The notes under the pieces were generated by a model. It had not been told where the DNA came from and made no database searches. It saw nothing but the letters and a program-made list of their open reading frames with translations. From the NCBI GenBank assembly GCA_003228915.1, contig QIGL01000052.1, forward strand, positions 13,090 through 77,089: DNA of 64,000 nt, in the 5' to 3' direction. The DNA is from Acidiferrobacteraceae bacterium (GTDB taxonomy: Bacteria > Pseudomonadota > Gammaproteobacteria > Acidiferrobacterales > SZUA-150). A program made the translations under genes and the position numbers. Below, one piece after another: positions 1-64,000 of the stretch; the first letter of the stretch is position 1; each line of letters starts with the position of its first letter.

Positions 1-823
1 TATTAAGTAGTAAGGTAGCGACTGTCATGGGGCCAACACCGCCTGGTACGGGCGTAATCCACGAAGCTCTTTTTTGGGCGCTGGCATAATCAACATCACC
101 CACCAACTGGCCGTCGGTTAAACGATTCATGCCGACATCAATTACAATGGCGCCGGATTTTATCCAGTCGCCGCTAACGATCTCAGCCTTACCAACACCT
201 ACCACCACAATATCGCCCTGGCCAACCTTGGCCGGTAAGTCTGTTGTAAACCGGTGGCAAGTCGTCACAGTGCAACCGGCCAGGAGTAATTCAAGTGACA
301 TGGGACGGCCAACGATATTTGAGGCGCCAACCACCACTGCATCTTTACCGCGTATGGTTTCGCCGGTACTTTCAAGCAAATGCATAATGCCATACGGGGT
401 GCAGGGACGAAGCAGGGGCATGCGCAGCACCAATCGGCCGACATTATAAGGATGAAAGCCATCAACATCTTTGTCGGGGCTAATACGCTCTATCACTGTT
501 TGCGGATCAATGTGTCGGGGCAGGGGTAATTGTACGAGAATGCCATCAATTGTCGGGTCAGTATTCAGCTCATCAATCAGGGCCAGTAAGGTGGCTTGCG
601 GGGTATCTTCAGTCAAATCGTGTGACACCGACTTAAAGTTCACCTGCTTGCAAGCCTTGCGTTTATTGCGCACATAAATCTCGGAAGCTGGATCGCTGCC
701 CACCACAATAACGGCCAGGCCTGGCACCCGTTTGCCAGCTTCGAGCCTGCCTGCAACACTGGTGGCAATAGATTCTCGTAATTGCGCGGCAATTTTTTTA
801 CCGTCGATTATGTTGGCTGGCAT
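1..823 (-). CDS. folD: Bifunctional methylenetetrahydrofolate dehydrogenase/cyclohydrolase FolD (3' end runs off the window start)
   Basis: My minus-strand translation from ATG (complement of 821-823) reads [20 protein letters not shown]...[11 protein letters not shown]...[18 protein letters not shown], typical FolD. Missing from the ORF track because there is no stop inside the window. Confidence 0.9.
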
Positions 824-1006
824 GATTTTAGTATTTCCATCGGTCTAGACACGGGACGCCGCATAATGGCATGGGTCAGGTGTTTAGGCCAAGGCATTAA
901 ACGGGCATTTTGCTGGTGTTTGAGCGTTGCGTTTACACTTTCAGCAACGTATATTTCACGCCCTTGCGAAATACCAGGCAAGGACATTAGTTTTTAGGCA
1001 AGTATT

Positions 1007-1083
1007 CGGGGTATAGCGCAGTCTGGTAGCGCGCCTGCTTTGGGAGCAGGATGTCGGGAGTTCGAATCTCTCTACCCCGACCA
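1007..1083 (+). tRNA. tRNA-Pro (anticodon TGG)
   Basis: Cloverleaf read by eye: acceptor cggggta/taccccg, anticodon loop TTTGGGA, T-loop gttcgaatc, encoded CCA. Confidence 0.9.
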
Positions 1084-1159
1084 TTTTCTTGAGATACTAC
1101 TCAGTTGATCATCAGGTTAAATGCCCGGATAAGACATTGCACTATTTTCAAGTAGTTTA

Positions 1160-1236
1160 GCGCCCGTAGCTCATTTGGATAGAGCATCGGCCTTCTAAGC
1201 CGAGGGTAGCAGGTTCGAATCCTGCCGGGCGCGCCA
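1160..1236 (+). tRNA. tRNA-Arg (anticodon TCT)
   Basis: Acceptor gcgcccg/cgggcgc, anticodon loop CTTCTAA, T-loop ttcgaat, CCA end. Confidence 0.9.
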
Positions 1237-1303
1237 TCTAACAGATTTTATTGTATGACTGTGGTATCTATATAAGGAAACAGTATAAACTGCATTGAAT
1301 TAT

Positions 1304-1380
1304 GGTGAGCGTAGCTCAGTTGGTAGAGCCCCGGATTGTGATTCCGGTCGTCGAGGGTTCAAGTCCCTTCGTTCACCCCA
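1304..1380 (+). tRNA. tRNA-His (anticodon GTG)
   Basis: Extra 5' G(-1) typical of bacterial tRNA-His, anticodon loop ATTGTGA, T-loop ttcaagt, CCA end. Confidence 0.9.
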
Positions 1381-1407
1381 TTTTACAGGTACCATCCATT
1401 TAGAAAT

Positions 1408-1483
1408 GGGCCGTTAGCTCAGTTGGTAGAGCAGCGGACTCTTAATCCGCGGGTCGTAGGTTCGATCCCTACACGGCCCACCA
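1408..1483 (+). tRNA. tRNA-Lys (anticodon CTT)
   Basis: Acceptor gggccgt/acggccc, anticodon loop CTCTTAA, T-loop ttcgatc, CCA end. Confidence 0.9.
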
Positions 1484-1495
1484 TTTCAGTTATCC

Positions 1496-1517
1496 ACCCC
1501 CGTATAGGGGGTTTTTA
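1496..1517 (+). terminator. Rho-independent terminator after the tRNA cluster
   Basis: Hairpin cccccGTATAggggg followed by a T-run. Two more gggtttttat modules follow within about 40 nt. Confidence 0.5.
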
Positions 1518-1605
1518 TTCTGGCGGGTTTTTATTTTGCCGGGTTTTTATATTTTTTCGCACGATAAATTAAAGCGCTTTGCGCTTGATGTTTATTGGTA
1601 CGCTT

Positions 1606-2355
1606 TTAAACGTCAACGTACACCCACTTTTCCTGAATCCGCTTAAGCACCTGCTCCAGTGCTGAGGGCACGACCTCGACCCCGGGCAATAATGTTACCT
1701 CAACGCCTTTGTCTTCTTTTAAGCGACGAATGGTTTTATTGCACGCCAGGAAAGTTAAGTTATCGTAGCGTGTCATCAGGTCCTTTATCCGTTGACCTGC
1801 CGGTGTAATGTCGGCCCGTAATATATTTAACGCGGAAGAATGCACAATTATTTCAAGATTTAATGTTCTGTTGTTTTGCTCATATTTTAATAAGAGCTGC
1901 TCGATATCATCCAGTGTTGCAATTAACTGGGCAGGATTTTTTTCAATGCGAAGAATCGCATTGGTTGCTTTATCATTGACGCTGGCATGGACAAACTCTT
2001 GCAGAGAATAAAAGCTCTTCAAATTATCGGACGTTGCCGGCTGTATAATTGCAGGGCTCTGCAATAACCAACCTGCGGACAAACCCACAACAATGAGCAA
2101 ACTGGCAGCGATGGCCAGGAACGACGCAGGTAAATTATACGCCCGGTTTATTCGTTTTACTATTGAGGTTTTTGTATCGGTATTTCGGTACGCCGAGCGA
2201 TACAAGCCGCGGATTTCGCGCATTACATTAATATCATCACGTAATCTGGCATTATGCAGCATAGCCTGTTCTATGCGATCAGCATGTTCCTCGGTCATTT
2301 CGCCATCAATGTAGGCGCAAATTTCTTCCCTGGTATATTTAGATCCTGTAGTCAT
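1606..2355 (-). CDS. Membrane-spanning anti-sigma factor candidate with a C-terminal DsrE-like periplasmic domain
   Basis: Lies directly downstream of the ECF sigma gene. Has a short N-terminal cytoplasmic segment, one TM helix (LPASFLAIAASLLIVVGLSAGWLL), and a C-terminal ~110 aa that aligns by eye with the DsrE-like proteins at 3208 and 40035. Confidence 0.7.
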   Translation of the reverse strand: MTTGSKYTREEICAYIDGEMTEEHADRIEQAMLHNARLRDDINVMREIRGLYRSAYRNTDTKTSIVKRINRAYNLPASFLAIAASLLIVVGLSAGWLLQSPAIIQPATSDNLKSFYSLQEFVHASVNDKATNAILRIEKNPAQLIATLDDIEQLLLKYEQNNRTLNLEIIVHSSALNILRADITPAGQRIKDLMTRYDNLTFLACNKTIRRLKEDKGVEVTLLPGVEVVPSALEQVLKRIQEKWVYVDV

Positions 2356-2425
2356 TGTTAGTCTTCTCCATAAAATAAACTATTTTCAGAATAAATTATC
2401 TTAAGCAAATTGTTACGTCGTCAGC

Positions 2426-2980
2426 CTATATAACCCGATGTAAAGTTACCGGTCGGGCTAATACCGCATGATTACAATAATCCCTTAATTGTTTTCTTAA
2501 CCCATCTCTTGCCCGTGCTAACCTGCTGGTGACGGTACCCAGTGGTATCCCCAGTGCTTCAGCTACCTGCGGATAGGTATAACCTGCCAAATCAACCAGT
2601 GATAATACTTCCCGTTGATTTCTTGGCAAACGGGCAACTGCTGCCCGCACACGCCTTACAATTTCTTCTTTCTCCTGACCGTCTTCCGGTGCAAGTTCTT
2701 CAAACTCGTCGAGAGTATCAAAATCGTCATGTTTTTTTCGACGACGCAAGTAGTCGCGCCAACAGTTGGTCAGGATATCTATAATCCAGCGTTCCATTGC
2801 GTAGTTTTCTCGCAGTTGCCCCAGGTTTTTGTAGGCACGAGTTAAGGCCTCCTGGGTCAAATCGTCGGCAAGTACTTTATCGCCACACCACGAGAACGCG
2901 ATACTGTGCAGTTTCCGGCGTCGTTCTCCGAGGTTTTGTCGATAAAGCCGTGTACGACAAAGCCAGTCTAAAGGATTCAT
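2426..2980 (-). CDS. ECF-type RNA polymerase sigma factor (sigma-70 family)
   Basis: 184 aa. Region 2 (DDLTQEALTRAYKNL) and region 4 HTH (YPQVAEALGIPLGTVTSRLARARDGL) are recognisable. GGAGG RBS upstream. Confidence 0.9.
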   Translation of the reverse strand: MNPLDWLCRTRLYRQNLGERRRKLHSIAFSWCGDKVLADDLTQEALTRAYKNLGQLRENYAMERWIIDILTNCWRDYLRRRKKHDDFDTLDEFEELAPEDGQEKEEIVRRVRAAVARLPRNQREVLSLVDLAGYTYPQVAEALGIPLGTVTSRLARARDGLRKQLRDYCNHAVLARPVTLHRVI

Positions 2981-3001
2981 ATTTTTCCTCCCAACCTACC
3001 C

Positions 3002-3028
3002 AGACGCACTAGCATCAGCAATCGTTCC
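3002..3028 (-). promoter_or_regulatory. Candidate ECF-type promoter for sigma autoregulation (GGAAC-N17-CGTCT)
   Basis: Minus strand reads GGAAC gattgctgatgctagtg CGTCT. It ends about 20 nt upstream of the sigma start codon. Confidence 0.5.
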
Positions 3029-3076
3029 AAATATTTTCATAGTATTTTACCCGGTCATTATTCTTGAAATAAACAT

Positions 3077-3103
3077 GGATCGATTGCGTGATCTGGTGCG
3101 TCA
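3077..3103 (+). promoter_or_regulatory. Candidate ECF-type promoter for the DsrE-like/porin unit (GGATC-N17-CGTCA)
   Basis: Plus strand reads GGATC gattgcgtgatctggtg CGTCA. Near-copy of the minus-strand element at 3002-3028, including the GATTGC start of the spacer. Confidence 0.5.
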
Positions 3104-3207
3104 TTGTACTCCAAGTCACGGGTATTACCTGCCGATAATTTTATAATAATTCTAAATTCGACGGGCGTTGACGATAAGTACTATTCAATCATAAACAGGA
3201 GGAAACA

Positions 3208-3654
3208 ATGTATCGATCACTAATGGGAACGTTTGTCACATTGATGATGGCAATTGCACTCAGCACGAGCCCGGCGCTGGCGACAGCGGGGATAAATAGT
3301 GCTGAGAAGAAAATCGTGCTGCAAATTAGCGATGGCAGCCCTAAAAAACAGACACTGGTTTTAAATGTCGCCAAAAATCTTATTAAACATTATGGCATTG
3401 ATAACGTGAAGGTTGAGATCGTGGCCTTTGGCCCCGGGTTACGCCTGTTATTCAAAGACAATGTTAATAGTATCCGTGTGCAAAGTCTTTCTACCTACGG
3501 CGTTCAGTTTTCTGCTTGTCAAAACACCACTCGTGCGATGACAAAAATCCTGGGGTATGAGCCAGAGCTTAATGAATCAGCGGTGCCAGTGAAAGCGGGT
3601 GTCGCGCGCATTATTGAGTTGACGGAAAAAGGCTACACACTGGTACGGCCATAA
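3208..3654 (+). CDS. Secreted DsrE/DsrF-like family protein (COG1416-like)
   Basis: AGGAGG RBS, signal peptide (MMAIALSTSPALATA). Motifs VEIVAFGPG, FSACQNT and GYTLVRP resemble the uncharacterised DsrE-like family. Confidence 0.75.
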   Translation: MYRSLMGTFVTLMMAIALSTSPALATAGINSAEKKIVLQISDGSPKKQTLVLNVAKNLIKHYGIDNVKVEIVAFGPGLRLLFKDNVNSIRVQSLSTYGVQFSACQNTTRAMTKILGYEPELNESAVPVKAGVARIIELTEKGYTLVRP

Positions 3655-3712
3655 ATTCGAACTAATTTTAATTATAAATAATTATAAAAATATTTTTCAG
3701 GAGAGACATTCA

Positions 3713-5179
3713 ATGTATGTAATAAAAAAAACAGCGTTAGCCCTGGCTTACGCGGTACTAATGGCAGGCGTGGTTGCGACTACGCAAGCGGCAAACTGGA
3801 CCATGCTGCAGGGGACTGAACCTGCAGGCACTGCGCCACGAATTAAGGTCTGGGGTTTCATTCAACCTGTCTACGAGAAAGACACCAGCAAAAAAAATAA
3901 ATATGTGGGCACACCTGGTAATAATTTCGAGATGGTTGCGCCCAAGCTTATTGGTCCGAATTTTGAAACACAAGAAGGCTTTAACATTCGACGGGCTCGT
4001 CTCGGTGCCAGAGGTGCCGGATTACCGCTGGACAGTAATGTAAATTATTTCTTTTTGGCAGAATTTGGTAATAACCTTTTAACGCACGACACTGGTGGAG
4101 TCGTTCGACTCACCGATGCCAGCATTACCCTAAACCATGTGCCAGGCGCGCGCGTACGCATGGGTGCGTTTAAGGTGCCTACCTTTGAAGAAGGTTACCA
4201 GGCCATTCATGTATTTGATTACATCAACTTCACTGAAGTGGCCCAACAAATGATGATGGAGCGCTTCCCGAATAAACAATGGACGCCTAACCGGAACAAT
4301 ACAACGGGTTTTGCCTATACAGACGGCGATAATGAAACGGCTTTCAACGGTTTTAATAAACCTGTCGGTGCTTTTCGTGACGTGGGTGTCCAGGTATTTG
4401 ATTCCTTCAAGTTTGGTAGCTGGGACACAACTTATGCCGCCATGTACGGCAATGGTAATGGTGTTAATTTAGGGGACAACGATAAAAATAAAGACGTCTA
4501 TCTTTACCTGTCAACCGAATGGATATTCGGCGGTAAAGGCCCGCGCCGCCAGGGCTGGAAGTTCTTTGTCTGGGGGCAGGATGGCAAGCGTACCTTGTAT
4601 AACCCGGATACCCCCAGGGCAGGTGGTCCTGGCACTGACAATGAGCCAGGTGGAAAACAGGAATACAGCCGTAAGCGTTATGGCATCGGTACTAAATTTA
4701 ACAACGGCCTGTTTCGTGTCACAACCGAATACTTGCAAGGTAAAGGCATGATTTTCCTGGGCCCGGATAACCCGACATTCACCATGACGGCACCGACTGG
4801 TGCCGGCGGTTGTGTTGCCGGCGACCCGAATAACGTATGCCCGTTATTAGCAGATGGCCGTAAAGGTGAATCGGCAGGTTATTATATCGACTTGGGCTGG
4901 TATATCCCGAGTACTGCGTGGGAGCTGGACGTGCGTTATGACTTCTATGATCGGTTGACCGATGCCGAGAAACTGGCAGGTCCTTGTGCTTTTAATTTTG
5001 AATTCAAGACCCTGACCGTTGGCACCAATTACCATTTAAAGAGCCGCATTACGGTAAACGCGGCAAAACGTGACTTTAAGTCCGTGGATTGTCCGGATGC
5101 GGGTCCTGGTGGCAATCCGAACAATAATCTGGAAGGCATCGATATGCGCTATAGCGTGCAGTTAACACATATTTTCTAA
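3713..5179 (+). CDS. Outer-membrane beta-barrel porin candidate
   Basis: Signal peptide ending TTQA/AN, alternating beta-strand-like sequence, C-terminal aromatic residue (LTHIF). Confidence 0.7.
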   Translation: MYVIKKTALALAYAVLMAGVVATTQAANWTMLQGTEPAGTAPRIKVWGFIQPVYEKDTSKKNKYVGTPGNNFEMVAPKLIGPNFETQEGFNIRRARLGARGAGLPLDSNVNYFFLAEFGNNLLTHDTGGVVRLTDASITLNHVPGARVRMGAFKVPTFEEGYQAIHVFDYINFTEVAQQMMMERFPNKQWTPNRNNTTGFAYTDGDNETAFNGFNKPVGAFRDVGVQVFDSFKFGSWDTTYAAMYGNGNGVNLGDNDKNKDVYLYLSTEWIFGGKGPRRQGWKFFVWGQDGKRTLYNPDTPRAGGPGTDNEPGGKQEYSRKRYGIGTKFNNGLFRVTTEYLQGKGMIFLGPDNPTFTMTAPTGAGGCVAGDPNNVCPLLADGRKGESAGYYIDLGWYIPSTAWELDVRYDFYDRLTDAEKLAGPCAFNFEFKTLTVGTNYHLKSRITVNAAKRDFKSVDCPDAGPGGNPNNNLEGIDMRYSVQLTHIF

Positions 5180-5197
5180 GGAAACTCAGATCAATAT

Positions 5198-5308
5198 ATG
5201 TTTGTCATTCCGATGTTTGTCATTCCGACCGAAGTGGAGGAATCTTGTAATTTCCTGATACTACTAAAGTTCCGTGGGTTGAGATCTCTCCACTGCGGTC
5301 GAGATGAC
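5198..5308. repeat. Small palindromic (REP/MITE-like) element
   Basis: 15-bp tandem atgtttgtcattccg x2 (5198-5227). Imperfect inverted repeat gtcattccgaccgaagtggaggaatct (5219-5245) versus agatctctccactgcggtcgagatgac (5282-5308). Confidence 0.6.
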
Positions 5309-5353
5309 AATTAATCAGAGCTTTCCTGGGTTTGTCTGCCCGGGCCATCTAAA

Positions 5354-5380
5354 ACCCGGTCATCTGGCCGGGTTTTTTTT
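5354..5380 (+). terminator. Rho-independent terminator of the porin unit
   Basis: Stem acccgg/ccgggt with an 8-nt loop, followed by T8. Confidence 0.7.
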
Positions 5381-5450
5381 GGGTTTATCGATATTGAATT
5401 AATGCGCGAGTTATTTTAGCCGCGCCGACCTTAGATTTTTTTCCATCGTG

Positions 5451-5537
5451 GCGCTGGCTGTGGGGAACTGGTAGACGCGCTGGATTTAGGTTCCAGTGGG
5501 GTAACCCGTGGGAGTTCGACTCTCCCCATTCGCACCA
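5451..5537 (+). tRNA. tRNA-Leu (anticodon TAG), type II with long variable arm; acceptor stem imperfect
   Basis: Anticodon arm ctgga-TTTAGGT-tccag, variable arm ggg-GTAA-ccc, T-arm gggag-ttcgact-ctccc, CCA end. The 5' acceptor gcgCTGg opposes cATTcgc, leaving 3 central mismatches. Confidence 0.7.
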
Positions 5538-5654
5538 GATGACATAATTGGCTGATTTATCTGTTGGTTGTTATGCTTGATTCAATTAAAATATTGAGAA
5601 AAGTAAATAAATACAATTAGATATCAGTATTTTAAATATAATTTATAGGGTTTA

Positions 5655-6968
5655 TTGATGCAAGTCTCAGTTGAAAACACAGGCGCAATTGGTCGCCGTA
5701 TGACGGTTTCTCTTTCTCCAGACGCCTTCGAAAAAGCGTTCACAGCGCGTCTCAAGCGCATGTCAAAGCAGGTGAAGCTGCCAGGCTTTCGCCCCGGCAA
5801 GGTGCCGTTGAAGGTTGTAGAGGCTCAATACGGCAGCCAGCTCATCCAGGAGGTCACTGGCGAGCTGATTCAGACCAGTTTCCAGGAGGCGATTGGCAAA
5901 GAAGGGCTGCGACCTGCAGGTGGACCAAAAATTGACCCTAAAAATATAGAGCGGGGCAAAGACCTGGAATACGTGGCCGAATTTGATATTTACCCGGAGG
6001 TCAACAAGCAGGATCTGAGCGGTGAAACACTGGAGATACCTGTCTGTGAGATTCAGGACGATGATATTAAAGAAACCCTCAAGACCATGCAAAAACAACG
6101 AATGTTATGGCAACCGGTAGAGCGGGAAGCCAAAAACGATGACCAGGTGACGATTGATTTTGATGGCAAAATAGACGGTAAGGCATTTGACGGTGGTCAG
6201 GCTAGCGCTGTCCCCCTGGTGCTGGGTTCAGGGGCAATGATCCCCGGATTTGAAGAAGGCCTGCTGAAAGTAAAGGCGGGCGAACAAAAAGATGTCACGC
6301 TTACCTTTCCCAAGGACTACCAGGCATCCCATTTGGCTGGCAAAAAAGCAGTATTCTCGGTCAAAGTGCAGCAAGTGGCAGAAGGCCAGTTGCCTGAGTT
6401 GTCAGAAGATTTTGCAAAACAGTTTGGTGTTGAAAGCGGTAGTTTGGACGAGTTACGCCAGGGGATTAAAGATAATCTAAACCGTGAGGCGACAGTTCGT
6501 ATCAGGAATATCACCCGTGACAGGGTGCTTGAGGCATTATTAGCCGCCAATGATTTTGAGTTGCCACAAGGGATGATTGTTGAAGAAATGCAGCAAATAC
6601 GAACCGGACGGGCGCGCCAAAGACAGGAACAAGGCATGCCTGAAGTGGCAGATGAAAATGAAGGTGAATTGAACGATGCGGCCAGGCGCCGTGTCACACT
6701 TGGCTTGATCATTGGTGAAATTATCAACCAGAAAAACTTAAAACCAGGATCTTCTAAAGTACGCCAGCGGGTTGAAGAGCTCGCCTCAGGGTACGAAAAT
6801 CCGCCCGCCCTGATTGCCTGGTATTACGAAAAACCGGAACGGTTGCGCGAGATAGAATCGCTGGTTCTGGAGGAAGCCGTGGTTGATGCGGTTTTGGCCA
6901 CTGCCACCGTCAAGAATAGCATCATAGCTTTTAAGGAACTGGTTGCAGTTAACGCCGGTAAAAGCTAG
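5655..6968 (+). CDS. tig: Trigger factor
   Basis: 437 aa. N-terminal ribosome-binding motif GFRPGKVP, central FKBP-like PPIase region. Position upstream of clpP-clpX-lon. Confidence 0.95.
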   Translation: MMQVSVENTGAIGRRMTVSLSPDAFEKAFTARLKRMSKQVKLPGFRPGKVPLKVVEAQYGSQLIQEVTGELIQTSFQEAIGKEGLRPAGGPKIDPKNIERGKDLEYVAEFDIYPEVNKQDLSGETLEIPVCEIQDDDIKETLKTMQKQRMLWQPVEREAKNDDQVTIDFDGKIDGKAFDGGQASAVPLVLGSGAMIPGFEEGLLKVKAGEQKDVTLTFPKDYQASHLAGKKAVFSVKVQQVAEGQLPELSEDFAKQFGVESGSLDELRQGIKDNLNREATVRIRNITRDRVLEALLAANDFELPQGMIVEEMQQIRTGRARQRQEQGMPEVADENEGELNDAARRRVTLGLIIGEIINQKNLKPGSSKVRQRVEELASGYENPPALIAWYYEKPERLREIESLVLEEAVVDAVLATATVKNSIIAFKELVAVNAGKS

Positions 6969-7000
6969 CGTTAGGTAAACTGATAACCAACACATAACTT

Positions 7001-7648
7001 TTGAATCAACATATAAATAATGGTGCAGGCATGATGACCGATGATTTAGTGAAAGGACCACAAGCCCTTGGATTAGTGCCAATGGTGATTGAGACAACCG
7101 GCAAAGGCGAGCGGGCTTACGATATTTATTCTCGCATGCTCAAGGAGCGGGTTATTTTCCTGGTCGGGCCGGTCGAGGACTACATGTCTAATTTGATCGT
7201 GGCCCAGTTGTTGTTTCTTGAGTCCGAGAACCCGGATAAGGACATACATATCTATATCAACTCACCCGGCGGGGCCGTGACCGCGGGTTTGGCGATTTAT
7301 GACACTATGCAGTTCATAAAACCCGATGTCAGCACGGTTTGTATCGGCCAGGCCGCCAGTATGGGTGCGCTGTTGCTGGCCGGTGGCGCCAAAGGCAAGC
7401 GTTTCGCACTACCACACGCGCGTATGATGATTCACCAGCCCCTGGGGGGATTTCAGGGTCAGGCCACGGATGTTGATATTCATGCCCGGGAGATTCTGCG
7501 GGTTCGTGAGCGCCTGAACGAGATTCTGGCGGCCCATACAGAACAAAAACTTGAAAAAATTCAACAAGATACAGAACGTGATAACTTCCTGGAAGGGTCT
7601 GAGGCGGTGGAATTTGGCCTGATTGATAAAGTTATTGAAAAGCGTTAG
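7001..7648 (+). CDS. clpP: ATP-dependent Clp protease proteolytic subunit
   Basis: Motifs [14 protein letters not shown] and MIHQP. The true start is probably the ATG at 7031 (MMTDD...). Confidence 0.95.
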
Positions 7649-7797
7649 TCGGCCCAAACAGACATTTGAACAGCCATGTGATTTGTCTGTTTACTTGTAT
7701 GGGTACAGATGTGCTATAAATATATATAGAGAGAATGGTATAGGAAAGTGAATTGCAGGGTAAAAACGCGGGTTTTACCATCAAAAAATGAGGTGCA

Positions 7798-9096
7798 TTG
7801 ATGGCAGATGATCGAAATGACGGTGGCGATAATAAAAGCGAAAAGCTTTTATATTGCTCTTTTTGTGGCAAGAGTCAGCATGAAGTTCGGAAGCTGATCG
7901 CAGGCCCGTCTGTTTTTGTGTGTGATGAGTGCGTAGAACTCTGTAATGACATTATCCGCGAAGAAGTCGAAGAGGATGAAGAGTCTGCAGTTGGCAAGAG
8001 CCGCTTTCCCAAACCCCAGGAAATTTATCAAATTCTTGATGAGTACGTGATTGGCCAGTCAGACGCCAAAAAGGTGTTGTCGGTCGCTGTTTATAATCAC
8101 TACAAGCGTGTTGAGCATCAGGAGTCTGCTGCCGGTGATGTCGAGCTTTCCAAAAGTAATATCCTGCTTGTGGGTCCTACCGGTTCCGGCAAAACACTAT
8201 TGGCAGAAACGCTAGCGCGGTTGCTCAATGTCCCCTTTACCATTGCCGATGCCACGACACTGACCGAAGCCGGTTACGTGGGCGAAGATGTCGAAAATAT
8301 TATTCAGAAGCTGCTGCAAAAATGCGATTACGATGTCGATAAAGCACAGCGTGGCATTGTCTATATTGATGAGATCGATAAAATCTCGCGCAAATCAGAC
8401 AATCCTTCTATCACCCGGGATGTTTCGGGCGAGGGTGTCCAGCAGGCATTGCTGAAATTGATTGAAGGCACCATTGCCTCGGTACCGCCACAAGGTGGAC
8501 GCAAACACCCGCAACAGGAATTTCTGCAAGTAGACACGGGTGGAATTTTATTTATTTGCGGCGGCGCCTTTGCCGGCCTTGAGAAGGTAATCCAGGAGCG
8601 CTCCGAAAAAAGCAGTATTGGTTTTGGTGCCGATATTAAAACCAAATCTGAGAAAAAAAATATTGGTGAAATATTGCGTGGCGTCGAGCCAGAAGATCTA
8701 ATTAGATATGGCCTGATACCGGAATTTGTTGGCCGCTTGCCGGTGATGGCAGTACTGGAAGAATTAAGCGAAGAATCATTGGTTAGAATTCTTACTGAAC
8801 CAAAAAATGCCCTGGCAAAACAGTTCCAGAAACTGTTTCGCCTGGAAGGGGTTGAGCTTGAAATCCGTGAAGACGCGTTACGCGCGGTTTCCAAGCGTGC
8901 CATGGACAGGAAAACCGGTGCCCGTGGTTTGCGATCCATTGTTGAGCATGCCCTGCTGGATATCATGTTTGATTTACCCTCTACGGACAATGTCGAAAAA
9001 GTGGTTATTGAGGCCAATGTGATTACTGACGGCGCCAGCCCGCTACTGATCTATTCTGACAGCGACAAAAAAGAGAAACGCGCTTCCTCAAACTGA
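7798..9096 (+). CDS. clpX: ATP-dependent Clp protease ATP-binding subunit ClpX
   Basis: N-terminal zinc finger [26 protein letters not shown], Walker [12 protein letters not shown]-type loop SIGFGA. Confidence 0.97.
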
Positions 9097-9298
9097 TCTT
9101 TTGATCGTAAACTCCTGGACGGGTTTCCCCGATTAATCCAGGCCGCGGCTGAGGCTCAATGGCCGCGTGTACGCAACTACTCCGATTACCAGTGTATCCC
9201 TTATAGGGTGAGTGTGTTTTTCAATTCAAAACTGACCGAATATCGGTAATTTTGGGTTTATTCTGCTTGTTATACCCCTACCCACTATTCCTCAAGCG

Positions 9299-9328
9299 CT
9301 TGAATGTACAAATAAAAGTCCCCATGAA
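9299..9328 (+). promoter_or_regulatory. Sigma-32 (RpoH) heat-shock promoter candidate for lon
   Basis: CTTGAAT, 14 nt, then CCCCATGA. Compare the consensus CTTGAAA-N13-15-CCCCATNT. Lies about 110 nt upstream of the lon ATG. Confidence 0.6.
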
Positions 9329-9438
9329 GTCACTAATGTCACTAGTACAGACAAATAGGCACGTCTTCAGAATAATGCTAGGCTTAATTTAGTGCGCGAG
9401 GGTGACCAGCGTATTTATAACGACTAAAACAGGGTGAG

Positions 9439-11892
9439 ATGAGTAAAAATATGACAACCGATGAAAATGATGAGAATCAGCTAACCACAGAAGAGATGTC
9501 AGACGCGATACCTGGAAATTTACCGGTGTTACCGCTTCGGGATGTAGTCGTTTTCCCGCACATGGTCATTCCTTTATTTGTGGGCCGTAAAAAATCTATC
9601 GTGGCGCTTGAAAAGGCCATGGAAGAAGGTAAAAAAATCATGTTGGCGGCACAGAAAAGTGCTTCTGATGACGACCCTGACATCGAACAGATTCACCGAA
9701 TCGGCACGGTAGCCGGAATTCTGCAATTGCTTAAGTTGCCAGACGGCACAGTCAAGGTACTGGTTGAGGGCGATCAGCGAGCAGTGATCACCGACTATAC
9801 CGAAAAAGAAACCTGCTTCATTGCTGACATCGACATGCTTGATGATGCAATGACGAAACCCGAGGAACACGAAGCCCTGATGCGTTCGGTGTTATCGGAG
9901 TTTGATCAGTACGTAAAACTTAACATGAAAATCCCGCCAGAAATTCTGACTTCAGTCAATAATATTGAAGAGCCGGGCAGGCTGGCCGATACCATTGCTG
10001 CACATTTAAGCCTCAAGATAGACGAGAAGCAGGAAATTCTCGAGATGTGTGATGTCCACGAGCGTCTCGAACAAATTTTATCTGTCATGGATTCAGAAAT
10101 AGATTTGCTGCAGGTTGAGAAACGAATCCGTGGTCGCGTCAAAAGACAAATGGAAAAAAGCCAGCGCGAATACTATTTGAATGAACAAATGAAGGCCATC
10201 CAAAAAGAACTTGGCGACATGGATGAAGCGCCAAACGAAATTGAAGAGCTGAAAAAGAAAATTGAAACATCGGGTATGACCAAGGAGGCCAGGGAGAAGG
10301 TCGATGCTGAATTAAATAAAATGAAAATGATGTCACCCATGTCAGCAGAAGCGACCGTGGTGCGTAATTATATTGACACAATTATTAATGTCCCATGGAA
10401 AAAACGTTCAAAAATTACCAAAGACATCCAAAAGGCCGAAGTTGTACTTGAAGAAGACCATTATGGCCTGGAAAAAGTCAAAGAACGAATCCTTGAGTAC
10501 CTTGCTGTTCAGCAACGGGTGAAAAAATTAAAGGGACCCATTCTTTGCCTGGTAGGACCTCCTGGCGTCGGTAAAACTTCACTTGGCCGTTCTATTGCCC
10601 GGGCAACCAACCGAAAATTTATCAGGATGGCCCTGGGCGGGGTCAGGGACGAGGCCGAGATTCGTGGCCACCGTCGGACCTATATCGGCTCAATGCCGGG
10701 CAAGATTATCCAGAACCTGAGCAAGGTCAAGGTTCGTAACCCGCTGCTCATGCTTGATGAAGTAGATAAAATGTCTACGGATTTTCGGGGCGATCCTTCT
10801 TCAGCACTTTTAGAGGTGCTGGATCCTGAACAAAACCATACCTTTGGCGATCACTACCTGGAAGTGGATTACGATTTGTCAGATGTCATGTTTGTTGCTA
10901 CTGCCAATACATTGAATATCCCGGGACCATTGCTGGATCGCATGGAAGTAATTCGATTATCCGGTTATACGGAAGATGAGAAAGTAAACATCGCCAAGCG
11001 TTATCTCGTTTCCAAGCAAATGAAAAATAACGGGCTGACAACGTCTGAAATTGAAATTGCTGACGAGGTGCTGCAGGATATTGTCCGTTATTACACCCGC
11101 GAAGCCGGGGTCCGAAATCTTGAACGTGAGATATCAAAAATATTCAGAAAAGTGGCAAAAGAATTGCTAATTGATAAAGACAAAAAAATCAGCGTCACCT
11201 CCGATAATCTTGAGACTTACCTGGGCGTAAAACAATTCCGTTACGGGATGGTTGAAGAGAACAACCAGGTTGGCCAGGTAACGGGCCTGGCCTGGACAGA
11301 AGTAGGCGGTGAGTTGCTGACTGTAGAAAGCGCCATCATGCCTGGTAAAGGCAAGCTGACCATCACTGGCAAACTCGGTGATGTCATGCAGGAGTCCATC
11401 CAGGCGGCAATGAGCGTCGTCCGCAGCCGTGTTGATGTATTGGGCATAGACCCTGATTTTTATCAAAAATACGATATCCATATTCATGTGCCTGAGGGGG
11501 CTACCCCAAAAGATGGTCCAAGCGCTGGTGTCGCGATGTGTACTGCCATGGTGTCATCTTTGACCAGCATACCGGTGCGGGCAGATGTTGCCATGACGGG
11601 CGAGATTACGCTGCGCGGTGAGGTGTTGCCTATTGGCGGATTGAAAGAAAAATTGCTGGCTGCGCACCGGGGTGGAACCAAAATAGTGCTTATTCCTGAA
11701 GAAAATCGTAAGGACCTGGCAGAGATTCCGGAGAATGTGCTGGCAGCGCTTGATATCAGGCCGGTCAAATGGGTGGACCAGGTGCTGGAAACCGCCCTTG
11801 AATACATGCCTGAATCGAATTCACCTAAAACGTCACCATCGTCAGCAGGTGACAAAAAACAGAAAAACGAAAATTCTGTCATAAAGCATTAA
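9439..11892 (+). CDS. lon: Lon protease
   Basis: 817 aa. LON N-domain, Walker [10 protein letters not shown], catalytic-Ser motif PKDGPSAG. Confidence 0.97.
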
Positions 11893-11919
11893 CAAGAAGT
11901 TGTTACGATGCCTGGTCGC

Positions 11920-11945
11920 GGGGCCCGTCAGGGCCCCTGTTTATT
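11920..11945 (+). terminator. Rho-independent terminator after lon
   Basis: Stem ggggccc, loop GTCA, stem gggcccc, followed by tgtttatt. Confidence 0.6.
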
Positions 11946-12099
11946 CCAAAATACAGGTGTTTTTCGCTTAACTTATCCTTGAAAACACAATAATTTAAAG
12001 CTGGAAAAGGCCTAAAGGATGTCTTAAACTAGCGCGCCTCCAGCTTGCCCGAGGGCAGCTTGTTTGAGGATTTTATTATAAAAGTCGGGTATTAAAGTC

Positions 12100-12175
12100 G
12101 GGTGCTTAGCTCAGTTGGTAGAGCGTCGCCCTTACAAGGCGAATGTCGGGGGTTCAAGTCCCTCAGCACCCACCA
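12100..12175 (+). tRNA. tRNA-Val (anticodon TAC)
   Basis: Acceptor gggtgct/agcaccc, anticodon loop CTTACAA, CCA end. Confidence 0.9.
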
Positions 12176-12227
12176 AACTAAACGTGCGTACTAATTATAT
12201 AGTAAATGTAGGCATGAGCAGTTTTCC

Positions 12228-12304
12228 GGAGCGGTAGTTCAGTTGGTTAGAATACCGGCCTGTCACGCCGGTGGTCGCGGGTTCGAGTCCCGTCCGCTCC
12301 GCCA
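12228..12304 (+). tRNA. tRNA-Asp (anticodon GTC)
   Basis: Acceptor ggagcgg/ccgctcc, anticodon loop CTGTCAC, CCA end. Confidence 0.9.
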
Positions 12305-12334
12305 ATTTTAAGTGGCAATTTTTAGGCAAACAAC

Positions 12335-12366
12335 AAAGGCGAGTTTATGAACTCGCCTTTTCTTTG
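12335..12366 (+). terminator. Terminator hairpin after tRNA-Asp
   Basis: Stem aaaggcgagt, loop TTATGA, stem actcgccttt, followed by tctttg. Confidence 0.5.
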
Positions 12367-12389
12367 CAAGTAATGTAATAATAATAACC

Positions 12390-14291
12390 ATGCTGATATC
12401 GATTCGTGAAAAAACTCAAGGTCTTGTAGCAGGCTTCATTGTCATGGTGATTATCCTGGTATTTGCGCTATGGGGTGTGAATTCATACTTTGCAGGTGAC
12501 TCCGAAAAGATTGTTGCCGAGGGCAACGGTATAAAAATTCCACATCACGTATACAAAAGTGCTTACGATAATATAGCCGCTAAACAACGAGGACGGATTC
12601 CGCAATCTGTGCTTGATAGCCCGTTTTACAAGCAACAGATAGTTGAAAGGCTCATAAAGGAAACATTGCTTACAAAATATGTGCATGAGTCTGGTTATAG
12701 ATTAAGCGATAAGGTCCTGGGTAAAAAAATCAGGGAGCAGACATATTTTCAAAAAGAAAATTTGTTTAATCCTGAGTTGTATAAAATTGCATTACGGTCA
12801 TCACAGCTCTCACCCGCTCAGTACGAGGAGCAATTGCGCGGCGATCTAATGGTAGGTCAATTAACTTCCGGGTATATTAAAAGCTCGTTTACAATTGATA
12901 ACGAAGTTAATCAATTACTGCAACTGGGACTGCAGGAAAGAGATATTGAGTATATTGAAATAAAACCTGAAAACTTTAAAAAAACCATTACCGTTAAAAA
13001 GAAAAATATTCAGGCGTTTTATGAAAAAAATAAATTAAATTACCAGACTACTGAAAAACTAAAGATCCAGTACGTGACATTGTCAGCAAAAGAACTGGCA
13101 GAAGATTACAAGCCAACATTGGCTGAATTAAAAGAAGCTTACGAAACGGGTACCGGGCTGGTGACGCCTGCCAGGCGATGGGCCAGTCACATACTTGTAG
13201 AAGTAGCAAAAGGTGCAAGCAAAGAGATAGAAGCCGAGGCACTTAAAAAGGCCGAAAAACTGGCGCAAGACATTAAAAAGGGTAAACGCTTTGCCAGCGC
13301 GGCAAAAAAATATTCTGATGATAAGGGCAGTGCAGTTCAGGGTGGAGATCTGGGCGAAGTAGGTAATGGTGTAATGGTCAAGGAATTTGAGGCAGTTCTA
13401 AATGGCATGACAAAACTTGGCGCCGTAAGCAAACCAGTGCGAACACAATATGGCTATCATCTCATTAAGCTTACTAAATACATCCCTGAAAAAAGAAAAC
13501 CGTTTAAAGAAGTAAAAGCGCAGCTTGAAGAAACAGTGCGCAGACAAGTCGGTGAAAAGAAGTTTTTTGATGCCTCGCCTGATTTTTTCAATATTGTCTA
13601 CGAACAGCCTGACAGTCTGAAGCCTGTTGCAGAAGCGCTGGGGTTAAAAATTAAAACAAGTGCCTGGTTTTCCAGGCAAGGCGGCAAAGGCATTGCTGCG
13701 GACCAGAAAATAGTGGTAGCTGCCTATCATCCAGATGTTTTGGAAGCCGGCAGGAATAGCGAAGCGATTGAGATTGACGATACGACACTGGTAGCCGTCA
13801 GATTACTGGAGCACAAGCAAAAACAGCAAAAACCTCTTTCAGATGTAGAATCAGAGATTAAGAATATATTGAAAAATCAGTTGGCCCTGAAAAAAGTAGC
13901 GGAGTTGCAAGAAAAGATATTGAGTGACCTCAAAAACAAAAATGACTTGAAATTAATCGCAAAAAAATACAAATTAAGTGTAAAAGCTGGCAAGCGACTT
14001 GTTCGAAATATATCTAAAGATGTAGACAAGCGAATAATTGAACAGGTATTTTCCATGAAAATACCCAAAGACGGAAAAATGGTTATTGGCGAAGTAAATT
14101 TAGGCGGGCAAGGGGTCGCAGTTATTGGGCTTAAAGCAGTTCGCGCCGGCGATGCAAGTAAAGCAGATAAGGCCATGCGATTACGCGCGCAGGAGCTCTT
14201 GTATAAAAGACACGGCGAAGATTATTTTCAGGCTTTTATAGAAGATTTGCGAAAGCAAACAAAAGTTAAGGTTATCACGAACAACCTTTAG
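12390..14291 (+). CDS. ppiD: Periplasmic chaperone / peptidyl-prolyl isomerase PpiD
   Basis: 633 aa. N-terminal TM anchor, parvulin-like segment (ASHILV...GGDLG...YGYHLIKL). Position after lon as in enterobacteria. Confidence 0.9.
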   Translation: MLISIREKTQGLVAGFIVMVIILVFALWGVNSYFAGDSEKIVAEGNGIKIPHHVYKSAYDNIAAKQRGRIPQSVLDSPFYKQQIVERLIKETLLTKYVHESGYRLSDKVLGKKIREQTYFQKENLFNPELYKIALRSSQLSPAQYEEQLRGDLMVGQLTSGYIKSSFTIDNEVNQLLQLGLQERDIEYIEIKPENFKKTITVKKKNIQAFYEKNKLNYQTTEKLKIQYVTLSAKELAEDYKPTLAELKEAYETGTGLVTPARRWASHILVEVAKGASKEIEAEALKKAEKLAQDIKKGKRFASAAKKYSDDKGSAVQGGDLGEVGNGVMVKEFEAVLNGMTKLGAVSKPVRTQYGYHLIKLTKYIPEKRKPFKEVKAQLEETVRRQVGEKKFFDASPDFFNIVYEQPDSLKPVAEALGLKIKTSAWFSRQGGKGIAADQKIVVAAYHPDVLEAGRNSEAIEIDDTTLVAVRLLEHKQKQQKPLSDVESEIKNILKNQLALKKVAELQEKILSDLKNKNDLKLIAKKYKLSVKAGKRLVRNISKDVDKRIIEQVFSMKIPKDGKMVIGEVNLGGQGVAVIGLKAVRAGDASKADKAMRLRAQELLYKRHGEDYFQAFIEDLRKQTKVKVITNNL

Positions 14292-14344
14292 GGGTTAGGC
14301 ACTTAGGTAATTTGGTTCTTTGGTTCTTTGGTTTTATTTCTGCC

Positions 14345-15124
14345 TTATTTGCCAAGCGCGATGGTGCTGAAGCCTGCATCCACATAGGTAATTTCGCCAG
14401 TAATGCCCGATGCAAGATCGGAGCATAAAAAGGCCGCCGTATTTCCCACTTCATCGATAGTAACACTGCGGCGCAGTGGTGAATTATTATCATAAAAAGC
14501 CATAATAGTTCTGAAATCGCCAATTCCCGCAGCTGCCAGGGTCTTGATGGGCCCGGCCGAAATACCATTGACCCGAATACCTTCAGGACCCAGCGCGCTG
14601 GCAAGGTAGCGAACATTGGCTTCCAGGCTGGCCTTGGCAAGCCCCATGACATTGTAATTAGCCATGGACCTGACGGCGCCGATATAACTTAGCGTCAGCA
14701 TACTGCCGTTTCTGCCCTGCATCATGTTCCTGCCCGCCTTAGCCAGTGCAGCAAAACTGTAGGAGCTGATTTCATGGGCAATCTTGAAGCCTTCTCGTGT
14801 TACCGCATCAACAAAAGAGCCTGACAATTGTTCTCTTGGCGCAAAAGCCACCGAATGGATAATAATATCGAGACCATCCCAGTAATCATCAAGGCGAGAA
14901 AAAACCTTTTCGATTTCGTCGTCACTGGCGACATCACAGGGCAGGACAATATCTGAATCTACCTGGGCGGCAACTTTTTCAACACGTTGTTTGAGCTTTT
15001 CATTTTGATAGGTAAAGGCAAGATCAGCCCCTTCCCGGTGCATGGCCTTGGCGATACCCCAGGCAATGGATCGTTCACCTGCAACGCCAACAATCAAAGC
15101 CCGCTTACCCTTTAAAAATCCCAT
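14345..15124 (-). CDS. fabI: Enoyl-ACP reductase (NADH) FabI
   Basis: 259 aa. N-terminus [22 protein letters not shown] and the SYxGA...[12 protein letters not shown] catalytic region. Confidence 0.95.
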
Positions 15125-15302
15125 ATAAATTCCCCTGAAAAAGCACCTGAAATTGTTATTCGTGTAATGTATTTATTGTGCATTCTAACCGGAAGGGCGC
15201 GTCAGCTCCAGCATCACTAATGTCTGTCAATTAATGTGGTGAATTTGGTATCCGGAAGATAGGCAGTTATCATGAGCTGATGACAAATGTTTATAATAAA
15301 TT

Positions 15303-17450
15303 ATGGTGCCTTTTTACAAAGCCTTAATCATTAGCGTCCTTACCGGCATGGTATCGGTTGTTCAGGCACAATGGAACAACCCGTATCCCGTAGCCTCTGC
15401 CGGTAAAAATATTATGTATTCGTTTTTTAGAGAGCGGCCAAAAACGCTGGATCCGGCAAGATCTTATAGTTCCAACGAGTATGTATTTGTTGCCCAAATA
15501 TATGAGCCACCGTTTCAATACAACTACCTGAAGCGCCCTTATGAGCTGGAACCGCTCACCGCTGTCAGCGTACCCAGACCGGTTTACCTGGATAAACAAA
15601 ACCGGCAGTTACCTGCAAACGCGGACAAAGAAAAAATAGCATACAGCGTATACCGGGTACGACTAAAAAAAGGCATTCAATATCAGCCCCATCCGGCATT
15701 TGCAAAAAATGACGACGGAACATTGTATTATGATGGTATTAACGAAAATACCCTGGATAACATCGATGATATTGCTGGATTTAAAAAACGGGGCTCAAGA
15801 GAGTTAATTGCCAGTGATTATATTTACCAGATAAAACGTTTGGCAAATCCATCTCTGCATAGCCCAATCTATGGGCTCATGAGTCAGTATATTGTTGGCT
15901 TAAAAGATTTTCGTACAAGGTTGCTGAATGCCAAAAAAATTACAGATAAACCAGATCTCGAAAAGTTTTCGTTAAGTGGCGTTAAACTTATTGATAGATA
16001 TACCTATGAAATAAAAATTAAAGGAAAATATCCCCAGTTTATTTTCTGGATGGCCATGCCATTTTTTGCGCCCATGCCACCCGAAGCCGACAAATTTTTT
16101 TCGCAACCAGGTATGAAAGAAAAAAATATTACGCTGGACTGGTATGCTGTAGGTACCGGTGCTTATATGCTGACAGTAAACGATCCTAACCGGAAAATGG
16201 TGCTCGCGCGCAATCCCAACTACCACGAGGAATCCTATCCGGCCCAGGGCGAAAAAAATGACCAGCAGGCAGGCTTGCTAAAAGATGCCGGTAAATTATT
16301 GCCCCTCATTGATCGAATTGAATTTAGCCTCGAAAAAGAAAGCATACCGAACTGGAATAAGTTTATGCAGGGATATTATGATTTGTCGGGCATTAGTGCA
16401 GAAGCATTTGATCAGGCAGTCCAGTTTTCGTCGGGCGGAGATACAGAGGTAACCGATGATATGAAGGATCGCGGTATAAAATTATCAACCAGTGTCGCAA
16501 CTTCAGTATATTATTTTGGCTTTAATATGCTGGACCCGGTTGTTGGTGGTACCAGCGAAAGGGCAAGAAAGTTGAGACAAGCCATCTCCATAGCAATTGA
16601 TTTTGAAGAATTTATATCAATATTTCGTAATGGACGAGGATTGGCAGCTCAGGGCCCAATCCCGCCCGGTATATTTGGTGCCGCAGACGGACAGAAGGGT
16701 CTTAATAAATATGTCTACGATTGGGTAAATGGAAAGAACAAGAGAAAAAATATCCTGGCTGCAAAAAAACTTTTGGCAGAGGCGGGCTACCCGGATGGGG
16801 TTGACAAGAAAAATGGCAAAAAACTCTTGCTGCACTATGATACAAGCGGTACCAGCCCCGAAGAAAAATCAAAACTGGACTGGATAAGAAAACAATTCAG
16901 GAAACTTAATATTGAGCTTGTTATTAGAAGTACGGACTATAATCGTTTTCAGGAAAAAATGCGCAAAGGTACAGCGCAAATGTATATGTGGGGCTGGAAT
17001 GCAGATTATCCCGATCCCGAGAATTTTTTATTTTTACTATATGGTCCGAACAAGAAGGTTGGCCTGAATGGCGAGAACGCATCGAATTATGATAATCCCG
17101 CGTTCAATCGCCTGTTTGAAAAAATGAAAGATATTGAAAATAGCCCACAGAGATTATCACTGATTAACAGGATGCTTGAAATACTACGCAGGGATGCGCC
17201 CTGGTCATGGGGTTTTTTCCCAAAGGATTTTACTTTACAGCATGCCTGGGTCAAGAATAAAAAATCGAATCTGATGGCAAATAATACGCTGAAATATTTA
17301 AGGCTGGACCCGGTGCTACGCGAAATAAAAAGAGAGGAATGGAACCAGCCCGTGGTCTGGCCTATATTAGTTTTCATTTTGTTATTAATCGCAAGCATCA
17401 TTCCTGCCGTGTTGGTTTACAGAAAACATGAGCGCCAGGCCGCACTATGA
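15303..17450 (+). CDS. ABC transporter substrate-binding protein, peptide/nickel family 5 (YejA-like), with a C-terminal TM helix
   Basis: Signal peptide (VLTGMVSVVQA/Q), family-5 SBP-like body, C-terminal hydrophobic helix WPILVFILLLIASIIPAVLVY. First gene of a four-gene ABC unit. Confidence 0.85.
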   Translation: MVPFYKALIISVLTGMVSVVQAQWNNPYPVASAGKNIMYSFFRERPKTLDPARSYSSNEYVFVAQIYEPPFQYNYLKRPYELEPLTAVSVPRPVYLDKQNRQLPANADKEKIAYSVYRVRLKKGIQYQPHPAFAKNDDGTLYYDGINENTLDNIDDIAGFKKRGSRELIASDYIYQIKRLANPSLHSPIYGLMSQYIVGLKDFRTRLLNAKKITDKPDLEKFSLSGVKLIDRYTYEIKIKGKYPQFIFWMAMPFFAPMPPEADKFFSQPGMKEKNITLDWYAVGTGAYMLTVNDPNRKMVLARNPNYHEESYPAQGEKNDQQAGLLKDAGKLLPLIDRIEFSLEKESIPNWNKFMQGYYDLSGISAEAFDQAVQFSSGGDTEVTDDMKDRGIKLSTSVATSVYYFGFNMLDPVVGGTSERARKLRQAISIAIDFEEFISIFRNGRGLAAQGPIPPGIFGAADGQKGLNKYVYDWVNGKNKRKNILAAKKLLAEAGYPDGVDKKNGKKLLLHYDTSGTSPEEKSKLDWIRKQFRKLNIELVIRSTDYNRFQEKMRKGTAQMYMWGWNADYPDPENFLFLLYGPNKKVGLNGENASNYDNPAFNRLFEKMKDIENSPQRLSLINRMLEILRRDAPWSWGFFPKDFTLQHAWVKNKKSNLMANNTLKYLRLDPVLREIKREEWNQPVVWPILVFILLLIASIIPAVLVYRKHERQAAL

Positions 17451-18424
17451 TTGCCTATATTATTCGACGCCTTTTGTATGCTATCCCGATACTAATTGGT
17501 ATTAATCTTTTGACCTTTACATTGTTTTTTATGGTCAACTCTCCAGATGATATGGCCCGGGTTCATTTGGGCGTTAAACGGGTGACAACAGAAGCAATAG
17601 AGGCGTGGAAAACAGATCGTGGATATGACAAACCGTTACTCTACAATTACAAAGAAAGCGGAATAAAATCATTCAGTAATACAATATTTTTTCAACACAC
17701 TGTACGTTTGTTCGTCCTGGACTTTGGTCGTGCTGATGATGGCAGAGATATTGGCAGGGATATACGCCAACGCATGTGGCCAAGCCTGGCAATAGCAGTA
17801 CCCACTTTTATTGTTGGCATATTGCTAAACATAACTTTTGCAATGTTACTGGCATTCTTTCGCGGCACCTATGTTGATGTTTGGGGCGTAGTTTTAAGTG
17901 TTGCCATGATGTCCATATCAATAATGTTCTACATTATCCTGGGACAGTTAATAATGAGCAAACTTTGGCACCTGTTGCCGATCTCTGGTTATGACTCAGG
18001 GTTAAGGGCATTAAAATTTTTAATTCTACCGGTAATTATTGGCGTAGTTAGCGGTATTGGTGCTGGCAGCAGGTTATATCGTACATTTTACCTGGAGGAG
18101 ATAAACAAGGATTATGTGCGTACGGCACGCGCCAAGGGTTTATCTTCATTGCAGGTATTATTCAAACATGTACTAAGAAACGCAATGGTTCCGATACTGA
18201 CAGGCGTTGTCGCAATCATCCCATTATTATTTATGGGTAGTCTTGTTATGGAATCATTTTTTGGTATTCCAGGCCTGGGTAGCTACACAATAGATGCCAT
18301 TAATCAGCAAGACTTTGCAATCGTACGGGCGATGGTTTTTCTGGGATCAATACTTTATATTTTTGGCCTGGTGTTAACGGATATAAGTTACACACTGGTT
18401 GATCCCAGAGTACGCCTGGAATGA
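17447..18424 (+). CDS. ABC transporter permease (YejB/DppB-like)
   Basis: 325 aa, multi-TM, EAA-type loop YVRTARAKGLS. 4-nt overlap with the upstream gene. Confidence 0.9.
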   Translation: MIAYIIRRLLYAIPILIGINLLTFTLFFMVNSPDDMARVHLGVKRVTTEAIEAWKTDRGYDKPLLYNYKESGIKSFSNTIFFQHTVRLFVLDFGRADDGRDIGRDIRQRMWPSLAIAVPTFIVGILLNITFAMLLAFFRGTYVDVWGVVLSVAMMSISIMFYIILGQLIMSKLWHLLPISGYDSGLRALKFLILPVIIGVVSGIGAGSRLYRTFYLEEINKDYVRTARAKGLSSLQVLFKHVLRNAMVPILTGVVAIIPLLFMGSLVMESFFGIPGLGSYTIDAINQQDFAIVRAMVFLGSILYIFGLVLTDISYTLVDPRVRLE

Positions 18425-18455
18425 GAGTATATTTTAAAATGAGGTTGCACCTGTT

Positions 18456-19895
18456 TTGCTAGATTTTACATTTAAAATACTGGTCACAGATGCGTTGTTG
18501 TATTTATTAGTTACAGCAATAATTATATTTATTGTTTATGCGCGCAAGCATGAACACCTGAGTGCACCCTGGCGACAAATAAAAAATAAAAAACTGGCCA
18601 TGTCTGCTCTTGTTATTTTGGGTTTTTTTGTAATAACAGGTTTCCTGGATTCAGTACATATCAGGCAGGAAATCAAGATAGATAATACAAGCAAGAACCA
18701 GCAACAAGTGGCGCAATATTCAAACGAGGTTTTAAGCCTGCTTGATTTACTCCTGACAAAAATGAGACAACAAACCGAAAAAACATATTCAGCGCCATTT
18801 GCCATAAACAGTTTTACAAAAGAGGTCGCTGATGGCGAACAGGGAAAACCAGTACTTTATTATCCCCGCCTTAAATATGGCGGCGCCCATTTGCAGGCAC
18901 AGGATTCCCGAATTTATGATATCGGCAAAAGATTGCTGTGGGCATTATTCTGGACATTGTCGGTGCTTGTATTTTGTATATTACTGATCGCCAAAATAAC
19001 AGACTCAAAAAATAATATTGAAAACAAACATATTAATATAGCGACAAGACTGAAAAATATTATTAGCGGTAATACCAATACACCATGGCTGACTATTCTG
19101 CTGGTTATGTCGATACCGGTCTTTTTTATCTCCTCTATCGCGGAGCTTGGGCCGTATTATCATATAATGGGCACGGACCAGGTGGGCAATGATGTTTTGT
19201 ATAAATCCATCAAAAGCATTCGTACCGGGCTTTTAATTGGCACCTTAACAACACTGATTATTTTGCCATTTGCAGTAGTTTTTGGTATCACCGCTGGTTA
19301 CTTTCGTGGCTGGGTAGATGACTTAATTCAATATATATATACCACCCTGAGTTCTATCCCCAGTGTGCTGCTTATTGTGGCGGCAATATTGAGCCTGCAG
19401 GTTTATATGACGAATAATCCCGAATCGTTTGCAACATTAATTGACCGTTCAGATATCAGGCTGCTCTTTTTAGTGATGATTTTGGGCGTCACGAGCTGGA
19501 CCGGACTCTGTCGACTATTGCGGGCAGAAACCATGAAACTCAGGGAGTTGGATTACATCCAGGCAGCTAACTCTCTGGGCGTCCGCCATCGAAGAATCAT
19601 GTCGCGACATATTTTCCCTAACTTGATGCACATCGTACTTATTACCGTTGTTCTGGATTTTAGTGGCCTGGTGCTGGCAGAAGCAGTCTTGTCCTATATT
19701 GGGGTCGGCGTTGATCCCACTATGGATAGCTGGGGAAACATGATTAATGGTGCTCGTCTTGAGATGGCACGTGAGCCCCTGGTCTGGTGGAATTTGACAG
19801 CGGCATTCGTATTTATGTTTATCCTGGTGTTGGCTGCAAATATTTTTTCGGATGCAGTTCGTGATGCGTTTGATCCACGGTTACGAAAGGCGTAA
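18456..19895 (+). CDS. ABC transporter permease (YejE/DppC-like) with a long N-terminal extension
   Basis: 479 aa. The C-terminal ~270 aa is DppC-like (YIQAANSLGVRHRRIMSRHIFPN). The N-terminal ~200 aa is an extra TM plus loop region. Confidence 0.85.
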   Translation: MLDFTFKILVTDALLYLLVTAIIIFIVYARKHEHLSAPWRQIKNKKLAMSALVILGFFVITGFLDSVHIRQEIKIDNTSKNQQQVAQYSNEVLSLLDLLLTKMRQQTEKTYSAPFAINSFTKEVADGEQGKPVLYYPRLKYGGAHLQAQDSRIYDIGKRLLWALFWTLSVLVFCILLIAKITDSKNNIENKHINIATRLKNIISGNTNTPWLTILLVMSIPVFFISSIAELGPYYHIMGTDQVGNDVLYKSIKSIRTGLLIGTLTTLIILPFAVVFGITAGYFRGWVDDLIQYIYTTLSSIPSVLLIVAAILSLQVYMTNNPESFATLIDRSDIRLLFLVMILGVTSWTGLCRLLRAETMKLRELDYIQAANSLGVRHRRIMSRHIFPNLMHIVLITVVLDFSGLVLAEAVLSYIGVGVDPTMDSWGNMINGARLEMAREPLVWWNLTAAFVFMFILVLAANIFSDAVRDAFDPRLRKA

Positions 19896-19897
19896 GC

Positions 19898-21949
19898 ATG
19901 GAAAATCAGGCCAATAATAATCTGCTGGAGGTAACAGCACTCAAAACATGGATCGATACCGAGGGCGGGATTATTCATGCGGTTGACGGCGTTTCATTCA
20001 ATATCAGACCCGGCGAGACATTGGCTATACTTGGTGAATCTGGTTGTGGCAAGTCATTGACTGCATTATCTATTTTGCAACTAATACCAAAACCAGCTGG
20101 AAGAATCGTTTCCGGAAAAGTGATGTTCTCAGGCGAAAACCTGCTGGAGAAATCAGAGCAAGATATGCGGGAGATACGCGGCAGACGAATTGCCATGATT
20201 TTCCAGGAGCCCCAAAGTTCGCTTAACCCGGTAATGACTATTGGCCAACAAATAAAAGAAGTTATACCCGATAGAAAGAATAAATCCTCTGTTGAAATAA
20301 ATAAAGATATTGTCGGCTTACTGGATTCTGTCGGTATGTCAGATTCGGTCAGACGAATTAATGAATATCCCCATCAGCTTTCCGGTGGCATGAAACAGCG
20401 AGCGATGATTGCCATGGCACTTGCCAGTAAACCGGACATATTAATTGCCGATGAACCGACAACGGCACTTGATGTCACGATCCAGTCCCAGATACTTAAC
20501 TTGCTTGCCAGGTTGAAAAAAGAAAATAATATGTCCATCCTGTTAATTACTCACGATCTGGGCGTGGTTTCGCAAATGGCCGACAGGGTTATTTTGATGT
20601 ATGCCGGTGAGGTGGTTGAAGATGCGGATGCGGTAAGCTTTTTTGATGCGCCAAGACATCCTTATGCGCAAAAACTATTTCTATCAATTCCAGACAGATC
20701 AAAACGAAAAAAAAAGCTGGATATCATTCCGGGTATTGTTCCAACTTACGCAGGAGATTATCAAGGTTGCCGATTTTCAGAACGCTGCGACAAGGCATGG
20801 GACTTGTGTTTCCAGGAGCGGCCCCAATGGCGTGCGCAAGAAAAAAATGGTGTGCGATGCCATCTTTATAACAACACACTTGAGCCACAAGAAACGTCAG
20901 ATAAAAATATAGAACAGGGCCTTATTACTGCTGATGAAAAACAAGACAAAGCAGAAACATTACTTGATGTAAAGCAGTTAAAAGTGCACTTCCCAATCCA
21001 TAAAGGTATTTTCCGCAGAGTAGTAGGGCATGTAAAAGCGGTCGACGGCATTTCCCTGAAAATTGGCCGTGGCAGAACCGTCGCTATTGTTGGCGAATCG
21101 GGTTGTGGCAAAACGACGGCAGGTAAGGCGATATTACAGCTCATTAAACCCAGTTCGGGGGAGGTAATTTACGATGGTGCGAGACTTACGAAAATTACCG
21201 GGGAAGAATTAAGACAGTTACGTAAAAATTTTCAAATAATTTTCCAGGATCCTTATGCCTCTCTTAACCCCAGGATGCTGGTGGGAGAAAGTATCGCAGA
21301 GGGTTTGCATGCGCTAAAACTGGAAAGTTCTAAAGCGGCGATACAAACTAGAGTAAAAAAACTACTGACCCAGGTGGGCATGCCAGTGGATTCTTATGGG
21401 CGCTACCCCCATGAGTTCTCGGGTGGCCAGAGGCAACGTATTAGCATTGCCAGGGCGCTGGCGGTTAGTCCTGATTTAATTGTTTGTGATGAACCGACCA
21501 GTGCCCTGGATGTTTCGGTGCAGGCGCAAATTTTAAATTTACTAAACGATTTACAGAATGAGCTGTCTTTAAGCTACTTGTTTATCACCCACGATATTTC
21601 TGTTGTAGAATATCTTGCCCACGAAGTGGCGGTGATGTACCTGGGCAGGATAGTAGAGTTTGGGACTGCCGCAGATATCCTGGATAACCCGCTTCATCCT
21701 TATACCCAGGCGTTATTATCGGCGGTTCCTGTAATATCGAAAACTGGCAATACTGGTTATAAAGGTGACTCGCAGGTTTTATTGGCTGGTGATATTCCTT
21801 CGCCCAGCAAGCCACCGGCCGGTTGTCATTTTCATGTCCGTTGCCCACAAGCAACCGAGATATGTCGTCAACAATACCCTGCGGAAACCAAAACGGGCGA
21901 TTCACATACGGTATTTTGCCACTTGTTCGAGTCTGACGAACAACACTAG
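19898..21949 (+). CDS. Fused double ATP-binding protein of an ABC transporter (YejF-like)
   Basis: Two Walker A motifs (GESGCGKS, GESGCGKT), two LSGG signatures, and two Cys-containing oligopeptide-type C-terminal tails. Confidence 0.9.
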   Translation: MENQANNNLLEVTALKTWIDTEGGIIHAVDGVSFNIRPGETLAILGESGCGKSLTALSILQLIPKPAGRIVSGKVMFSGENLLEKSEQDMREIRGRRIAMIFQEPQSSLNPVMTIGQQIKEVIPDRKNKSSVEINKDIVGLLDSVGMSDSVRRINEYPHQLSGGMKQRAMIAMALASKPDILIADEPTTALDVTIQSQILNLLARLKKENNMSILLITHDLGVVSQMADRVILMYAGEVVEDADAVSFFDAPRHPYAQKLFLSIPDRSKRKKKLDIIPGIVPTYAGDYQGCRFSERCDKAWDLCFQERPQWRAQEKNGVRCHLYNNTLEPQETSDKNIEQGLITADEKQDKAETLLDVKQLKVHFPIHKGIFRRVVGHVKAVDGISLKIGRGRTVAIVGESGCGKTTAGKAILQLIKPSSGEVIYDGARLTKITGEELRQLRKNFQIIFQDPYASLNPRMLVGESIAEGLHALKLESSKAAIQTRVKKLLTQVGMPVDSYGRYPHEFSGGQRQRISIARALAVSPDLIVCDEPTSALDVSVQAQILNLLNDLQNELSLSYLFITHDISVVEYLAHEVAVMYLGRIVEFGTAADILDNPLHPYTQALLSAVPVISKTGNTGYKGDSQVLLAGDIPSPSKPPAGCHFHVRCPQATEICRQQYPAETKTGDSHTVFCHLFESDEQH

Positions 21950-22014
21950 CCAAACTGGACATACCTGAAACCGGTGGTTGTCTAGCGTTAATCCCCCTGG
22001 ACTTTATTCAGACA

Positions 22015-23268
22015 TTACGATGGCCCTGCCACGTTAAAACGTGCTTCTTTGGGAAGCGTCTCCAGTGCAGCTAAAAGCGCACTTCCCGGATCCGTAACAT
22101 AGCTGTTTGATTTGTCCCAGGCATAACCCGCCAACACGGAACAGATTCGATCCTTGATTGATGCCGGTTTGTTTTTATAGAAAAATAACCACTGCAGCTC
22201 ACCCGTATACCACGCTTTTACATATTGTCGGAAGCAGTTTACGCCACCAGATAAGTAGTCTGCATAATCTTTCTGAATGTCCACATTTTCGCCATTCAGG
22301 AATTTCCCCACCACTTCCTGGGCTTTGTATGCCGACTCAACTGCAAGGGTGACACCGGATGAGAATACGGGGTCGAGAAACTCGGTTGCGTTGCCTAAAA
22401 GTATATACCTGTCTCCGCAAAGTTTTTTAATACCAATAGAATAACCTTCTATTTTTTTGGATGGCATTGTGAATTCCATCTCGGACAGTCTCTTTTTCAA
22501 AGATGGCTCTTGTAAAAGCAGGCTTTTAAGTTTGGCATCATCATCTGTACCCTCGGCCTGGTTAATTACTTCAGGCAAGGCCACGACTCCTACCGAGGTA
22601 GTTCCGTTCGAGAAGGGTATAACCCAAATCCATCCGCCTTGTGGCAAAGTTACGATCCATATGTATCCTTCGTCATAATCAGGTGGCCGCCGATCATTTT
22701 TTATATGGGTGAAAAGTGATACGCGAAACTCAAGGTCAGAAGGGGTATTAAGATCGAGAAGTTTTGGTAAGACTCTGCCATAACCACTGCCATCTAAAAC
22801 AAATTTTGCTTTAATACGTTCCTGTTTTTGGTTGCCGGTGTCTTGATAATTAATAATGGCGCCATCATCATTAAACTCAACGCCGGTCACCTCTTTTTTG
22901 TACCGAATGTCTGCCCCTTTTTCCTGGGCTGCATCAGCCAGTGCCTTGTCGAAATCGCTTCTTGGTACCTGGTAGGAGTAATCCCAACCGCCGTGGCTGG
23001 TTTCGGTAAAATTAAACTGTTCTCTTGTTTCCCCGCGAAAAAAAACAGCGCCGCCTTTTTTCATGAAGTTGCATTTTTCTATAGCTTTATGGAGACCAAC
23101 TTTTTGCAGGATATCATTACACCTGGGCAGCAAGGATTCACCAATGACGAATCTTGGGAAAACTTCTTTTTCAAGTATGGTTACCCGTTTACCCTGATTT
23201 AACAGGCCTGCCGCCGCTACCGCACCTGCCGGGCCTGCCCCTATTATTAATACGTCAGTATTTTCCAT
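22015..23268 (-). CDS. FAD-dependent oxidoreductase with flavin-dependent halogenase motifs
   Basis: N-terminal GAGPAGA dinucleotide fold. GWIWVIPF matches the WxWxIP halogenase signature. 417 aa. Confidence 0.7.
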   Translation of the reverse strand: MENTDVLIIGAGPAGAVAAAGLLNQGKRVTILEKEVFPRFVIGESLLPRCNDILQKVGLHKAIEKCNFMKKGGAVFFRGETREQFNFTETSHGGWDYSYQVPRSDFDKALADAAQEKGADIRYKKEVTGVEFNDDGAIINYQDTGNQKQERIKAKFVLDGSGYGRVLPKLLDLNTPSDLEFRVSLFTHIKNDRRPPDYDEGYIWIVTLPQGGWIWVIPFSNGTTSVGVVALPEVINQAEGTDDDAKLKSLLLQEPSLKKRLSEMEFTMPSKKIEGYSIGIKKLCGDRYILLGNATEFLDPVFSSGVTLAVESAYKAQEVVGKFLNGENVDIQKDYADYLSGGVNCFRQYVKAWYTGELQWLFFYKNKPASIKDRICSVLAGYAWDKSNSYVTDPGSALLAALETLPKEARFNVAGPS

Positions 23269-23568
23269 CGATTGATGTCTCCTGTTGTAGAGTAGAAATT
23301 ATGGTGAGTGTTACCAGGGTTGATTCCCTTTTTCCCGGACAAATATTATTCCGGTAAAAAAAGCCTAGCAAGGGACATAAGTTGGTTAAACTTATGTCAC
23401 CAGGTACAAATTGGGCCAATACTGTGACCCGGTGACTTTTATCAAAATTGGTTTAGGCGTGGCGTGATGCCACAGGAAGGTATGACTCTGTAAAGTGGAT
23501 GTACCTTAAGTGCTGATAGAAACTTTACTGCGGGCAGGGCAATACGAATAATTTTTTGCTCGCCAGGT

Positions 23569-25086
23569 TCATGCTGTTGGCGCTTGATCTGGTTTGACCC
23601 AAATATTTAATTTTTGGCCCAATTGTAACTTTGAGCGTCTGCTGATTAAATTCCAACTGGTGATTTGGCCAATGTAGACGCCATATTTTACAGCAATGCT
23701 CCATAAAGTGTCGCCTTTGCGAACATTGTGAACGACAACAACCGTGCCTTTAGGTGGTGTTGCTTTTTTCCTGGTATACCTGACGGGTTTGGTAACATTT
23801 CCGGAATAAGCAGTAATAGTCCGACTCGAGATGGGTATTAAAAGATTACTACCCGCCCGGATGCGACTACTGCGCAATCGGTTGGCTTGTTTGATTGATG
23901 AAACACTGACACGATATTTTCTGCCTATGGAACTTAAGCTGTCTCCATTGCGAACGTAGTGTCGCCTCCACCTGATTCTGTCTTTTTCTGGCAGTGTTTC
24001 CAGAACAGAAATAACGGCATCGGCTTTGTCAGTAGGCACCAGCAAATGGAAAGGCCCTTGTGGTGCCGTTGCCCATCGTTTAAAGCCGGGATTAATATCG
24101 TATAAATCGCCCAGCTCCATACCAGATTTTTTTGCCAGAATGCTCAGGTCTATTTGCGAGCCAATGTCTACCTGTTGGAAGTAGGGCTGGTTGGGAATAT
24201 GGTCAATCGTTATGCCATATTTTTCCGGATCGGCAATGACGTTCGCCAGGGCGATTAACTTGGGCACATAGTTGCGAGTCTCTGCCTTGAGAGTACGCAG
24301 GTCGGTGTAACCGTCATTGCGACCTTTTTTACGATTGTAGGCGCGAGCTCGACCCACGCGGCCTTCGCCAGCGTTATAAGCGGCCAGGGCCAGGGCCCAG
24401 TCGCCATCAAATTCTTTATGCAGTTTTCCCAGATAATTCAGTGCTGCGTCGGTGGCTGCCATCACGTCGCGACGACCGTCATACCACCAGTTTCGTTCCA
24501 GGCCGTAAAGTTGGCCGGTTGACGGAATAAATTGCCACAAGCCAGCAGCGCGGGCCCGTGAATAGGCGTGGGGTTTAAAGGCACTTTCTATGCCTGGCAG
24601 GAGAGCGATTTCCATGGGATAACCCCGTTTTTCTACTTCTTCGACTATGTAAAACAGGTACAGCCGGGCACGGGTTACCAGGCGGTTCATATATTCCGGG
24701 TTTCTGGCAAACCATTTTTCATGACGTTCAATATAGGGGCTATCCAGAGACGGCAGGGCATAACCGCTGCGTAGTCGGTCCCAGAGGTCATCAAATTTAG
24801 CTGTTTGTTCGCCATCAACCTCGGTACGGGCATTATCCAGGGGGTTATCAAGTGCCTGGGCCTGAATGCTGCTATTAGCAGGCAAGGTGCTAATCTGGAT
24901 GCCATTGGGTAATTGTTCAGTTTCCTGAGTTTTGCCATCGAGAGAGGCGCAGCCTGACAGGAGTAACAGCAACGATAGGACGGTAAACGCTAAAAATAGA
25001 CGTATATTGGTACGTTTTGGATCTGTTGATCCAGGGAGTGATTTTACGCCAATTGATTTTACGGCAGCTAAATAAGAGGCCTGCAT
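23569..25086 (-). CDS. mltD: Membrane-bound lytic murein transglycosylase D-like lipoprotein with LysM repeats
   Basis: Lipobox LLLSGC, SLT-type catalytic region (ESAFKPHAYSRARAAGLWQF), two C-terminal LysM-like segments. Position next to gloB as in E. coli. Confidence 0.85.
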   Translation of the reverse strand: MQASYLAAVKSIGVKSLPGSTDPKRTNIRLFLAFTVLSLLLLLSGCASLDGKTQETEQLPNGIQISTLPANSSIQAQALDNPLDNARTEVDGEQTAKFDDLWDRLRSGYALPSLDSPYIERHEKWFARNPEYMNRLVTRARLYLFYIVEEVEKRGYPMEIALLPGIESAFKPHAYSRARAAGLWQFIPSTGQLYGLERNWWYDGRRDVMAATDAALNYLGKLHKEFDGDWALALAAYNAGEGRVGRARAYNRKKGRNDGYTDLRTLKAETRNYVPKLIALANVIADPEKYGITIDHIPNQPYFQQVDIGSQIDLSILAKKSGMELGDLYDINPGFKRWATAPQGPFHLLVPTDKADAVISVLETLPEKDRIRWRRHYVRNGDSLSSIGRKYRVSVSSIKQANRLRSSRIRAGSNLLIPISSRTITAYSGNVTKPVRYTRKKATPPKGTVVVVHNVRKGDTLWSIAVKYGVYIGQITSWNLISRRSKLQLGQKLNIWVKPDQAPTA

Positions 25087-25157
25087 AGTTTTATTTTTCC
25101 TTTTTCTTACAACTAAATACTAGAAATAACTCGAAACTTCGTCAACTATAAATGTCA

Positions 25158-25925
25158 CTAAAAGTCATCCTTCCATCGGCGAATGGCCGCAAATACGGCC
25201 ACTTCTGAATCCAGCGGTTGTTTGCTGTAAACCTCGGCGGCATTAATAACAGATTTTTCGTGAATTCTTAAAAATGGGTTTACCTTTTTTTCCGAAGCCA
25301 TGTCCGACGGTAAACTTGGTTCAAAACGGGCTCTTTTTGCCTGTGTCGCACTAATAAGTTCATGAATATGCTCGTTTTCTGGCTCAACAGCCAGGGCAAA
25401 CTTCAGGTTAGCCAGGGTGTATTCGTGGGCGCAGTATACACGGGTTGTATCGGGTAAAGCCGCAAATTTTGCCAGTGATGCAGTCATTTGTTCAGCAGTT
25501 CCTTCAAATAAGCGACCACAGCCGCCTGAAAACAGGGTATCGCCGCAAAACAGGCTGTCCTGGCCGTAATAGGCAATATGGCCACGGGTATGTCCGGGCA
25601 CTGACAGCACCCGTAAGCTCAGATCCAGGGACGGGAATTCAACCAGATCTCCTTCATTGAGTGGTTTATTGACGGCCGCAATTTTTTCCATCGCGGGGCC
25701 ATAAACCGGGATCTGGTACTGGTGGGCGATCGCAGCGGCACCCCCTACGTGATCATAATGGTGATGGGTGCAAAGTATGGCAATGGGCTTGAGAGACTGG
25801 GCCGAGAGCTGCTTCAGAACAGGCGTTTCATCGCCTGGATCGACAATGACAACCTCCTTGTTCTGGCCACAAATAAGCCAGATATAGTTGTCCTCAAAGG
25901 CCTCAACGTGTAAAACTTCAATCAT
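25158..25925 (-). CDS. gloB: Hydroxyacylglutathione hydrolase (glyoxalase II)
   Basis: 255 aa with the metallo-beta-lactamase motif THHHYDHVGG. Confidence 0.9.
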   Translation of the reverse strand: MIEVLHVEAFEDNYIWLICGQNKEVVIVDPGDETPVLKQLSAQSLKPIAILCTHHHYDHVGGAAAIAHQYQIPVYGPAMEKIAAVNKPLNEGDLVEFPSLDLSLRVLSVPGHTRGHIAYYGQDSLFCGDTLFSGGCGRLFEGTAEQMTASLAKFAALPDTTRVYCAHEYTLANLKFALAVEPENEHIHELISATQAKRARFEPSLPSDMASEKKVNPFLRIHEKSVINAAEVYSKQPLDSEVAVFAAIRRWKDDF

Positions 25926-25960
25926 GGTAGAGAGTGTCCAAGGCTAGGGGTGGTGTGTCA

Positions 25961-26788
25961 ATGAAACAGGAACCGTTCCCTAAAAATTCTGGCAAGTCTG
26001 TTTTGGCAGAGGCTTATGGCCTGCGACGGCGACTGGTTTACTGGTTCGATCAGCCACTTGGGCGTTTGCTGCAAGCCGCAATCACCAGTCATTTAAATAC
26101 GGTCCTGCCATCGTTATTCGGGAACACTATTCTGCAGCTGGGTCGTATTGGCCACATGCAGCTTATGGACGAGTCAGTTGCACCCACTTCGATATTGCTC
26201 GATATTGATCCCCTTAATACCGCTAACAATGCCGTCAGCGCCCAGGCTCACGAATTACCTTTTGATGCCAGAAGTATCGATATTGCCATATTGCCTCACA
26301 CACTGGATTTTGCAGACGATCCCCACAGAATTTTGCGAGAAATAGACCGGGTTCTGAGTCCCGATGGCCATGCCGTTATTGTCGGTTTTAACCCCTATAG
26401 CTTCTGGGGTCTGCGCACTATTTTTTCCCGCAAACACACACAGGTTCCCTGGAACGCCAAGTATTTTAGTACTGCAAGAATAAAAGACTGGATGTCATTG
26501 CTTGGTTATGAAGTGCAAAGCATACAACCCTTATTTTATCGGCCACCGTTGAAAAACCAGAAACTTATGCAACGACTATTTTTTCTTGAGAAGCTAGGTA
26601 ACAGGATATGGCCACAGGCCGCTGCGGTTTATGTCATCGTGGCAAAAAAACAAATGTTGGTTATGACGCCGATTCAATCAAGCTGGAAATCCCGCAAGAA
26701 TTTTATTCATGGCCTGGCAGAACCTGCTGCCAAAGTCATCCACCCCCGGGTACCCCAATGGCGTTTACACCGTGACAGCCAGAGTTAA
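25961..26788 (+). CDS. Class I SAM-dependent methyltransferase (YafS-like)
   Basis: Sits between gloB and rnhA as E. coli yafS does. The ORF is open from 25934 (GTG); ATG at 25961 is taken as the start. Confidence 0.7.
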
Positions 26789-27212
26789 GATTTATACTGA
26801 TGGCGCCTGTCGCGGTAATCCTGGTCCCGGTGGCTGGGGTGCAATTCTCTATTACGGTGATCACGAAAAAGAACTGTATGGTGGCGAGAACCCGACTACC
26901 AATAACCGGATGGAGCTAATGGCCGCTATCCAGGCACTGGAAATACTCACAAAAGACTGTGAAGTTGATCTAACCACTGACTCACAATATGTGCGCAAAG
27001 GTATTACTGAATGGTTGGCTAACTGGAAACGTAATGGTTGGCGTACTGCCAATAGAAAATCCGTCAAGAATGCTGATTTATGGCAGCGACTTGACGAAGC
27101 CACACGTGCACATAAAGTTAACTGGCACTGGGTAAAAGGCCATAGTGGCCACCCGGACAACGAACGTGCCGACCTGTTGGCAAATCGTGGCATCGACGAA
27201 GCCGCTGCCTGA
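26772..27212 (+). CDS. rnhA: Ribonuclease HI
   Basis: [20 protein letters not shown]...NNRMELMA...TDSQYV...[15 protein letters not shown]. The ORF is open from 26709. GTG at 26772 gives a typical-length protein and overlaps the upstream stop. Confidence 0.9.
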
Positions 27213-27251
27213 CGTATTTACTGATACATTAAAAAGTAGAGGACTCAACGT

Positions 27252-27971
27252 TTGCGACAAATCGTACTTGATACAGAAACAACAGGACTTGAGCCATCTA
27301 ATGGCCATCGAATTATTGAAATTGGTTGTGTCGAGCTGGTCAATCGTCGTTTGACCGGAAATAATTACCAACAGTATATCCAGCCAGACCGGGAGAGTGA
27401 TCCGGGGGCGCTGGAGGTTCATGGTATTACCAGTAAATTTCTGGCAGACAAGCCACGCTTCGAAAATATTGTCGGTGACTTTTTTGAATATATAAAGGGC
27501 GCCGAGCTTATTATTCATAATGCACCATTTGATACCGGTTTTATAAACGCAGAAGTCAATCGCTTAAAAAAAACTGAATTTTCAAAACTTGCAGATACTT
27601 GCAAGATTACCGATACATTAAAAATGGCGCGGACAATGCATCCCGGCCAAAAAAATAACCTGGATGCATTGTGTAAACGATACGAAATAGATAATAGCCA
27701 GCGCACCCTGCACGGTGCGTTACTCGATGCGGAAATACTGGCCGATGTTTACCTGGCCATGACGGGTGGCCAAACGGGGTTGTTTGAAGATCGGTTGGGG
27801 CAAAGTAAAAGCGATCCTGCATCTGCAGCAATCAGGCGATTGTCCGCTGAGCGAAACCCTCTGAAAGTGATACAACCCACAGAGAAAGAAAACGCCGAAC
27901 ACAATTTGTGGCTGGATAAACTGGAACAAGCCAGTGATGGCCAGTGCCTGTGGAAAAAAATGAACCTGTAA
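27252..27971 (+). CDS. dnaQ: DNA polymerase III epsilon subunit (3'-5' exonuclease)
   Basis: Exo motifs VLDTETTGL, HNAPFDTGF and HGALLDAEILADVY. Position after rnhA. Confidence 0.9.
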   Translation: MRQIVLDTETTGLEPSNGHRIIEIGCVELVNRRLTGNNYQQYIQPDRESDPGALEVHGITSKFLADKPRFENIVGDFFEYIKGAELIIHNAPFDTGFINAEVNRLKKTEFSKLADTCKITDTLKMARTMHPGQKNNLDALCKRYEIDNSQRTLHGALLDAEILADVYLAMTGGQTGLFEDRLGQSKSDPASAAIRRLSAERNPLKVIQPTEKENAEHNLWLDKLEQASDGQCLWKKMNL

Positions 27972-28322
27972 GGAAGTAATTTCTTTGCTCGCACCTGTGT
28001 CATTAAAAAGCCCTGGGCTCATGATGGACGATATTTGCGAAAACATATAACAACAAAGGACATGGAAAAGCGTTAATAACTACATGATTTAACAGGGCAC
28101 GTGACGCTAAACAGTCGTTTATCGGGCAATTTTGTTGATTTATGCTACCATTGGTTTCAAGAAATCCCGGTCATTAATATATGTGGTATTTCTGTCGTAT
28201 CTGGGGAGGTATCGACAGAGCAGGGCGGCCTCGGATACATTAAATACTGTAAGGGGCAATTAGTTCAGTTATAACAAGTAACATATTGCTGGCGTAATTC
28301 TGGGTTCATAGTGGTTGTAGTT

Positions 28323-31300
28323 ATGGTGAAACAGAGTATTAGTAACTACAGGCCATTCCTCTCTTCCCTGATAGTTTCATTTTTCCTTCTAATTCTTGCC
28401 AGCTGTGGCGGTGGCGGCGGTTCTGGGGGCGGCGGTTCTGGTGGTGGTGATACAACTCCGCCCACTGTGTCATCGACAGTACCGACAATTAATGCAACTG
28501 GTGCTGGCCTAAGCAGCGCATTCGCTGCAACATTTTCCGAGGCCCTGAACCCGGCCACAATTTCAACCGCAAGCTTTTCGGTTGTTGTCACCAGTGGTGG
28601 GGCGCCGGTATCTGGCACGGTGTCATATAATGGTGTCACTGCGACATTTACACCGGACAGTGTTTTGCCAGGGAATACACAATTCACCGCAACCTTAACA
28701 GGCGGCGCCGGCAATATTACTGACCTGGCAGGTAATCCTCTGGCCGCAGACTATGTCTGGAGTTTTACCACCGGCATAGCTCCGGATGGTACGCCGCCCA
28801 CTGTGTCATCGACCGTGCCGACAGCGAATGCCACGGGCGTTTCTTTGAATAGCGCAGTCACTGCTACATTTTCCGAGGCCCTGAACCCGGCCACAATTTC
28901 AACCGCAACCTTTTCGGTTGTTGTCACCAGTGGTGGGGCACCGGTATCAGGCGCAGTGACCTACAATGGCGTCACTGCAACGTTTACACCAGGCAGTGCT
29001 TTGGCCGGGGATACGCAATTCACTGCAACCTTGACAGGCGGTACCGGTAATATTGCTGATTTGGCTGACAACGTGTTGGTCGCGGATTATGTCTGGAGTT
29101 TTACCACCGGCCCGGCGCCGGACAGTACGTCGCCAACAGTATCATCGACCGTGCCGACAGCGAATGCCACGGGCGTTTCTTTGAACAGTGCAGTCGCTGC
29201 AACATTTTCCGAGGCCTTGAACCCGGCAACCATTTCAACCGCAACCTTTTCGGTTGTTGTCACCAGTGGTGGGGCACCGGTATCAGGCGCAGTGACCTAC
29301 AATGGCGTGACTGCAACGTTTACCCCCAGCAGTGCCTTACCGGCGGACACACAACTCACTGCAACCTTAACCGGCGGTGCCGGCAATATTGCTGACCTGG
29401 CAGGCAATCCCCTGGCTGCGAGCTATACCTGGAGTTTTACTACCGGCCCGGCGCCGGACAGTACGTCGCCGACAGTATCATCGACAGTGCCGACAACGAA
29501 TGCCACGGGCGTTTCTTTAAACAGCGCAATCTCTGCAACATTTTCCGAGGCCCTGGATCCGGCAACCATTTCAACGGCAAGCTTTTCGGTTGTCGTGACC
29601 AGTGGTGGGGCACCGGTATCTGGCACGGTGACCTACAATGGCGTCACGGCAACGTTTACCCCCAGCAGCGCTTTACCGGGGAGTACACAATTTACTGCAA
29701 CCTTAACAGGCACTGCCGGCAATATTGCTGATTTGGCAGGTAATCCGTTGGCTACGGACTATGTCTGGAGTTTTACTGCAGGCGCGGTTCCGGACAGTAC
29801 GTCGCCGACAGTATCATCGACCGTGCCGACAACGAATGCCACGGGCGTTTCTTTAAACAGCGCAATCTCTGCAACATTTTCCGAGGCCCTGAACCCGGCC
29901 ACAATTTCAACGGCAACCTTTTCTGTTGTCGTGACCAGTGGTGGAGCACCGGTACCAGGCACAGTAACCTATAATGGTGTTACTGCAACGTTTACCCCCA
30001 GCAGCGCTTTACCGGGGAGTACACAATTTACTGCAACCTTAACAGGCACTGCCGGCAATATTACTGACCTGGCAGGCAACCCTTTGACAACAAACTATGT
30101 CTGGAGTTTTACTACCGTCCCGCCACCGGACATCACGCCCCCCGCAGTATCATCGACTGTGCCGACAACGAATGCCACAGGCGTTTCTTTGAACAGCACA
30201 GTCACTGCAACATTTTCCGAGGCCCTGGATCCGGCAACCATTTCAACCGCAAGCTTTACGGTTGTTGTCACCAGTGGCGGGGCAACGGTGTCTGGTACGG
30301 TGTCATATAATGGCGTCACTGCGACGTTTACACCGGACAGTGTTTTGCCAGGGAATACACAATTCACCGCAACCTTAGCTGGTGGTGTCGGCAATATTAC
30401 TGACCTGGCAGGCAACCCTCTCGCTGCGAGCTACGTCTGGAGTTTTACCACGCAGCCAGATTTAATTCTCCCTGATGTCATAAGCCCGCTCAGCCCGGTC
30501 AGCAACGCAACCAATGTAGCGACCAATACGAACGTCAGCGCCACATTCTCGGAACCGATTACGCCTGGATCAGTGGTTTTCCTGCTCAATGGTCCTGGTG
30601 GTGCCGTTTCTACTTCACCACCCGCGCTTACTGGCAACAATGATTTCGTAACAATCAATCCTGCTGCATCGCTTGAAAATAATACCACTTATGTTGCCAC
30701 CATCAGTGCTGCTAGAGATATTGCTGGCAATAATCTGGCGATGCCTTTTAGCTGGAGTTTTACCACAGTACCTGCACCGGATACCGCGCCACCCACTGTG
30801 TCATCGCATACGCCAATTGTTGGTGCAACCGGTGTGTCGATTAATTCGGCAATTAGTATTATTTTTTCGGAGTCAATGAATCTGTTGACGATTAACGAAA
30901 CTAACATCACGATTGATGGTGGTGTCAGCGCAAGCTCGGTAACCTATAGCGGGGTGACTGCTGTTTTTACGCCGTCTGTTAATTTGGCCAATAACACCAC
31001 TTACACGGTTACCGTAACAACGGGTGCAACAGATGTAGCTGGAAATCCTATAGCTGCAAACTATACATTCAGTTTTACAACTGCAGCAGCACCAGACACA
31101 ACACCACCGACCGTGTCATCGACAGTGCCGGCAACGAATGCCACAGGTATATCTTTAAACAGCGCAGTAACCGCGACATTTTCCGAGGCCTTGAATCCAG
31201 CAACAATTATTTTATCAACCTTTTCTGTTGTTGAGACCATTGGTGGAGCACCGGTATTAGGCGCAGTGACCTATAATGGCGTCACTGCAACGTTTACCCC

Positions 31301-33653
31301 AGACAGTGATTTAGCTGGAGATACGCAATTTACCGCGACCTTAACAGGCGGCGGTGGCAATATTGCTGACCTGGCAGGGAATGTGCTGGTAGGGGAGTAT
31401 GCATGGAGTTTTACCACCGGCCCTATTCCGGATACGACACCACCCACAGTTGAGTCGACTGTGCCTGCCGACACCGCCACGGTCATAGCGACCAACACCG
31501 CTATTACCGCGTTATTTTCTGAAGCTATTGATCCGGCAACCATCAACACCAGCAATTTTTCGGTATATGACAATACTAATTCATTATCGGTGAGTGGCAC
31601 GGTTACTTACAATGGTTTAACAGCGACCTTTACACCCAATACAGTTTTGGCCAATGACGCCTTACACACTGTGGCCTTATCCGGGGTAACAGACACCGCT
31701 GGTAATTCTTTGCCATTAACAAACTGGACGTTTACCACGGCAGCAGCGCCAGACATTACCAATCCTTCGGTAAATCTTCCTACTGTTCCCGCAGATACAG
31801 CGACAAATGTAGATATAACAACCGCAATCTCGGCCACATTTGATGAGCCCATGGATGCGGCAACATTAAGCACGGCAACCTTTACAGTTAATGACGACAC
31901 CAATATGTTAGCAGTTAGCGGCACTGTTACTTACGACGGTACCACGGCCACTTTTCAGCCGGATGCCGTCCTGGCTTTTTCTGCTGATATTACAGCCACT
32001 ATCAATGGCGCAACTGATCTTGCTGGCAATCCTTTACCACTTACCAACTGGACATTTACCATCAGCGCCGCACCCGATACCACTGGACCACAAATTACCA
32101 GCACCAGCCCGGTAAATTCGTCGACAGATATTAGTTTGCGGCCAACAATCACAGTCAAATTTTCCGAGCTTATTGATTGCGCGACCTTACTGGATTCTAG
32201 CTTGAGTTTAACGGGTGGGGCAGTGGTGACTTTTACGGCAAGTTGTGGCGCTGATACTGCCACATTTATCCCCACTTCGGACCTCACCGTGAATACAACT
32301 TATACGGCAACTTTAAATGGCAGCATTACGGATATTGCCGCTAATGTACTGGTAGCTGGTTCGATACCAAACCCGTGGACGTTTACGACAGCACCAGAAT
32401 TGTGGACCGTCCAGTTTGGCAGCGATTCTCATGACCAGGTCCGTGGCGTAGTGACCGATACTGCCGGCAATGTTTATATTACAGGATCAACACTTGGCAA
32501 CATGGATGACCAGGTAAATGCCGGGGGCAATGACATTTTCCTGACCAAGTATTCGCCGGCTGGGGAACGTCTCTGGACCAGGTTTGCGGGCACCAATAGA
32601 ACAGATGTGGCCAATGCGCTTGCGGTTGATAGCGCGGATAATATTTATATTGCCGGCTATTCGAGAGGAGATCTTAATGGTGAAACAAATAACAATTTCA
32701 CAAAAGATGTTGCGGTTATTAAATATGATGCCACTGGTGCACGACTCTGGACCCGTCTGCTCGGCACCGGTTCTGATGATTTTGCATCAGCTATTACCAT
32801 AGATGGATCAGACAATATCTATGTGACCGGCACCACGTTTGGTGATTTTGATGGTGCGAGCTCTATGAGAAATGGTAGTGAATTCTTTTTGTTAAAACTT
32901 GCTAGCAGTGGTGCTGAGCAATGGCGGACACAGTTAGGGAGCAGCAATGACATTGTGGCGCGTGGCATCACCACAATTGGTACCAATGTTTATGTCGTGG
33001 GCCACACTAATGGCGGTTTGGCCGAACCGGTAGCCAGGACCAACTCTGGGGCAACTGATATATTTTTAGCCCGTTTCTCGACTGCTATTGGCACGCTAGA
33101 TTTATCACAGCTTTACGGGAATTCAGCTGATAATTTGGGTCACGGGATTGTTGCCTTTGGTACAGATTTGTATATTACCGGCAACACCAAGGGCGGACTA
33201 AAGGGCCTCGGTGGAGTTAACGTGCCTAGTATTGGTCTCATTGATGCATTTTTGATGCAAACTGACACGGCTGGTGTTGTCCAATGGACCAGGATCATTG
33301 GCACATCAGCAGATGATTTAGGGAGGGGTGTTACTGTTGATTCCAGCGGCGGTATTTATATCACCGGTTATACCGTGGGCAGCTTTACTGGCGCGGCCAA
33401 TGCTGGCAGTAATGATTTGTTTGTCACCAAGTATGATACTTCCGGCGCAACTGCATGGGCTACTCCGGTCGTCCGACAACTCGGCAGCGCCGCAGACGAT
33501 ACCGCCCGCGCTATTACCACCTATTCGACTGCGGGCGTGACCGATGTATTTGTTGTCGGCGAGACCCTGGGCGCACTGGATGGTAATGTGTCATTCGGCT
33601 TGAGTGATTTTTTTGCGGTGAAATATGATGGTGCTACGGGAACCAAGAATTAA
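28323..33653 (+). CDS. Giant surface lipoprotein: 12 SbsA/Big_5-like Ig modules plus C-terminal SBBP beta-propeller repeats
   Basis: Lipobox LILASCGGGGGSGG. 12 modules each start D-x-T/S-P-P-T-V-S-S-T-V-P and contain ATFSEAL(N/D)PATIS. The C-terminal third has D-x-x-GN-(I/V)-Y-I-T-G ... ND-(I/L)-F-L-x-K-Y repeats. The ORF is open from 28311 (GTG). Confidence 0.85.
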   Translation: MVKQSISNYRPFLSSLIVSFFLLILASCGGGGGSGGGGSGGGDTTPPTVSSTVPTINATGAGLSSAFAATFSEALNPATISTASFSVVVTSGGAPVSGTVSYNGVTATFTPDSVLPGNTQFTATLTGGAGNITDLAGNPLAADYVWSFTTGIAPDGTPPTVSSTVPTANATGVSLNSAVTATFSEALNPATISTATFSVVVTSGGAPVSGAVTYNGVTATFTPGSALAGDTQFTATLTGGTGNIADLADNVLVADYVWSFTTGPAPDSTSPTVSSTVPTANATGVSLNSAVAATFSEALNPATISTATFSVVVTSGGAPVSGAVTYNGVTATFTPSSALPADTQLTATLTGGAGNIADLAGNPLAASYTWSFTTGPAPDSTSPTVSSTVPTTNATGVSLNSAISATFSEALDPATISTASFSVVVTSGGAPVSGTVTYNGVTATFTPSSALPGSTQFTATLTGTAGNIADLAGNPLATDYVWSFTAGAVPDSTSPTVSSTVPTTNATGVSLNSAISATFSEALNPATISTATFSVVVTSGGAPVPGTVTYNGVTATFTPSSALPGSTQFTATLTGTAGNITDLAGNPLTTNYVWSFTTVPPPDITPPAVSSTVPTTNATGVSLNSTVTATFSEALDPATISTASFTVVVTSGGATVSGTVSYNGVTATFTPDSVLPGNTQFTATLAGGVGNITDLAGNPLAASYVWSFTTQPDLILPDVISPLSPVSNATNVATNTNVSATFSEPITPGSVVFLLNGPGGAVSTSPPALTGNNDFVTINPAASLENNTTYVATISAARDIAGNNLAMPFSWSFTTVPAPDTAPPTVSSHTPIVGATGVSINSAISIIFSESMNLLTINETNITIDGGVSASSVTYSGVTAVFTPSVNLANNTTYTVTVTTGATDVAGNPIAANYTFSFTTAAAPDTTPPTVSSTVPATNATGISLNSAVTATFSEALNPATIILSTFSVVETIGGAPVLGAVTYNGVTATFTPDSDLAGDTQFTATLTGGGGNIADLAGNVLVGEYAWSFTTGPIPDTTPPTVESTVPADTATVIATNTAITALFSEAIDPATINTSNFSVYDNTNSLSVSGTVTYNGLTATFTPNTVLANDALHTVALSGVTDTAGNSLPLTNWTFTTAAAPDITNPSVNLPTVPADTATNVDITTAISATFDEPMDAATLSTATFTVNDDTNMLAVSGTVTYDGTTATFQPDAVLAFSADITATINGATDLAGNPLPLTNWTFTISAAPDTTGPQITSTSPVNSSTDISLRPTITVKFSELIDCATLLDSSLSLTGGAVVTFTASCGADTATFIPTSDLTVNTTYTATLNGSITDIAANVLVAGSIPNPWTFTTAPELWTVQFGSDSHDQVRGVVTDTAGNVYITGSTLGNMDDQVNAGGNDIFLTKYSPAGERLWTRFAGTNRTDVANALAVDSADNIYIAGYSRGDLNGETNNNFTKDVAVIKYDATGARLWTRLLGTGSDDFASAITIDGSDNIYVTGTTFGDFDGASSMRNGSEFFLLKLASSGAEQWRTQLGSSNDIVARGITTIGTNVYVVGHTNGGLAEPVARTNSGATDIFLARFSTAIGTLDLSQLYGNSADNLGHGIVAFGTDLYITGNTKGGLKGLGGVNVPSIGLIDAFLMQTDTAGVVQWTRIIGTSADDLGRGVTVDSSGGIYITGYTVGSFTGAANAGSNDLFVTKYDTSGATAWATPVVRQLGSAADDTARAITTYSTAGVTDVFVVGETLGALDGNVSFGLSDFFAVKYDGATGTKN
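28449..32395 (+). repeat. Intragenic tandem repeat array (~336-bp period, about 12 units; units 2-6 nearly identical at DNA level)
   Basis: The same peptide blocks recur every ~112 aa. Antisense shadow ORFs in the track recur at a 336-nt offset (29423..29626 and 29759..29962). Confidence 0.85.
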
Positions 33654-33679
33654 TCCTGTCCTTGGTTATATAGAAAAGC

Positions 33680-34570
33680 TTATTTTTTCCTCAATAAGCG
33701 GTTTCGAAAAGTACTCCCCGTTCCAGTTTCATCGCAAAAATCATGTACGTCTTTTGTGCGTATGCGTTTTTTCTTCAAGCTCGCCACGGGGCAACTTAGA
33801 GAAGCTTTGGCGTTAATGGTTGCCAGTTCCTGGGACAAATACGCCATTCTTTTGTACTCTATAAGCAAAGCGTGTATTCGTTTGCTGCCTCGTAAATCCG
33901 AGCCGGGGATTTTATGTAATTGTTTATAGATCCCGTCCAGTGAATTAAACTTAGCAAGCAGACTGGCAGCCGTTTTATTGCCAATGCCGGGTATGCCCGG
34001 TATGTTGTCAACATTATCCCCGGCGAGCGCTAACCAGTCCCTTAATTGCCTGGCGTGAACACCATATTTTGATTTGATATCACCGATTTTTAACTTGTCA
34101 TCTTTGGCGTAGTTCCAGAAAATATCCGTTGACTGCATCAGTTGAGCAATGTCTTTATCGCTGGTCACATAAATCATTCTAAAGTTTTTTGGTCGCAGCT
34201 TTCTGGCAATGGTGCCAATCAGGTCATCTGCCTCATCTCGATTTGATGAAAACGTTGCAAAGCCCAGTACCTGGGCAAGTTTTTTGCATAATTCAAATTG
34301 AGTCTTAAGTTCATCGGGCGGTGGTTCGCGATTTGCTTTATAGGCAGGATAAATATCATTTCTAAAGGAGTGGTCCAGGCTTTCATCAAAGGCAATGGCA
34401 TAATACTGGCCCCGGCTTTTTTTATGCAGGCCCAACAGGAAATTAGCAAAACCATAAACAGCATTTAATGGCTGACCAGCACTACTTTGGATACTGTCAG
34501 GCATGGAAAAGTAGGCCCTGAATATATAAATACTGGCATCAACGAGATAAAGTGGTTTTCGGGTCAGCAT
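33680..34570 (-). CDS. 5'-3' exonuclease / flap endonuclease (Pol I N-terminal domain family)
   Basis: 296 aa. LYLVDASIYIFRAYF, acidic clusters (FDES, SDKD) and the H3TH-like GIPGIGNKTAASLL. Confidence 0.85.
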   Translation of the reverse strand: MLTRKPLYLVDASIYIFRAYFSMPDSIQSSAGQPLNAVYGFANFLLGLHKKSRGQYYAIAFDESLDHSFRNDIYPAYKANREPPPDELKTQFELCKKLAQVLGFATFSSNRDEADDLIGTIARKLRPKNFRMIYVTSDKDIAQLMQSTDIFWNYAKDDKLKIGDIKSKYGVHARQLRDWLALAGDNVDNIPGIPGIGNKTAASLLAKFNSLDGIYKQLHKIPGSDLRGSKRIHALLIEYKRMAYLSQELATINAKASLSCPVASLKKKRIRTKDVHDFCDETGTGSTFRNRLLRKK

Positions 34571-34736
34571 GGGTCTGATCTTTTTTTGCTTTTTTATCTC
34601 GTAATTAAATATTTGTCGGTTCTATACGCGCTGAATCGTTATGGTAATGGCTTCATATCCGTTTCTATCCATGGCAAGAAAGTTGCGTGACTGCTAGAAT
34701 TCGGCCAGCTAATTTCCACGTAGAGGGTGCCAAACC

Positions 34737-34967
34737 ATGCCATATTTTGTTTTCCGGGTGTCAATTGACAAAAAGATACTAACAGAGCTTGATGTCTTTG
34801 ATAAATTTATAAAAGCAAAAGACTATTGTAGAGATTTTCGAAAAAAACAGCCAGCAGGGGAGTCTGACACCATCAGAATGGTGCACGCAAAAGACAAAAA
34901 AGAGGCGAAAATGTTATTGGGCGAAAAACATAAACCGTCATCACCTTTGGAAGAATGGGAAGCTTAA
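34737..34967 (+). CDS. Small hypothetical protein (76 aa)
   Basis: ORF only. It lies 18 nt upstream of the HIT gene on the same strand. No family recognised. Confidence 0.45.
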   Translation: MPYFVFRVSIDKKILTELDVFDKFIKAKDYCRDFRKKQPAGESDTIRMVHAKDKKEAKMLLGEKHKPSSPLEEWEA

Positions 34968-34985
34968 CCGTATACTTGCGAAAAA

Positions 34986-35408
34986 ATGATTGATCTCCAT
35001 CCCCAACTAGCTGAAGACACAATAATTATTGGCAGATTTGATCTTTGCATTTTACTGTTGATGAATGATGAAAATTTCCCCTGGTTTATACTAGTACCCG
35101 ACCGCAAACATATTCAGGAAATATTCCAGCTCGATAAAAACGACCAGCAAATTTTAATGGCTGAATCTTCTTTATTATCTGAAGCACTGGTCGAAGAATA
35201 TTCTGCTGATAAATTAAATGTAGCAGCCTTGGGAAATATTGTACCGCAATTACACATTCATCATATTGTCCGTTATAAAAACGACCCGGCATGGCCGGCC
35301 CCTGTATGGGGCAAGATTCCCGCTATCGCCTATACTGCACAAGCAGTGACAGACATAAAAGAAAAAATGCTTCAGTTGTTAAGTGGTCAGCTGACAGATG
35401 CTGGTTGA
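34986..35408 (+). CDS. HIT (histidine triad) family protein
   Basis: 140 aa with the histidine triad QLHIHHIV. Confidence 0.85.
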   Translation: MIDLHPQLAEDTIIIGRFDLCILLLMNDENFPWFILVPDRKHIQEIFQLDKNDQQILMAESSLLSEALVEEYSADKLNVAALGNIVPQLHIHHIVRYKNDPAWPAPVWGKIPAIAYTAQAVTDIKEKMLQLLSGQLTDAG

Positions 35409-35444
35409 TTGGCAAGTATCGGCCAAAGGTATTTGGAAAAAAGT

Positions 35445-36098
35445 TTACTGCACGAATAACAAATCAGAACTCTTACCAGGCTCAATTCTTTCAGGTTCTA
35501 TTCTCTCTGGGTTAATTCCCAGGGCATGCAGAATTTTTTCGGCCCGTTTACTGCCTGTACGCAACCATAATTCATAAGTCCTGAGGATATCACTGTCATT
35601 ATGTATATTTGTGCCGGCACTCACTTCATTCAGCAAATCGACACAGGCCACAAACTTTTCAGACAACTCAGAAAAAACAGGACTCAGTGTTGACTCGCGT
35701 CTTGTGCCACGCGTGCCAACACATAAACTGCCATAAGCAGAACCCCCCATGGCCACATAATAATCAATATCGATAATTTTTCTGTTCAGGCTGTCCGAAA
35801 AAAAACCTGAAACAAACAGGGCGATATCGCCCAGCCGTTTTAGAATTTTGTTTTGTTCGACAATGTTTGTACTTGCATGAACGTCGGCAAGCATTAATGC
35901 GAGGGGTTTGCCAGAGTCATTTGCTTGTGCATCACTATAATGGTCAGACCGTCCAAAAAGGGCGAGCAAATTGATCAGGTAATGGACGGTGTCATCCTGT
36001 GCCCGAAAATCCAGCGCCTCGATCGCCTCATGGACACGGCCAAAAAAGAACGACTGCAGGTTCTGGTTGGTAACAACGGCTGTTTCTGTTCTGCCCAT
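35445..36098 (-). CDS. Hypothetical protein (217 aa)
   Basis: Long ORF with ordinary composition. No family recognised. C-terminal PERIE-PERIE duplication. Confidence 0.55.
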   Translation of the reverse strand: MGRTETAVVTNQNLQSFFFGRVHEAIEALDFRAQDDTVHYLINLLALFGRSDHYSDAQANDSGKPLALMLADVHASTNIVEQNKILKRLGDIALFVSGFFSDSLNRKIIDIDYYVAMGGSAYGSLCVGTRGTRRESTLSPVFSELSEKFVACVDLLNEVSAGTNIHNDSDILRTYELWLRTGSKRAEKILHALGINPERIEPERIEPGKSSDLLFVQ

Positions 36099-36452
36099 AT
36101 ACTATATATAACCCCACCCCTATGATCTTGTTTCATTTTTATTGCCTATAGTTTAATTATAGGAAATATAAGAAAAAAAACCAGAAAATCATGGTAACTG
36201 CCAGCGTAGCGACCAAGCCTGTTTTTTGATGAAAAACTGGCCATGGATCGAGGTTTGTGGGGTTGGTGCGCAAATATTTTCAGACCAGGAAAAAGCTGTG
36301 ATATACCCCCACCAACTTTGACTTTTTGTCAGGTAGATGCAGAAAAGTGTCTGCCGTACACTAGGGTTTAAAGTTCGATATTTAAAAATTCCGATAAATC
36401 CTGAAAAAGTTGAAACGTAGTGTTAGCTAAAACCAGTCAATCTGAAAACGGA

Positions 36453-37439
36453 ATGAAAAATAGCCTGATCGATCCCTTTGGACGACGGATTGATTATGTG
36501 CGCCTGTCTGTTACAGATCGTTGCAATCTTCGTTGTTTTTATTGCCTGCCCAAAGGCTTTAAAGATTTTCAACATTCAGACAAATGGCTTAGCTATGAAG
36601 AAATAACCCGGGTACTGGCAGCATTCAGCAGGTTGGGTGTGGGTAAAATTCGTATTACGGGCGGTGAGCCCCTGGTACGCAAGAATTTGCCGCTGCTAGC
36701 CAGTATGATCTCGGCGTTACCAGGTGTGACTGACTTGTCACTCAGCACTAATGCGGTCTTGCTGGACAAACAAGCAGCGGCTTTGAAAAAATCCGGTATC
36801 ACAAGACTAAACGTGAGCCTGGACTCACTGAAGCCAGACCGGTTCAGGGAAATTACCCAGGGTGGGCGACTCGACAAAGTACTGCAGGGCCTGATGGCGG
36901 CCAAGGCAGCAGGATTTTCGCCCATTAAAATAAACATGGTAGCACTGAAGGGTGTCAACGATGATGAATATGAAGACATGGTGGATTTTTGTATCAAGCA
37001 TAATTTCATATTGCGTTTTATAGAAACCATGCCGGTAGGTGACACGGGTCGCAAGGCAATCGATGATTTTGATGATCTTCAGTTGTTGAAAAAAAGACTA
37101 ATGGAAAAATATAACCTGGTGCCTGGACTGGTAAATGAAAAAGGACCAGCACGGTATATGGAGGTACAGGGTAGCCGGGCGCAAATTGGATTTATCTCGC
37201 CTATGTCGCAACATTTTTGTGAAAGCTGCAACCGGGTCAGGCTTACCGGGGAAGGCAAGTTACTGCTGTGTCTTGGGCAGAGCGCAACATTTGATTTTCG
37301 ACCACTTTTAAAGCGAGGTGCCAGTGATCCAGAGCTGGAGTCTGCCATCAAACATGCAATCACGCTTAAACCAGAGCGCCATGACTTCAACGAAAACCCT
37401 GAGAAAATTTTACGGTTTATGTCAATTACTGGTGGCTAA
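36453..37439 (+). CDS. moaA: GTP 3',8-cyclase MoaA (radical SAM)
   Basis: CNLRCFYC radical-SAM motif, C-terminal CESCNRVRLTGEGKLLLCLG cluster motif. The ORF is open from 36420; ATG 36453 gives 328 aa. Confidence 0.93.
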   Translation: MKNSLIDPFGRRIDYVRLSVTDRCNLRCFYCLPKGFKDFQHSDKWLSYEEITRVLAAFSRLGVGKIRITGGEPLVRKNLPLLASMISALPGVTDLSLSTNAVLLDKQAAALKKSGITRLNVSLDSLKPDRFREITQGGRLDKVLQGLMAAKAAGFSPIKINMVALKGVNDDEYEDMVDFCIKHNFILRFIETMPVGDTGRKAIDDFDDLQLLKKRLMEKYNLVPGLVNEKGPARYMEVQGSRAQIGFISPMSQHFCESCNRVRLTGEGKLLLCLGQSATFDFRPLLKRGASDPELESAIKHAITLKPERHDFNENPEKILRFMSITGG

Positions 37440-37528
37440 TTGTAAGTGATTACTGCTGGCCGAGACTGGCATTTTACGATACCATCAGCGACTATTCATC
37501 ATAAATACCTTCGCATAAGCTCCCTGTT

Positions 37529-38935
37529 ATGAAAACTCGTACCCGTTTTGCACCCAGTCCAACTGGTTATTTGCATATTGGTGGCGCTCGCACCGCACTT
37601 TTTTCCTGGCTTTATGCGCGCCATCATGGCGGTGCGTTTATTTTGCGCATAGAAGACACGGATCTTGAAAGATCAACGCCTGAATCTGTGAATGCAATTC
37701 TGGAAGGCATGACCTGGATTGGTCTTGAGTATGACGAGGGGCCATTTTACCAGACTAAAAGATTTGATCGTTATGAGGCCGTCATCCAAAAACTGCTTAC
37801 TGAGGACAAGGCCTATAAGTGCTACTGCTCCAAAGAAGAGTTAACGACCATGCGTGAAGCGCAAAAAGCGAACAAACAAAAACCCCGTTATGATGGTCGT
37901 TGTCGACACAGAACAGGGCCACCACCTGCAGGCATCAAACCAGTTGTGCGATTTAAAAATCCTTTTGCAGGGGCAGTCATCATTGATGACCTGGTGAAGG
38001 GGCGGGTAGTGATACAAAATACCGAACTGGATGATTTAATCATTGCCCGGGGGGATGGTAGCCCAACCTATAACCTGACTGTTGTGGTTGATGATCTTGA
38101 AATGGGTATTAGCCATGTTATTCGAGGTGATGACCATTTAAATAACACGCCACGACAAATCAATATTCTAAAAGCGCTGGGCGCCGATATTCCTTTTTAT
38201 GCACATCTGCCAATGATTCTTGGGCCTGATGGTTCAAGACTGTCAAAACGACACGGCGCTGTCAGTGTGTTGCAATACCGGGAAGAAGGTTACTTGCCAG
38301 AAGCGTTGCTTAATTATCTTGCCAGGCTGGGATGGTCTCATGGTGACCAGGAAGTATTTTCTATCGACGAGATGATTCAGCTGTTCAGCCTGGAAAAAGT
38401 CAATAAGGCTGCTGCTGCATTTAACCCGGAAAAATTATTATGGCTGAACCAGCACTATATAAAAGAGAGCGATCCGGCCCATATTGCCCACCACTTGAGC
38501 TGGCACCTGGGACAGAGAGATATTGACCCTAGTAATGGCCCTGAGCTACTGGATGTTATTCAAACGTTACAAGAGCGAAGCAAAACCTTGGTAGAAATGG
38601 CAGAGGGCTGTCGCTTTTTTTACCAGGCATTCGAGTCTTATGATGAGAAGGCGGCCAGAAAGAACCTCAAGCCCACGATACAAGCCCCGTTGCAAGATTT
38701 TCGAGACAAGCTGGAGAAGCTCAGCAAGTGGGACCAGGAACAGATTCATAAATTGCTTGAGCTGACATGTGAAGCTCATGAGCTGAAGTTGGGTAAACTG
38801 GCGCAACCCATTCGAGTGGCAGTAGCAGGCTGTGCCGTTTCACCGCCAATCGATATTACACTCAAGTTACTGGGCAAGGAGACGGTCATATCACGGCTGG
38901 ATCGTGCGCTGATATATATAAAAGACCTGACTTAG
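37529..38935 (+). CDS. gltX: Glutamate--tRNA ligase
   Basis: [10 protein letters not shown] (HIGH motif), LSKRHG (KMSKS-type motif), 468 aa. Confidence 0.96.
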
Positions 38936-39117
38936 CAGAAGAAGGTCAAAACCGGCGCCGAAACGGTTATTTTCCCAAACCAGCAATCATGGTCGTAATG
39001 CCTTATATATAGGTATAAAACCTTTCATAGCAAAATCAGGTGAATAACACGCTAAATCAGGCCTGTTACGCGATCCTGAGGCGATTTGAAGGCCAAATAC
39101 AGGGTATTAACTTGGCC

Positions 39118-39146
39118 TTGACCTGAGCGGGTTGCCCCCTTAAAGT
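39118..39146 (+). promoter_or_regulatory. Sigma-70 promoter candidate for the tRNA-Ala/tRNA-Glu pair
   Basis: TTGACC, 17 nt, TAAAGT, followed by a GC-rich discriminator-like acgccacc. Confidence 0.35.
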
Positions 39147-39233
39147 ACGCCACCTTTGACGCCAGCCGGGTCTGATTCGCGCTGTGCTGATTTGCTCGAA
39201 TTTGCCCGTAATGCGGGCAAAAAGAAGAAATTC

Positions 39234-39309
39234 GGGGCTATAGCTCAGCTGGGAGAGCGCCTGCATGGCATGCAGGAGGTCGGCGGTTCGATCCCGCCTA
39301 GCTCCACCA
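39234..39309 (+). tRNA. tRNA-Ala (anticodon GGC)
   Basis: Acceptor ggggcta/tagctcc with the G3:U70 identity pair, anticodon loop ATGGCAT, CCA end. Confidence 0.9.
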
Positions 39310-39341
39310 AATACGGCTAGTGATAGTCGCAAAAGACTTAG

Positions 39342-39402
<61 letters not shown>

Positions 39403-39417
<15 letters not shown>

Positions 39418-39662
39418 TTCATAAAGAAAAGACCCCTTCATGGGGTCTTTTTTTATGAATTATGTTTTTGTGGGAGGAGAACCCCGGGTTCGACATTGCG
39501 CAGGGATGCGCAGGTGTCGCGTAGGCCAGGGATGACCTGAGCGAAGCGAGGAAATGCTGAATGAAACCCGAAGGGGTTCTACAGTGGGCCGAGAGCGGCG
39601 ACCCTTGGGGACGCCATTCATAAAGAAAAGACCCCTTCATGGGGTCTTTTTTTATGAATTAT
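39403..39662. repeat. 61-bp perfect direct repeat (39403..39463 and 39602..39662) flanking a 138-bp insert
   Basis: Both copies read cccttggggacgccattcataaagaaaagaccccttcatggggtctttttttatgaattat. That is the last 15 nt of tRNA-Glu plus its terminator. The insert has inverted termini agaacccc (39478..39485) and ggggttct (39573..39580). Confidence 0.85.
39430..39454 (+). terminator. Rho-independent terminator after tRNA-Glu (an identical second copy lies at 39629..39653)
   Basis: Stem agacccc, loop TTCAT, stem ggggtct, followed by a T-run. Confidence 0.8.
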
Positions 39663-39774
39663 ATTTCGTTTTCTGCGGGGGAATACAAACCCTGAGTTGA
39701 TGACATATATCACAAAAAATGTTGGGTGTTAAAACGACGGTAACGATCGTAATCACTGTATTTCACGGCAATCG

Positions 39775-39803
39775 TATACCTGTGTCATACACACAACTAT
39801 AGT
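39775..39803 (+). promoter_or_regulatory. Promoter-like element with embedded TGTGT-N3-ACACA box (copy 0)
   Basis: tatacc TGTGTCATACACACAAC tatagt. Perfect 5-3-5 palindrome, weak -35, good -10. Confidence 0.4.
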
Positions 39804-39866
39804 TGACCAGTGCGGAGAAAGGGGTCAGCCAAAACGTGACGGGGCCTTAGCGCCTAACCTGTTTGC

Positions 39867-39895
39867 TTGACCTGTGTCCGACACGCACTTAATAT
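39867..39895 (+). promoter_or_regulatory. Sigma-70 promoter with embedded TGTGT-N3-ACAC box (copy 1), upstream of the second DsrE-like gene
   Basis: TTGACC TGTGTCCGACACGCACT TAATAT, 17-nt spacer. Confidence 0.5.
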
Positions 39896-40034
39896 CTTCC
39901 TTCGCGTTGTCGGTCTGTAAATATTAACAGGCGGAGGATTGTGTGTGTTCAGTTCAAGTAAAACGTTTCGTAAACTGCCTCAAGAGAAACCAAACTAATC
40001 ATTATACCGAGGCGATAATTGGAGGATATAAAAA

Positions 40035-40475
40035 ATGAGTAAATTAATAAGAAATTCAAGCCTGATTGTACTAATGTCGTTATTTGTTTTTGGGAATTTA
40101 AGCGCGTTTGCTGGTGCGAAATTGCCGCATAAAGTAGTAATCCAGGTTAGTACTGATGATCCAAGAACCCAAAAAATAGCATTGAATAATGCCGTCAACC
40201 TGCAGAAGCTTTATGGTATTGATAATATTAAGATTGAAATTGTTGCCTATGGTCCAGGACTTGGGTTGTTGACAACAAAGAGCAAGCAGGCCGATAGAGT
40301 GAAAAGCCTGGCAGTGCAGGAGATAACCTTTAGCGCATGCCATAATACTATGAAAGGTGTTAAACGCAAAACAGGTAAAATGCCCGTCCTGCTTGAAGGT
40401 GTCGGAATGGTCACAGCAGGTGTTGCCCGTATTATAGAATTGCAAGAACAAGGGTACGCCTACGTCCGACCATAA
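40035..40475 (+). CDS. Secreted DsrE/DsrF-like family protein (paralog of 3208..3654)
   Basis: GGAGG RBS, signal peptide (FVFGNLSAFA). IEIVAYGPG, FSACHNT and GYAYVRP align along the full length with the 3208 protein. Confidence 0.75.
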   Translation: MSKLIRNSSLIVLMSLFVFGNLSAFAGAKLPHKVVIQVSTDDPRTQKIALNNAVNLQKLYGIDNIKIEIVAYGPGLGLLTTKSKQADRVKSLAVQEITFSACHNTMKGVKRKTGKMPVLLEGVGMVTAGVARIIELQEQGYAYVRP

Positions 40476-40499
40476 AATTTAAGAAACCTAGCTGAATAT

Positions 40500-40537
40500 G
40501 GATAGATCGTGGTTCGTTTCGCTCTCACGATCTATCC
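40500..40537 (+). terminator. 12-bp perfect stem hairpin downstream of the DsrE-like gene (weak T tail)
   Basis: Stem ggatagatcgtg, 14-nt loop, stem cacgatctatcc, followed by aggttt. Confidence 0.45.
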
Positions 40538-40683
40538 AGGTTTAGGTAAGCCCGTTAATGGTAGCGGGCGCTATATGTAAAGATATCGACGAAGTTCTCC
40601 GCACCAATAGACAGTCAACCGAAGAGATAAGCAGGCATATAAACGAACTTCGGTGCCAATTCAAGAAACCTACACCTTAGTGC

Positions 40684-40712
40684 TTGACATGTGTCTAACA
40701 CACACTTTCTAT
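40684..40712 (+). promoter_or_regulatory. Sigma-70 promoter with embedded TGTGT-N3-ACACA box (copy 2), upstream of the YVTN gene
   Basis: TTGACA TGTGTCTAACACACACT TTCTAT, 17-nt spacer. About 295 nt upstream of ATG 41008. Confidence 0.5.
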
Positions 40713-41007
40713 CTTTGAAAACACAGGAAACCAGCTGAAACAGACAATACTAGTATAGTGGTTTGTTCGCGGTGATAAGTGCTTTGCAGTTGCCACCGTA
40801 ACCGGGGTTTTTACATATATAAATTGGATATACCAAAAAATCCTCTGGAAAACTACTGGTTGTGGTTGTTGTAATAACAGTAACGAATATTAGTAATGGA
40901 TGATCCTGATCAGAGCGTGTAGCAACGATGTCATATGCGAAGCTGGATTCTGCCTGTAAATAACTCATTCGCTCGTTCATAGTTTCGATAACAACGGAGA
41001 TGAAGTA

Positions 41008-42135
41008 ATGAATAAAAATTTAATTTTGTTTTTCAGTATTATCATGGCGGGAACATTTTTTGCCGGCTCCCTCCCGGCTGTGGCAGGGAAAAAATCAGAT
41101 GAAGCAACGATTCTTTATATCACTAACGAAGGAAGTAACACGCTCTCGATAATAGATGGAGAAAAATATAAAGTTATCACAACAATACCGGTGGGCAAAA
41201 CCCCCCACCATCCATGGCTAGTGCCGGGAGGCAAGTATGTGTTTACCGATAACAGGGGGGAGAATACCTTGTCGGTAGTTGATGTAAAAGCCGGCAAAAC
41301 AATTAAAACCATCACCGTAGGTAACGCCCCCACTCATATAGTGTTTACGCCAGATGGAAAATATGCCTATGTGGCCAATACCAAAGATAAAACTACCTCG
41401 GTAATCGATCTTGCTGAACTCGAGGTCGCTGCCACTATTACAACCGGTGGCGGCTCACACGATCCTGCCATCACCCCGGATGGCAAGTTTGTCTATGTCA
41501 CTGCCAGGAAACCTGGCCATGTGGCAGTGATCGACACGTCCACGAATAAGGTCATTAAGAAAATATCCACGGGTGGAAAAGCGAATGGCGTGCGTATGAC
41601 AAAGGATGGCAAGTTTGTCTGGGTGGGTAATACCAAGGCCGGAACCGTATCCGTTATCGATACCGCGAAAAATAAGGTGGTCGCCACAATCAAGTCCGGT
41701 GCCGGAACCCATAACATCCGTTTTTCACCAGACGGTAAATATGCCTACGTCGGCAATATGAAAGATGGCAACCACGCAGTGATCAACACGGCCACATATA
41801 AGGTCGTTACACGAATACCGACTGGCAAAGGTGCAAACATCGCCTATTTCCATCCAAACGGTAAATACATCTATTTCTCCATTAACAAAGCCAATGAGAT
41901 CCCGGTAGTAGATGCTAAAACCAACAAGATAATTACGAAGATTCCAATCGGTGAAGGTGGTACGCACAACCTGGCCTTTGTGGATGGTGGCAAGTTCCTC
42001 TACGCCACCAGTTGGTTCGGTGAATATATCCTTGTGATTGATACCAGGAAAAATAAAGTTATCAAAGAGATACCGGCGATGTTCTCCAACGGCATAAAAG
42101 TAAAAGGCGCAACACCAGCGACCGGCAGGGGATGA
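41008..42135 (+). CDS. YVTN-family beta-propeller repeat protein, secreted
   Basis: Signal peptide (FFAGSLPAVAG). About 8 repeats of ~40 aa of the form Y-V-x-N-x-x-x-x-T-(L/V)-S-V-I-D...I-x-V-G-x-x-P-x-x-(I/V)-x-x-(T/S)-P-D-G-K. Confidence 0.85.
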   Translation: MNKNLILFFSIIMAGTFFAGSLPAVAGKKSDEATILYITNEGSNTLSIIDGEKYKVITTIPVGKTPHHPWLVPGGKYVFTDNRGENTLSVVDVKAGKTIKTITVGNAPTHIVFTPDGKYAYVANTKDKTTSVIDLAELEVAATITTGGGSHDPAITPDGKFVYVTARKPGHVAVIDTSTNKVIKKISTGGKANGVRMTKDGKFVWVGNTKAGTVSVIDTAKNKVVATIKSGAGTHNIRFSPDGKYAYVGNMKDGNHAVINTATYKVVTRIPTGKGANIAYFHPNGKYIYFSINKANEIPVVDAKTNKIITKIPIGEGGTHNLAFVDGGKFLYATSWFGEYILVIDTRKNKVIKEIPAMFSNGIKVKGATPATGRG

Positions 42136-42143
42136 ATGATACG

Positions 42144-42171
42144 GGAGCAGCCGTTTAACAGCGGCTGCTCC
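42144..42171 (+). terminator. 10-bp stem hairpin after the YVTN gene (no T tail)
   Basis: Stem ggagcagccg, loop TTTAACAG, stem cggctgctcc. Confidence 0.35.
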
Positions 42172-42297
42172 ACCCAATTGGTTATTTGGTTAAGCTAGAC
42201 AGACGAAGGCAGCGTTTAATTTATTGCCGATTTTGATGTCTCACATGGAGTTATAAATCACAGAAAAAAAGTGTTAACATATTCCAACAAACCCGGC

Positions 42298-42416
42298 CGT
42301 GCCCTGTTCGGGGGTAACTGTCGTGCCCTGTTCGGGGGTAACTGTCGTGCCCTGTTCGGGGGTAACTGTGGGCGCCACCTGGCAAGGACTATCGGCGCCA
42401 CCTGACAAGGAATATT
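42298..42416 (+). repeat. Two back-to-back tandem repeat arrays immediately upstream of the exporter start codon
   Basis: cgtgccctgttcgggggtaactgt x3, perfect, 24 bp (42298..42369). Then ggcgccacctggcaaggactatc / ggcgccacctgacaaggaatatt, 23 bp x2 (42371..42416). The ATG is at 42420. Confidence 0.9.
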
Positions 42417-42419
42417 GTT

Positions 42420-44771
42420 ATGCGAAAGCTGGTCGAACAATATGTCCCGGGTTATACTCGCTGGATTATACGCTGGCGCTGGCTGGTAGTAGTTGCAAGC
42501 CTGATTGCGGTGGCAGCAGCGGGTTATGGTTTGCGTAATTTTGCATTCACTGCTGATTACAAAGTCTATTTCGGAAAAGACAATCCCGAGCTCATTACTT
42601 TTCAAAAATTCGAGAACACTTATACCAATACCGAGAATATCCTTTTTGTCCTTCAGCCCAGGGATAAAAATATTTTCACCCGCGAGACCCTGGAGATTGT
42701 CAAGCAACTGACCGAAAAGGCCTGGCAAATTCCTTATGCCATTCGTGTCGACTCGCTTACCAATTACCAGCATACCGAGGCCAAGGGCGATGATCTGACC
42801 GTGGCTGACCTGGTGGCAGAACCACAAGCACTGAAGGCTGCCGACCTGGACAGGATCAGGGCCGTGGCACTTGAAGAGCCAGCCCTGGTAGGGCGCATGA
42901 TCGCGGCAGATGGCGCCACCACCGGTATCTCGGTGACCTTACAGTTTCCTGGCACAGACCATACTGGACATTTACCCAAGGCAGTGGCCTACGCAGAAAA
43001 AATTACGGCGGAGTTGCGTATAACCCATCCTGATCTGAGAGTGGCCCTCACTGGCGTTTCAATCTTCAGTGCAGCGGAAATCCAGGTTAGTGAATCGGAT
43101 TCATACGTCCTGGTGCCAGTAATGTACGGCCTGATGATTACGTTATTGTTGGTACTTTTGCGCTCGGTTTCCGGTACCGTGACAACACTGCTTGTGGTCA
43201 GCTTGTCGGTCATTACTGCCCTGGGGCTCATGTCCTGGACAGGTCTCAAGATGAATGCATCGACGGCACTGGCGCCGATTATTATTCTTACTCTCGCTAT
43301 TGCCGACAGTGTCCACATCTTGCTGACCACCTTCGACGAAGTGCGTGCTGGCCGCTCGAAAAATGAAGCCCTGGTAGAAAGTTTGAGCATTAATGCGGAG
43401 CCGGTGTTTTTGACCATGTTAACGACAGGCATCGGTTTTTTTAGCCTCAATTTTTCTGACTCACCGCCGTTTAATGATCTTGGTAATATCACCGCTATCG
43501 GGGTTATTGCCGCCTGGATATTCTCCATGACTTTTCTGCCCGCGTTAATGTCGATCCTGCCATTGCGACTACGACCGAAAACAGGTGAACGACGCCTGGC
43601 CATGGATCGTTTCGGCGATTTCGTGGTTAGTCGTCGCGTGCCCTTGTTTTGGAGCATGATGATAGCCAGCATTGTCATTATCGCCTTCATTCCTCGCCTT
43701 GAACTGGATGACCGTTTTATCCAGTGGTTTGATGAAAGCATTCCGTTTCGTGTCGATACGGATTTTGCCACTGCTAATCTTACGGGCCCTTATACGCTGG
43801 AGTATTCCATCGACTCCGGCGAGGCTGGTGGTATTTCTGAGCCCGAATACTTGCAACGACTGGAGACTTTTACCATCTGGTTGCGAGCACAGCCCGAGAT
43901 TACCCACGTCAATAGTTTCACTGATGTAATAAAGCGGCTCAACAAGTCCATGCATGGCGATGACCCCGGTTGGTACCGGTTACCTGATAAGCGGGAACTG
44001 GCCGCACAATATTTATTATTGTATGAAATGTCTCTGCCCTATGGTCTTGATCTCAATAGCCAGATTGATCTGGGTAAATCGGCAACACGGTTAACGGTGA
44101 CCCTGGATACTATCCCGCAGAAAAATATTATCGAGGTAATAAAGCGCAGCGAATCATGGCTGTCGGATAACATGCCACCGGCCATGCAGGCAAGGGCGAC
44201 AGGCACCATTGTCATGTTCGTGAATCTTGCGATCCGAAATATTTACAGCATGTTGGGCGGCACGATCCTGGCTTTTGTATTGATTTCCTTAACGCTGATA
44301 TTTGCCCTACGTAGCATTCGCCTGGGCTTGATAAGCCTGATCCCCAACTTTTTGCCGGTGTTAATCACCTTTGGTTTATGGGCAATTTTCGTTGGCGAGA
44401 TTGGGCTCATTGCCTCTATGATTACCGCTACCAGCATGGGACTCATTGTCGATGATACGGTCCACATACTTAGCAAGTACCGGCGCGCAAAACACGCGCA
44501 AAACCTTGGTACCCACGATGCAATTCGTTACAGCTTTTCCCATGTGGGTAAGGCCCTCTGGGTAACCACTTTGATAATGATTGCCGGATTTATTGTGTTG
44601 GCCTTTTCCAGTTACAAGCTAAATGTCGAAATGGGTATACTGACTGTCATGGCCGTTGGTGTAGCCTTGGCCATGGATTTCCTGCTATTACCCTCTTTAT
44701 TAATGTTTATGGATAAAGACAAACAATGTAACTGTGTCACTTGTCGGGAGAAACATCTTGCTACAACATGA
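42420..44771 (+). CDS. MMPL/RND-superfamily exporter (12-TM, two large periplasmic loops)
   Basis: 783 aa. Two homologous halves, each with a TM bundle carrying an SSD-like segment (ILTLAIADSVHIL and MGLIVDDTVHILSKY). Confidence 0.85.
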   Translation: MRKLVEQYVPGYTRWIIRWRWLVVVASLIAVAAAGYGLRNFAFTADYKVYFGKDNPELITFQKFENTYTNTENILFVLQPRDKNIFTRETLEIVKQLTEKAWQIPYAIRVDSLTNYQHTEAKGDDLTVADLVAEPQALKAADLDRIRAVALEEPALVGRMIAADGATTGISVTLQFPGTDHTGHLPKAVAYAEKITAELRITHPDLRVALTGVSIFSAAEIQVSESDSYVLVPVMYGLMITLLLVLLRSVSGTVTTLLVVSLSVITALGLMSWTGLKMNASTALAPIIILTLAIADSVHILLTTFDEVRAGRSKNEALVESLSINAEPVFLTMLTTGIGFFSLNFSDSPPFNDLGNITAIGVIAAWIFSMTFLPALMSILPLRLRPKTGERRLAMDRFGDFVVSRRVPLFWSMMIASIVIIAFIPRLELDDRFIQWFDESIPFRVDTDFATANLTGPYTLEYSIDSGEAGGISEPEYLQRLETFTIWLRAQPEITHVNSFTDVIKRLNKSMHGDDPGWYRLPDKRELAAQYLLLYEMSLPYGLDLNSQIDLGKSATRLTVTLDTIPQKNIIEVIKRSESWLSDNMPPAMQARATGTIVMFVNLAIRNIYSMLGGTILAFVLISLTLIFALRSIRLGLISLIPNFLPVLITFGLWAIFVGEIGLIASMITATSMGLIVDDTVHILSKYRRAKHAQNLGTHDAIRYSFSHVGKALWVTTLIMIAGFIVLAFSSYKLNVEMGILTVMAVGVALAMDFLLLPSLLMFMDKDKQCNCVTCREKHLATT

Positions 44772-44796
44772 TCAAATCATAAGGAGGGTGCCAGTT

Positions 44797-45600
44797 ATGA
44801 ATAAAATAATTCTGGCGCTTGTTATTGCATCTGTAGTGTCTGTGCTGATCCCGGTATCGGTATCGGCTGCCGAGGATCCCGTGGTTAAAGGCGAAGCAAT
44901 TGCTCGCGAATGGGACCGTCGTGATCGCGGATACGGTGATACCAGCGCGAATATGAAAATGATTCTGGAAAACCGCCAGGGGCAAACCAGTGAACGGAAA
45001 ATGCGCATATTCTTCCTTGAAATGCCAAACGAAAATGATGGCGACAAGTCCATGGTGGTATTTGATTATCCCCGCGATATCAAGGGCACGGCATTGCTCA
45101 GTTATTCACATATCCTCAAGCCTGATGATCAGTGGCTCTATCTTCCGGCTTTGAAGCGCGTGAAGCGTATTTCTTCCAACAACAAATCCGGTCCCTTCAT
45201 GGGTAGCGAGTTCGCATACGAGGACATCAGTTCCCAGGAGCTGAAGAAATACAGTTATAAATGGCTGCGTGATGAACCTTGCGGCAAGTCTGATTGTTTT
45301 GTACTGGAACAACGTCCGTTGTATGAGAATTCCGGTTATACCCGTCAAGTTGCCTGGTATGACAAGGAGGCATATCGCCTGCAGCGCATAGACTACTACG
45401 ACCGCAGGAATGCGTTGCTGAAAACACTTGGTTTTAGCAAGTACCAAAAACATTTGGATAAATACTGGCGTGCCCATGACATGTATATGGTCAATAAACA
45501 AACGGGGAAAAAAACCAGGCTGGTTTATGAAAATCTTAAATTTAAAAGTGGACTGACAGACAAGGACTTCACGCAAAGCCGTCTGAAACGTATGCGCTGA
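44797..45600 (+). CDS. Outer-membrane lipoprotein-sorting (LolA-like) protein, secreted
   Basis: AAGGAGGG RBS. ATG lies 25 nt after the exporter stop. Signal peptide (VLIPVSVSA/AEDP). The body resembles the LolA-like family commonly found next to MMPL exporters (recognition from memory). The ORF is open from 44734. Confidence 0.65.
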   Translation: MNKIILALVIASVVSVLIPVSVSAAEDPVVKGEAIAREWDRRDRGYGDTSANMKMILENRQGQTSERKMRIFFLEMPNENDGDKSMVVFDYPRDIKGTALLSYSHILKPDDQWLYLPALKRVKRISSNNKSGPFMGSEFAYEDISSQELKKYSYKWLRDEPCGKSDCFVLEQRPLYENSGYTRQVAWYDKEAYRLQRIDYYDRRNALLKTLGFSKYQKHLDKYWRAHDMYMVNKQTGKKTRLVYENLKFKSGLTDKDFTQSRLKRMR

Positions 45601-45610
45601 TATTTAATCT

Positions 45611-46879
45611 ATGACCCCGCTGATGAGGCCCGCGATATATTTATTAACTATTCTGGCAACAATACTGGCCGTTCTGTCAAAATCAGCCATGGCGCTGGAG
45701 TTCGCCGGTTGGGCTGAGCTGGAGGGCAAAACCTTTCAATACGAGCCGCTCTACGAAGGGCAACAGCAGAACAGCGCTTCGGCTGCTATTCAGCCTGAAA
45801 TTTATCAGGAGTGGGCCGGCGGGAATGCGTTTACCTTTGTTCCTTTTTACCGTTATGACAGTGCCGACGATCAACGAACCCACTTTGATATCAGGGAAGC
45901 CATGTTGCTTTTGCCATGGGAAAACTACGAACTCAGGCTCGGTCTTGGTAAGGTGTTTTGGGGTGTGACGGAAGCGAGCCATCTCGTCGATATTATCAAT
46001 CAAACTGACCTGGTGGAGTCTCTCGACGGGGAAGAAAAACTGGGCCAGCCAATGGTTAACCTTACGTTATTGGCTCAACAGGAAACACTGGGCGTCCTGG
46101 ATTTTTTTGTGCTTCCCTATTTTCGTGAACGGACGTTTCCAGGGCGCGGCGGTCGTTTACGGTTTGATCCTTATATTGATATTGATAATGGGGTTGAATA
46201 CGAAAATAGTGCCAGGCAGGGCCATGTCGATTACGCATTGCGTTACAGCAACACCATTGACAAACTGGACGTAGGAATTTCCTATTTTTACGGGACAACC
46301 CGGGAGCCTGCCTATTTACCGAAGTTCGATGCCAATGGCATCCTGAGCATTATTCCATTTTATGAAATCATCAGCCAGACGGGCCTTGATTTGCAATATG
46401 CTGGTGGTGCCTGGTTATGGAAACTGGAGACTATTTATCGCAGTGGTAACGAAGACGGTAGTTTTTATGCTACTGACGCTGGTGTTGAATATACATTTTC
46501 AGGGACTGGTTTGTCTGGTATGGATCTTGGCCTAATCCTGGAATATTTGTATGACAGCCGTGATTTTGATGTCGACCCTGCAGTACTTATCGCCAGCGGT
46601 TATATTGGCAGCCAGTTTAATACTTTTCTTGATAATGACTACATGATTGGATTACGCCTGGCGTTTAATGACGAGGCCTCGTCCGAGATTCTGACAGGAG
46701 TGATACAGGACATTGACAACCATGCCTCGATATTTCAGCTGGAAGCTAGCCGCAGAATTGGTGACAGCTTAAAAGCAGAATTGGATGCCTATGTATTTAT
46801 GGATACAAGCAAAGACCCGTTGTTGGATTTTCTGCGTAAGGACAGTTTCGTCCAGTTGGCACTGAAGTATTATTTCTAA
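45611..46879 (+). CDS. Putative outer-membrane beta-barrel protein
   Basis: Starts 10 nt after the upstream stop. Signal peptide (AVLSKSAMA/LE), alternating strands, C-terminal LALKYYF. Confidence 0.6.
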   Translation: MTPLMRPAIYLLTILATILAVLSKSAMALEFAGWAELEGKTFQYEPLYEGQQQNSASAAIQPEIYQEWAGGNAFTFVPFYRYDSADDQRTHFDIREAMLLLPWENYELRLGLGKVFWGVTEASHLVDIINQTDLVESLDGEEKLGQPMVNLTLLAQQETLGVLDFFVLPYFRERTFPGRGGRLRFDPYIDIDNGVEYENSARQGHVDYALRYSNTIDKLDVGISYFYGTTREPAYLPKFDANGILSIIPFYEIISQTGLDLQYAGGAWLWKLETIYRSGNEDGSFYATDAGVEYTFSGTGLSGMDLGLILEYLYDSRDFDVDPAVLIASGYIGSQFNTFLDNDYMIGLRLAFNDEASSEILTGVIQDIDNHASIFQLEASRRIGDSLKAELDAYVFMDTSKDPLLDFLRKDSFVQLALKYYF

Positions 46880-46908
46880 AGAGAAAATATCGTATTGGCA
46901 AGCACGAC

Positions 46909-46937
46909 TTGACATGTCACTGACACGTATCTTTTAA
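46909..46937 (+). promoter_or_regulatory. Sigma-70 promoter with a related dyad box (copy 3), upstream of the small metal-motif genes
   Basis: TTGACA TGTCACTGACACGTATC TTTTAA, 17-nt spacer. The dyad is TGTCA-C-TGACA, a weaker match to the TGTGT-N3-ACACA box. Confidence 0.4.
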
Positions 46938-47025
46938 AATCACCTCGTAAGTTTAATATCAAAGAGCGGAATTGTGAGAATGCTGCCGGGTGTGGTTATG
47001 ATTGGTGGAATTTTAGGAGAAAGTA

Positions 47026-47172
47026 ATGGAGTGGCTAACGGAAAACTGGATCTGGGTGCTGGTCGGTCTGGCGTTTTTTGCCCTGCATTTACTGGGTCAT
47101 GGTCGTCACGGTGGTCATGGAAAAAGCGATAAACAGGATAAACCGGGCAAGCAACCAGAACACCGGGATTAA
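47026..47172 (+). CDS. Small His-rich membrane protein (48 aa, DUF2933-like); below the ORF-track size cutoff
   Basis: AGGAGA RBS 6 nt upstream of the ATG. My translation: MEWLTENWIWVLVGLAFFALHLLGHGRHGGHGKSDKQDKPGKQPEHRD. One TM helix plus an HGxHGGHG tail. Confidence 0.6.
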   Translation: MEWLTENWIWVLVGLAFFALHLLGHGRHGGHGKSDKQDKPGKQPEHRD

Positions 47173-47251
47173 CCAAAGCATGTAGTGAGCACATAGTAAT
47201 GGAGACCGGCTTCACCACATTATTATACCGGGAACCATCAAGGAGAAAGTC

Positions 47252-47425
47252 ATGAAAACACAAAACAGTGAACACGAACAGAACCAAAAGGATCCAGTCT
47301 GCGGTATGGATGTCAGTCACGCTGCAGTTAGTGAAGAATTCAAATACCGGGATAAAACCTACTACTTTTGTTCCGGGGCCTGTCGGGAGACGTTTGAGAA
47401 GGAACCTGAGAAATACATTCATTAA
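47252..47425 (+). CDS. YHS-domain protein (57 aa); below the ORF-track size cutoff
   Basis: AGGAGA RBS 6 nt upstream of the ATG. My translation: MKTQNSEHEQNQKDPVCGMDVSHAAVSEEFKYRDKTYYFCSGACRETFEKEPEKYIH. It matches the YHS/TRASH pattern DPVCGM...Y-x-x-x-x-YYFCS-x-x-C-x-x-x-F. Confidence 0.8.
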   Translation: MKTQNSEHEQNQKDPVCGMDVSHAAVSEEFKYRDKTYYFCSGACRETFEKEPEKYIH

Positions 47426-47670
47426 CCCGTAAGTCGTTATCCTGACAAGAAATCAGCAGAACTAGTGTTGACAGGCCGTGAGCTGTGGTCTGCAGGCTGT
47501 TGTTTGAGTCGAGCCCACAAATATTACCATGATATTCCCATTCCGTAGCAGGAATGCATGGCTGGTATTGGTTGCAAGTATCCGAAATAGTGTATAGTCC
47601 GGTTGCAACGGCTTGTTAATACATCATGTTCAACTCAAACAATAAAGTTAATAAGACAATGGAAGGCATA

Positions 47671-48201
47671 ATGAAGAAAAATATTTTTTACCTGATCCTG
47701 TTCAGTTTTTCATTGCTGGCAGCTTGCTCAACGACCCCTACAGACGATATTAAAGTTGAAGCAGCGGCCGACGAGGATGTTAATTTTAGTAATTATAAAT
47801 CCTACGCCTGGGCAGGGGCGGTAGGTATTCTAAATGACCCGGAAGGAAAGTGGAAACAGCCCAATTTTGACATTGATAAAGAGATACAGTTCTTAATGGA
47901 CCGGGAATTCAGAAAAAATGGGTTAACCGAAAATTCCAGTAAACCTGATATGCTCGTTGCCTATGCTCTGGGTGTTGACATGTCTGCACTCAAGCTTAAA
48001 GATGATCCGAATACGAAGACATCAATGCTCAAGAATATCCCAAAAGGCGCTTTAATCATAATTCTTATTGATGCAAAGACGGGTTATGCCATGTGGGTTG
48101 GCCAGGTAAGTGCGCAAATTAAACAAAGTCCAGATATGAAAATTGTTAAAGCACGGCTGGATTATGCAATAACTGAAGTAATGAAAAAAATACCGAAGTA
48201 G
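47671..48201 (+). CDS. Lipoprotein (DUF4136-like)
   Basis: Lipobox LLAACS from the internal ATG 47671 (the ORF is open from 47626). The DUF4136 assignment is from memory of the family. Confidence 0.6.
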   Translation: MKKNIFYLILFSFSLLAACSTTPTDDIKVEAAADEDVNFSNYKSYAWAGAVGILNDPEGKWKQPNFDIDKEIQFLMDREFRKNGLTENSSKPDMLVAYALGVDMSALKLKDDPNTKTSMLKNIPKGALIIILIDAKTGYAMWVGQVSAQIKQSPDMKIVKARLDYAITEVMKKIPK

Positions 48202-48231
48202 TATTTGCAGGATAATTTTATTTCAATTTTA

Positions 48232-48266
48232 AAAACCCCGCTATGCGACTGTATAGCGGGGTTTTT
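48232..48266. terminator. Bidirectional Rho-independent terminator between convergent genes
   Basis: aaaaccccgctat, 8-nt loop, atagcggggttttt. A-run on one side, T-run on the other. Confidence 0.8.
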
Positions 48267-48310
48267 AATGCGCGGTTATAATTTAAAAATTAAAATTCTT
48301 AAAAATATCC

Positions 48311-49495
48311 CTAAAAATATTTAAGATAGAGTATATAGAGCTTTTCGAAAGAATTTTTAACCCTGACAAGAAATTTTGATCGTTTTGGAAAAATATTCCA
48401 AAACGGTGGTTTATTATCACTGGATCTGTGCATCCACATGCCATCATTTTCCATATTCAGGATACAGGAAAGCTCATAACGATAAGTAGTGACAGGTTTT
48501 TTGTTGTTTAAAATGTTGTTCATATTTTTAGCCACGGCTTGCGATCGAAGTTGTGCCATATGTGCCTGGTGGGGCACCCAGGGAGGCGGATTTTCATGGC
48601 TGGCACAGTCACCCGCTGCAAATACATTTTTTAGGCCCTTGACCTGGCCATATTTATCGACATCAACATGACCGCCTGGTGAAACAGTTATGCATGATTG
48701 TTGTAACCATTTTGCACCTGTTATACCAGGAGAATAAAGCACTAAATCCGCTTTTCGGACGGTCCCGTCTTTATCTTTCAGGCCACCTTCGATAAATTCA
48801 GCGGGTTCATAACCATAATCCAGGATAATGCCTCGTTCCTGCAGGCGATCGGTAATGGCACCTGCCTCACCAGGTTTTCTGTTAGGTGAAAAAAAGTGAA
48901 TTTCAAAATTATCCCGTACGCCTTTTTTCTTTAGTGCAAAGTCCAGCAAGGTGGCGCATTCATATATTTGTCCAGCGCGGCCTGCCACAAAACCATCAAG
49001 TTTATTGATCTTAAAACCGATATAAATGACGCCAGAAGTTAGTGACGCCAGTTTGGCCATAAATTTGTCCATATCGTCGGGACCATGACAGGGCGAAAAG
49101 GTGTGCGCTTTTGTGCCGGGAATATCATCATCCAGGAAAGATGGCCCTATACCCAGAAATAATGCATCGTTCTCGTATGATCCATTTTTGGCGATGACTT
49201 TACGGCCATTATCCTGGATATCAATTACGACATCGTCAATAAATTTAATGTTTCGGCGCCGTAAAAAAGGACGTATATCAGTGAGCACACCTTTTTTGTT
49301 TTTCTTTCCCGTGATAAATTCCGGGATTGAAGGGAAATAGGTAAATACACCATTTCCGATAAGTGTAATATCATATCGCGCTATTATTTTTCGGAAGAAA
49401 AACGCAAAAAACGGGTATATCGGTAAAAAGAGTAAATACTGGACTAAAAATAATGAAGCAAACCCATTCCCGACAATAGTTACTTTTTTTCTCAC
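48311..49495 (-). CDS. FAD/NAD(P)-dependent pyridine nucleotide-disulfide oxidoreductase (SQR/NDH-2-like)
   Basis: N-terminal VTIVGNGFAS, C-terminal FAAGDCA flavin motif, 394 aa. A hydrophobic insertion follows the first Rossmann strand. Confidence 0.65.
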   Translation of the reverse strand: MRKKVTIVGNGFASLFLVQYLLFLPIYPFFAFFFRKIIARYDITLIGNGVFTYFPSIPEFITGKKNKKGVLTDIRPFLRRRNIKFIDDVVIDIQDNGRKVIAKNGSYENDALFLGIGPSFLDDDIPGTKAHTFSPCHGPDDMDKFMAKLASLTSGVIYIGFKINKLDGFVAGRAGQIYECATLLDFALKKKGVRDNFEIHFFSPNRKPGEAGAITDRLQERGIILDYGYEPAEFIEGGLKDKDGTVRKADLVLYSPGITGAKWLQQSCITVSPGGHVDVDKYGQVKGLKNVFAAGDCASHENPPPWVPHQAHMAQLRSQAVAKNMNNILNNKKPVTTYRYELSCILNMENDGMWMHRSSDNKPPFWNIFPKRSKFLVRVKNSFEKLYILYLKYF

Positions 49496-49648
49496 ACTGC
49501 TCCCCTTTGTCTAAAATAATAAATAACCTATCTGAATATACGCAGTATATCGTAATTTTTAATAAGGAGACATACCGCCAGGAAGGATGACTTTAATATA
49601 TTGTATTTGGAGTTTTTAGGTATTGCGGGGCGTAGATAAAGACCGCTT

Positions 49649-50623
49649 TTACTGGCTAATCATGACACTATTTCCACCCAGATTTTTTGCGCGTTTACAG
49701 GCATCCATAGCATTGTTTAAAACGTCGCCGAGGGTATCAGCCTTGCCATCAATGAGCGTTACGCCAATCGAACAGCGTAGGGTGATATTTTTTCCTTCGT
49801 ACGTAATCAGGTCTTTTGTTATGAACTTATGGAATTCGTTGCCAACATACTCTGCTAGTTCTTGCGTGGTATTGTAGATCAACACGGCAAACTCATCGCC
49901 GCTTAACCTGGCGGCCATATCCGAGCCTCGAAGGCGCAGTTTTATTTTTTTACCAAGTGTAACCAGGACACAGTCCCCTGCGTCGAGCCCCATGGTATCA
50001 TTGATAAATTTAAACCTGTCTATATTTATGTATATAAGTGCGCTTGGGTTACCTTCGCCACGCTTCCTGCGTTCCATAACCCGACCCAATTCCATTTTCA
50101 GGTAATTATAATTATAGAGCTCGGTTAGTGGATCATGATCTGCAATTTTATGGATATCTTCAAGGCTCGGTCCGCGGTCATTGATGTCTTTCATTGCGGC
50201 CATAAACAATCGTTTATTGTCGCTAGAGAGTTCAGCCAGTGTTAATTCTACCAGCGTAGAGCTACCGTCTTTATGGCCTACGATTACTTCCTTTGGGCCC
50301 TGGCTGATGATTTCATTACTACCACTTTTCAGGAATCGTTCTACGTATTTATCAAAACGATCAGCATCAAAAGGTGTCATGAGCCTGGTTACGCTTTTGC
50401 CCAGCACCTCATCGGCTGAATACCCGAATAATATTTGGGCGGCACTATTATAGGTTTCAATGGTGCCATCCAAGTCAGCAATCACCACGGCATCAGAAAT
50501 ACTATTCAACAATACTTTGATCCTGGTTTTGCTCTCGGCCAGATCCTGTTGCAGCGATTCAGGACTATTGGCTTGCCCGGATTCATGCCTGGTTTGATTC
50601 TGATCGCTCATTTTACGTCTCAA
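49649..50623 (-). CDS. PAS-domain diguanylate cyclase (GGDEF domain with an SGDEF active-site variant)
   Basis: PAS-like N-terminal half (SDAVVIADLDGTIETYNSAAQILFGYS). GGDEF-domain C-terminal half with RLSGDEFAVL. Confidence 0.85.
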   Translation of the reverse strand: MRRKMSDQNQTRHESGQANSPESLQQDLAESKTRIKVLLNSISDAVVIADLDGTIETYNSAAQILFGYSADEVLGKSVTRLMTPFDADRFDKYVERFLKSGSNEIISQGPKEVIVGHKDGSSTLVELTLAELSSDNKRLFMAAMKDINDRGPSLEDIHKIADHDPLTELYNYNYLKMELGRVMERRKRGEGNPSALIYINIDRFKFINDTMGLDAGDCVLVTLGKKIKLRLRGSDMAARLSGDEFAVLIYNTTQELAEYVGNEFHKFITKDLITYEGKNITLRCSIGVTLIDGKADTLGDVLNNAMDACKRAKNLGGNSVMISQ

Positions 50624-50900
50624 TATTAGAAATATCTGTGTAAAAAATTACTAAACTTTCTCTAATTTATATAGCACAGGAAAAGGCCTGCAGTGATATT
50701 GCGGGCCATAAATCATCAAAAATTATATGAATATTTAAATTCATTATTAGGTGATAAATAGGGTGTTTTTGGCAAATAGTTACCACTATAGCTTAACTTT
50801 TGAGACTGGTTTGCTAGTCTTTCTAGTGAGCCAACGATATTAAGTGCCAGGCACTAAATTCTTCTATCTTACTGAATATAAACAACTATTAGGTTGATAA

Positions 50901-52913
50901 GTGGCAAATATTAGTATATCAAAAGACAGTCCCGCCCCAGGCCGGCCTAAAACGACAATCGAGAGAAGGCCTGCAAGTGCCGAAGGTCAAGGGTTTAGCC
51001 AGAAGCTCGCCAGTTTTAGTATTTGGCGAGAAAAGTTTGTATCAGCGATCGAGGCCTACCAGCATTGGGTAGAACAGAATGAGCCGGTTGAAGGTGAAAA
51101 TGACCTGCGAATTTACGAGTTGATTGAGTCACTAAAATCGGACAAATTAAAAATTGCTTTCATGGGAGAGCTCTCCCGTGGGAAAACTGAGTTACTCAAC
51201 GCACTCTTTTTTTCCGATTACAAGAAACGTCTCTTGCCCTCATCAGCTGGACGGACAACCATGTGTCCGACAGAGCTTCGTTACGACGTTAAAACCGGAG
51301 CTTGTATAAAACTGTTGCCTATCGAAACGCGCAAAACAGGAACTACTATAGCTGAGTACAAGCAGAATCCGGTGCAGTGGACAACGCTACATCTGCTTAA
51401 GCGGGATTCTGCCAAAGAACTCGAGGCGGCTTTTTTAGAAGTTACAAAGACTAAAAGAGTGCACACCCGGGAAGCCGAAGAGCTTGGCTTGTATGACCCA
51501 AGTAACGAGATTGCAAACAGGGGTATTTCGATTGTCGATGATATGATTGAGATACCTTGTTGGCGCCATGCAATTATTAATTACCCCCACCCCTTGCTGG
51601 AAAATGGCCTGGTGATACTGGACACGCCAGGACTCAATTCCCTTGGGTCTGAACCAGAACTCACATTAAGCATGCTGCCAGAGGCCCATGCCGTAGTATT
51701 TGTTTTGGCAGCCGATACGGGCGTCACAGTAAGCGACATGGAGATATGGAATAATCATGTCAGCTGCACTAAAAAAGAACAACTTCGTGAGCGCCTGGTT
51801 GTCCTCAATAAAATTGATGCCATGTGGGATCCATTACGCACAGAATCTGAAGTAAATAAATTAATAAACAAGCAAGTTGAAAGTACGGCATTATCATTAA
51901 AAGAAAACAGAAAAATAATTATGCCTGTATCGGCCAAGGCAGGCCTGACTGCAAAAATAAATGACGACAGCGAATTGCTTGCGAAAAGCGGGATAAATGA
52001 TCTTGAACTATGCCTGGCCAGGAAAATTTTACCCGCTAAATACGAGATAATACGTCGCAAAGTAGTTTATGAAGTTAGTGGCAGGGTAGAGAAAAGCCAG
52101 CAATTATTAAAAGCGAAGTATAACGGCGTAGATAACCAGCTTAAAAAATTAAAAGAACTTGGCGGAAAAAACCTTGATGAAATACAGGAGATGGTCTCTA
52201 TTATGCGCCGGGAGAAGAAGAAATATGAAATGGAAATCAAGGGGTTTGAAATTACAAGGAAAGTATTAACGAAACAGGCAACAGTTTTATTTAATGATCT
52301 GAATTTAAAGGCGCTTGATCAATTAATTCGTTTGACACGAAAGAATATGAGAGAAAGCTGGACAACGGCTGGCTTAAAGAAGGCCATAAGACTATTTTTT
52401 AAAACTGCCATGCACCCGATGGGTAATGTTAAAAAGAAGTCTGAAGATATTAAAAAATCTGTAGATGAGATTTGCCATAAAATGCACAAGGAATATGGGC
52501 TCCCCCTGATCCGGGTTTCTGCCTTGTCATTGGTACCTTATGTGATGGATCTGAAAAAACTGGAAGGCAGGGCTGAGGTTTTCAGGAATAGTGCGGCAAT
52601 TATTGTTACCGAGCAAAATACTGTAATCAGTAAATTTTTTGTAGTTATGGTTTCAGAAGCGAGAAAAATATTTGACGAATGCAGCCAACATGCCCAGGGA
52701 TGGTTCCAGGAGCTGGCCAGCCAGGTACATAACCAGTTAAGAGTGCATAAAAATATAATAGACAAAGGGCTGGAATCAATACGCGCAATTCATGAAGACA
52801 TCGATACTATTGGCCAGCAAATTTCCAGTCTTGAGCAGGAGAAGGCCAACATAGCGGCACAACTTGGGATAGTTAACGGACTACTTAAAAAAATTCAAAA
52901 ACCAATAGAATGA
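50901..52913 (+). CDS. Bacterial dynamin-like GTPase
   Basis: G1 GELSRGKT, G3 ILDTPGLNS, G4 VLNKID, then a long helical stalk. GTG start. 670 aa. Confidence 0.8.
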   Translation: MANISISKDSPAPGRPKTTIERRPASAEGQGFSQKLASFSIWREKFVSAIEAYQHWVEQNEPVEGENDLRIYELIESLKSDKLKIAFMGELSRGKTELLNALFFSDYKKRLLPSSAGRTTMCPTELRYDVKTGACIKLLPIETRKTGTTIAEYKQNPVQWTTLHLLKRDSAKELEAAFLEVTKTKRVHTREAEELGLYDPSNEIANRGISIVDDMIEIPCWRHAIINYPHPLLENGLVILDTPGLNSLGSEPELTLSMLPEAHAVVFVLAADTGVTVSDMEIWNNHVSCTKKEQLRERLVVLNKIDAMWDPLRTESEVNKLINKQVESTALSLKENRKIIMPVSAKAGLTAKINDDSELLAKSGINDLELCLARKILPAKYEIIRRKVVYEVSGRVEKSQQLLKAKYNGVDNQLKKLKELGGKNLDEIQEMVSIMRREKKKYEMEIKGFEITRKVLTKQATVLFNDLNLKALDQLIRLTRKNMRESWTTAGLKKAIRLFFKTAMHPMGNVKKKSEDIKKSVDEICHKMHKEYGLPLIRVSALSLVPYVMDLKKLEGRAEVFRNSAAIIVTEQNTVISKFFVVMVSEARKIFDECSQHAQGWFQELASQVHNQLRVHKNIIDKGLESIRAIHEDIDTIGQQISSLEQEKANIAAQLGIVNGLLKKIQKPIE

Positions 52914-52916
52914 TAT

Positions 52917-54041
52917 TCAGGATACAGCCCTGTCGCCTAAAATATCTCCTGTGGTCCAGCGTGCAATGTAAGCAGGAATATCGCTAATTGAAAGTATCTT
53001 ATTGACAGCACCGAGTTTGTTCGCCTGGTCTGGCATACCATATATCACGCTACTTTTTTTATCCTGGGCGATTGTATAGGAGCCATTCCTGTACATGGAG
53101 AGCATCCCCTTGGCACCATCTTTGCCCATACCGGTAAGGATAATACCCAATATGTCCGGCCCATGGTAACGACTGACAGATTCAAATAAAATATCGACCG
53201 CTGGTTTGTGTTGATTAACCAGTTTGCCATCGAAGACATCGGCAATAAATTCATTGCGGGAATTCTGCGAGATTGCTAAATGGTAAGCGCCATTGGCTAT
53301 CAGCATTGTTCCAGATGTCAGCATATCCCCGTCTCTCGCTTCCCTGATATCGAGGGCTGATAATTGATTGATTCTCTGGGCATACATATCGGTAAAACGA
53401 GGCGGCATATGCTGGACGACAGCAATGCCTGGACTATCTACGGGCAACGCCTCGGCTATTTCCTGGATTGCCTTTGTCCCGCCTGTAGATGCACCAATGA
53501 CAATAATCTTTTTGTTCCCGGATGTTGACGGTTTGATGGTTACTTTCCTGGAACCTGTGGTTGATCTCAGGTGGTCAAGCGACCCTCTATCGTTGTTATA
53601 ATCCTGTTTATCTATTAGCCTGACACTGGATCGTATTTTTGCATTGGCAGCAGCTTCCAGTTTGTTGCAAAGGTCTGTGATAAATGGATCCAACGATCCA
53701 CTAGCATCCATTTTTGGCTTGGTAATAAAATCTATCGCGCCCAGCTCAAGTGCCTGGAAAGTTTCACGCGCGCCTTTTTCCGTATGTGATGAGACCATGA
53801 CAACCGGCATTGGCCTTACTTCCATTAATTCTTTGAGAAAAGTCAGGCCATCCATACGTGGCATTTCTACGTCCAGGGTCAGGACATCAGGATTAACCCG
53901 GGGTATTTTATTTTTTGCAAGTATAGGATCAGATGAAACGCCAACAACTTCAAATCTTGAATCTTCAGTGATTATAGATTTAAGTAGTTCACGCATGACA
54001 GCAGAGTCATCGATAATCAGGACTTTAATTATATTAGCCAA
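52917..54041 (-). CDS. cheB: Chemotaxis response regulator protein-glutamate methylesterase
   Basis: REC domain (VLIIDDSAVMRELL, DVEMPRMDG) plus methylesterase domain (GASTGG, ILTGMGKDG). Confidence 0.92.
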   Translation of the reverse strand: MANIIKVLIIDDSAVMRELLKSIITEDSRFEVVGVSSDPILAKNKIPRVNPDVLTLDVEMPRMDGLTFLKELMEVRPMPVVMVSSHTEKGARETFQALELGAIDFITKPKMDASGSLDPFITDLCNKLEAAANAKIRSSVRLIDKQDYNNDRGSLDHLRSTTGSRKVTIKPSTSGNKKIIVIGASTGGTKAIQEIAEALPVDSPGIAVVQHMPPRFTDMYAQRINQLSALDIREARDGDMLTSGTMLIANGAYHLAISQNSRNEFIADVFDGKLVNQHKPAVDILFESVSRYHGPDILGIILTGMGKDGAKGMLSMYRNGSYTIAQDKKSSVIYGMPDQANKLGAVNKILSISDIPAYIARWTTGDILGDRAVS

Positions 54042-54065
54042 AAAAATCTCACCAGTTTGTTATAG

Positions 54066-54671
54066 CTAGAAGAGGGTAGGTACCCCATCCAGCTCATCTG
54101 TTCGAAGCCTGGAAAGGAATACTTTTTCTTCAGTTATTGTTTTAGTTGCTTCATTTAGGCCAAGACGTTTTAAATATACTTTTCCAGTGAGCGGGATGAA
54201 CAGTACGCGTTTTGGGTGATTGCCACCAAGGTCACTGGTAACAACTTTTATATTCTCGGTAGCCAGGAACTTGCCAACAAAATTAATATTCATACTTGGT
54301 ACGCTATTATTTGAATCAGGAACATTCAGGACATGACCACCACCGAATACTTTTACAATAAAACGAGATCGCACACCGCCAATTTTTATGAGATTATTTA
54401 TTAATAATTCCATGGCGTGCACGCCGTAACGCGTACTCAGCGGATTATTTAAATCCGCTGCCTTCGGCAGCATAAAATGATTCATGCCACCAACATTACA
54501 TTCTGGATCATACATACATACGGAAATACATGAACCAAGGACAGTATCAAAAACAACCGGGTCTTTGCTGACTTTTACGCTACCAATATTGATACGTTCC
54601 AGGGGAAGTCCTTCCACCTCTCTGGGCAGGCGACGGTATTTCGATGAAGTTGAACTTGTATTCGTTAACAT
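54066..54671 (-). CDS. cheD: Chemoreceptor glutamine deamidase CheD
   Basis: LGSCISVCMYD...GGMNHFMLP motif. 201 aa. Confidence 0.9.
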   Translation of the reverse strand: MLTNTSSTSSKYRRLPREVEGLPLERINIGSVKVSKDPVVFDTVLGSCISVCMYDPECNVGGMNHFMLPKAADLNNPLSTRYGVHAMELLINNLIKIGGVRSRFIVKVFGGGHVLNVPDSNNSVPSMNINFVGKFLATENIKVVTSDLGGNHPKRVLFIPLTGKVYLKRLGLNEATKTITEEKVFLSRLRTDELDGVPTLF

Positions 54672-54677
54672 AAGGAA

Positions 54678-55556
54678 TCAGGCATTCCTGTTTATCTGGT
54701 AAATATTTTTTCCGAGGTTTATCAGGCTTGTATCCAAACCGTGCAATGACTCCGAATGACCAAGCATAAGATAACCATCTAACTCCATATGACCCTGAAA
54801 ACGACTGATTAGATCATGTTGCGTTATTTTATCAAAATATATGATGACATTACGACAAAAAATAATATCAAATTTGTGTTTATGCGGCCATTGAGAATCA
54901 AGCAGGTTCATTTGTTGAAACGTAATGATGTCTCTTAATTTGTCCGCAGCCCTGAAAAAGCCATTATTTCCGCCTCTTCCTTTATGAAAATATTTGAGCA
55001 ATAGTGTTTTTGGAATTTGTGCGGCGTTCTCGATTGGGTAAATGCCTTCAGAAGCTTTTTTAAGGACATTGGTGTCTATATCTGTCGCAAGGATCTTTAC
55101 ATTCCATCCAAAATTATCCGGAAAGGCCTCTGAGAGCGCCATCGCAATCGTATAGGCCTCTTCACCGGTTGAGCAACCGGCACTCCAGATATTTATCGTC
55201 CTGGTGTGATGGCTTTGTGCATTCTCCTTTAAGGCAGGAAACAACGTCTCACTCAAAAACTTAAAATGAAAATCTTCACGAAAAAAACTGGTCTTGTTGG
55301 TTGTTATTGCGTTTATCATTTCAACCAGCTCTGTGCCGGAAGAATCTTTATTCAGGATATAATTGTAATAATCAAGATAAGTTTTCAGGCCGTGATATCG
55401 CAACCTTTTACCAAGACGAGAATATACGAGCGCCCGTTTATGTTCAGAAAGAGAGATTCCTGTATGTTCATATATCAATTCTCTGAATAATCTAAACTCC
55501 TTGTCAGTTAGATTGTCCGCATGATTAATTAATGGTGATTGTAAATTAACAGTCAT
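54678..55556 (-). CDS. cheR: Chemotaxis protein methyltransferase CheR
   Basis: N-terminal helical domain, FFRE, SAM-binding IWSAGCSTGEEAYTIAM. Confidence 0.92.
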   Translation of the reverse strand: MTVNLQSPLINHADNLTDKEFRLFRELIYEHTGISLSEHKRALVYSRLGKRLRYHGLKTYLDYYNYILNKDSSGTELVEMINAITTNKTSFFREDFHFKFLSETLFPALKENAQSHHTRTINIWSAGCSTGEEAYTIAMALSEAFPDNFGWNVKILATDIDTNVLKKASEGIYPIENAAQIPKTLLLKYFHKGRGGNNGFFRAADKLRDIITFQQMNLLDSQWPHKHKFDIIFCRNVIIYFDKITQHDLISRFQGHMELDGYLMLGHSESLHGLDTSLINLGKNIYQINRNA

Positions 55557-55609
55557 ACCTTAATGGCCCATGCTAAATAAATTAACTGTTAAATGTAATA
55601 TTAATACGA

Positions 55610-56131
55610 CTAATTGTCTTCCAGGTCCGCATCTGGAGCCAAATCAGAACTCATGTCAGCCAGATCGTCAACGTCAGCAAGCTTGCTAATATCCAGTAAT
55701 ATGAGTAGTTTTTCATCAAACTGGACCAACCCATCTATAAATTGCCGGTTTAGCTGTCCTTCAAACTCAGGTGCTTCACAGTGTTGTTCATTTGATGCGT
55801 TAACAACATCGCTAACTGAATCAACAACCAGGCCTGCAAGTTTTCCAGAAATGTTCACTACTATGATTACTGTAAATTGGTCGTATTCCTTTCTCTCCAG
55901 GTTGAAGCGTAGCCGTAAATCGATAATTGGGACTATAGTGCCGCGCAGGTTTAGCACGCCTTTAATAAAATGGGGAGAATTAGGTATTGGCGTGACAGCA
56001 GTCCATCCTTTTATCTCCTGAACTTCGAGAATAGGTATACCATAATCCTGATCGCTTAATCTGAATGTCAGGTACTGTTGCTCGAGGTTATCAAGATCCT
56101 CTTTAATGTCTGCCAGATTCGTGTTATCCAT
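55610..56131 (-). CDS. cheW: Chemotaxis coupling protein CheW
   Basis: 173 aa. YLTFRLSDQDYGIPILEVQEI...NLRGTIVPIIDLR. Confidence 0.92.
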   Translation of the reverse strand: MDNTNLADIKEDLDNLEQQYLTFRLSDQDYGIPILEVQEIKGWTAVTPIPNSPHFIKGVLNLRGTIVPIIDLRLRFNLERKEYDQFTVIIVVNISGKLAGLVVDSVSDVVNASNEQHCEAPEFEGQLNRQFIDGLVQFDEKLLILLDISKLADVDDLADMSSDLAPDADLEDN

Positions 56132-56174
56132 TGCTGTGCTCCAAAATAACCAATGTACTTAAGTTAATAAAACA

Positions 56175-58217
56175 TCAGGACGCTGCTTTAAGCATGTGGT
56201 CTTGATAGTGTTTGTGACTTACCAGGTTAGTGAGGGTGGATATATCCAGTATTAATGCCACTTCACCGTCGCCAAGGATGGTTGCTGTGGCCACCCCTTC
56301 AACACGTTTGTAATGTGTTTCAAGGCTTTTGACAACCACTTGTTGTTGACCGACAATTTCATCAACTAACAGGCCAATCTTTTTATTTTCAGATTCTACG
56401 ATAATAATAATCCCGTCAGTAGTGGTTTTGATAGCCGAGCTTAAGTTAAATAATTTGTAGAGTTTCAGGAATGGCAAGTATTCACTATGAAAGGGAACCA
56501 GCTCTGAGCCACCAGCTGGCCTGCTAATTTCATGCTCCGGGACAGACAAGGATTCTATTACAGACAAGAGGGGGATGATGTAAACCTGGGAACCAACCTT
56601 GACGCAAAGTCCATCCATGATTGCGAGGGTGAGCGGCAGGCGTAGTGTTAATTTTGTTCCACTCCCGGGATTATTAGTCACTTCAACATGACCACCCAGC
56701 TCACTAATACGTGTTCTGACCACATCCATGCCCACACCTCTGCCGGATACGCCAGTCACCTGGGAGGCCGTGGAAAAACCAGGTATAAATATAAGATTAT
56801 CAATTTGCTCGTCAGTTAAATCTGCATCATCCCTGACCAGGCCTTTCTCAATTGCCTTATTTAAAATTAGGTTACGGTTCAGGCCATTGCCGTCGTCTTC
56901 TATGGTGATCACAACGCTGCCACCTTTTTGCGAAGCTTGCACGTGAATCGCGCCTGTTTCTGGCTTACCGGCATTTATCCTTTCGGCAGGTGATTCAAGG
57001 CCGTGATCAACTGAATTACGAACAATATGCATGAGTGCATCGCCGATGCTTTCAATAACGCTTTTATCGAGCTCGGTGCCTTCCCCGCTTATATCAAGTT
57101 TTACTTTTTTGCCAAGCTTCGTGCTGACATCGCGAACGATCCTTGGTAATTTATTCAGGGCGAAGCCTACTGGCAACATTCGAATTCTCATGACACTTTC
57201 TTGTAATTCTCGCGTATTCCTTTCCAGCAGACCAAGACCAAGTTGTAGTTTTTCAATTGATTCAGATGTTATCTCTTCCGAAAATTGGCTAAGCATTGTC
57301 TGGGTTATCACCAATTCACCCACCAGGTCGACCAGGGCATCAACTTTCGGCGTGCTCACCCTGATTGATTGCACTTCGAGCCCGTTACCTGAAACGCCAG
57401 GGGCAGGAGCGTTGGTGCCGGTACCTGAGTCAATGGCATGTTCCGGCCTGGAAGCGGATGGGTTATGCACGCTATTATTTCGTTTAATATCTAAAACGCA
57501 GTCATCAGCCACCCATGAAAATACGTTTTCTATCAGACTCTTTTCTACGGGCCCTAATAAATCAATATTCCAGGATAAATAAATATACTCGGGATTTATT
57601 TTGTTCCAGCTTGGCAGGGAATTTATATCCAGTTGCGACTTGATATTACCAAGATTTTTCAGCGCGCGTATAATACGAACTGGATCATTACCAGTAGATA
57701 ACATATTCTTGTTTGGAGTAAATAAAATATCCCAGTTACCTATATTATTTTTATCAATCCCCCTGGTTTTACGCCTTCTGTCTGGTGTAACTTCGCAGCC
57801 AGTTTCTTGTAAGTTCTCCAGGTTAACTTGAAACTTATCTATGTCGGCGGGCAGTGTATTAATTCCATTTTGTGAATTCTGGACTAAAGTTCTCAGGCAA
57901 TCGCAAGAATGTAATAGTGTGCTAATCAGGTTACGTGTAGTTTTACAGCGATGTTCCCGGATATCGTCGAGGAGGTTTTCAAGCACATGACTGAAGTTGG
58001 CAACAATTTCAAAACCAAATGTACTGCTTCCTCCCTTTATAGAATGTACCGCACGAAATATAATGTTTAGAGATTCATTATCTGCTTTAAATTCGTCAGA
58101 AACCCTTCGTCCAGACATGTGGCCGTCAATACGAAGCAGTTCCGCTTCCATATCAGACAATGCTTCCAGGCTTTCTTCAAAAAATGTCTGATGAAATTGT
58201 GTGAGATCAATAGTCAT
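56175..58217 (-). CDS. cheA: Chemotaxis histidine kinase CheA
   Basis: HPt motif AVHSIKGGSSTFGF, HATPase region (HIVRNSVDHG, DDGNGL, GRGVGMDVV), C-terminal CheW-like domain. Confidence 0.95.
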   Translation of the reverse strand: MTIDLTQFHQTFFEESLEALSDMEAELLRIDGHMSGRRVSDEFKADNESLNIIFRAVHSIKGGSSTFGFEIVANFSHVLENLLDDIREHRCKTTRNLISTLLHSCDCLRTLVQNSQNGINTLPADIDKFQVNLENLQETGCEVTPDRRRKTRGIDKNNIGNWDILFTPNKNMLSTGNDPVRIIRALKNLGNIKSQLDINSLPSWNKINPEYIYLSWNIDLLGPVEKSLIENVFSWVADDCVLDIKRNNSVHNPSASRPEHAIDSGTGTNAPAPGVSGNGLEVQSIRVSTPKVDALVDLVGELVITQTMLSQFSEEITSESIEKLQLGLGLLERNTRELQESVMRIRMLPVGFALNKLPRIVRDVSTKLGKKVKLDISGEGTELDKSVIESIGDALMHIVRNSVDHGLESPAERINAGKPETGAIHVQASQKGGSVVITIEDDGNGLNRNLILNKAIEKGLVRDDADLTDEQIDNLIFIPGFSTASQVTGVSGRGVGMDVVRTRISELGGHVEVTNNPGSGTKLTLRLPLTLAIMDGLCVKVGSQVYIIPLLSVIESLSVPEHEISRPAGGSELVPFHSEYLPFLKLYKLFNLSSAIKTTTDGIIIIVESENKKIGLLVDEIVGQQQVVVKSLETHYKRVEGVATATILGDGEVALILDISTLTNLVSHKHYQDHMLKAAS

Positions 58218-58221
58218 ATAA

Positions 58222-58584
58222 TTAATTTAAAACATTTTTAATGACGTTTAATAGTTGCTCAGGATTAAATGGTTTTACGATCCAGCCTGTCGCACCCGCT
58301 TCCTTGCATTCCTTTCTTTTTGAATCCTGTGACTCCGTCGTTAACATTAGGATGGGCGTGAATTTATAGTCTGCTAATGATCGCAATTCGCGTACGAGAG
58401 AAATGCCATCCATATTAGGCATATTGATATCTGTGATCACTGCATCAAATTTTGATTTGCGAGCCGCTTCAAGCGCCTCATTGCCATCAGCCGCTTCAGT
58501 TACCTCATAACTGGCATCATTAAGTGTAAAACCAATCATTTGTCTCATTGAGGCAGTGTCATCTACTATAAGAATTGTTGCCAT
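58222..58584 (-). CDS. cheY: CheY-like single-domain response regulator
   Basis: 120 aa. ILIVDD, DINMPNMDG and the conserved K (VKPF). Confidence 0.9.
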   Translation of the reverse strand: MATILIVDDTASMRQMIGFTLNDASYEVTEAADGNEALEAARKSKFDAVITDINMPNMDGISLVRELRSLADYKFTPILMLTTESQDSKRKECKEAGATGWIVKPFNPEQLLNVIKNVLN

Positions 58585-58595
58585 TTATTTCTCCT

Positions 58596-59939
58596 TTAAA
58601 ATAATTCTACGTTCGGTCCGCTATTGGGAAGTGCATTTTCCTTGCCGGTTGTGTTGTTACTACTTCTTGGCAGAGGTTTTCCGTTTGTAGCAGATTTTGT
58701 TTGCTGATCTTGTGCCGCCAGTTCGCTATCCCAATTGCTTGCAAGCCCAAGACTGTTGGTTTCATTTGTGAGTAAATCGATTGCAGAAGCAAGGTTGTCC
58801 ATAGGGGTAGTAATACTATTTAGCTTCTGGGAGATGATGTCGTGAAATTGAAGTGAAATAACCACGTTTTGTACGTCCTGGGCAATTTCTTTGCTGATGG
58901 TGTTGATGTCGCTTACCGTATCGGCAACCTCACGGTTTTTATCTTCCAGTGTTTTTGTAAGTGTCCTGATTTCATTCTTGATATTGTTTGCATGAGCCAT
59001 ATCTTTCGATGTCAGTGTTTGCATATTGCTGTAGGTGGCGTTGAGTCCATTTTTTACCATCCTGAGATGATTGCGAATTTCATGGCTAAAAACATTGGAG
59101 CGTTTGCTAAGTCGCCTGACTTCCTGGGCGACAATACCAAAACCACGTCCGGCATCGCCGGCACGGGATGCTTCGATATCAGCATTTAATGCCAACAGGC
59201 TTGTTTGATCAGCGAGCTTGCCAACATCAAGCAAAAACCCATCGATAGCTTGTGTCCGGTCTTTCACATCATCCAGATCCCTGACCATCTTTACGGACAA
59301 GTCGGCTACGCGCATTACCTCATCTGCCATTTTGTTCAGGCGCTCATCTGAAACTCGTATAAAATCCTGGAGTGATTGGGGCGAGCCATCACTGGTAGCG
59401 CCTTGTGTGCCTTCGAGCAGATTCATGGCCTGGCTAGCTTGTAACGTAGCTTTATTGATAACAGTTTTAAAGCTACTGGCGATTGTATCTGTCGCATCTT
59501 CACTCTGTTTTATTACTTCGTTTATCTGTCCATCCAGGTGGTGTTTAACAGCATTAAATTGTTTGGCAAGTTCTGCCCATTTTCTAACAAGTCCATCAAT
59601 GCGCCGTCTTTCACTTGCTCCGGCCATAGTCGTTAGCATGTCATCAATTTTTGGTAGCTGGTCAATCTCACCTTTGGCGGGTTCAATTGCAGATCTTAAT
59701 TGCTCATCAATGGCATCAATTGGCGATGTTTTTTCATCAAGCGAAACATCCTGATATTCATCAAAATCATCATGTTTCCTGACATAGTCCAGGATTAAAA
59801 CCATGGCAATTGCCGTGCTGAGTCCGCTACTAATTGCCACCCAAATCGAAACAAAGGAGACGGTTAAAAGCCACGAGCTTGCAATGAACAGTGTAGTCAA
59901 GACCCAAAATATTTTATTTTTTGATGTTTTTGTGTTCAC
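58596..59939 (-). CDS. Methyl-accepting chemotaxis protein without a periplasmic sensor domain
   Basis: Two adjacent N-terminal TM helices. Signalling hairpin LALNADIEASRAGDAGRGFGIVAQEVRRLS. C-terminus ...GPNVELF. Confidence 0.9.
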   Translation of the reverse strand: MNTKTSKNKIFWVLTTLFIASSWLLTVSFVSIWVAISSGLSTAIAMVLILDYVRKHDDFDEYQDVSLDEKTSPIDAIDEQLRSAIEPAKGEIDQLPKIDDMLTTMAGASERRRIDGLVRKWAELAKQFNAVKHHLDGQINEVIKQSEDATDTIASSFKTVINKATLQASQAMNLLEGTQGATSDGSPQSLQDFIRVSDERLNKMADEVMRVADLSVKMVRDLDDVKDRTQAIDGFLLDVGKLADQTSLLALNADIEASRAGDAGRGFGIVAQEVRRLSKRSNVFSHEIRNHLRMVKNGLNATYSNMQTLTSKDMAHANNIKNEIRTLTKTLEDKNREVADTVSDINTISKEIAQDVQNVVISLQFHDIISQKLNSITTPMDNLASAIDLLTNETNSLGLASNWDSELAAQDQQTKSATNGKPLPRSSNNTTGKENALPNSGPNVELF

Positions 59940-59960
59940 TATAATCCCTGAGAGTTGTCG

Positions 59961-60272
59961 TTAAGCGCCATGCAGACCAAGCGCATCCTTCATACCGGTA
60001 TATTCAATGCATTCACGAAATTCTTTACTGGTTTCAGCCCAGCTGACAGTTTTTTTCAGGCGTATTGCTTCTTGAGTACAAGCAATAAGCAATTGCAAAA
60101 CAGAAGTATCGAAGCGAGTTAGTTTTTTAGCATAAAAAATGATTTTGTCCGGTTTTCGTGCCAGCGCCTTGCCCAGATCGGCATACAGCTCATTAGCATT
60201 GCTCACGTCCAGGCTTTCTCCCAGATCAACCACAGTCGCACCATTTTTATGCTGAATTTTTACTAATGCCAT
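59961..60272 (-). CDS. STAS-domain protein (anti-sigma-antagonist fold), first gene of the che operon
   Basis: 103 aa. STAS-like length and pattern. Position at the head of the che cluster. Confidence 0.65.
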   Translation of the reverse strand: MALVKIQHKNGATVVDLGESLDVSNANELYADLGKALARKPDKIIFYAKKLTRFDTSVLQLLIACTQEAIRLKKTVSWAETSKEFRECIEYTGMKDALGLHGA

Positions 60273-60648
60273 GATCTTAATGTCTGCCTAATAACTTGAA
60301 TATAAACAGCAAGTTACGAGTAAAATTTGGGTGAAAAAATCTCGGTGAGTAGACGAGGTTTTAGCGAACCTGACTTAAACATAGCAATAATTACGCAATT
60401 GTCACGGTGTCGTCAGTGATAAAAATAGTTATTAAAAACAACAGAATAAGACTAAAAAAAGACGCTATATGTCATTTCAGAAGAATGGCCTGATTATGAC
60501 AAACCTAATTTGACGAATACCATGATATGGATTGACAACAGGATTTGTCTGGACTATTTAATTTAATGTGAGTGCAAGTAGAATTGCCAGCAAAGAGACT
60601 AAATTATTGATCCTGGATTGTTGATCCCGGCTTTCCTGAAGGAAAAAA

Positions 60649-61224
60649 ATGAAACCATCTACCGTTATTACCCCCAAGTCTACATCCAGCGAGCCTGATC
60701 TTGACTGGAGCCAGGTCAGGGAGACCATCCTGATGTTAAATTTAGCGACTGCGCGCATTGAATACTGTATGCGTGATGGTGACGACTCGGTGAATACCCT
60801 TACTAATTCATTTACCAATATGGCAGGCCACGTGGCCGCCATCAAAAGCGCGCTCGAACAAGTTTGGGAAAATTCTGATGTCGATGAAGTTTTAAAAGAT
60901 GGTGTGTTGGGTAACTGCAACGAAATCAGTACAAAAATGCACAGTGTTATTGTGGCATTTCAGTTTTATGATAAGCTGGTACAGCGCCTGGCCCATATAA
61001 GTCGCAGCATGTCTGCTTTGGCTTCTCTTGTCTCAGATCCGTCTCGTTTGTATTCACCTTATGAATGGAAAGGACTGCAAGAAAAAATACGCTCCCAGTA
61101 CTCATTGTCAGACGAAGTAAAAATGTTTGATGCCGTTCTAGAGGGGGCAAGTATTGAAGAGGTAGTGAAATTGATGGAAGAACAGGATAGGTCCCGCAAA
61201 GATAGTGATGTCGAACTTTTCTAG
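60649..61224 (+). CDS. Soluble mini-receptor-like protein: paralog of the MCP flanking helices, lacking the signalling tip
   Basis: 191 aa. DSVNTLTNSFTNMAGHV resembles MCP DATDTIASSFKTVINKA. VIVAFQFYDKLVQRLAHI resembles MCP VVISLQFHDIISQKLNSI. Ends DSDVELF. Confidence 0.6.
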   Translation: MKPSTVITPKSTSSEPDLDWSQVRETILMLNLATARIEYCMRDGDDSVNTLTNSFTNMAGHVAAIKSALEQVWENSDVDEVLKDGVLGNCNEISTKMHSVIVAFQFYDKLVQRLAHISRSMSALASLVSDPSRLYSPYEWKGLQEKIRSQYSLSDEVKMFDAVLEGASIEEVVKLMEEQDRSRKDSDVELF

Positions 61225-61238
61225 CCAGGTGTTATTGT

Positions 61239-62462
61239 CTACTTGGCAATTTGATTAATTATTATTTCTAACGTTTCCGGGTGTGCGCTTGATACCGCAG
61301 GGCTATAACCCTCAAGATCGCCAGGTTTTGAAATAGGCCCACCGCTTTTGGAAATTCTGGCACCTATTATTACTTGACTCACGCTGGAGATTGTTCTGCC
61401 AGGGATCATGGCGCTGTCATCATTCAATACAATTTCTACTGGCAAATCACTGACCCGCATTCGCTTTCCGGCCAATGGTATTCGTGGTCCTTTAGCCGCA
61501 CGTGCAAAAATAAATAAAGTAGCATCCTGTGGCGCTGCATCTTTAAGTTTTTTAGCGAGCCTGACTTTAACCCGAATGCCTGTTTTATCCTGATCAGGCA
61601 CATTATCTTTTGATGCAGGCTGGCTGCTTCTATCCGCTTTACCTCCCAGTTGGCTGATGTATTGGCGAACTTTTTGTGCCGACTCATGATCCGGTGGCAG
61701 GCTGGCCAGGAGTGTTTGCCAGTAACCTATCGCTTTTTTCTTGTTACCTGCTTGCATCTCGGCATGTCCGGCCAACCAGAGTGCGCGCGGGTGGTTTTTA
61801 TTTACTTTAAGCGCTTTCTCAATAAGCTTGAGTGGACGACCCTGCAATTGGTTATTCTGGACAATAGCCAGTGACTCAGCCAGGCCAGTAAGAACATCTG
61901 CATCTGCAGGAGTGAGCGTGTAGGCTTTTTCGTAAGCTATCAACGCTTTATCAAACTGGTTTACTGCTGCGTAGGTTCTGCCTAACATGGTCCATCCAAG
62001 CGCGTTACCAGGTTCAGATTTAAGTCGTTTTTCAAGACCTGCAATCATTTTTTTGATATCTGGATTCATTTGCTGGTGGCTGGTGATTGCAATCTTGCCA
62101 GTTGCAACATCCTTATTGCCCAGCAGAATATAGAGACTTATAGAAAGGGCGGGCACCAGAATAAAAGTAGCAACAATAGTTTGTTTGGACCATGTTTTAG
62201 AAGTACTGCTCATTTTTGCCTGATCTTCTGGAATATCGGATAAAAGTTGTAGTTTAAGCTCCGAAACTGCAACATCATATTGATCCTGATCCAGTACATC
62301 ATTATTCAAGTCAAGCTCAAGCTCTGCCAGGCGACGTTTAAAAAGCAGGATATTAAGCTCATTGCTTTCAAGCGCGGTTGTGTCCAGCTTGCGCCAATAG
62401 GGAAGCGTCGCAATAGCGAGCGCGATGAGTATAAATAATGTTATGACAATCCAAAAAGTCAT
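61239..62462 (-). CDS. ccmI: Cytochrome c-type biogenesis protein CcmI (TPR)
   Basis: N-terminal TM, second TM, TPR-like repeats. Position after ccmH. Confidence 0.8.
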   Translation of the reverse strand: MTFWIVITLFILIALAIATLPYWRKLDTTALESNELNILLFKRRLAELELDLNNDVLDQDQYDVAVSELKLQLLSDIPEDQAKMSSTSKTWSKQTIVATFILVPALSISLYILLGNKDVATGKIAITSHQQMNPDIKKMIAGLEKRLKSEPGNALGWTMLGRTYAAVNQFDKALIAYEKAYTLTPADADVLTGLAESLAIVQNNQLQGRPLKLIEKALKVNKNHPRALWLAGHAEMQAGNKKKAIGYWQTLLASLPPDHESAQKVRQYISQLGGKADRSSQPASKDNVPDQDKTGIRVKVRLAKKLKDAAPQDATLFIFARAAKGPRIPLAGKRMRVSDLPVEIVLNDDSAMIPGRTISSVSQVIIGARISKSGGPISKPGDLEGYSPAVSSAHPETLEIIINQIAK

Positions 62463-62475
62463 TTGTACAGGTACC

Positions 62476-62970
62476 CTAAAATTTTGGTCCGATTAATTTA
62501 TTCAGGCGGTCTTCAGCCTTGTTGTCAAGCGTGACTTTTTGTGCCTGACGGCCTCTTTTTTTAATTATTCCAATGACAAAAAATAATGCCAGGATGACAA
62601 GGATGCCAGGAAGAAACCAGAGCAGGAAAGTCTGGGCATTTAGGGGCGGGCGATAGAGTATGAAATTACCATAACGAGCCACAAGATAATCTATTACTTC
62701 CTGATCAGACTTGCCTGCGATAATCATATCGTACACTTCTTTGCGTAAATCCTGTGCCAATTCGGCATTTGAGTCTGCGATGGACTGGTTCTGGCACACC
62801 AGGCAACGTAACTGTCCGATCAAATTCTTAAATCGCGCCTCTTTTTTGGCATCGGTAAATACCAGGGGATCAACAGCAGCTGCAGTAGCATTTTTTTGAG
62901 TAAGCAGACCCAGGCTTAACAAAAGTGCAAATGAGATAAAAAAATATTTTAATAACTCGTTGGCACTCAC
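62476..62970 (-). CDS. ccmH: Cytochrome c-type biogenesis protein CcmH
   Basis: LRCLVCQNQSIADS (the LRCxxCQ motif) and a C-terminal TM. Confidence 0.9.
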   Translation of the reverse strand: MSANELLKYFFISFALLLSLGLLTQKNATAAAVDPLVFTDAKKEARFKNLIGQLRCLVCQNQSIADSNAELAQDLRKEVYDMIIAGKSDQEVIDYLVARYGNFILYRPPLNAQTFLLWFLPGILVILALFFVIGIIKKRGRQAQKVTLDNKAEDRLNKLIGPKF

Positions 62971-64000
62971 GAAACACCGGCTTCCATATTTTCATCATTT
63001 TTCAGGCTCACCTGTTTCTTTTTGACGGCAAGCCGATAACGCCTGTCACCCACGGCCAATGCACCCCCCAAAGCCATAAAAATAGTACCTATCCATATCC
63101 ATCTTACGTACGGCTTGTAGTAGATACGAATACTCCAGGCACCTGCATCAAGGGGCTCGCCCATGGCGACATACAAATCTCTAAACAAGCCCGGGTTGAT
63201 TGCCGCTTCAGTCATCGGATTGCTTTGAACAATGTAAGTACGTTTTTGGGGCCTGAGTGTGGTAACCGGTTTGCCTGATTTAGTGATAATAATTTTGCCT
63301 TGTTTGGCCTGGAAGTTGGGGCCGGTATAATCTTCTATCCCATCGAACCGGAATGTGTAACCGCCAATGTCACGGCTTTGGCCAATATCCATTCGCACAT
63401 CTTTTTCAATACTATAGGCGGAAGCAAAAGTTACACCAATTACAAGAACCGCAATACCGATATGTGCCAGCGTCATGCCGTAAAAAGCCAACGGTGTGGT
63501 TTTGATTCCTGTGACCAGGTTATTTTTTAATTGAATTCTTTTCCAGAGATTTAGCAAGGCACTGCTTACAATCCAGATAGCCAGGGTAATACTAAACAAC
63601 ACGCCAAGAGAAAGTTCTGCAGTGGCAACCCAAGTGAATATCACCGCGATTATAAAACTAAAAAGTAAAACCAGGCGCAGGTGACGCATTAGCTTGACGG
63701 GGTCATCTTTTTTCCAGCGCATGAGCGGCCCAATACCCATCAAAAACAATAGCGGTATCATGATTGGTACAAACACGCGGGAGAAATAGGGCGGGCCGAC
63801 AGAAATTTTTCCTAAACCCAGTGCATCCAGAACCAATGGATAAAGTGTGCCGATCAGAACTGCAGCACAAGCAACCACTAACAAAACGTTGTTAATCAAC
63901 AGTAAGGATTCTCGCGACACTAATTGAAATTTCCCGAAGCTTCGAATTTGCGGGCCGCGCCAGGCATAAAGCGTCAGTGAGCCGCCAATGACAATGGCAA
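62967..64000 (-). CDS. ccmF: Cytochrome c heme lyase subunit CcmF (C-terminal part; the gene continues past the window end)
   Basis: The frame stays open upstream of the track's GTG at 63920 (...AIVIGGSLTLYAWRGPQIRSFGKFQLVSRESLLL...). Multi-TM CcmF-like sequence. 4-nt overlap with ccmH. Confidence 0.9.
   Translation of the reverse strand, partial: AIVIGGSLTLYAWRGPQIRSFGKFQLVSRESLLLINNVLLVVACAAVLIGTLYPLVLDALGLGKISVGPPYFSRVFVPIMIPLLFLMGIGPLMRWKKDDPVKLMRHLRLVLLFSFIIAVIFTWVATAELSLGVLFSITLAIWIVSSALLNLWKRIQLKNNLVTGIKTTPLAFYGMTLAHIGIAVLVIGVTFASAYSIEKDVRMDIGQSRDIGGYTFRFDGIEDYTGPNFQAKQGKIIITKSGKPVTTLRPQKRTYIVQSNPMTEAAINPGLFRDLYVAMGEPLDAGAWSIRIYYKPYVRWIWIGTIFMALGGALAVGDRRYRLAVKKKQVSLKNDENMEAGVS

Follow-up and report, generated by a model that had tools for sequence, protein, structure and literature searches.

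Two small conserved genes encoding a DUF2933-type peptide and a stand-alone YHS protein opposite a spurious antisense reading frame

Two small plus-strand genes located at 47026..47172 and 47252..47425 of the window (the whole stretch of DNA analysed, 64,000 nucleotides from an Acidiferrobacteraceae bacterium) are real, and the longer open reading frame (ORF) opposite them on the minus strand, 46940..47422, is a shadow ORF and not a gene. The first encodes a His-rich DUF2933-type peptide of 48 aa with a single predicted membrane span, the second a stand-alone YHS/TRASH-type protein of 57 aa, and the pair is preceded by a conserved promoter with a 20-bp spacer. Both families have already been catalogued and orthologues of the two genes are already annotated; the reassignment is a sound but ordinary correction, and the peptide-YHS unit does not overturn current understanding. 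The analysis contributes a correction of the shadow ORF, the linkage between DUF2933, DUF5676 and YHS genes, and a promoter signal of MerR type.

Assignment of the coding strand

Translation of the window yielded MEWLTENWIWVLVGLAFFALHLLGHGRHGGHGKSDKQDKPGKQPEHRD as the 48-aa product of 47026..47172 and MKTQNSEHEQNQKDPVCGMDVSHAAVSEEFKYRDKTYYFCSGACRETFEKEPEKYIH as the 57-aa product of 47252..47425, while the minus-strand ORF at 46940..47422 was, at 160 aa, the longest in the region. These coordinates and translations, as proposed in an earlier reading of the DNA sequence by itself (the sequence-only reading), proved exact when the sequence was re-read, as did the presence of AGGAGA 5 nt upstream of each small-ORF ATG, at 47015-47020 and 47241-47246 respectively. 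This combination of motif and spacing is rare: AGGAGA-N5-ATG was found four times on both strands of the 64-kb window against an expectation of 0.26, two of the sites being those of the small genes and a third preceding another ORF start at 58584. The first Shine-Dalgarno sequence is kept in the orthologues, and the 79-nt intergenic spacer that contains the second (47173..47251) exhibited 83% mean column identity across five lineages, with AAGGAGA invariant. Reading of the sequence upstream of the minus-strand ORF start disclosed no Shine-Dalgarno-like sequence, as had been claimed previously; the accompanying description of its translation as low-complexity was overstated.

Searches with the relevant family profiles placed both small products above the respective gathering cut-offs (Pfam DUF2933, 22.6 bits against 21, for the 48-aa product; Pfam YHS, 50.3 bits against 30.3, for the 57-aa product), and returned no match in either Pfam or NCBIfam for the antisense 160-aa product. 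The two genes had been described as unannotated, which holds for the ORF track then in use but not for public gene calls: exact-sequence look-up established that both have been called by public pipelines on near-identical and related metagenome contigs, and one orthologue (P0123) bears the NCBI name 'DUF2933 domain-containing protein'.

Four further lineages (L005, L008, L011 and L012) were reached through relatives of the YHS protein with 96, 82, 81 and 79% identity, and both frames are kept in the same order in five lineages (L002 plus these four). L011 is an Acidiferrobacterales MAG. In alignments of six sequences, counts of variable columns at the first, second and third codon positions were 12/13/34 for the YHS gene and 13/8/24 for the peptide gene, and changes in the length of the peptide tail were all in frame. 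Pairwise dN/dS values among the diverged lineages ranged from 0.06 to 0.21 for the YHS gene and from 0.09 to 0.37 for the peptide gene. Read on the antisense ORF, the same substitutions landed 33/13/12 on its codon positions 1/2/3, and its stop-free run of 170 codons was reduced to 88-131 in the other lineages.

A codon-usage log-likelihood ratio (LLR), for which 21 of the window's long genes served as the training set, gave +0.16 bits per codon for the peptide gene and +0.10 for the YHS gene, support that is modest by comparison with the 0.26 +/- 0.05 of typical genes, and +0.004 for the antisense ORF, a value resembling that of another antisense ORF located opposite a certain gene in the window. 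ORFs of 100-260 aa frequently occur on the strand opposite well-established genes of the window.

Greater length than any other ORF in the region is what would commend the minus-strand ORF as the true gene, with the plus-strand ORFs arising by chance. That proposal is already refuted by the comparative data and merits practically no credence, given the lack of any family match or Shine-Dalgarno sequence, a codon LLR of about zero, the clustering of substitutions on its first codon position, its broken or shortened form in the orthologues, and the frequency with which antisense ORFs of this size occur opposite certain genes in the same window. The principal claim of the sequence-only reading, two small genes opposite a spurious ORF, is therefore upheld by Pfam matches, conservation and codon usage taken together. 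The locus constitutes an annotation trap: real genes of 48 and 57 codons are hidden behind an antisense ORF of 160 aa, and at 46940..47422 filters based on ORF length would choose the wrong strand.

The 48-aa DUF2933 peptide

The match to DUF2933 is marginal, aligning residues 6-37 with profile positions 21-51 of 52, but it bears out the earlier assignment of the first ORF to the His-rich transmembrane peptides of this type; homologues from L014 and L019 scored 31-32 bits on the same model. A metagenome scan with the peptide alignment recovered 80 loci and 61 distinct peptides, the common pattern being MEWLxENWxWVLxGxxFxxMHxFGHGGHGGHG with about half of the sequences ending in GHQH or GHRH, and Pfam DUF2933 was matched by 51 of 69 members of the family.

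Hydropathy and charge analyses indicated a single hydrophobic span at approximately residues 8-23, followed by HLLGHGRHGGHG and a charged tail. The N-terminal flank is acidic and free of Lys and Arg, the tail carries six such residues, and the His-rich segment comprises H21 and HGRHGGHG. Application of the positive-inside rule suggests that an N-out/C-in orientation is the most likely, with the His cluster lying in the cytoplasm.

To our knowledge, neither the stand-alone YHS proteins of bacteria nor the DUF2933 peptides have a demonstrated function. When plasmids were searched with the peptide (tblastn) a single weak match was obtained (E 0.5), which proved to be a true homologue; the Methylophaga plasmid homologue, annotated as 'hypothetical', is placed directly after an HMA-domain gene and before a DUF5676 gene. 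The occurrence of DUF2933-type peptides in copper or heavy-metal loci, as asserted in the sequence-only reading, is documented both for MerR-CopA-cupredoxin-DUF2933-ICMT clusters and for the Salmonella CHASRI island (PMC8478169, PMC12582456). The window peptide belongs to the same HMM family (PF11666) as these copper-locus proteins, which are likewise small, hydrophobic and His-containing and are linked to MerR-type regulation and metal genes. It differs from them in fitting only the C-terminal two-thirds of the model, in belonging to the MEWLxENW...HGGHGGHG subfamily for which DUF5676 is the usual partner, and in being paired directly with YHS, with no CopA, cupredoxin, ICMT or DUF5676.

Short length, a position upstream of the YHS gene and the presence of five His codons are features that the peptide ORF would share with a mere regulatory leader acting on that gene by His-codon attenuation. 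However, the His codons are not consecutive, no terminator or antiterminator structure was found in the spacer and there is no Rfam match, and both the purifying selection acting on the amino-acid sequence, transmembrane segment included, and the existence of a large family that mostly lacks YHS led to rejection of the leader-peptide explanation, which we regard as very improbable.

The 57-aa YHS protein

The YHS profile aligned with residues 13-56 of the protein at profile positions 2-44 of 47, and 488 homologues were found. In an alignment of 26 homologues, ranging from 46 to 87 aa, no variation was seen at residues D14, C17, C40 and C44 or in the DPVCGM, TYYFC and EPEKY blocks. With 22 residues between C17 and C40, the resultant C-x22-C-x3-C plus Asp arrangement fits the TRASH pattern C-x19-22-C-x3-C, which together with the Pfam score confirms the YHS/TRASH character ascribed to the second ORF by the earlier reader. 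Hydropathy analysis detected neither a hydrophobic or transmembrane segment nor a signal peptide. The protein is consequently predicted to be soluble and cytoplasmic, with a candidate Asp plus three-Cys metal site.

The AF2 model (pLDDT 79) gave as its best Foldseek matches the YHS domains of phenol and toluene hydroxylases (TM 0.59-0.65, probability 0.97-1.0), with E-values that are weak because the YHS domain is tiny, followed by ribosomal protein L24e (TM about 0.5), the archetype of the TRASH domain. The predicted structure is thus consistent with the small beta-hairpin plus helix, treble-clef-like fold seen in the solved YHS and L24e structures. A sequence search of the PDB returned only the phenol hydroxylase YHS domain (E about 0.009). 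The closest annotated relatives identified by tblastn, amongst 3292 records in all, were the N-terminal YHS regions of plasmid-borne heavy-metal P-type ATPases, to which identity was 41-54%; the best YHS match in the genome-contig collection reached 63%. At 19.5 bits against a cut-off of 70, the protein is not a member of the NCBIfam family YHS_seleno_dom (NF041384).

D14, C17, C40 and C44 correspond to D178, C181, C204 and C208 of the copper-responsive adenylyl cyclase of M. phlei, in the YHS domain of which the Asp and three Cys are the proposed ligands, whereas no metal was bound in crystals of the toluene and phenol hydroxylase YHS domains (PMC4626032). The domain is the same as that found in P1B-type ATPases and the M. 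phlei cyclase, with which DPVCGM...YYFC-x3-C is shared, but in the window it is free-standing at 57 aa and fused to neither, with no ATPase within 64 kb. It also lacks the His-rich C-terminal tail of many other stand-alone YHS proteins. Another likeness is to archaeal CopM, the free-standing TRASH metallochaperone of the Sulfolobus copTMA clusters, similarly a small (56-71 aa) single-domain TRASH/YHS-type protein and part of a metal-responsive unit (PMC3595675). CopM, however, is co-transcribed with the CopA ATPase and controlled by the TRASH-containing CopT, whereas the window protein has no ATPase, a membrane peptide as its partner, and a promoter of MerR type.

Gene order and linkage

Peptide and YHS genes stand in the same order in each of the five lineages despite differing upstream genes, and direct pairs were found independently in L100 and L153. 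In L019, L097 and L128 the order is peptide-DUF5676-YHS, and in L014 peptide-DUF5676-CBS-YHS. Within roughly 3-6 kb on either side of the peptide gene, a YHS gene was present at 16 of 67 peptide loci, an HMA-domain gene at 5 of 67 and a MerR-family gene at 6 of 67. The commonest arrangement is different, with a gene for the two-transmembrane DUF5676 protein directly downstream of the peptide gene at 38 of the 59 loci with enough sequence, and a DUF2933-DUF5676 fusion encoded in L121 and L124; tblastn found no DUF5676 in the window or in L005, L008, L011 and L012. These counts do not sustain the statement in the sequence-only reading that DUF2933 peptides are typically found with YHS. DUF2933 was similarly rejected as a general partner of YHS, only 3 of 80 stand-alone YHS loci having a peptide homologue nearby (genome representatives, peptide-only HMM), and among the five papers of the searched library in which DUF2933 appears, no link to YHS was found. 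Genes for cytochrome c, ICMT and FtsH also recur near peptide genes.

The two genes might both be real and yet functionally unrelated, the peptide serving as an accessory subunit of a membrane machine, such as the MMPL/RND-type exporter encoded upstream (an AcrZ-like role) or DUF5676-type proteins, and the YHS protein acting alone. Such an arrangement would account for the finding that in four of the five lineages the peptide gene closely follows a cluster of MMPL, LolA-like and putative outer-membrane genes, for the predominant pairing and occasional fusion (L121, L124) of the family with DUF5676, and for L015, where the YHS gene is retained with LolA-like and 423-aa genes but no peptide. Against this, L005 has the peptide-YHS pair without the MMPL cluster; in independent lineages a YHS gene is again found beside the peptide operon or inside it; and in the window the two genes share one conserved promoter and near-identical translation-initiation regions, with no terminator detected between them. 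Functional independence is on balance unlikely, and a joint role for the peptide and the YHS protein is preferred.

Promoter architecture and recurrence

The promoter (46907..46940, plus strand) consists of CTTGACA, a 20-bp spacer and TAAAAT, with the -35 hexamer TTGACA at 46909-46914, where the sequence-only reading had put a promoter, the spacer at 46915-46934 and the -10 hexamer at 46935-46940. The block ACGACTTGACATGT..CT..CAC.TATCTTTTA.AAT (46903-46940) is nearly invariant in six loci, and is kept although dS for the genes is 0.3-1.5 and L005 has a different upstream gene. The only hexamer in range with A at its second position and T at its sixth is that at 20-bp spacing (TACAAT in L008), and nowhere in the window except at 46907..46940 is the full 34-nt consensus matched. 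A scan with sigma-70 and terminator consensus sequences produced nothing above shuffles, the promoter having been missed because only 16-18-bp spacers were allowed.

Deployment of the pattern CTTGACATGTNNCTNNCAC, built solely from the invariant columns of the peptide-promoter orthologues, located two additional sites in the window, where the expected number was 0.10. One, at 40683 with no mismatches, is upstream of a beta-propeller (YVTN/YncE-like) gene (41008..42135), and the corresponding promoter (40684..40715, plus strand) comprises TTGACA, a 20-bp spacer and TATCTT; the other, at 39866 with two mismatches, is upstream of a DsrE-like gene (40035..40475), and the promoter (39867..39898, plus strand) comprises TTGACC, 20 bp and TATCTT with a dyad GTGTC-C-GACAC. 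All three promoter sites are conserved in the diverged relative L005. The co-regulation of the pair with the DsrE-like and YVTN genes envisaged in the sequence-only reading consequently has a basis in a shared cis-element.

A slightly relaxed version of the pattern occurred at numerous unrelated loci from metagenomes, some also carrying a MerR-family gene: upstream of DUF2933 genes or operons (L014, L096, L099, L100, L103, L146, L153, L156, L115 and L173), immediately before a MerR-family gene in L018, and at sites further upstream of the peptide gene in L131, L097 and L170, where the gene driven is not established. Even though the -10 element formed no part of the relaxed pattern, at 20 of 22 related sites CTTGAC(C/A) was followed at a distance of exactly 20 bp by a TAnnnT hexamer. 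Since it recurs ahead of DUF2933 genes across many uncultured lineages, the signal could be of use in defining an unassigned MerR-subfamily regulon.

In a 21-bp frame starting from the AC of the -35 hexamer, 4-7 of 10 dyad pairs were formed against a null of 2.5 +/- 1.4. The peptide promoter is the weak case at 4 of 10, while sibling and metagenome sites reach 6-7, the beta-propeller promoter (TGTGT-N3-ACACA, within 40684..40715) having 7 of 10 in its 21-bp window. The local dyad TGTCA-C-TGACA of the peptide promoter is not conserved in L005, L008 or L011, and the short palindrome TTGACATGTCA, at chance frequency when taken alone (20 matches, 22 expected), was dropped as a signal in favour of the longer conserved block.

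Metal sensors of the MerR family activate over-spaced promoters by untwisting the spacer. A spacer of 19-20 bp containing a palindrome is a recognised signature of such activation (PMC8113463, PMC1526738), and the CTTGAC -35 and TAnnnT -10 elements are shared with the promoters governed by CueR, ZntR, CadR/PbrR and MerR (PMC1526738, PMC8113463). The 20-bp spacing is that of ZntR and firmicute MerR promoters, with the dyad starting at the AC of the -35 hexamer; by contrast with known MerR promoters, no regulator gene is adjacent and the peptide promoter itself has only a degenerate dyad. The spacer dyad, AC(C/A)TGT...ACAG(G/C)T, matches no published CueR, ZntR, CadR or MerR signal (PMC1526738).

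Genes of the MerR clade are present in related loci (L014, L018, L110, L115, L118, L156 and L170). The YHS-linked regulators of L014 and L018 scored best on the ZntR, MerR, CueR and CadR models, at 67-84 bits and below the equivalog cut-offs, compared with ~37 bits on SoxR and 20 on CarH. A light-responsive MerR of the LitR/CarH type, considered for loci with CFA-synthase and FAD-oxidoreductase neighbours, was rejected on the strength of that CarH score of only 20 bits. The spacing and recurrence of the promoter, combined with the MerR-clade genes of related loci, suggest that a trans-encoded MerR-family sensor is likely to control at least three promoters here. The pair had earlier been portrayed as having no regulator nearby; that is correct insofar as the window contains no MerR gene, but incomplete in that the promoter layout is of MerR type and a sensor encoded in trans is likely.

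Proposed function

On present evidence we consider it probable, though by a restrained judgement, that the two genes form a metal-stress-induced pair under MerR-type control, whose products bind or buffer metal at the inner membrane. The peptide would be an inner-membrane, single-pass protein with its acidic N-terminus facing the periplasm and its His segment and Lys/Arg tail in the cytoplasm, where the YHS/TRASH protein would present its Asp plus three-Cys site. Both genes would be transcribed from the promoter with the 20-bp spacer, the DsrE-like and beta-propeller genes belonging to the same small regulon and the regulator being encoded outside the window. Under metal stress (Cu, Zn or Cd) the regulator would switch the unit on, whereupon the Cys site of the soluble protein and the His cluster tethered to the membrane would bind or buffer metal at the inner membrane face, the bound metal possibly being handed on to transporters. 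The conserved linkage and a MerR-type promoter shared with two other genes offer a testable entry point as regards the metal, the regulator and any cooperation between the His tail and the Cys site.

Several observations run counter to this proposal: the other regulon members (DsrE-like, beta-propeller) and the SQR-like flavoprotein neighbour point to sulfur or periplasmic chemistry and away from metal resistance of the classical kind; most DUF2933-type peptides pair with DUF5676 rather than YHS; the peptide's Pfam score is marginal and the dyad of its promoter weak; no MerR, ATPase or HMA gene was found in the window; and the hydroxylase YHS domains bound no metal in crystals.

A response to sulfur or redox stress is the corresponding alternative, in which the three YHS cysteines would act as sensors or carriers of sulfane sulfur or of an oxidant, the unit being expressed together with the periplasmic DsrE-like and beta-propeller proteins of a lineage that oxidises sulfur. 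The promoter element that the pair shares with the genes for those two proteins accords with it, as do the weak similarity of a neighbouring flavoprotein to type III sulfide:quinone reductase, the origin of the L011 orthologue in an Acidiferrobacterales MAG, and the presence of some stand-alone YHS genes in clusters that contain SDR, FAD-oxidoreductase and CFA-synthase genes but lack metal genes. It is nevertheless rather improbable, since the promoter layout and the linked regulators lie within the metal-sensing MerR clade, with SoxR and CarH scoring far lower; the peptide family adjoins HMA genes in some loci; a His-rich HGGHGGHG motif is typical of metal ligation; and the Pfam DsrE match is weak at 26.8 bits.

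Building on the metal-binding proposal, it can be speculated, with appreciable doubt, that the pair is a reduced local form of a widespread MerR-controlled module of small membrane proteins, the core of which would be the His-rich DUF2933 peptide, usually with DUF5676 and sometimes fused to it, recruiting various small proteins of metal or redox chemistry (YHS, HMA, cytochrome c). Were that so, the operator AC(C/A)TGT-N9-ACAG(G/C)T, placed in a spacer of 20 bp, would mark out a new regulon of a MerR subfamily, and one that, in a lineage resembling sulfur oxidisers, also drove periplasmic DsrE-like and beta-propeller proteins would link metal stress with sulfur stress.

Surrounding genes

As the sequence-only reading had maintained, no gene for a P-type ATPase, CopZ/HMA protein or MerR regulator accompanies the pair, searches for the P-type ATPase signature (DKTGT), the HMA motif (GMTCxxC) and a MerR homologue having found none in the 64-kb window. 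The large ORFs identified were five of ~630-820 aa, accounted for as Lon, PpiD-like, ABC components and CheA, together with MMPL and dynamin-like ORFs, an ORF of 1780 aa standing outside this family-profile check. The linkage to a P1B ATPase expected of a CopM- or CopZ-type chaperone was likewise not found within the window, and an Rfam scan of 46700-47800 (E<=1) returned no riboswitch or leader family.

Upstream of the pair is a cluster of MMPL, LolA-like and 422-aa (probable outer-membrane) genes that is absent from L005; in L015 the YHS gene, with no peptide, lies between a LolA-like gene and a homologue of the 422-aa gene. Downstream, a conserved 8-bp hairpin at 47472..47492 (CAGGCCGT/GTGGTCTG, then GTTGTTT) appeared in the RNAalifold consensus with some covariation, and is possibly a weak terminator after the YHS gene, although it was not reported by the terminator scan. 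A DUF4136 lipoprotein gene (47671..48201, plus strand; Pfam DUF4136 59.8 bits, lipobox LAAC) is separated from the YHS gene by a conserved gap of 245 nt, and its membership of the operon is uncertain because the gap holds this hairpin and its weak T-tract. The lipoprotein gene is a conserved downstream neighbour of the pair, and comes after the YHS gene in every orthologous locus for which the sequence extends far enough.

A DUF2933-DUF5676 fusion protein and genomic settings of the peptide and YHS genes

A natural fusion protein encoded at two of the related loci used for comparison (L121:3001-3264 and L124:950-1216) was found to combine an N-terminal DUF2933-type segment (MEWLSENW...HLFGHG), of the family to which the window's His-rich peptide belongs, with a DUF5676-type C-terminal half (LPGFEW...GLVYVPIYNAF). 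These proteins provide Rosetta-stone evidence that small DUF2933-type and DUF5676-type membrane proteins act together.

Alignment of the YHS proteins indicated that many stand-alone examples without a DUF2933 neighbour carry a His-rich C-terminal tail (EHAQHH, QGHHH, EHHH or HHRQHG), whereas those of the window clade end directly after the domain (EKYIH), the His-rich peptide being encoded instead by a separate gene. The YHS protein of a gammaproteobacterial MAG (65 aa, locus L015) has the tail HHHRQHGVKPK and is likewise without a peptide partner. Its gene, downstream of an FtsX-type ABC transporter, lies between a LolA-like gene and a homologue (63% identity) of the window's 422-aa protein (L015:3999-6514, compared with window 44734-46879), and this position suggests that YHS is linked to the LolA-like/422-aa envelope-transport cluster. 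At a Binatia MAG locus (L020:739-6487), the YHS gene follows an AcrB/CusA-type RND pump and a P-II-like gene; a peptide homologue, 1.2 kb downstream, has Cys replacing part of the His cluster (GGGCCGMGH).

MerR-family regulators of the metal-sensing clade were located near YHS genes at L018:780-1427 and L014:7274-7708. Their best NCBIfam match was ZntR, at a score below cut-off, and both possess a Cys within an ...SPCPRV... motif and H-x2-C-H close to the C-terminus. The L018 regulator gene itself has the 20-bp-spacer promoter directly in front, and is followed downstream by genes for an FAD-dependent oxidoreductase and an HDIG-domain protein.

Flanking gene and sequence elements in the window

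A minus-strand gene (48311-49495), conserved beside the module in every orthologous locus, encodes a flavoprotein (Pyr_redox_2) that weakly resembles type III sulfide:quinone reductase as well as the 'N-terminal to SelD' oxidoreductase family. Between this gene and the convergent DUF4136 lipoprotein gene, a perfect 16-nt inverted repeat (TTAAAAACCCCGCTAT / ATAGCGGGGTTTTTAA; 48229-48268) is probably a bidirectional terminator. The 245-nt gap separating the YHS and DUF4136 genes contains a conserved near-palindrome (TTACCATGATATTCC; 47525-47540), represented in L011 by TACCATGGTA, that possibly serves the lipoprotein gene as an operator or promoter element.

Further upstream, three perfect copies of a 24-nt tandem unit (CGTGCCCTGTTCGGGGGTAACTGT), followed by two of a 23-nt unit, occupy 42298-42410, immediately 5' of the start of the MMPL gene at 42420. 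The intergenic region preceding the DsrE-like gene contains a 65-nt direct repeat (39403-39467 and 39602-39666; copies 98% identical). Each copy includes the terminator-like hairpin AAAGACCCCTTCATGGGGTCTTTTTTT, and the repeat is possibly a small mobile or repeated element.

Follow-up and report, generated by a model that had tools for sequence, protein, structure and literature searches.

The 191-residue protein encoded divergently from the chemotaxis operon of the window (the 64,000-nucleotide stretch of contig QIGL01000052.1 from an Acidiferrobacteraceae bacterium analysed here) was shown, at the level of sequence and profile comparison, to be a soluble derivative, without the tip, of the McpA-type receptor encoded across the divergent promoter. 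This protein, hereafter the mini protein, keeps the proximal helical module of the receptor, composed of the N-arm helix up to the joint, the C-arm Q-F-x-D-x3-Q segment and the C-terminal x-[IV]-E-L-F, and is devoid of the distal hairpin of about 165 residues to which CheA and CheW bind. The tail is common to the C-termini of three proteins, namely the McpA-type receptor, the mini protein and CheD.

The Mini Protein and Its Family

The ORF map and Pfam matches showed that the mini protein gene reads divergently from a STAS-MCP-CheY-CheA-CheW-CheR-CheD-CheB operon (Table 1), and the gene position and sequences given in an initial annotation of this DNA were found to be correct. No match to the protein was obtained in Pfam or NCBIfam, and scans of 42 individual family members against Pfam at E values up to 10 returned spurious helical families only. 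A homologue search retrieved 2170 sequences, every one named hypothetical. The family, with more than 2000 sequences in at least 572 species, is unannotated and apparently new to description, and no mention of it was found in the published descriptions of F7 clusters that were read. Scanning the intergenic region between the divergent genes for promoters and terminators gave nothing informative.

The AF2 model of the mini protein (pLDDT 82.8) showed a helical hairpin (H20-75 / H80-129) together with short helices. Comparison of this model with the PDB by Foldseek gave no match at E ≤ 0.001, only generic helical hairpins, and the family profile detected only coiled-coil noise among PDB sequences, with a best E of 0.009 for a designed protein. 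In the family alignment the invariant columns were P16, D17, L18, W20, Q22, E25 and T26 of the N-terminal motif, and A103–D108, Q112 and H116 of block 2. The N-terminal motif and residues 130–170 are without receptor counterpart, indicating functions beyond mimicry. On inspection of the same alignment, neither block had a pair of the E-E, Q-E or Q-Q type, and D45-D46 stood opposite McpA E147-[QD]148; since the blocks hold no obvious E-E or Q-E methylation site, the mini protein is no evident substrate mimic.

Table 1. Features of the chemotaxis locus, in window coordinates.
Feature	Coordinates	Strand	Basis or remark
cheY, cheA, cheW, cheR, cheD and cheB, F7-type operon	52917..58584	-	Pfam, ORF map
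CheD C-terminal tail VPTLF	54069..54083	-	Degenerate copy of the motif, ending an extension of ~25 aa
McpA-like chemoreceptor (MCP)	58596..59939	-	447 aa; MCPsignal 1.1e-26
MCP tail NVELF	58599..58613	-	Translation
MCP block 2 (residues 345-385), S-L-Q-F-H-D-I-I-S-Q-K-L	58785..58907	-	BLASTP, HHalign
Kinase-control tip IEASRAGDAGRGFGIVAQEVRRLS (residues 255-278), missing from the mini protein	59106..59177	-	Translation; within the MCPsignal match
Invariant G/P-rich joint LLEGTQGATSDGSPQSL (residues 174-190), break of the N-arm helix	59370..59420	-	Conserved columns, AF2
MCP block 1 (residues 138-177), where the proximal helix of the N-arm ends	59409..59528	-	HHalign
STAS (anti-sigma-factor antagonist), first operon gene	59961..60272	-	STAS_2 3.2e-9
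Mini protein gene	60649..61224	+	ORF; 191 aa, soluble, all-helical
N-terminal motif PDLDWSQVRET (residues 16-26)	60694..60726	+	Family-invariant; no MCP counterpart
Mini protein block 1 (residues 36-75)	60754..60873	+	HHalign; homologous to the proximal helix of the MCP N-arm
Mini protein hairpin turn (residues 76-85)	60874..60903	+	Stands in place of the distal signalling hairpin of the MCP, ~165 aa
Mini protein block 2 (residues 86-126), invariant A-F-Q-F-Y-D-x3-Q-x3-H	60904..61026	+	BLASTP, HHalign
Mini protein C-terminal docking-type tail DVELF	61207..61221	+	Family conservation

The Operon Receptor

The window MCP belongs to the McpA-like receptors of ancestral F7 chemosensory clusters, as deduced from the cluster type and the tail, both of which match the account of these receptors in Ortega et al. 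(2020, Nat Commun, PMC7184735). The receptors concerned are P. aeruginosa PA0180/McpA, V. cholerae VCA1088/Mlp44 and S. oneidensis SO_2117, and in these three species McpA-like receptors were reported in the F6 (flagellar) array, not in that of F7 (PMC7184735). The window operon has the F7-type gene set and lies beside an anti-sigma-factor antagonist gene; STAS was found in the same place at loci L082, L084, L085 and L087. No Aer2-like or xWxxF receptor was found on the ORF map in the cheW-cheR interval of the window operon. The Aer2-like receptors of related loci keep the classical xWxxF tether (EWAEF, DWEEF, DWTEF).

Two transmembrane helices and no periplasmic domain were found in the window MCP, the heptad class of which could not be classified, and its MCPsignal match covered residues 217–362. 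The invariant columns of the joint were L174–G180, P187 and S189, and the AF2 model, of moderate quality only (pLDDT 63.6), placed a helix break at 177–189. McpA-like receptors resist heptad classification because this conserved joint divides the bundle into two modules. The motif SLQF[HQ]DITSQKL of block 2 was found across the whole MCP family.

Homology between the Mini Protein and the MCP

The mini protein had been aligned by eye with two separated parts of the MCP, the part between them being missing, and this correspondence was upheld by BLASTP for block 2 and by a tip-deleted profile for the whole. Block 2 (mini protein 92–128, MCP 351–387) was detected by BLASTP with an E value of 1e-5 (13/37 identical) and by HHalign with P 0.0016. 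Block 1 (mini protein 36–75, MCP 138–177) was not found by BLASTP or by HHalign with the full-length MCP; it was the top match in the MCP of the N-terminal half of the mini protein and fell in one collinear series with block 2 and the tail, the three HHalign matches having P values of 0.02 (block 1), 0.0016 and 0.046. Coiled-coil composition inflates weak scores. With the full-length MCP, the HHalign probability was only 27.6% and the N-terminal helix of the mini protein was put on the C-arm. This placement, caused by the 160-residue deletion, was rejected, as the split and the tip-deleted profiles both place the helix on the N-arm.

The tip-deleted construct, consisting of the MCP-family profile minus residues 179–339, was compared with the mini-family profile by HHalign and gave a single alignment over both blocks, with a score of 45.5, a probability of 90.6% and an E value of 1.3e-6. 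In global mode, residues 19–191 of the mini protein were aligned with the entire construct (E 2.2e-7). The controls scored 28.6 for the C-arm alone, 28.4–29.5 for six other 54-aa registers of the N-arm and 28.2–34.5 for 20 column shuffles; block 1 therefore lifted the score from 28.6 to 45.5, and none of the 26 controls exceeded 34.5. The formal pairwise and profile alignment proposed in the initial annotation thus supports the similarity, that of block 1 by profiles only.

Conserved columns of the two families coincided at A149/S47, T152/T50, I153/L51 and S156-F157/S54-F55 (MCP/mini protein), and identity was about 21% over 154 aligned columns. Both blocks, at F157 and D367, are 105 residues away from D262, the centre of the MCP tip, and thus at the same level of its hairpin. 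In the AF2 model the mini protein forms an antiparallel helical hairpin, both arms of which were aligned by HHalign with the matching McpA arms; its turn is at 76–79 in the model and, in the global HHalign comparison, fell on the G/P-rich joint of the MCP. The kinase-control tip is missing, as had been noted from the translation: no MCPsignal (PF00015) match or tip motif was found in the mini protein even at E values up to 10, the list of 25 families obtained for the 42 family members did not include MCPsignal, and the alignment skips MCP residues 179–339, within which the tip lies.

The C-Terminal Tail of the Receptor and the Mini Protein

The common (N/D)VELF end initially described was found as read, the MCP finishing in GPNVELF and the mini protein in DSDVELF, and its conservation was established by a survey of homologues. 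Mini protein homologues ended in [DE]-[IV]-E-[LMF]-F in 120/120 cases and MCP homologues in G-P-x-V-E-L-F in 119/120, so that the tail was kept in 239 of the 240 homologues. C-terminal pentapeptides of the type x-[HFYW]-x2-[HFYW], such as NWETF and GWEEF, bind CheR and CheB. The tail follows the format of this xWxxF tether, V or I taking the place of W and L that of T. Position 2 did not follow the aromatic rule, being V or I in 119/120 mini protein homologues and in all 119 McpA homologues with a terminal F.

The tail had been taken as new in the initial annotation; it is already on record as the McpA-like C-terminal motif (DIELF, EVELF, EIELF) in Supplementary Table 12 of Ortega et al. (2020, PMC7184735), where the McpA C-terminus is described as strikingly conserved, with a role called important yet unclear. 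According to the same work (PMC7184735, citing Garcia-Fontana et al. 2014), the valine blocks binding of the tail to all four P. aeruginosa CheRs. In a review on V. cholerae, the McpA homologue Mlp44 is described as methylated by CheR3, with E-W/V-E-x-F suggested as a CheR3 site, and CheR binding of the tail is therefore contested. The earlier proposal of a variant tether for CheR and CheB stood in part: the xWxxF format and the location among adaptation genes argue for it, whereas the reported lack of P. aeruginosa CheR binding (PMC7184735) argues against it. No report of the tail tried against CheB or CheY was found in the literature, where the CheB data are for GWEEF only, and searches with the tail strings returned nothing relevant. 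The window CheR retains the β-subdomain loop residues K187, G188, G190, G194 and R197 and thus keeps a loop of the pentapeptide type, although the peptide bound could not be distinguished from the loop.

The Tail on CheD

The end of CheD in the same tail, including that of CheR-CheD fusions, is apparently new. CheD orthologues ended in EGEIELF, EGDIELF, DGKSTLF or DGDVTFF, and the tail motif was found in 116 of 150 CheD representatives and in 37 of 41 among the long forms, those tested being CheR-CheD fusions. The T. maritima CheD is without the tail extension. Nothing relevant on CheR-CheD fusions was found in the literature; the P. aeruginosa CheD augments receptor methylation (summarised in PMC10107281).

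Genomic Location of the Mini Protein Gene

A survey of loci for the mini protein in che clusters, suggested in the initial annotation, revealed three F7-linked arrangements. The gene was divergent from STAS-mcpA-cheYAWRDB in the window and at L084 and L085; a cheW-mini pair was divergent from the same operon at L087; and in 8 of 80 loci it was located within an operon, as mini(tail)-cheR-cheD(tail)-cheB-mcpA(tail). In the other 72 of the 80 loci surveyed it was found alone amid housekeeping genes, and the nearest 10 kb contained no che gene, so that F7 linkage is not a general rule. Conserved-neighbour analysis of these 72 orphan loci revealed no recurrent partner, only lineage-specific housekeeping genes. 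In stage-1-like loci a STAS-domain gene was found directly 5′ of the mini protein gene, and mcpA was followed by STAS-STAS-(REC-SpoIIE-HATPase).

Proposed Role and Alternative Explanations

In ancestral F7-type chemosensory systems that contain CheD, the tail would serve as a second docking peptide, and pathways with the MCP, the mini protein and CheD appear to use it besides xWxxF. The mini protein would be barred from the kinase array and may still present bundle surface and tether, the two things that a receptor offers to adaptation proteins; with no entry to the array, yet with both surfaces, it is probably a cytoplasmic competitor, buffer or adaptor for the protein that reads the tail. 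As such it could set the amount of the reader left for McpA and CheD. Among candidate readers, the cluster CheB or CheR would rank first, the F7 CheY second and the STAS partner-switch proteins third. The decoy or competitor idea of the initial annotation appears to fit best, and we give about an even chance to the whole reading, that is, a tip-less McpA offshoot acting off the array as competitor, buffer or adaptor for the reader of a second docking peptide. A broader version is rather unlikely: an x-[IV]-[ET]-L-F network beside that of xWxxF with CheR/CheB would join McpA receptors, CheD (CheR-CheD fusions included) and the mini protein to one reader, and the mini protein, as a soluble bundle derived from the receptor, would be the functional counterpart of CheC or CheZ in systems that lack these two, capturing CheD or CheY-P, possibly dephosphorylating the latter through D108/Q112, with F7-F6 feedback or cross-talk.

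That the mini protein, and perhaps the McpA proximal module too, is a CheZ- or CheC-like phosphatase or binder of CheY-P for the F7 CheY was judged unlikely. The exposed D108 and Q112, invariant in the mini protein family and set four positions apart along the second long helix, would play the part that D143 and Q147 have in E. coli CheZ, and the acidic L-F tail would tether CheY in the manner of the CheZ C-terminal peptide. The invariant F-x-D-x3-Q of the mini protein (A-F-Q-F-Y-D-K-L-x-Q) and of McpA-like receptors (L-Q-F-[HQ]-D-I-T-S-Q) fits the active site D-F-Q-D-L-T-G-Q of E. coli CheZ, on which HHalign placed the McpA motif exactly; Pfam CheZ was the first or second match for 5/5 C-arm fragments of FQDIT McpA proteins (E 0.0014–0.013) and gave no match at all to the 4 generic MCP controls. 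F7 stage 1 and 2 clusters are without cheZ, their CheY has no known phosphatase, and the T. maritima CheD, a protein under CheC regulation, lacks the extension. Against this, the HHalign probability of McpA with CheZ was only 2.4%, and the matches were gone in the window MCP (FHD) and stage-1 McpA (FED), 0/6, so that they depend on a seven-residue motif. Ordinary MCPs carry D-x3-Q at this place too (M-D-R-V-T-Q in Tar), which may be an inherited receptor feature. CheZ gave no match to the window protein at E values up to 10 and appeared neither in the list of 25 families obtained for the 42 members nor in the profile search of PDB sequences; the alignment that represented CheZ had little depth, with enterobacterial CheZ only at ≥79% identity. 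Homology of the mini protein to CheZ was not supported, the profile probability being 0.45%. At the sequence level, the phosphatase reading would derive only from the short F-x-D-x3-Q motif.

It is quite unlikely that the mini protein heterodimerises with, or packs on, the McpA proximal module and so alters signalling or array incorporation. It is homologous to exactly that module, homologous helical modules often co-assemble, and in the clade of the window its gene adjoins the mcpA operon divergently; however, most members of the family have no mcpA linked to them, an identity of about 21% makes a conserved interface doubtful, and both the retention of the tail and its presence on CheD are left unexplained. 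An equally improbable role is in partner switching, with STAS and RsbU-like (receiver-PP2C-kinase) proteins reading the tail or module and the mini protein feeding sigma-factor (RpoS-type) control instead of adaptation. A block of mcpA, STAS and serine phosphatase genes travels as a unit in F7 evolution, the window operon starts with STAS, and the stage-1-like loci have STAS genes next to the mini protein gene and after mcpA, as described above; yet no RsbU-like gene is near in the window, and the wide occurrence of the tail on CheD, a receptor-modifying enzyme, and on CheR-CheD fusions points to adaptation. A chance or convergent coiled-coil likeness, with the tail as a convergent short motif, is disfavoured and very improbable: the full-length HHalign result, the generic Foldseek hairpins and the low identity would agree with it, but not the collinear matches with coinciding conserved columns, the margin of the tip-deleted profile over its controls, the near-universal tail or the recurrence of gene linkage in three arrangements.

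Comparison with Known Systems

Ancestral F7 systems such as P. aeruginosa Che2, V. cholerae system III and S. oneidensis Che1 are without known function, and Ortega et al. (2020, PMC7184735) left as open questions the role of an McpA-like receptor in the array of another pathway and that of its C-terminus. One peptide on a receptor, on a widespread tip-less derivative and on CheD would turn these questions into a tractable problem, the search for a single reader of x-[IV]-E-L-F, and suggests that adaptation enzymes are linked through more than one type of tether. The chemotaxis parts list also gains an unannotated family.

The window MCP shares with the published McpA-like receptors (PMC7184735) the STAS neighbour, the F7-type cheY-A-W-R-D-B cluster, the transmembrane layout, the failure of heptad classification and the [x]-[IV]-E-L-F end. 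The mini protein has the proximal module and tail in common with them and differs in having no transmembrane helices or signalling tip, in its own invariant N-terminal motif and 130–170 region, and in being mostly encoded far from che genes. The tail resembles the pentapeptide tether in occupying the last five residues beyond a flexible linker, position 3 being acidic and the final residue F, and in belonging to the same clusters, adjoining cheR and cheB; unlike the tether, it has V or I in place of an aromatic residue at position 2 and L at position 4, is borne by a soluble protein and the enzyme CheD besides the receptor, and is reported not to bind P. aeruginosa CheRs (PMC7184735).

CheZ (PF04344), the CheY-P phosphatase with a four-helix-bundle fold, resembles the mini protein in its helical hairpin, about 200 aa long, in the F-x-D-x3-Q carried by the second long helix and in a C-terminal peptide that is acidic and ends in F after a variable linker, but the CheZ peptide, which binds CheY, is an amphipathic helix of about 15 residues as against 5–6 in the mini protein, and the motif is an ordinary receptor feature as well. 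CheC is a CheY-P phosphatase that binds CheD by mimicking the receptor methylation helix (T. maritima 2F9Z). The mini protein would be similar to it in concept only, as a soluble receptor-like surface for off-array adaptation enzymes in systems with CheD, the fold and sequence of the two proteins being unrelated.

Homology of the Mini Protein and the Operon Receptor

The 191-aa soluble product of the gene divergent from the che operon (the mini protein), which was without a Pfam or NCBIfam match, had been aligned by eye in the initial annotation with two separated parts of the 447-aa McpA-like receptor of the operon (MCP), lying on either side of its tip, the kinase-control hairpin end that binds CheA and CheW. 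These parts are referred to as block 1 (mini 36–75, MCP 138–177) and block 2 (mini ~86–128, MCP ~345–387). Block 2 alone was recovered by BLASTP (mini 92–128 with MCP 351–387, 13 of 37 residues identical, E 1e-5), and block 1 was detected only with profiles, for which family alignments of 42 mini protein sequences (A1) and 32 MCP sequences (A3) were used. HHalign of the full-length profiles gave a probability of 27.6% (E 6.5e-4), with the N-terminal mini helix placed on the C-arm of the MCP and not on block 1. When the mini profile was split, its N-terminal half found its best match at MCP 138–177 (P 0.02), its C-terminal half matched MCP 345–385 (P 0.0016), and the C-terminal tails of the two profiles matched (P 0.046) collinearly with both blocks.

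Deletion of residues 179–339 from the MCP profile resulted in a single alignment to the mini profile over both blocks, with a score of 45.5, a probability of 90.6% and E 1.3e-6; in global mode, mini 19–191 aligned with the entire construct (E 2.2e-7), and the five junctions tried all gave probabilities of 56–91%. The controls scored at most 34.5: 28.6 for the C-arm only, 28.4–29.5 for six other 54-residue N-arm registers, and 28.2–34.5 for twenty versions of the true N-arm segment with shuffled columns. The similarity is confirmed, at a low sequence identity of about 21%. Since F157 of block 1 and D367 of block 2 each lie 105 residues from the tip centre (R-A-G-D262-A-G-R-G-F), the two blocks are opposite each other in the MCP hairpin. 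The mini protein is a relative of the MCP without the CheA/CheW-binding tip, retaining the bundle surface and the conserved terminal peptide, and the proposal of a tip-less paralog of the operon MCP is confirmed.

Locus and Predicted Structure

The coordinates of the features are collected in the table. The STAS protein of the operon is an anti-sigma-factor antagonist, and no second MCP was found within the window. The beta-subdomain loop residues characteristic of CheRs that bind pentapeptides (K187, G188, G190, G194 and R197, numbered as in E. coli) are retained in the window CheR. A dynamin-like gene occupies the same place in relatives L084 (17018–19063) and L085 (222–2234) as in the window.

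Features of the che locus (window coordinates)
Feature	Position	Strand	Remarks
Dynamin-family GTPase gene, 670 aa	50901–52913	+	Convergent to cheB
che operon, STAS-MCP-CheY-CheA-CheW-CheR-CheD-CheB	52917–60272	-	ORF map, Pfam
CheD tail VPTLF	54069–54083	-	Ends an extension of roughly 25 aa
cheW-cheR junction	54678–56131	-	Without an Aer2-like or xWxxF-bearing receptor, unlike P. aeruginosa Che2 and L082
MCP F-H-D-I-I-S-Q	58827–58859	-	Counterpart of the CheZ-like motif; no Pfam CheZ match
MCP joint, residues 174–190, L-L-E-G-T-Q-G-A-T-S-D-G-x-P-Q-S	59370–59420	-	G/P-rich, invariant in the receptor family
Mini gene, 191 aa	60649–61224	+	Divergent from operon, 376 bp from STAS gene
Mini motif P-D-L-D-W-S-Q-V-R-E-T, residues 16–26	60694–60726	+	Invariant in the mini family, no receptor counterpart

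The AF2 model of the mini protein (pLDDT 82.8) showed a helical hairpin (20–75 and 80–129), after which come short helices and, at the end, a tail without order. The MCP model, of moderate quality (pLDDT 63.6), contained helices 110–176 and 190–396 with a break at 177–189, and in the global HHalign alignment the joint fell on the turn between the two arms of the mini hairpin. From the helix break at the joint and this correspondence, the McpA-like receptors look bipartite, composed of a proximal module and a signalling hairpin distal to it; the mini protein corresponds to the proximal module together with the tail. The joint may be a reason for the failed heptad-class assignment of these receptors. 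The mini family also conserves a region L-Y-x-P-x-E-W-x-G-L-Q that is absent from the receptor (A1). The N-terminal mini motif includes D-W-S-Q-V, a pentapeptide-like string with W at "position 2".

Distribution of the Mini Family and Conservation of the Tail

The window translations end in GPNVELF (MCP), DSDVELF (mini protein) and DGVPTLF (CheD). Homologues of the mini protein numbered 2170 at E 0.001 or better, all of about 180–200 aa, and those with source names were annotated as hypothetical in all but one case, labelled as a vWA-domain protein. A scan with one genome per species placed relatives in at least 572 species, including Gamma- and Betaproteobacteria (Ectothiorhodospira, Zoogloea, Azonexus, Thiobacillus, Competibacter, Methylophaga) and Desulfobacterales. 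The shared C-terminus, whose lack of conservation would have counted against the initial annotation, was conserved: [DE]-[IV]-E-[LMF]-F ended 120/120 of the best mini homologues (best 120 of the 2170), and G-P-x-V-E-L-F ended 119/120 receptor homologues.

All 120 receptor homologues also contained S-L-Q-F-[HQ]-D-I-T-S-Q-K-L. This motif bears on a reading of high interest and low probability, in which the mini protein, and perhaps the corresponding module of McpA, would be CheZ-like: the CheZ active site D-F-Q-D-L-T-G-Q is resembled both by the invariant mini A-F-Q-F-Y-D-x3-Q and by L-Q-F-Q-D-I-T-S-Q, which many McpA-like receptors contain, and Pfam CheZ matched 5/5 McpA C-arm fragments with FQDIT, at sub-threshold E values of 0.0014–0.013, and 0/4 ordinary receptor controls. 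However, 0/6 fragments with FHD or FED were matched, that of the window MCP included; profile-profile comparison with CheZ gave 2.4% for McpA, though with the active site aligned, and 0.45% for the mini protein; and ordinary receptors carry D-x3-Q at the same position (M-D-R-V-T-Q-Q-N-A). Because of the low profile scores, the FHD/FED non-matches and the motif in ordinary receptors, the likeness is graded as a motif-level one. The homologues P0136, P0162, P0177, P0197 and P0239 (L-Q-F-Q-D-I-T-[SR]-Q) gave sub-threshold Pfam CheZ matches on the active-site helix.

Genomic Context of the Mini Gene

L084 and L085, from the window's own clade, have the same arrangement as the window, including the dynamin-like gene beyond cheB, and L087 (an Acidiferrobacterales MAG) has a cheW (168 aa)-mini two-gene unit (3670–4808, + strand) divergent from a STAS-mcpA-cheY-cheA operon. 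In L082 (Sulfuricaulis) the operon is without the mini gene, and its cheW and cheR are separated by the gene of a HAMP-MCP with the C-terminus GGDWTEF. In 72/80 more distant loci the mini gene is solitary among assorted housekeeping genes. The other 8/80 carry it within an F7-type operon, cheY-cheA-cheW-(Aer2-like or NIT-HAMP receptors ending xWxxF)-cheW-parA-like-STAS-mini-cheR-cheD-cheB-mcpA-STAS-STAS-(REC-SpoIIE-HATPase). Along the operons, CheR and CheB are encoded in alternation with the proteins that bear the tail (mini, CheD, McpA).

In stage-1-like F7 operons, a ParA/MinD-type ATPase gene and then a STAS-domain gene (L002:8718–9473; also L013, L047 and L074) lie between the second cheW and mini; this pair may be an array-positioning module. 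STAS-domain genes were also found just upstream of the mini gene at L054 (9045–9953, +) and L027 (5897–6619, +). Their products have the C-terminus GSSGFF and an acidic repeat, [DE]-G-F-G-F-F, in five or six copies, and may be multivalent docking scaffolds, since the repeats fit the pentapeptide pattern x-[HFYW]-x2-[HFYW].

CheD as a Third Tail-Bearing Protein

The tail peptide is common to a receptor and to a receptor-modifying enzyme, CheD, which ends in EGEIELF, EGDIELF, EGSVELF or ETEIELF at stage-1-like loci and in DGKSTLF, DGDVTFF or DGVPTLF at window-type loci. Tail-type CheD C-termini (e.g., EGEIELF, DGDVTLF) were seen at L001, L002, L013, L047, L074, L082 and L084 and among the homologues P0361–P0510. 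Searching 1.84 billion representative proteins with the window CheD gave 6795 matches; among the best 150, [VI]-[TE]-L-F was the exact end in 79 and lay within the last eight residues in 116. Forms of at least 300 aa made up 41 of these 150 and kept the tail in 37/41; those tested were CheR-CheD fusions. The CheC-regulated CheD of T. maritima has 159 aa and is without the C-terminal extension. At L027/L054 the mini tails (DVEFF, DIEFF) and the CheD tails (DVDIFS, DVDMFQ) are all off-consensus, a weak hint in the sequences that the two may co-vary.

Proposed Role and Comparison with Known F7 Systems

The tail would be a docking site similar in format to the classical xWxxF tether of CheR/CheB, and outside the array the mini protein would compete for, buffer or serve as an adaptor of the protein that reads it. 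Among candidate readers, CheB or CheR ranked highest, followed by the F7 CheY and then by STAS partner-switch proteins. The first rank was given because of the gene order and the tether-like format, together with the influence on methylation reported for CheD and the retained CheR loop; CheR specifically is made less likely by the report that the McpA tail does not bind P. aeruginosa CheRs (PMC7184735).

Of the initial interpretation, the existence of a tip-less paralog and the conservation of a common tail hold up. An earlier description of the tail exists, however, for the McpA-like receptors: PA0180, VCA1088 and SO_2117 end in DIELF, EVELF, EIELF or DLELF (PMC7184735, Suppl. Table 12). A putative interaction of this tail with CheR or CheB is contested. 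For V. cholerae, methylation of Mlp44 by CheR3 was reported in E. coli, and E-W/V-E-x-F was suggested as a possible CheR3 site (2025 review, PMC11940527). In P. aeruginosa, GWEEF is bound weakly by CheB2 (93 μM) and tightly by CheR2 (0.52 μM); those titrations used GWEEF only, the McpA tail being absent from that study (PMC7698151). No description of the mini family was found in the literature, and the family and the CheD tail appear undescribed so far; taken as a pair, they bring an open question from the literature within reach of direct tests.

McpA-like receptors are reported to join the F6 (flagellar) array (PMC7184735), as supported for S. oneidensis (PMC9855816). The window operon matches the ancestral F7 systems of Ortega et al. 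2020 (PMC7184735), in which stage 1 comprises STAS, cheY, cheA, two cheW, aer2, cheR, cheD, cheB, mcpA-like, STAS and serine phosphatase genes, and stage 2 has the mcpA block relocated to the front of the cluster.
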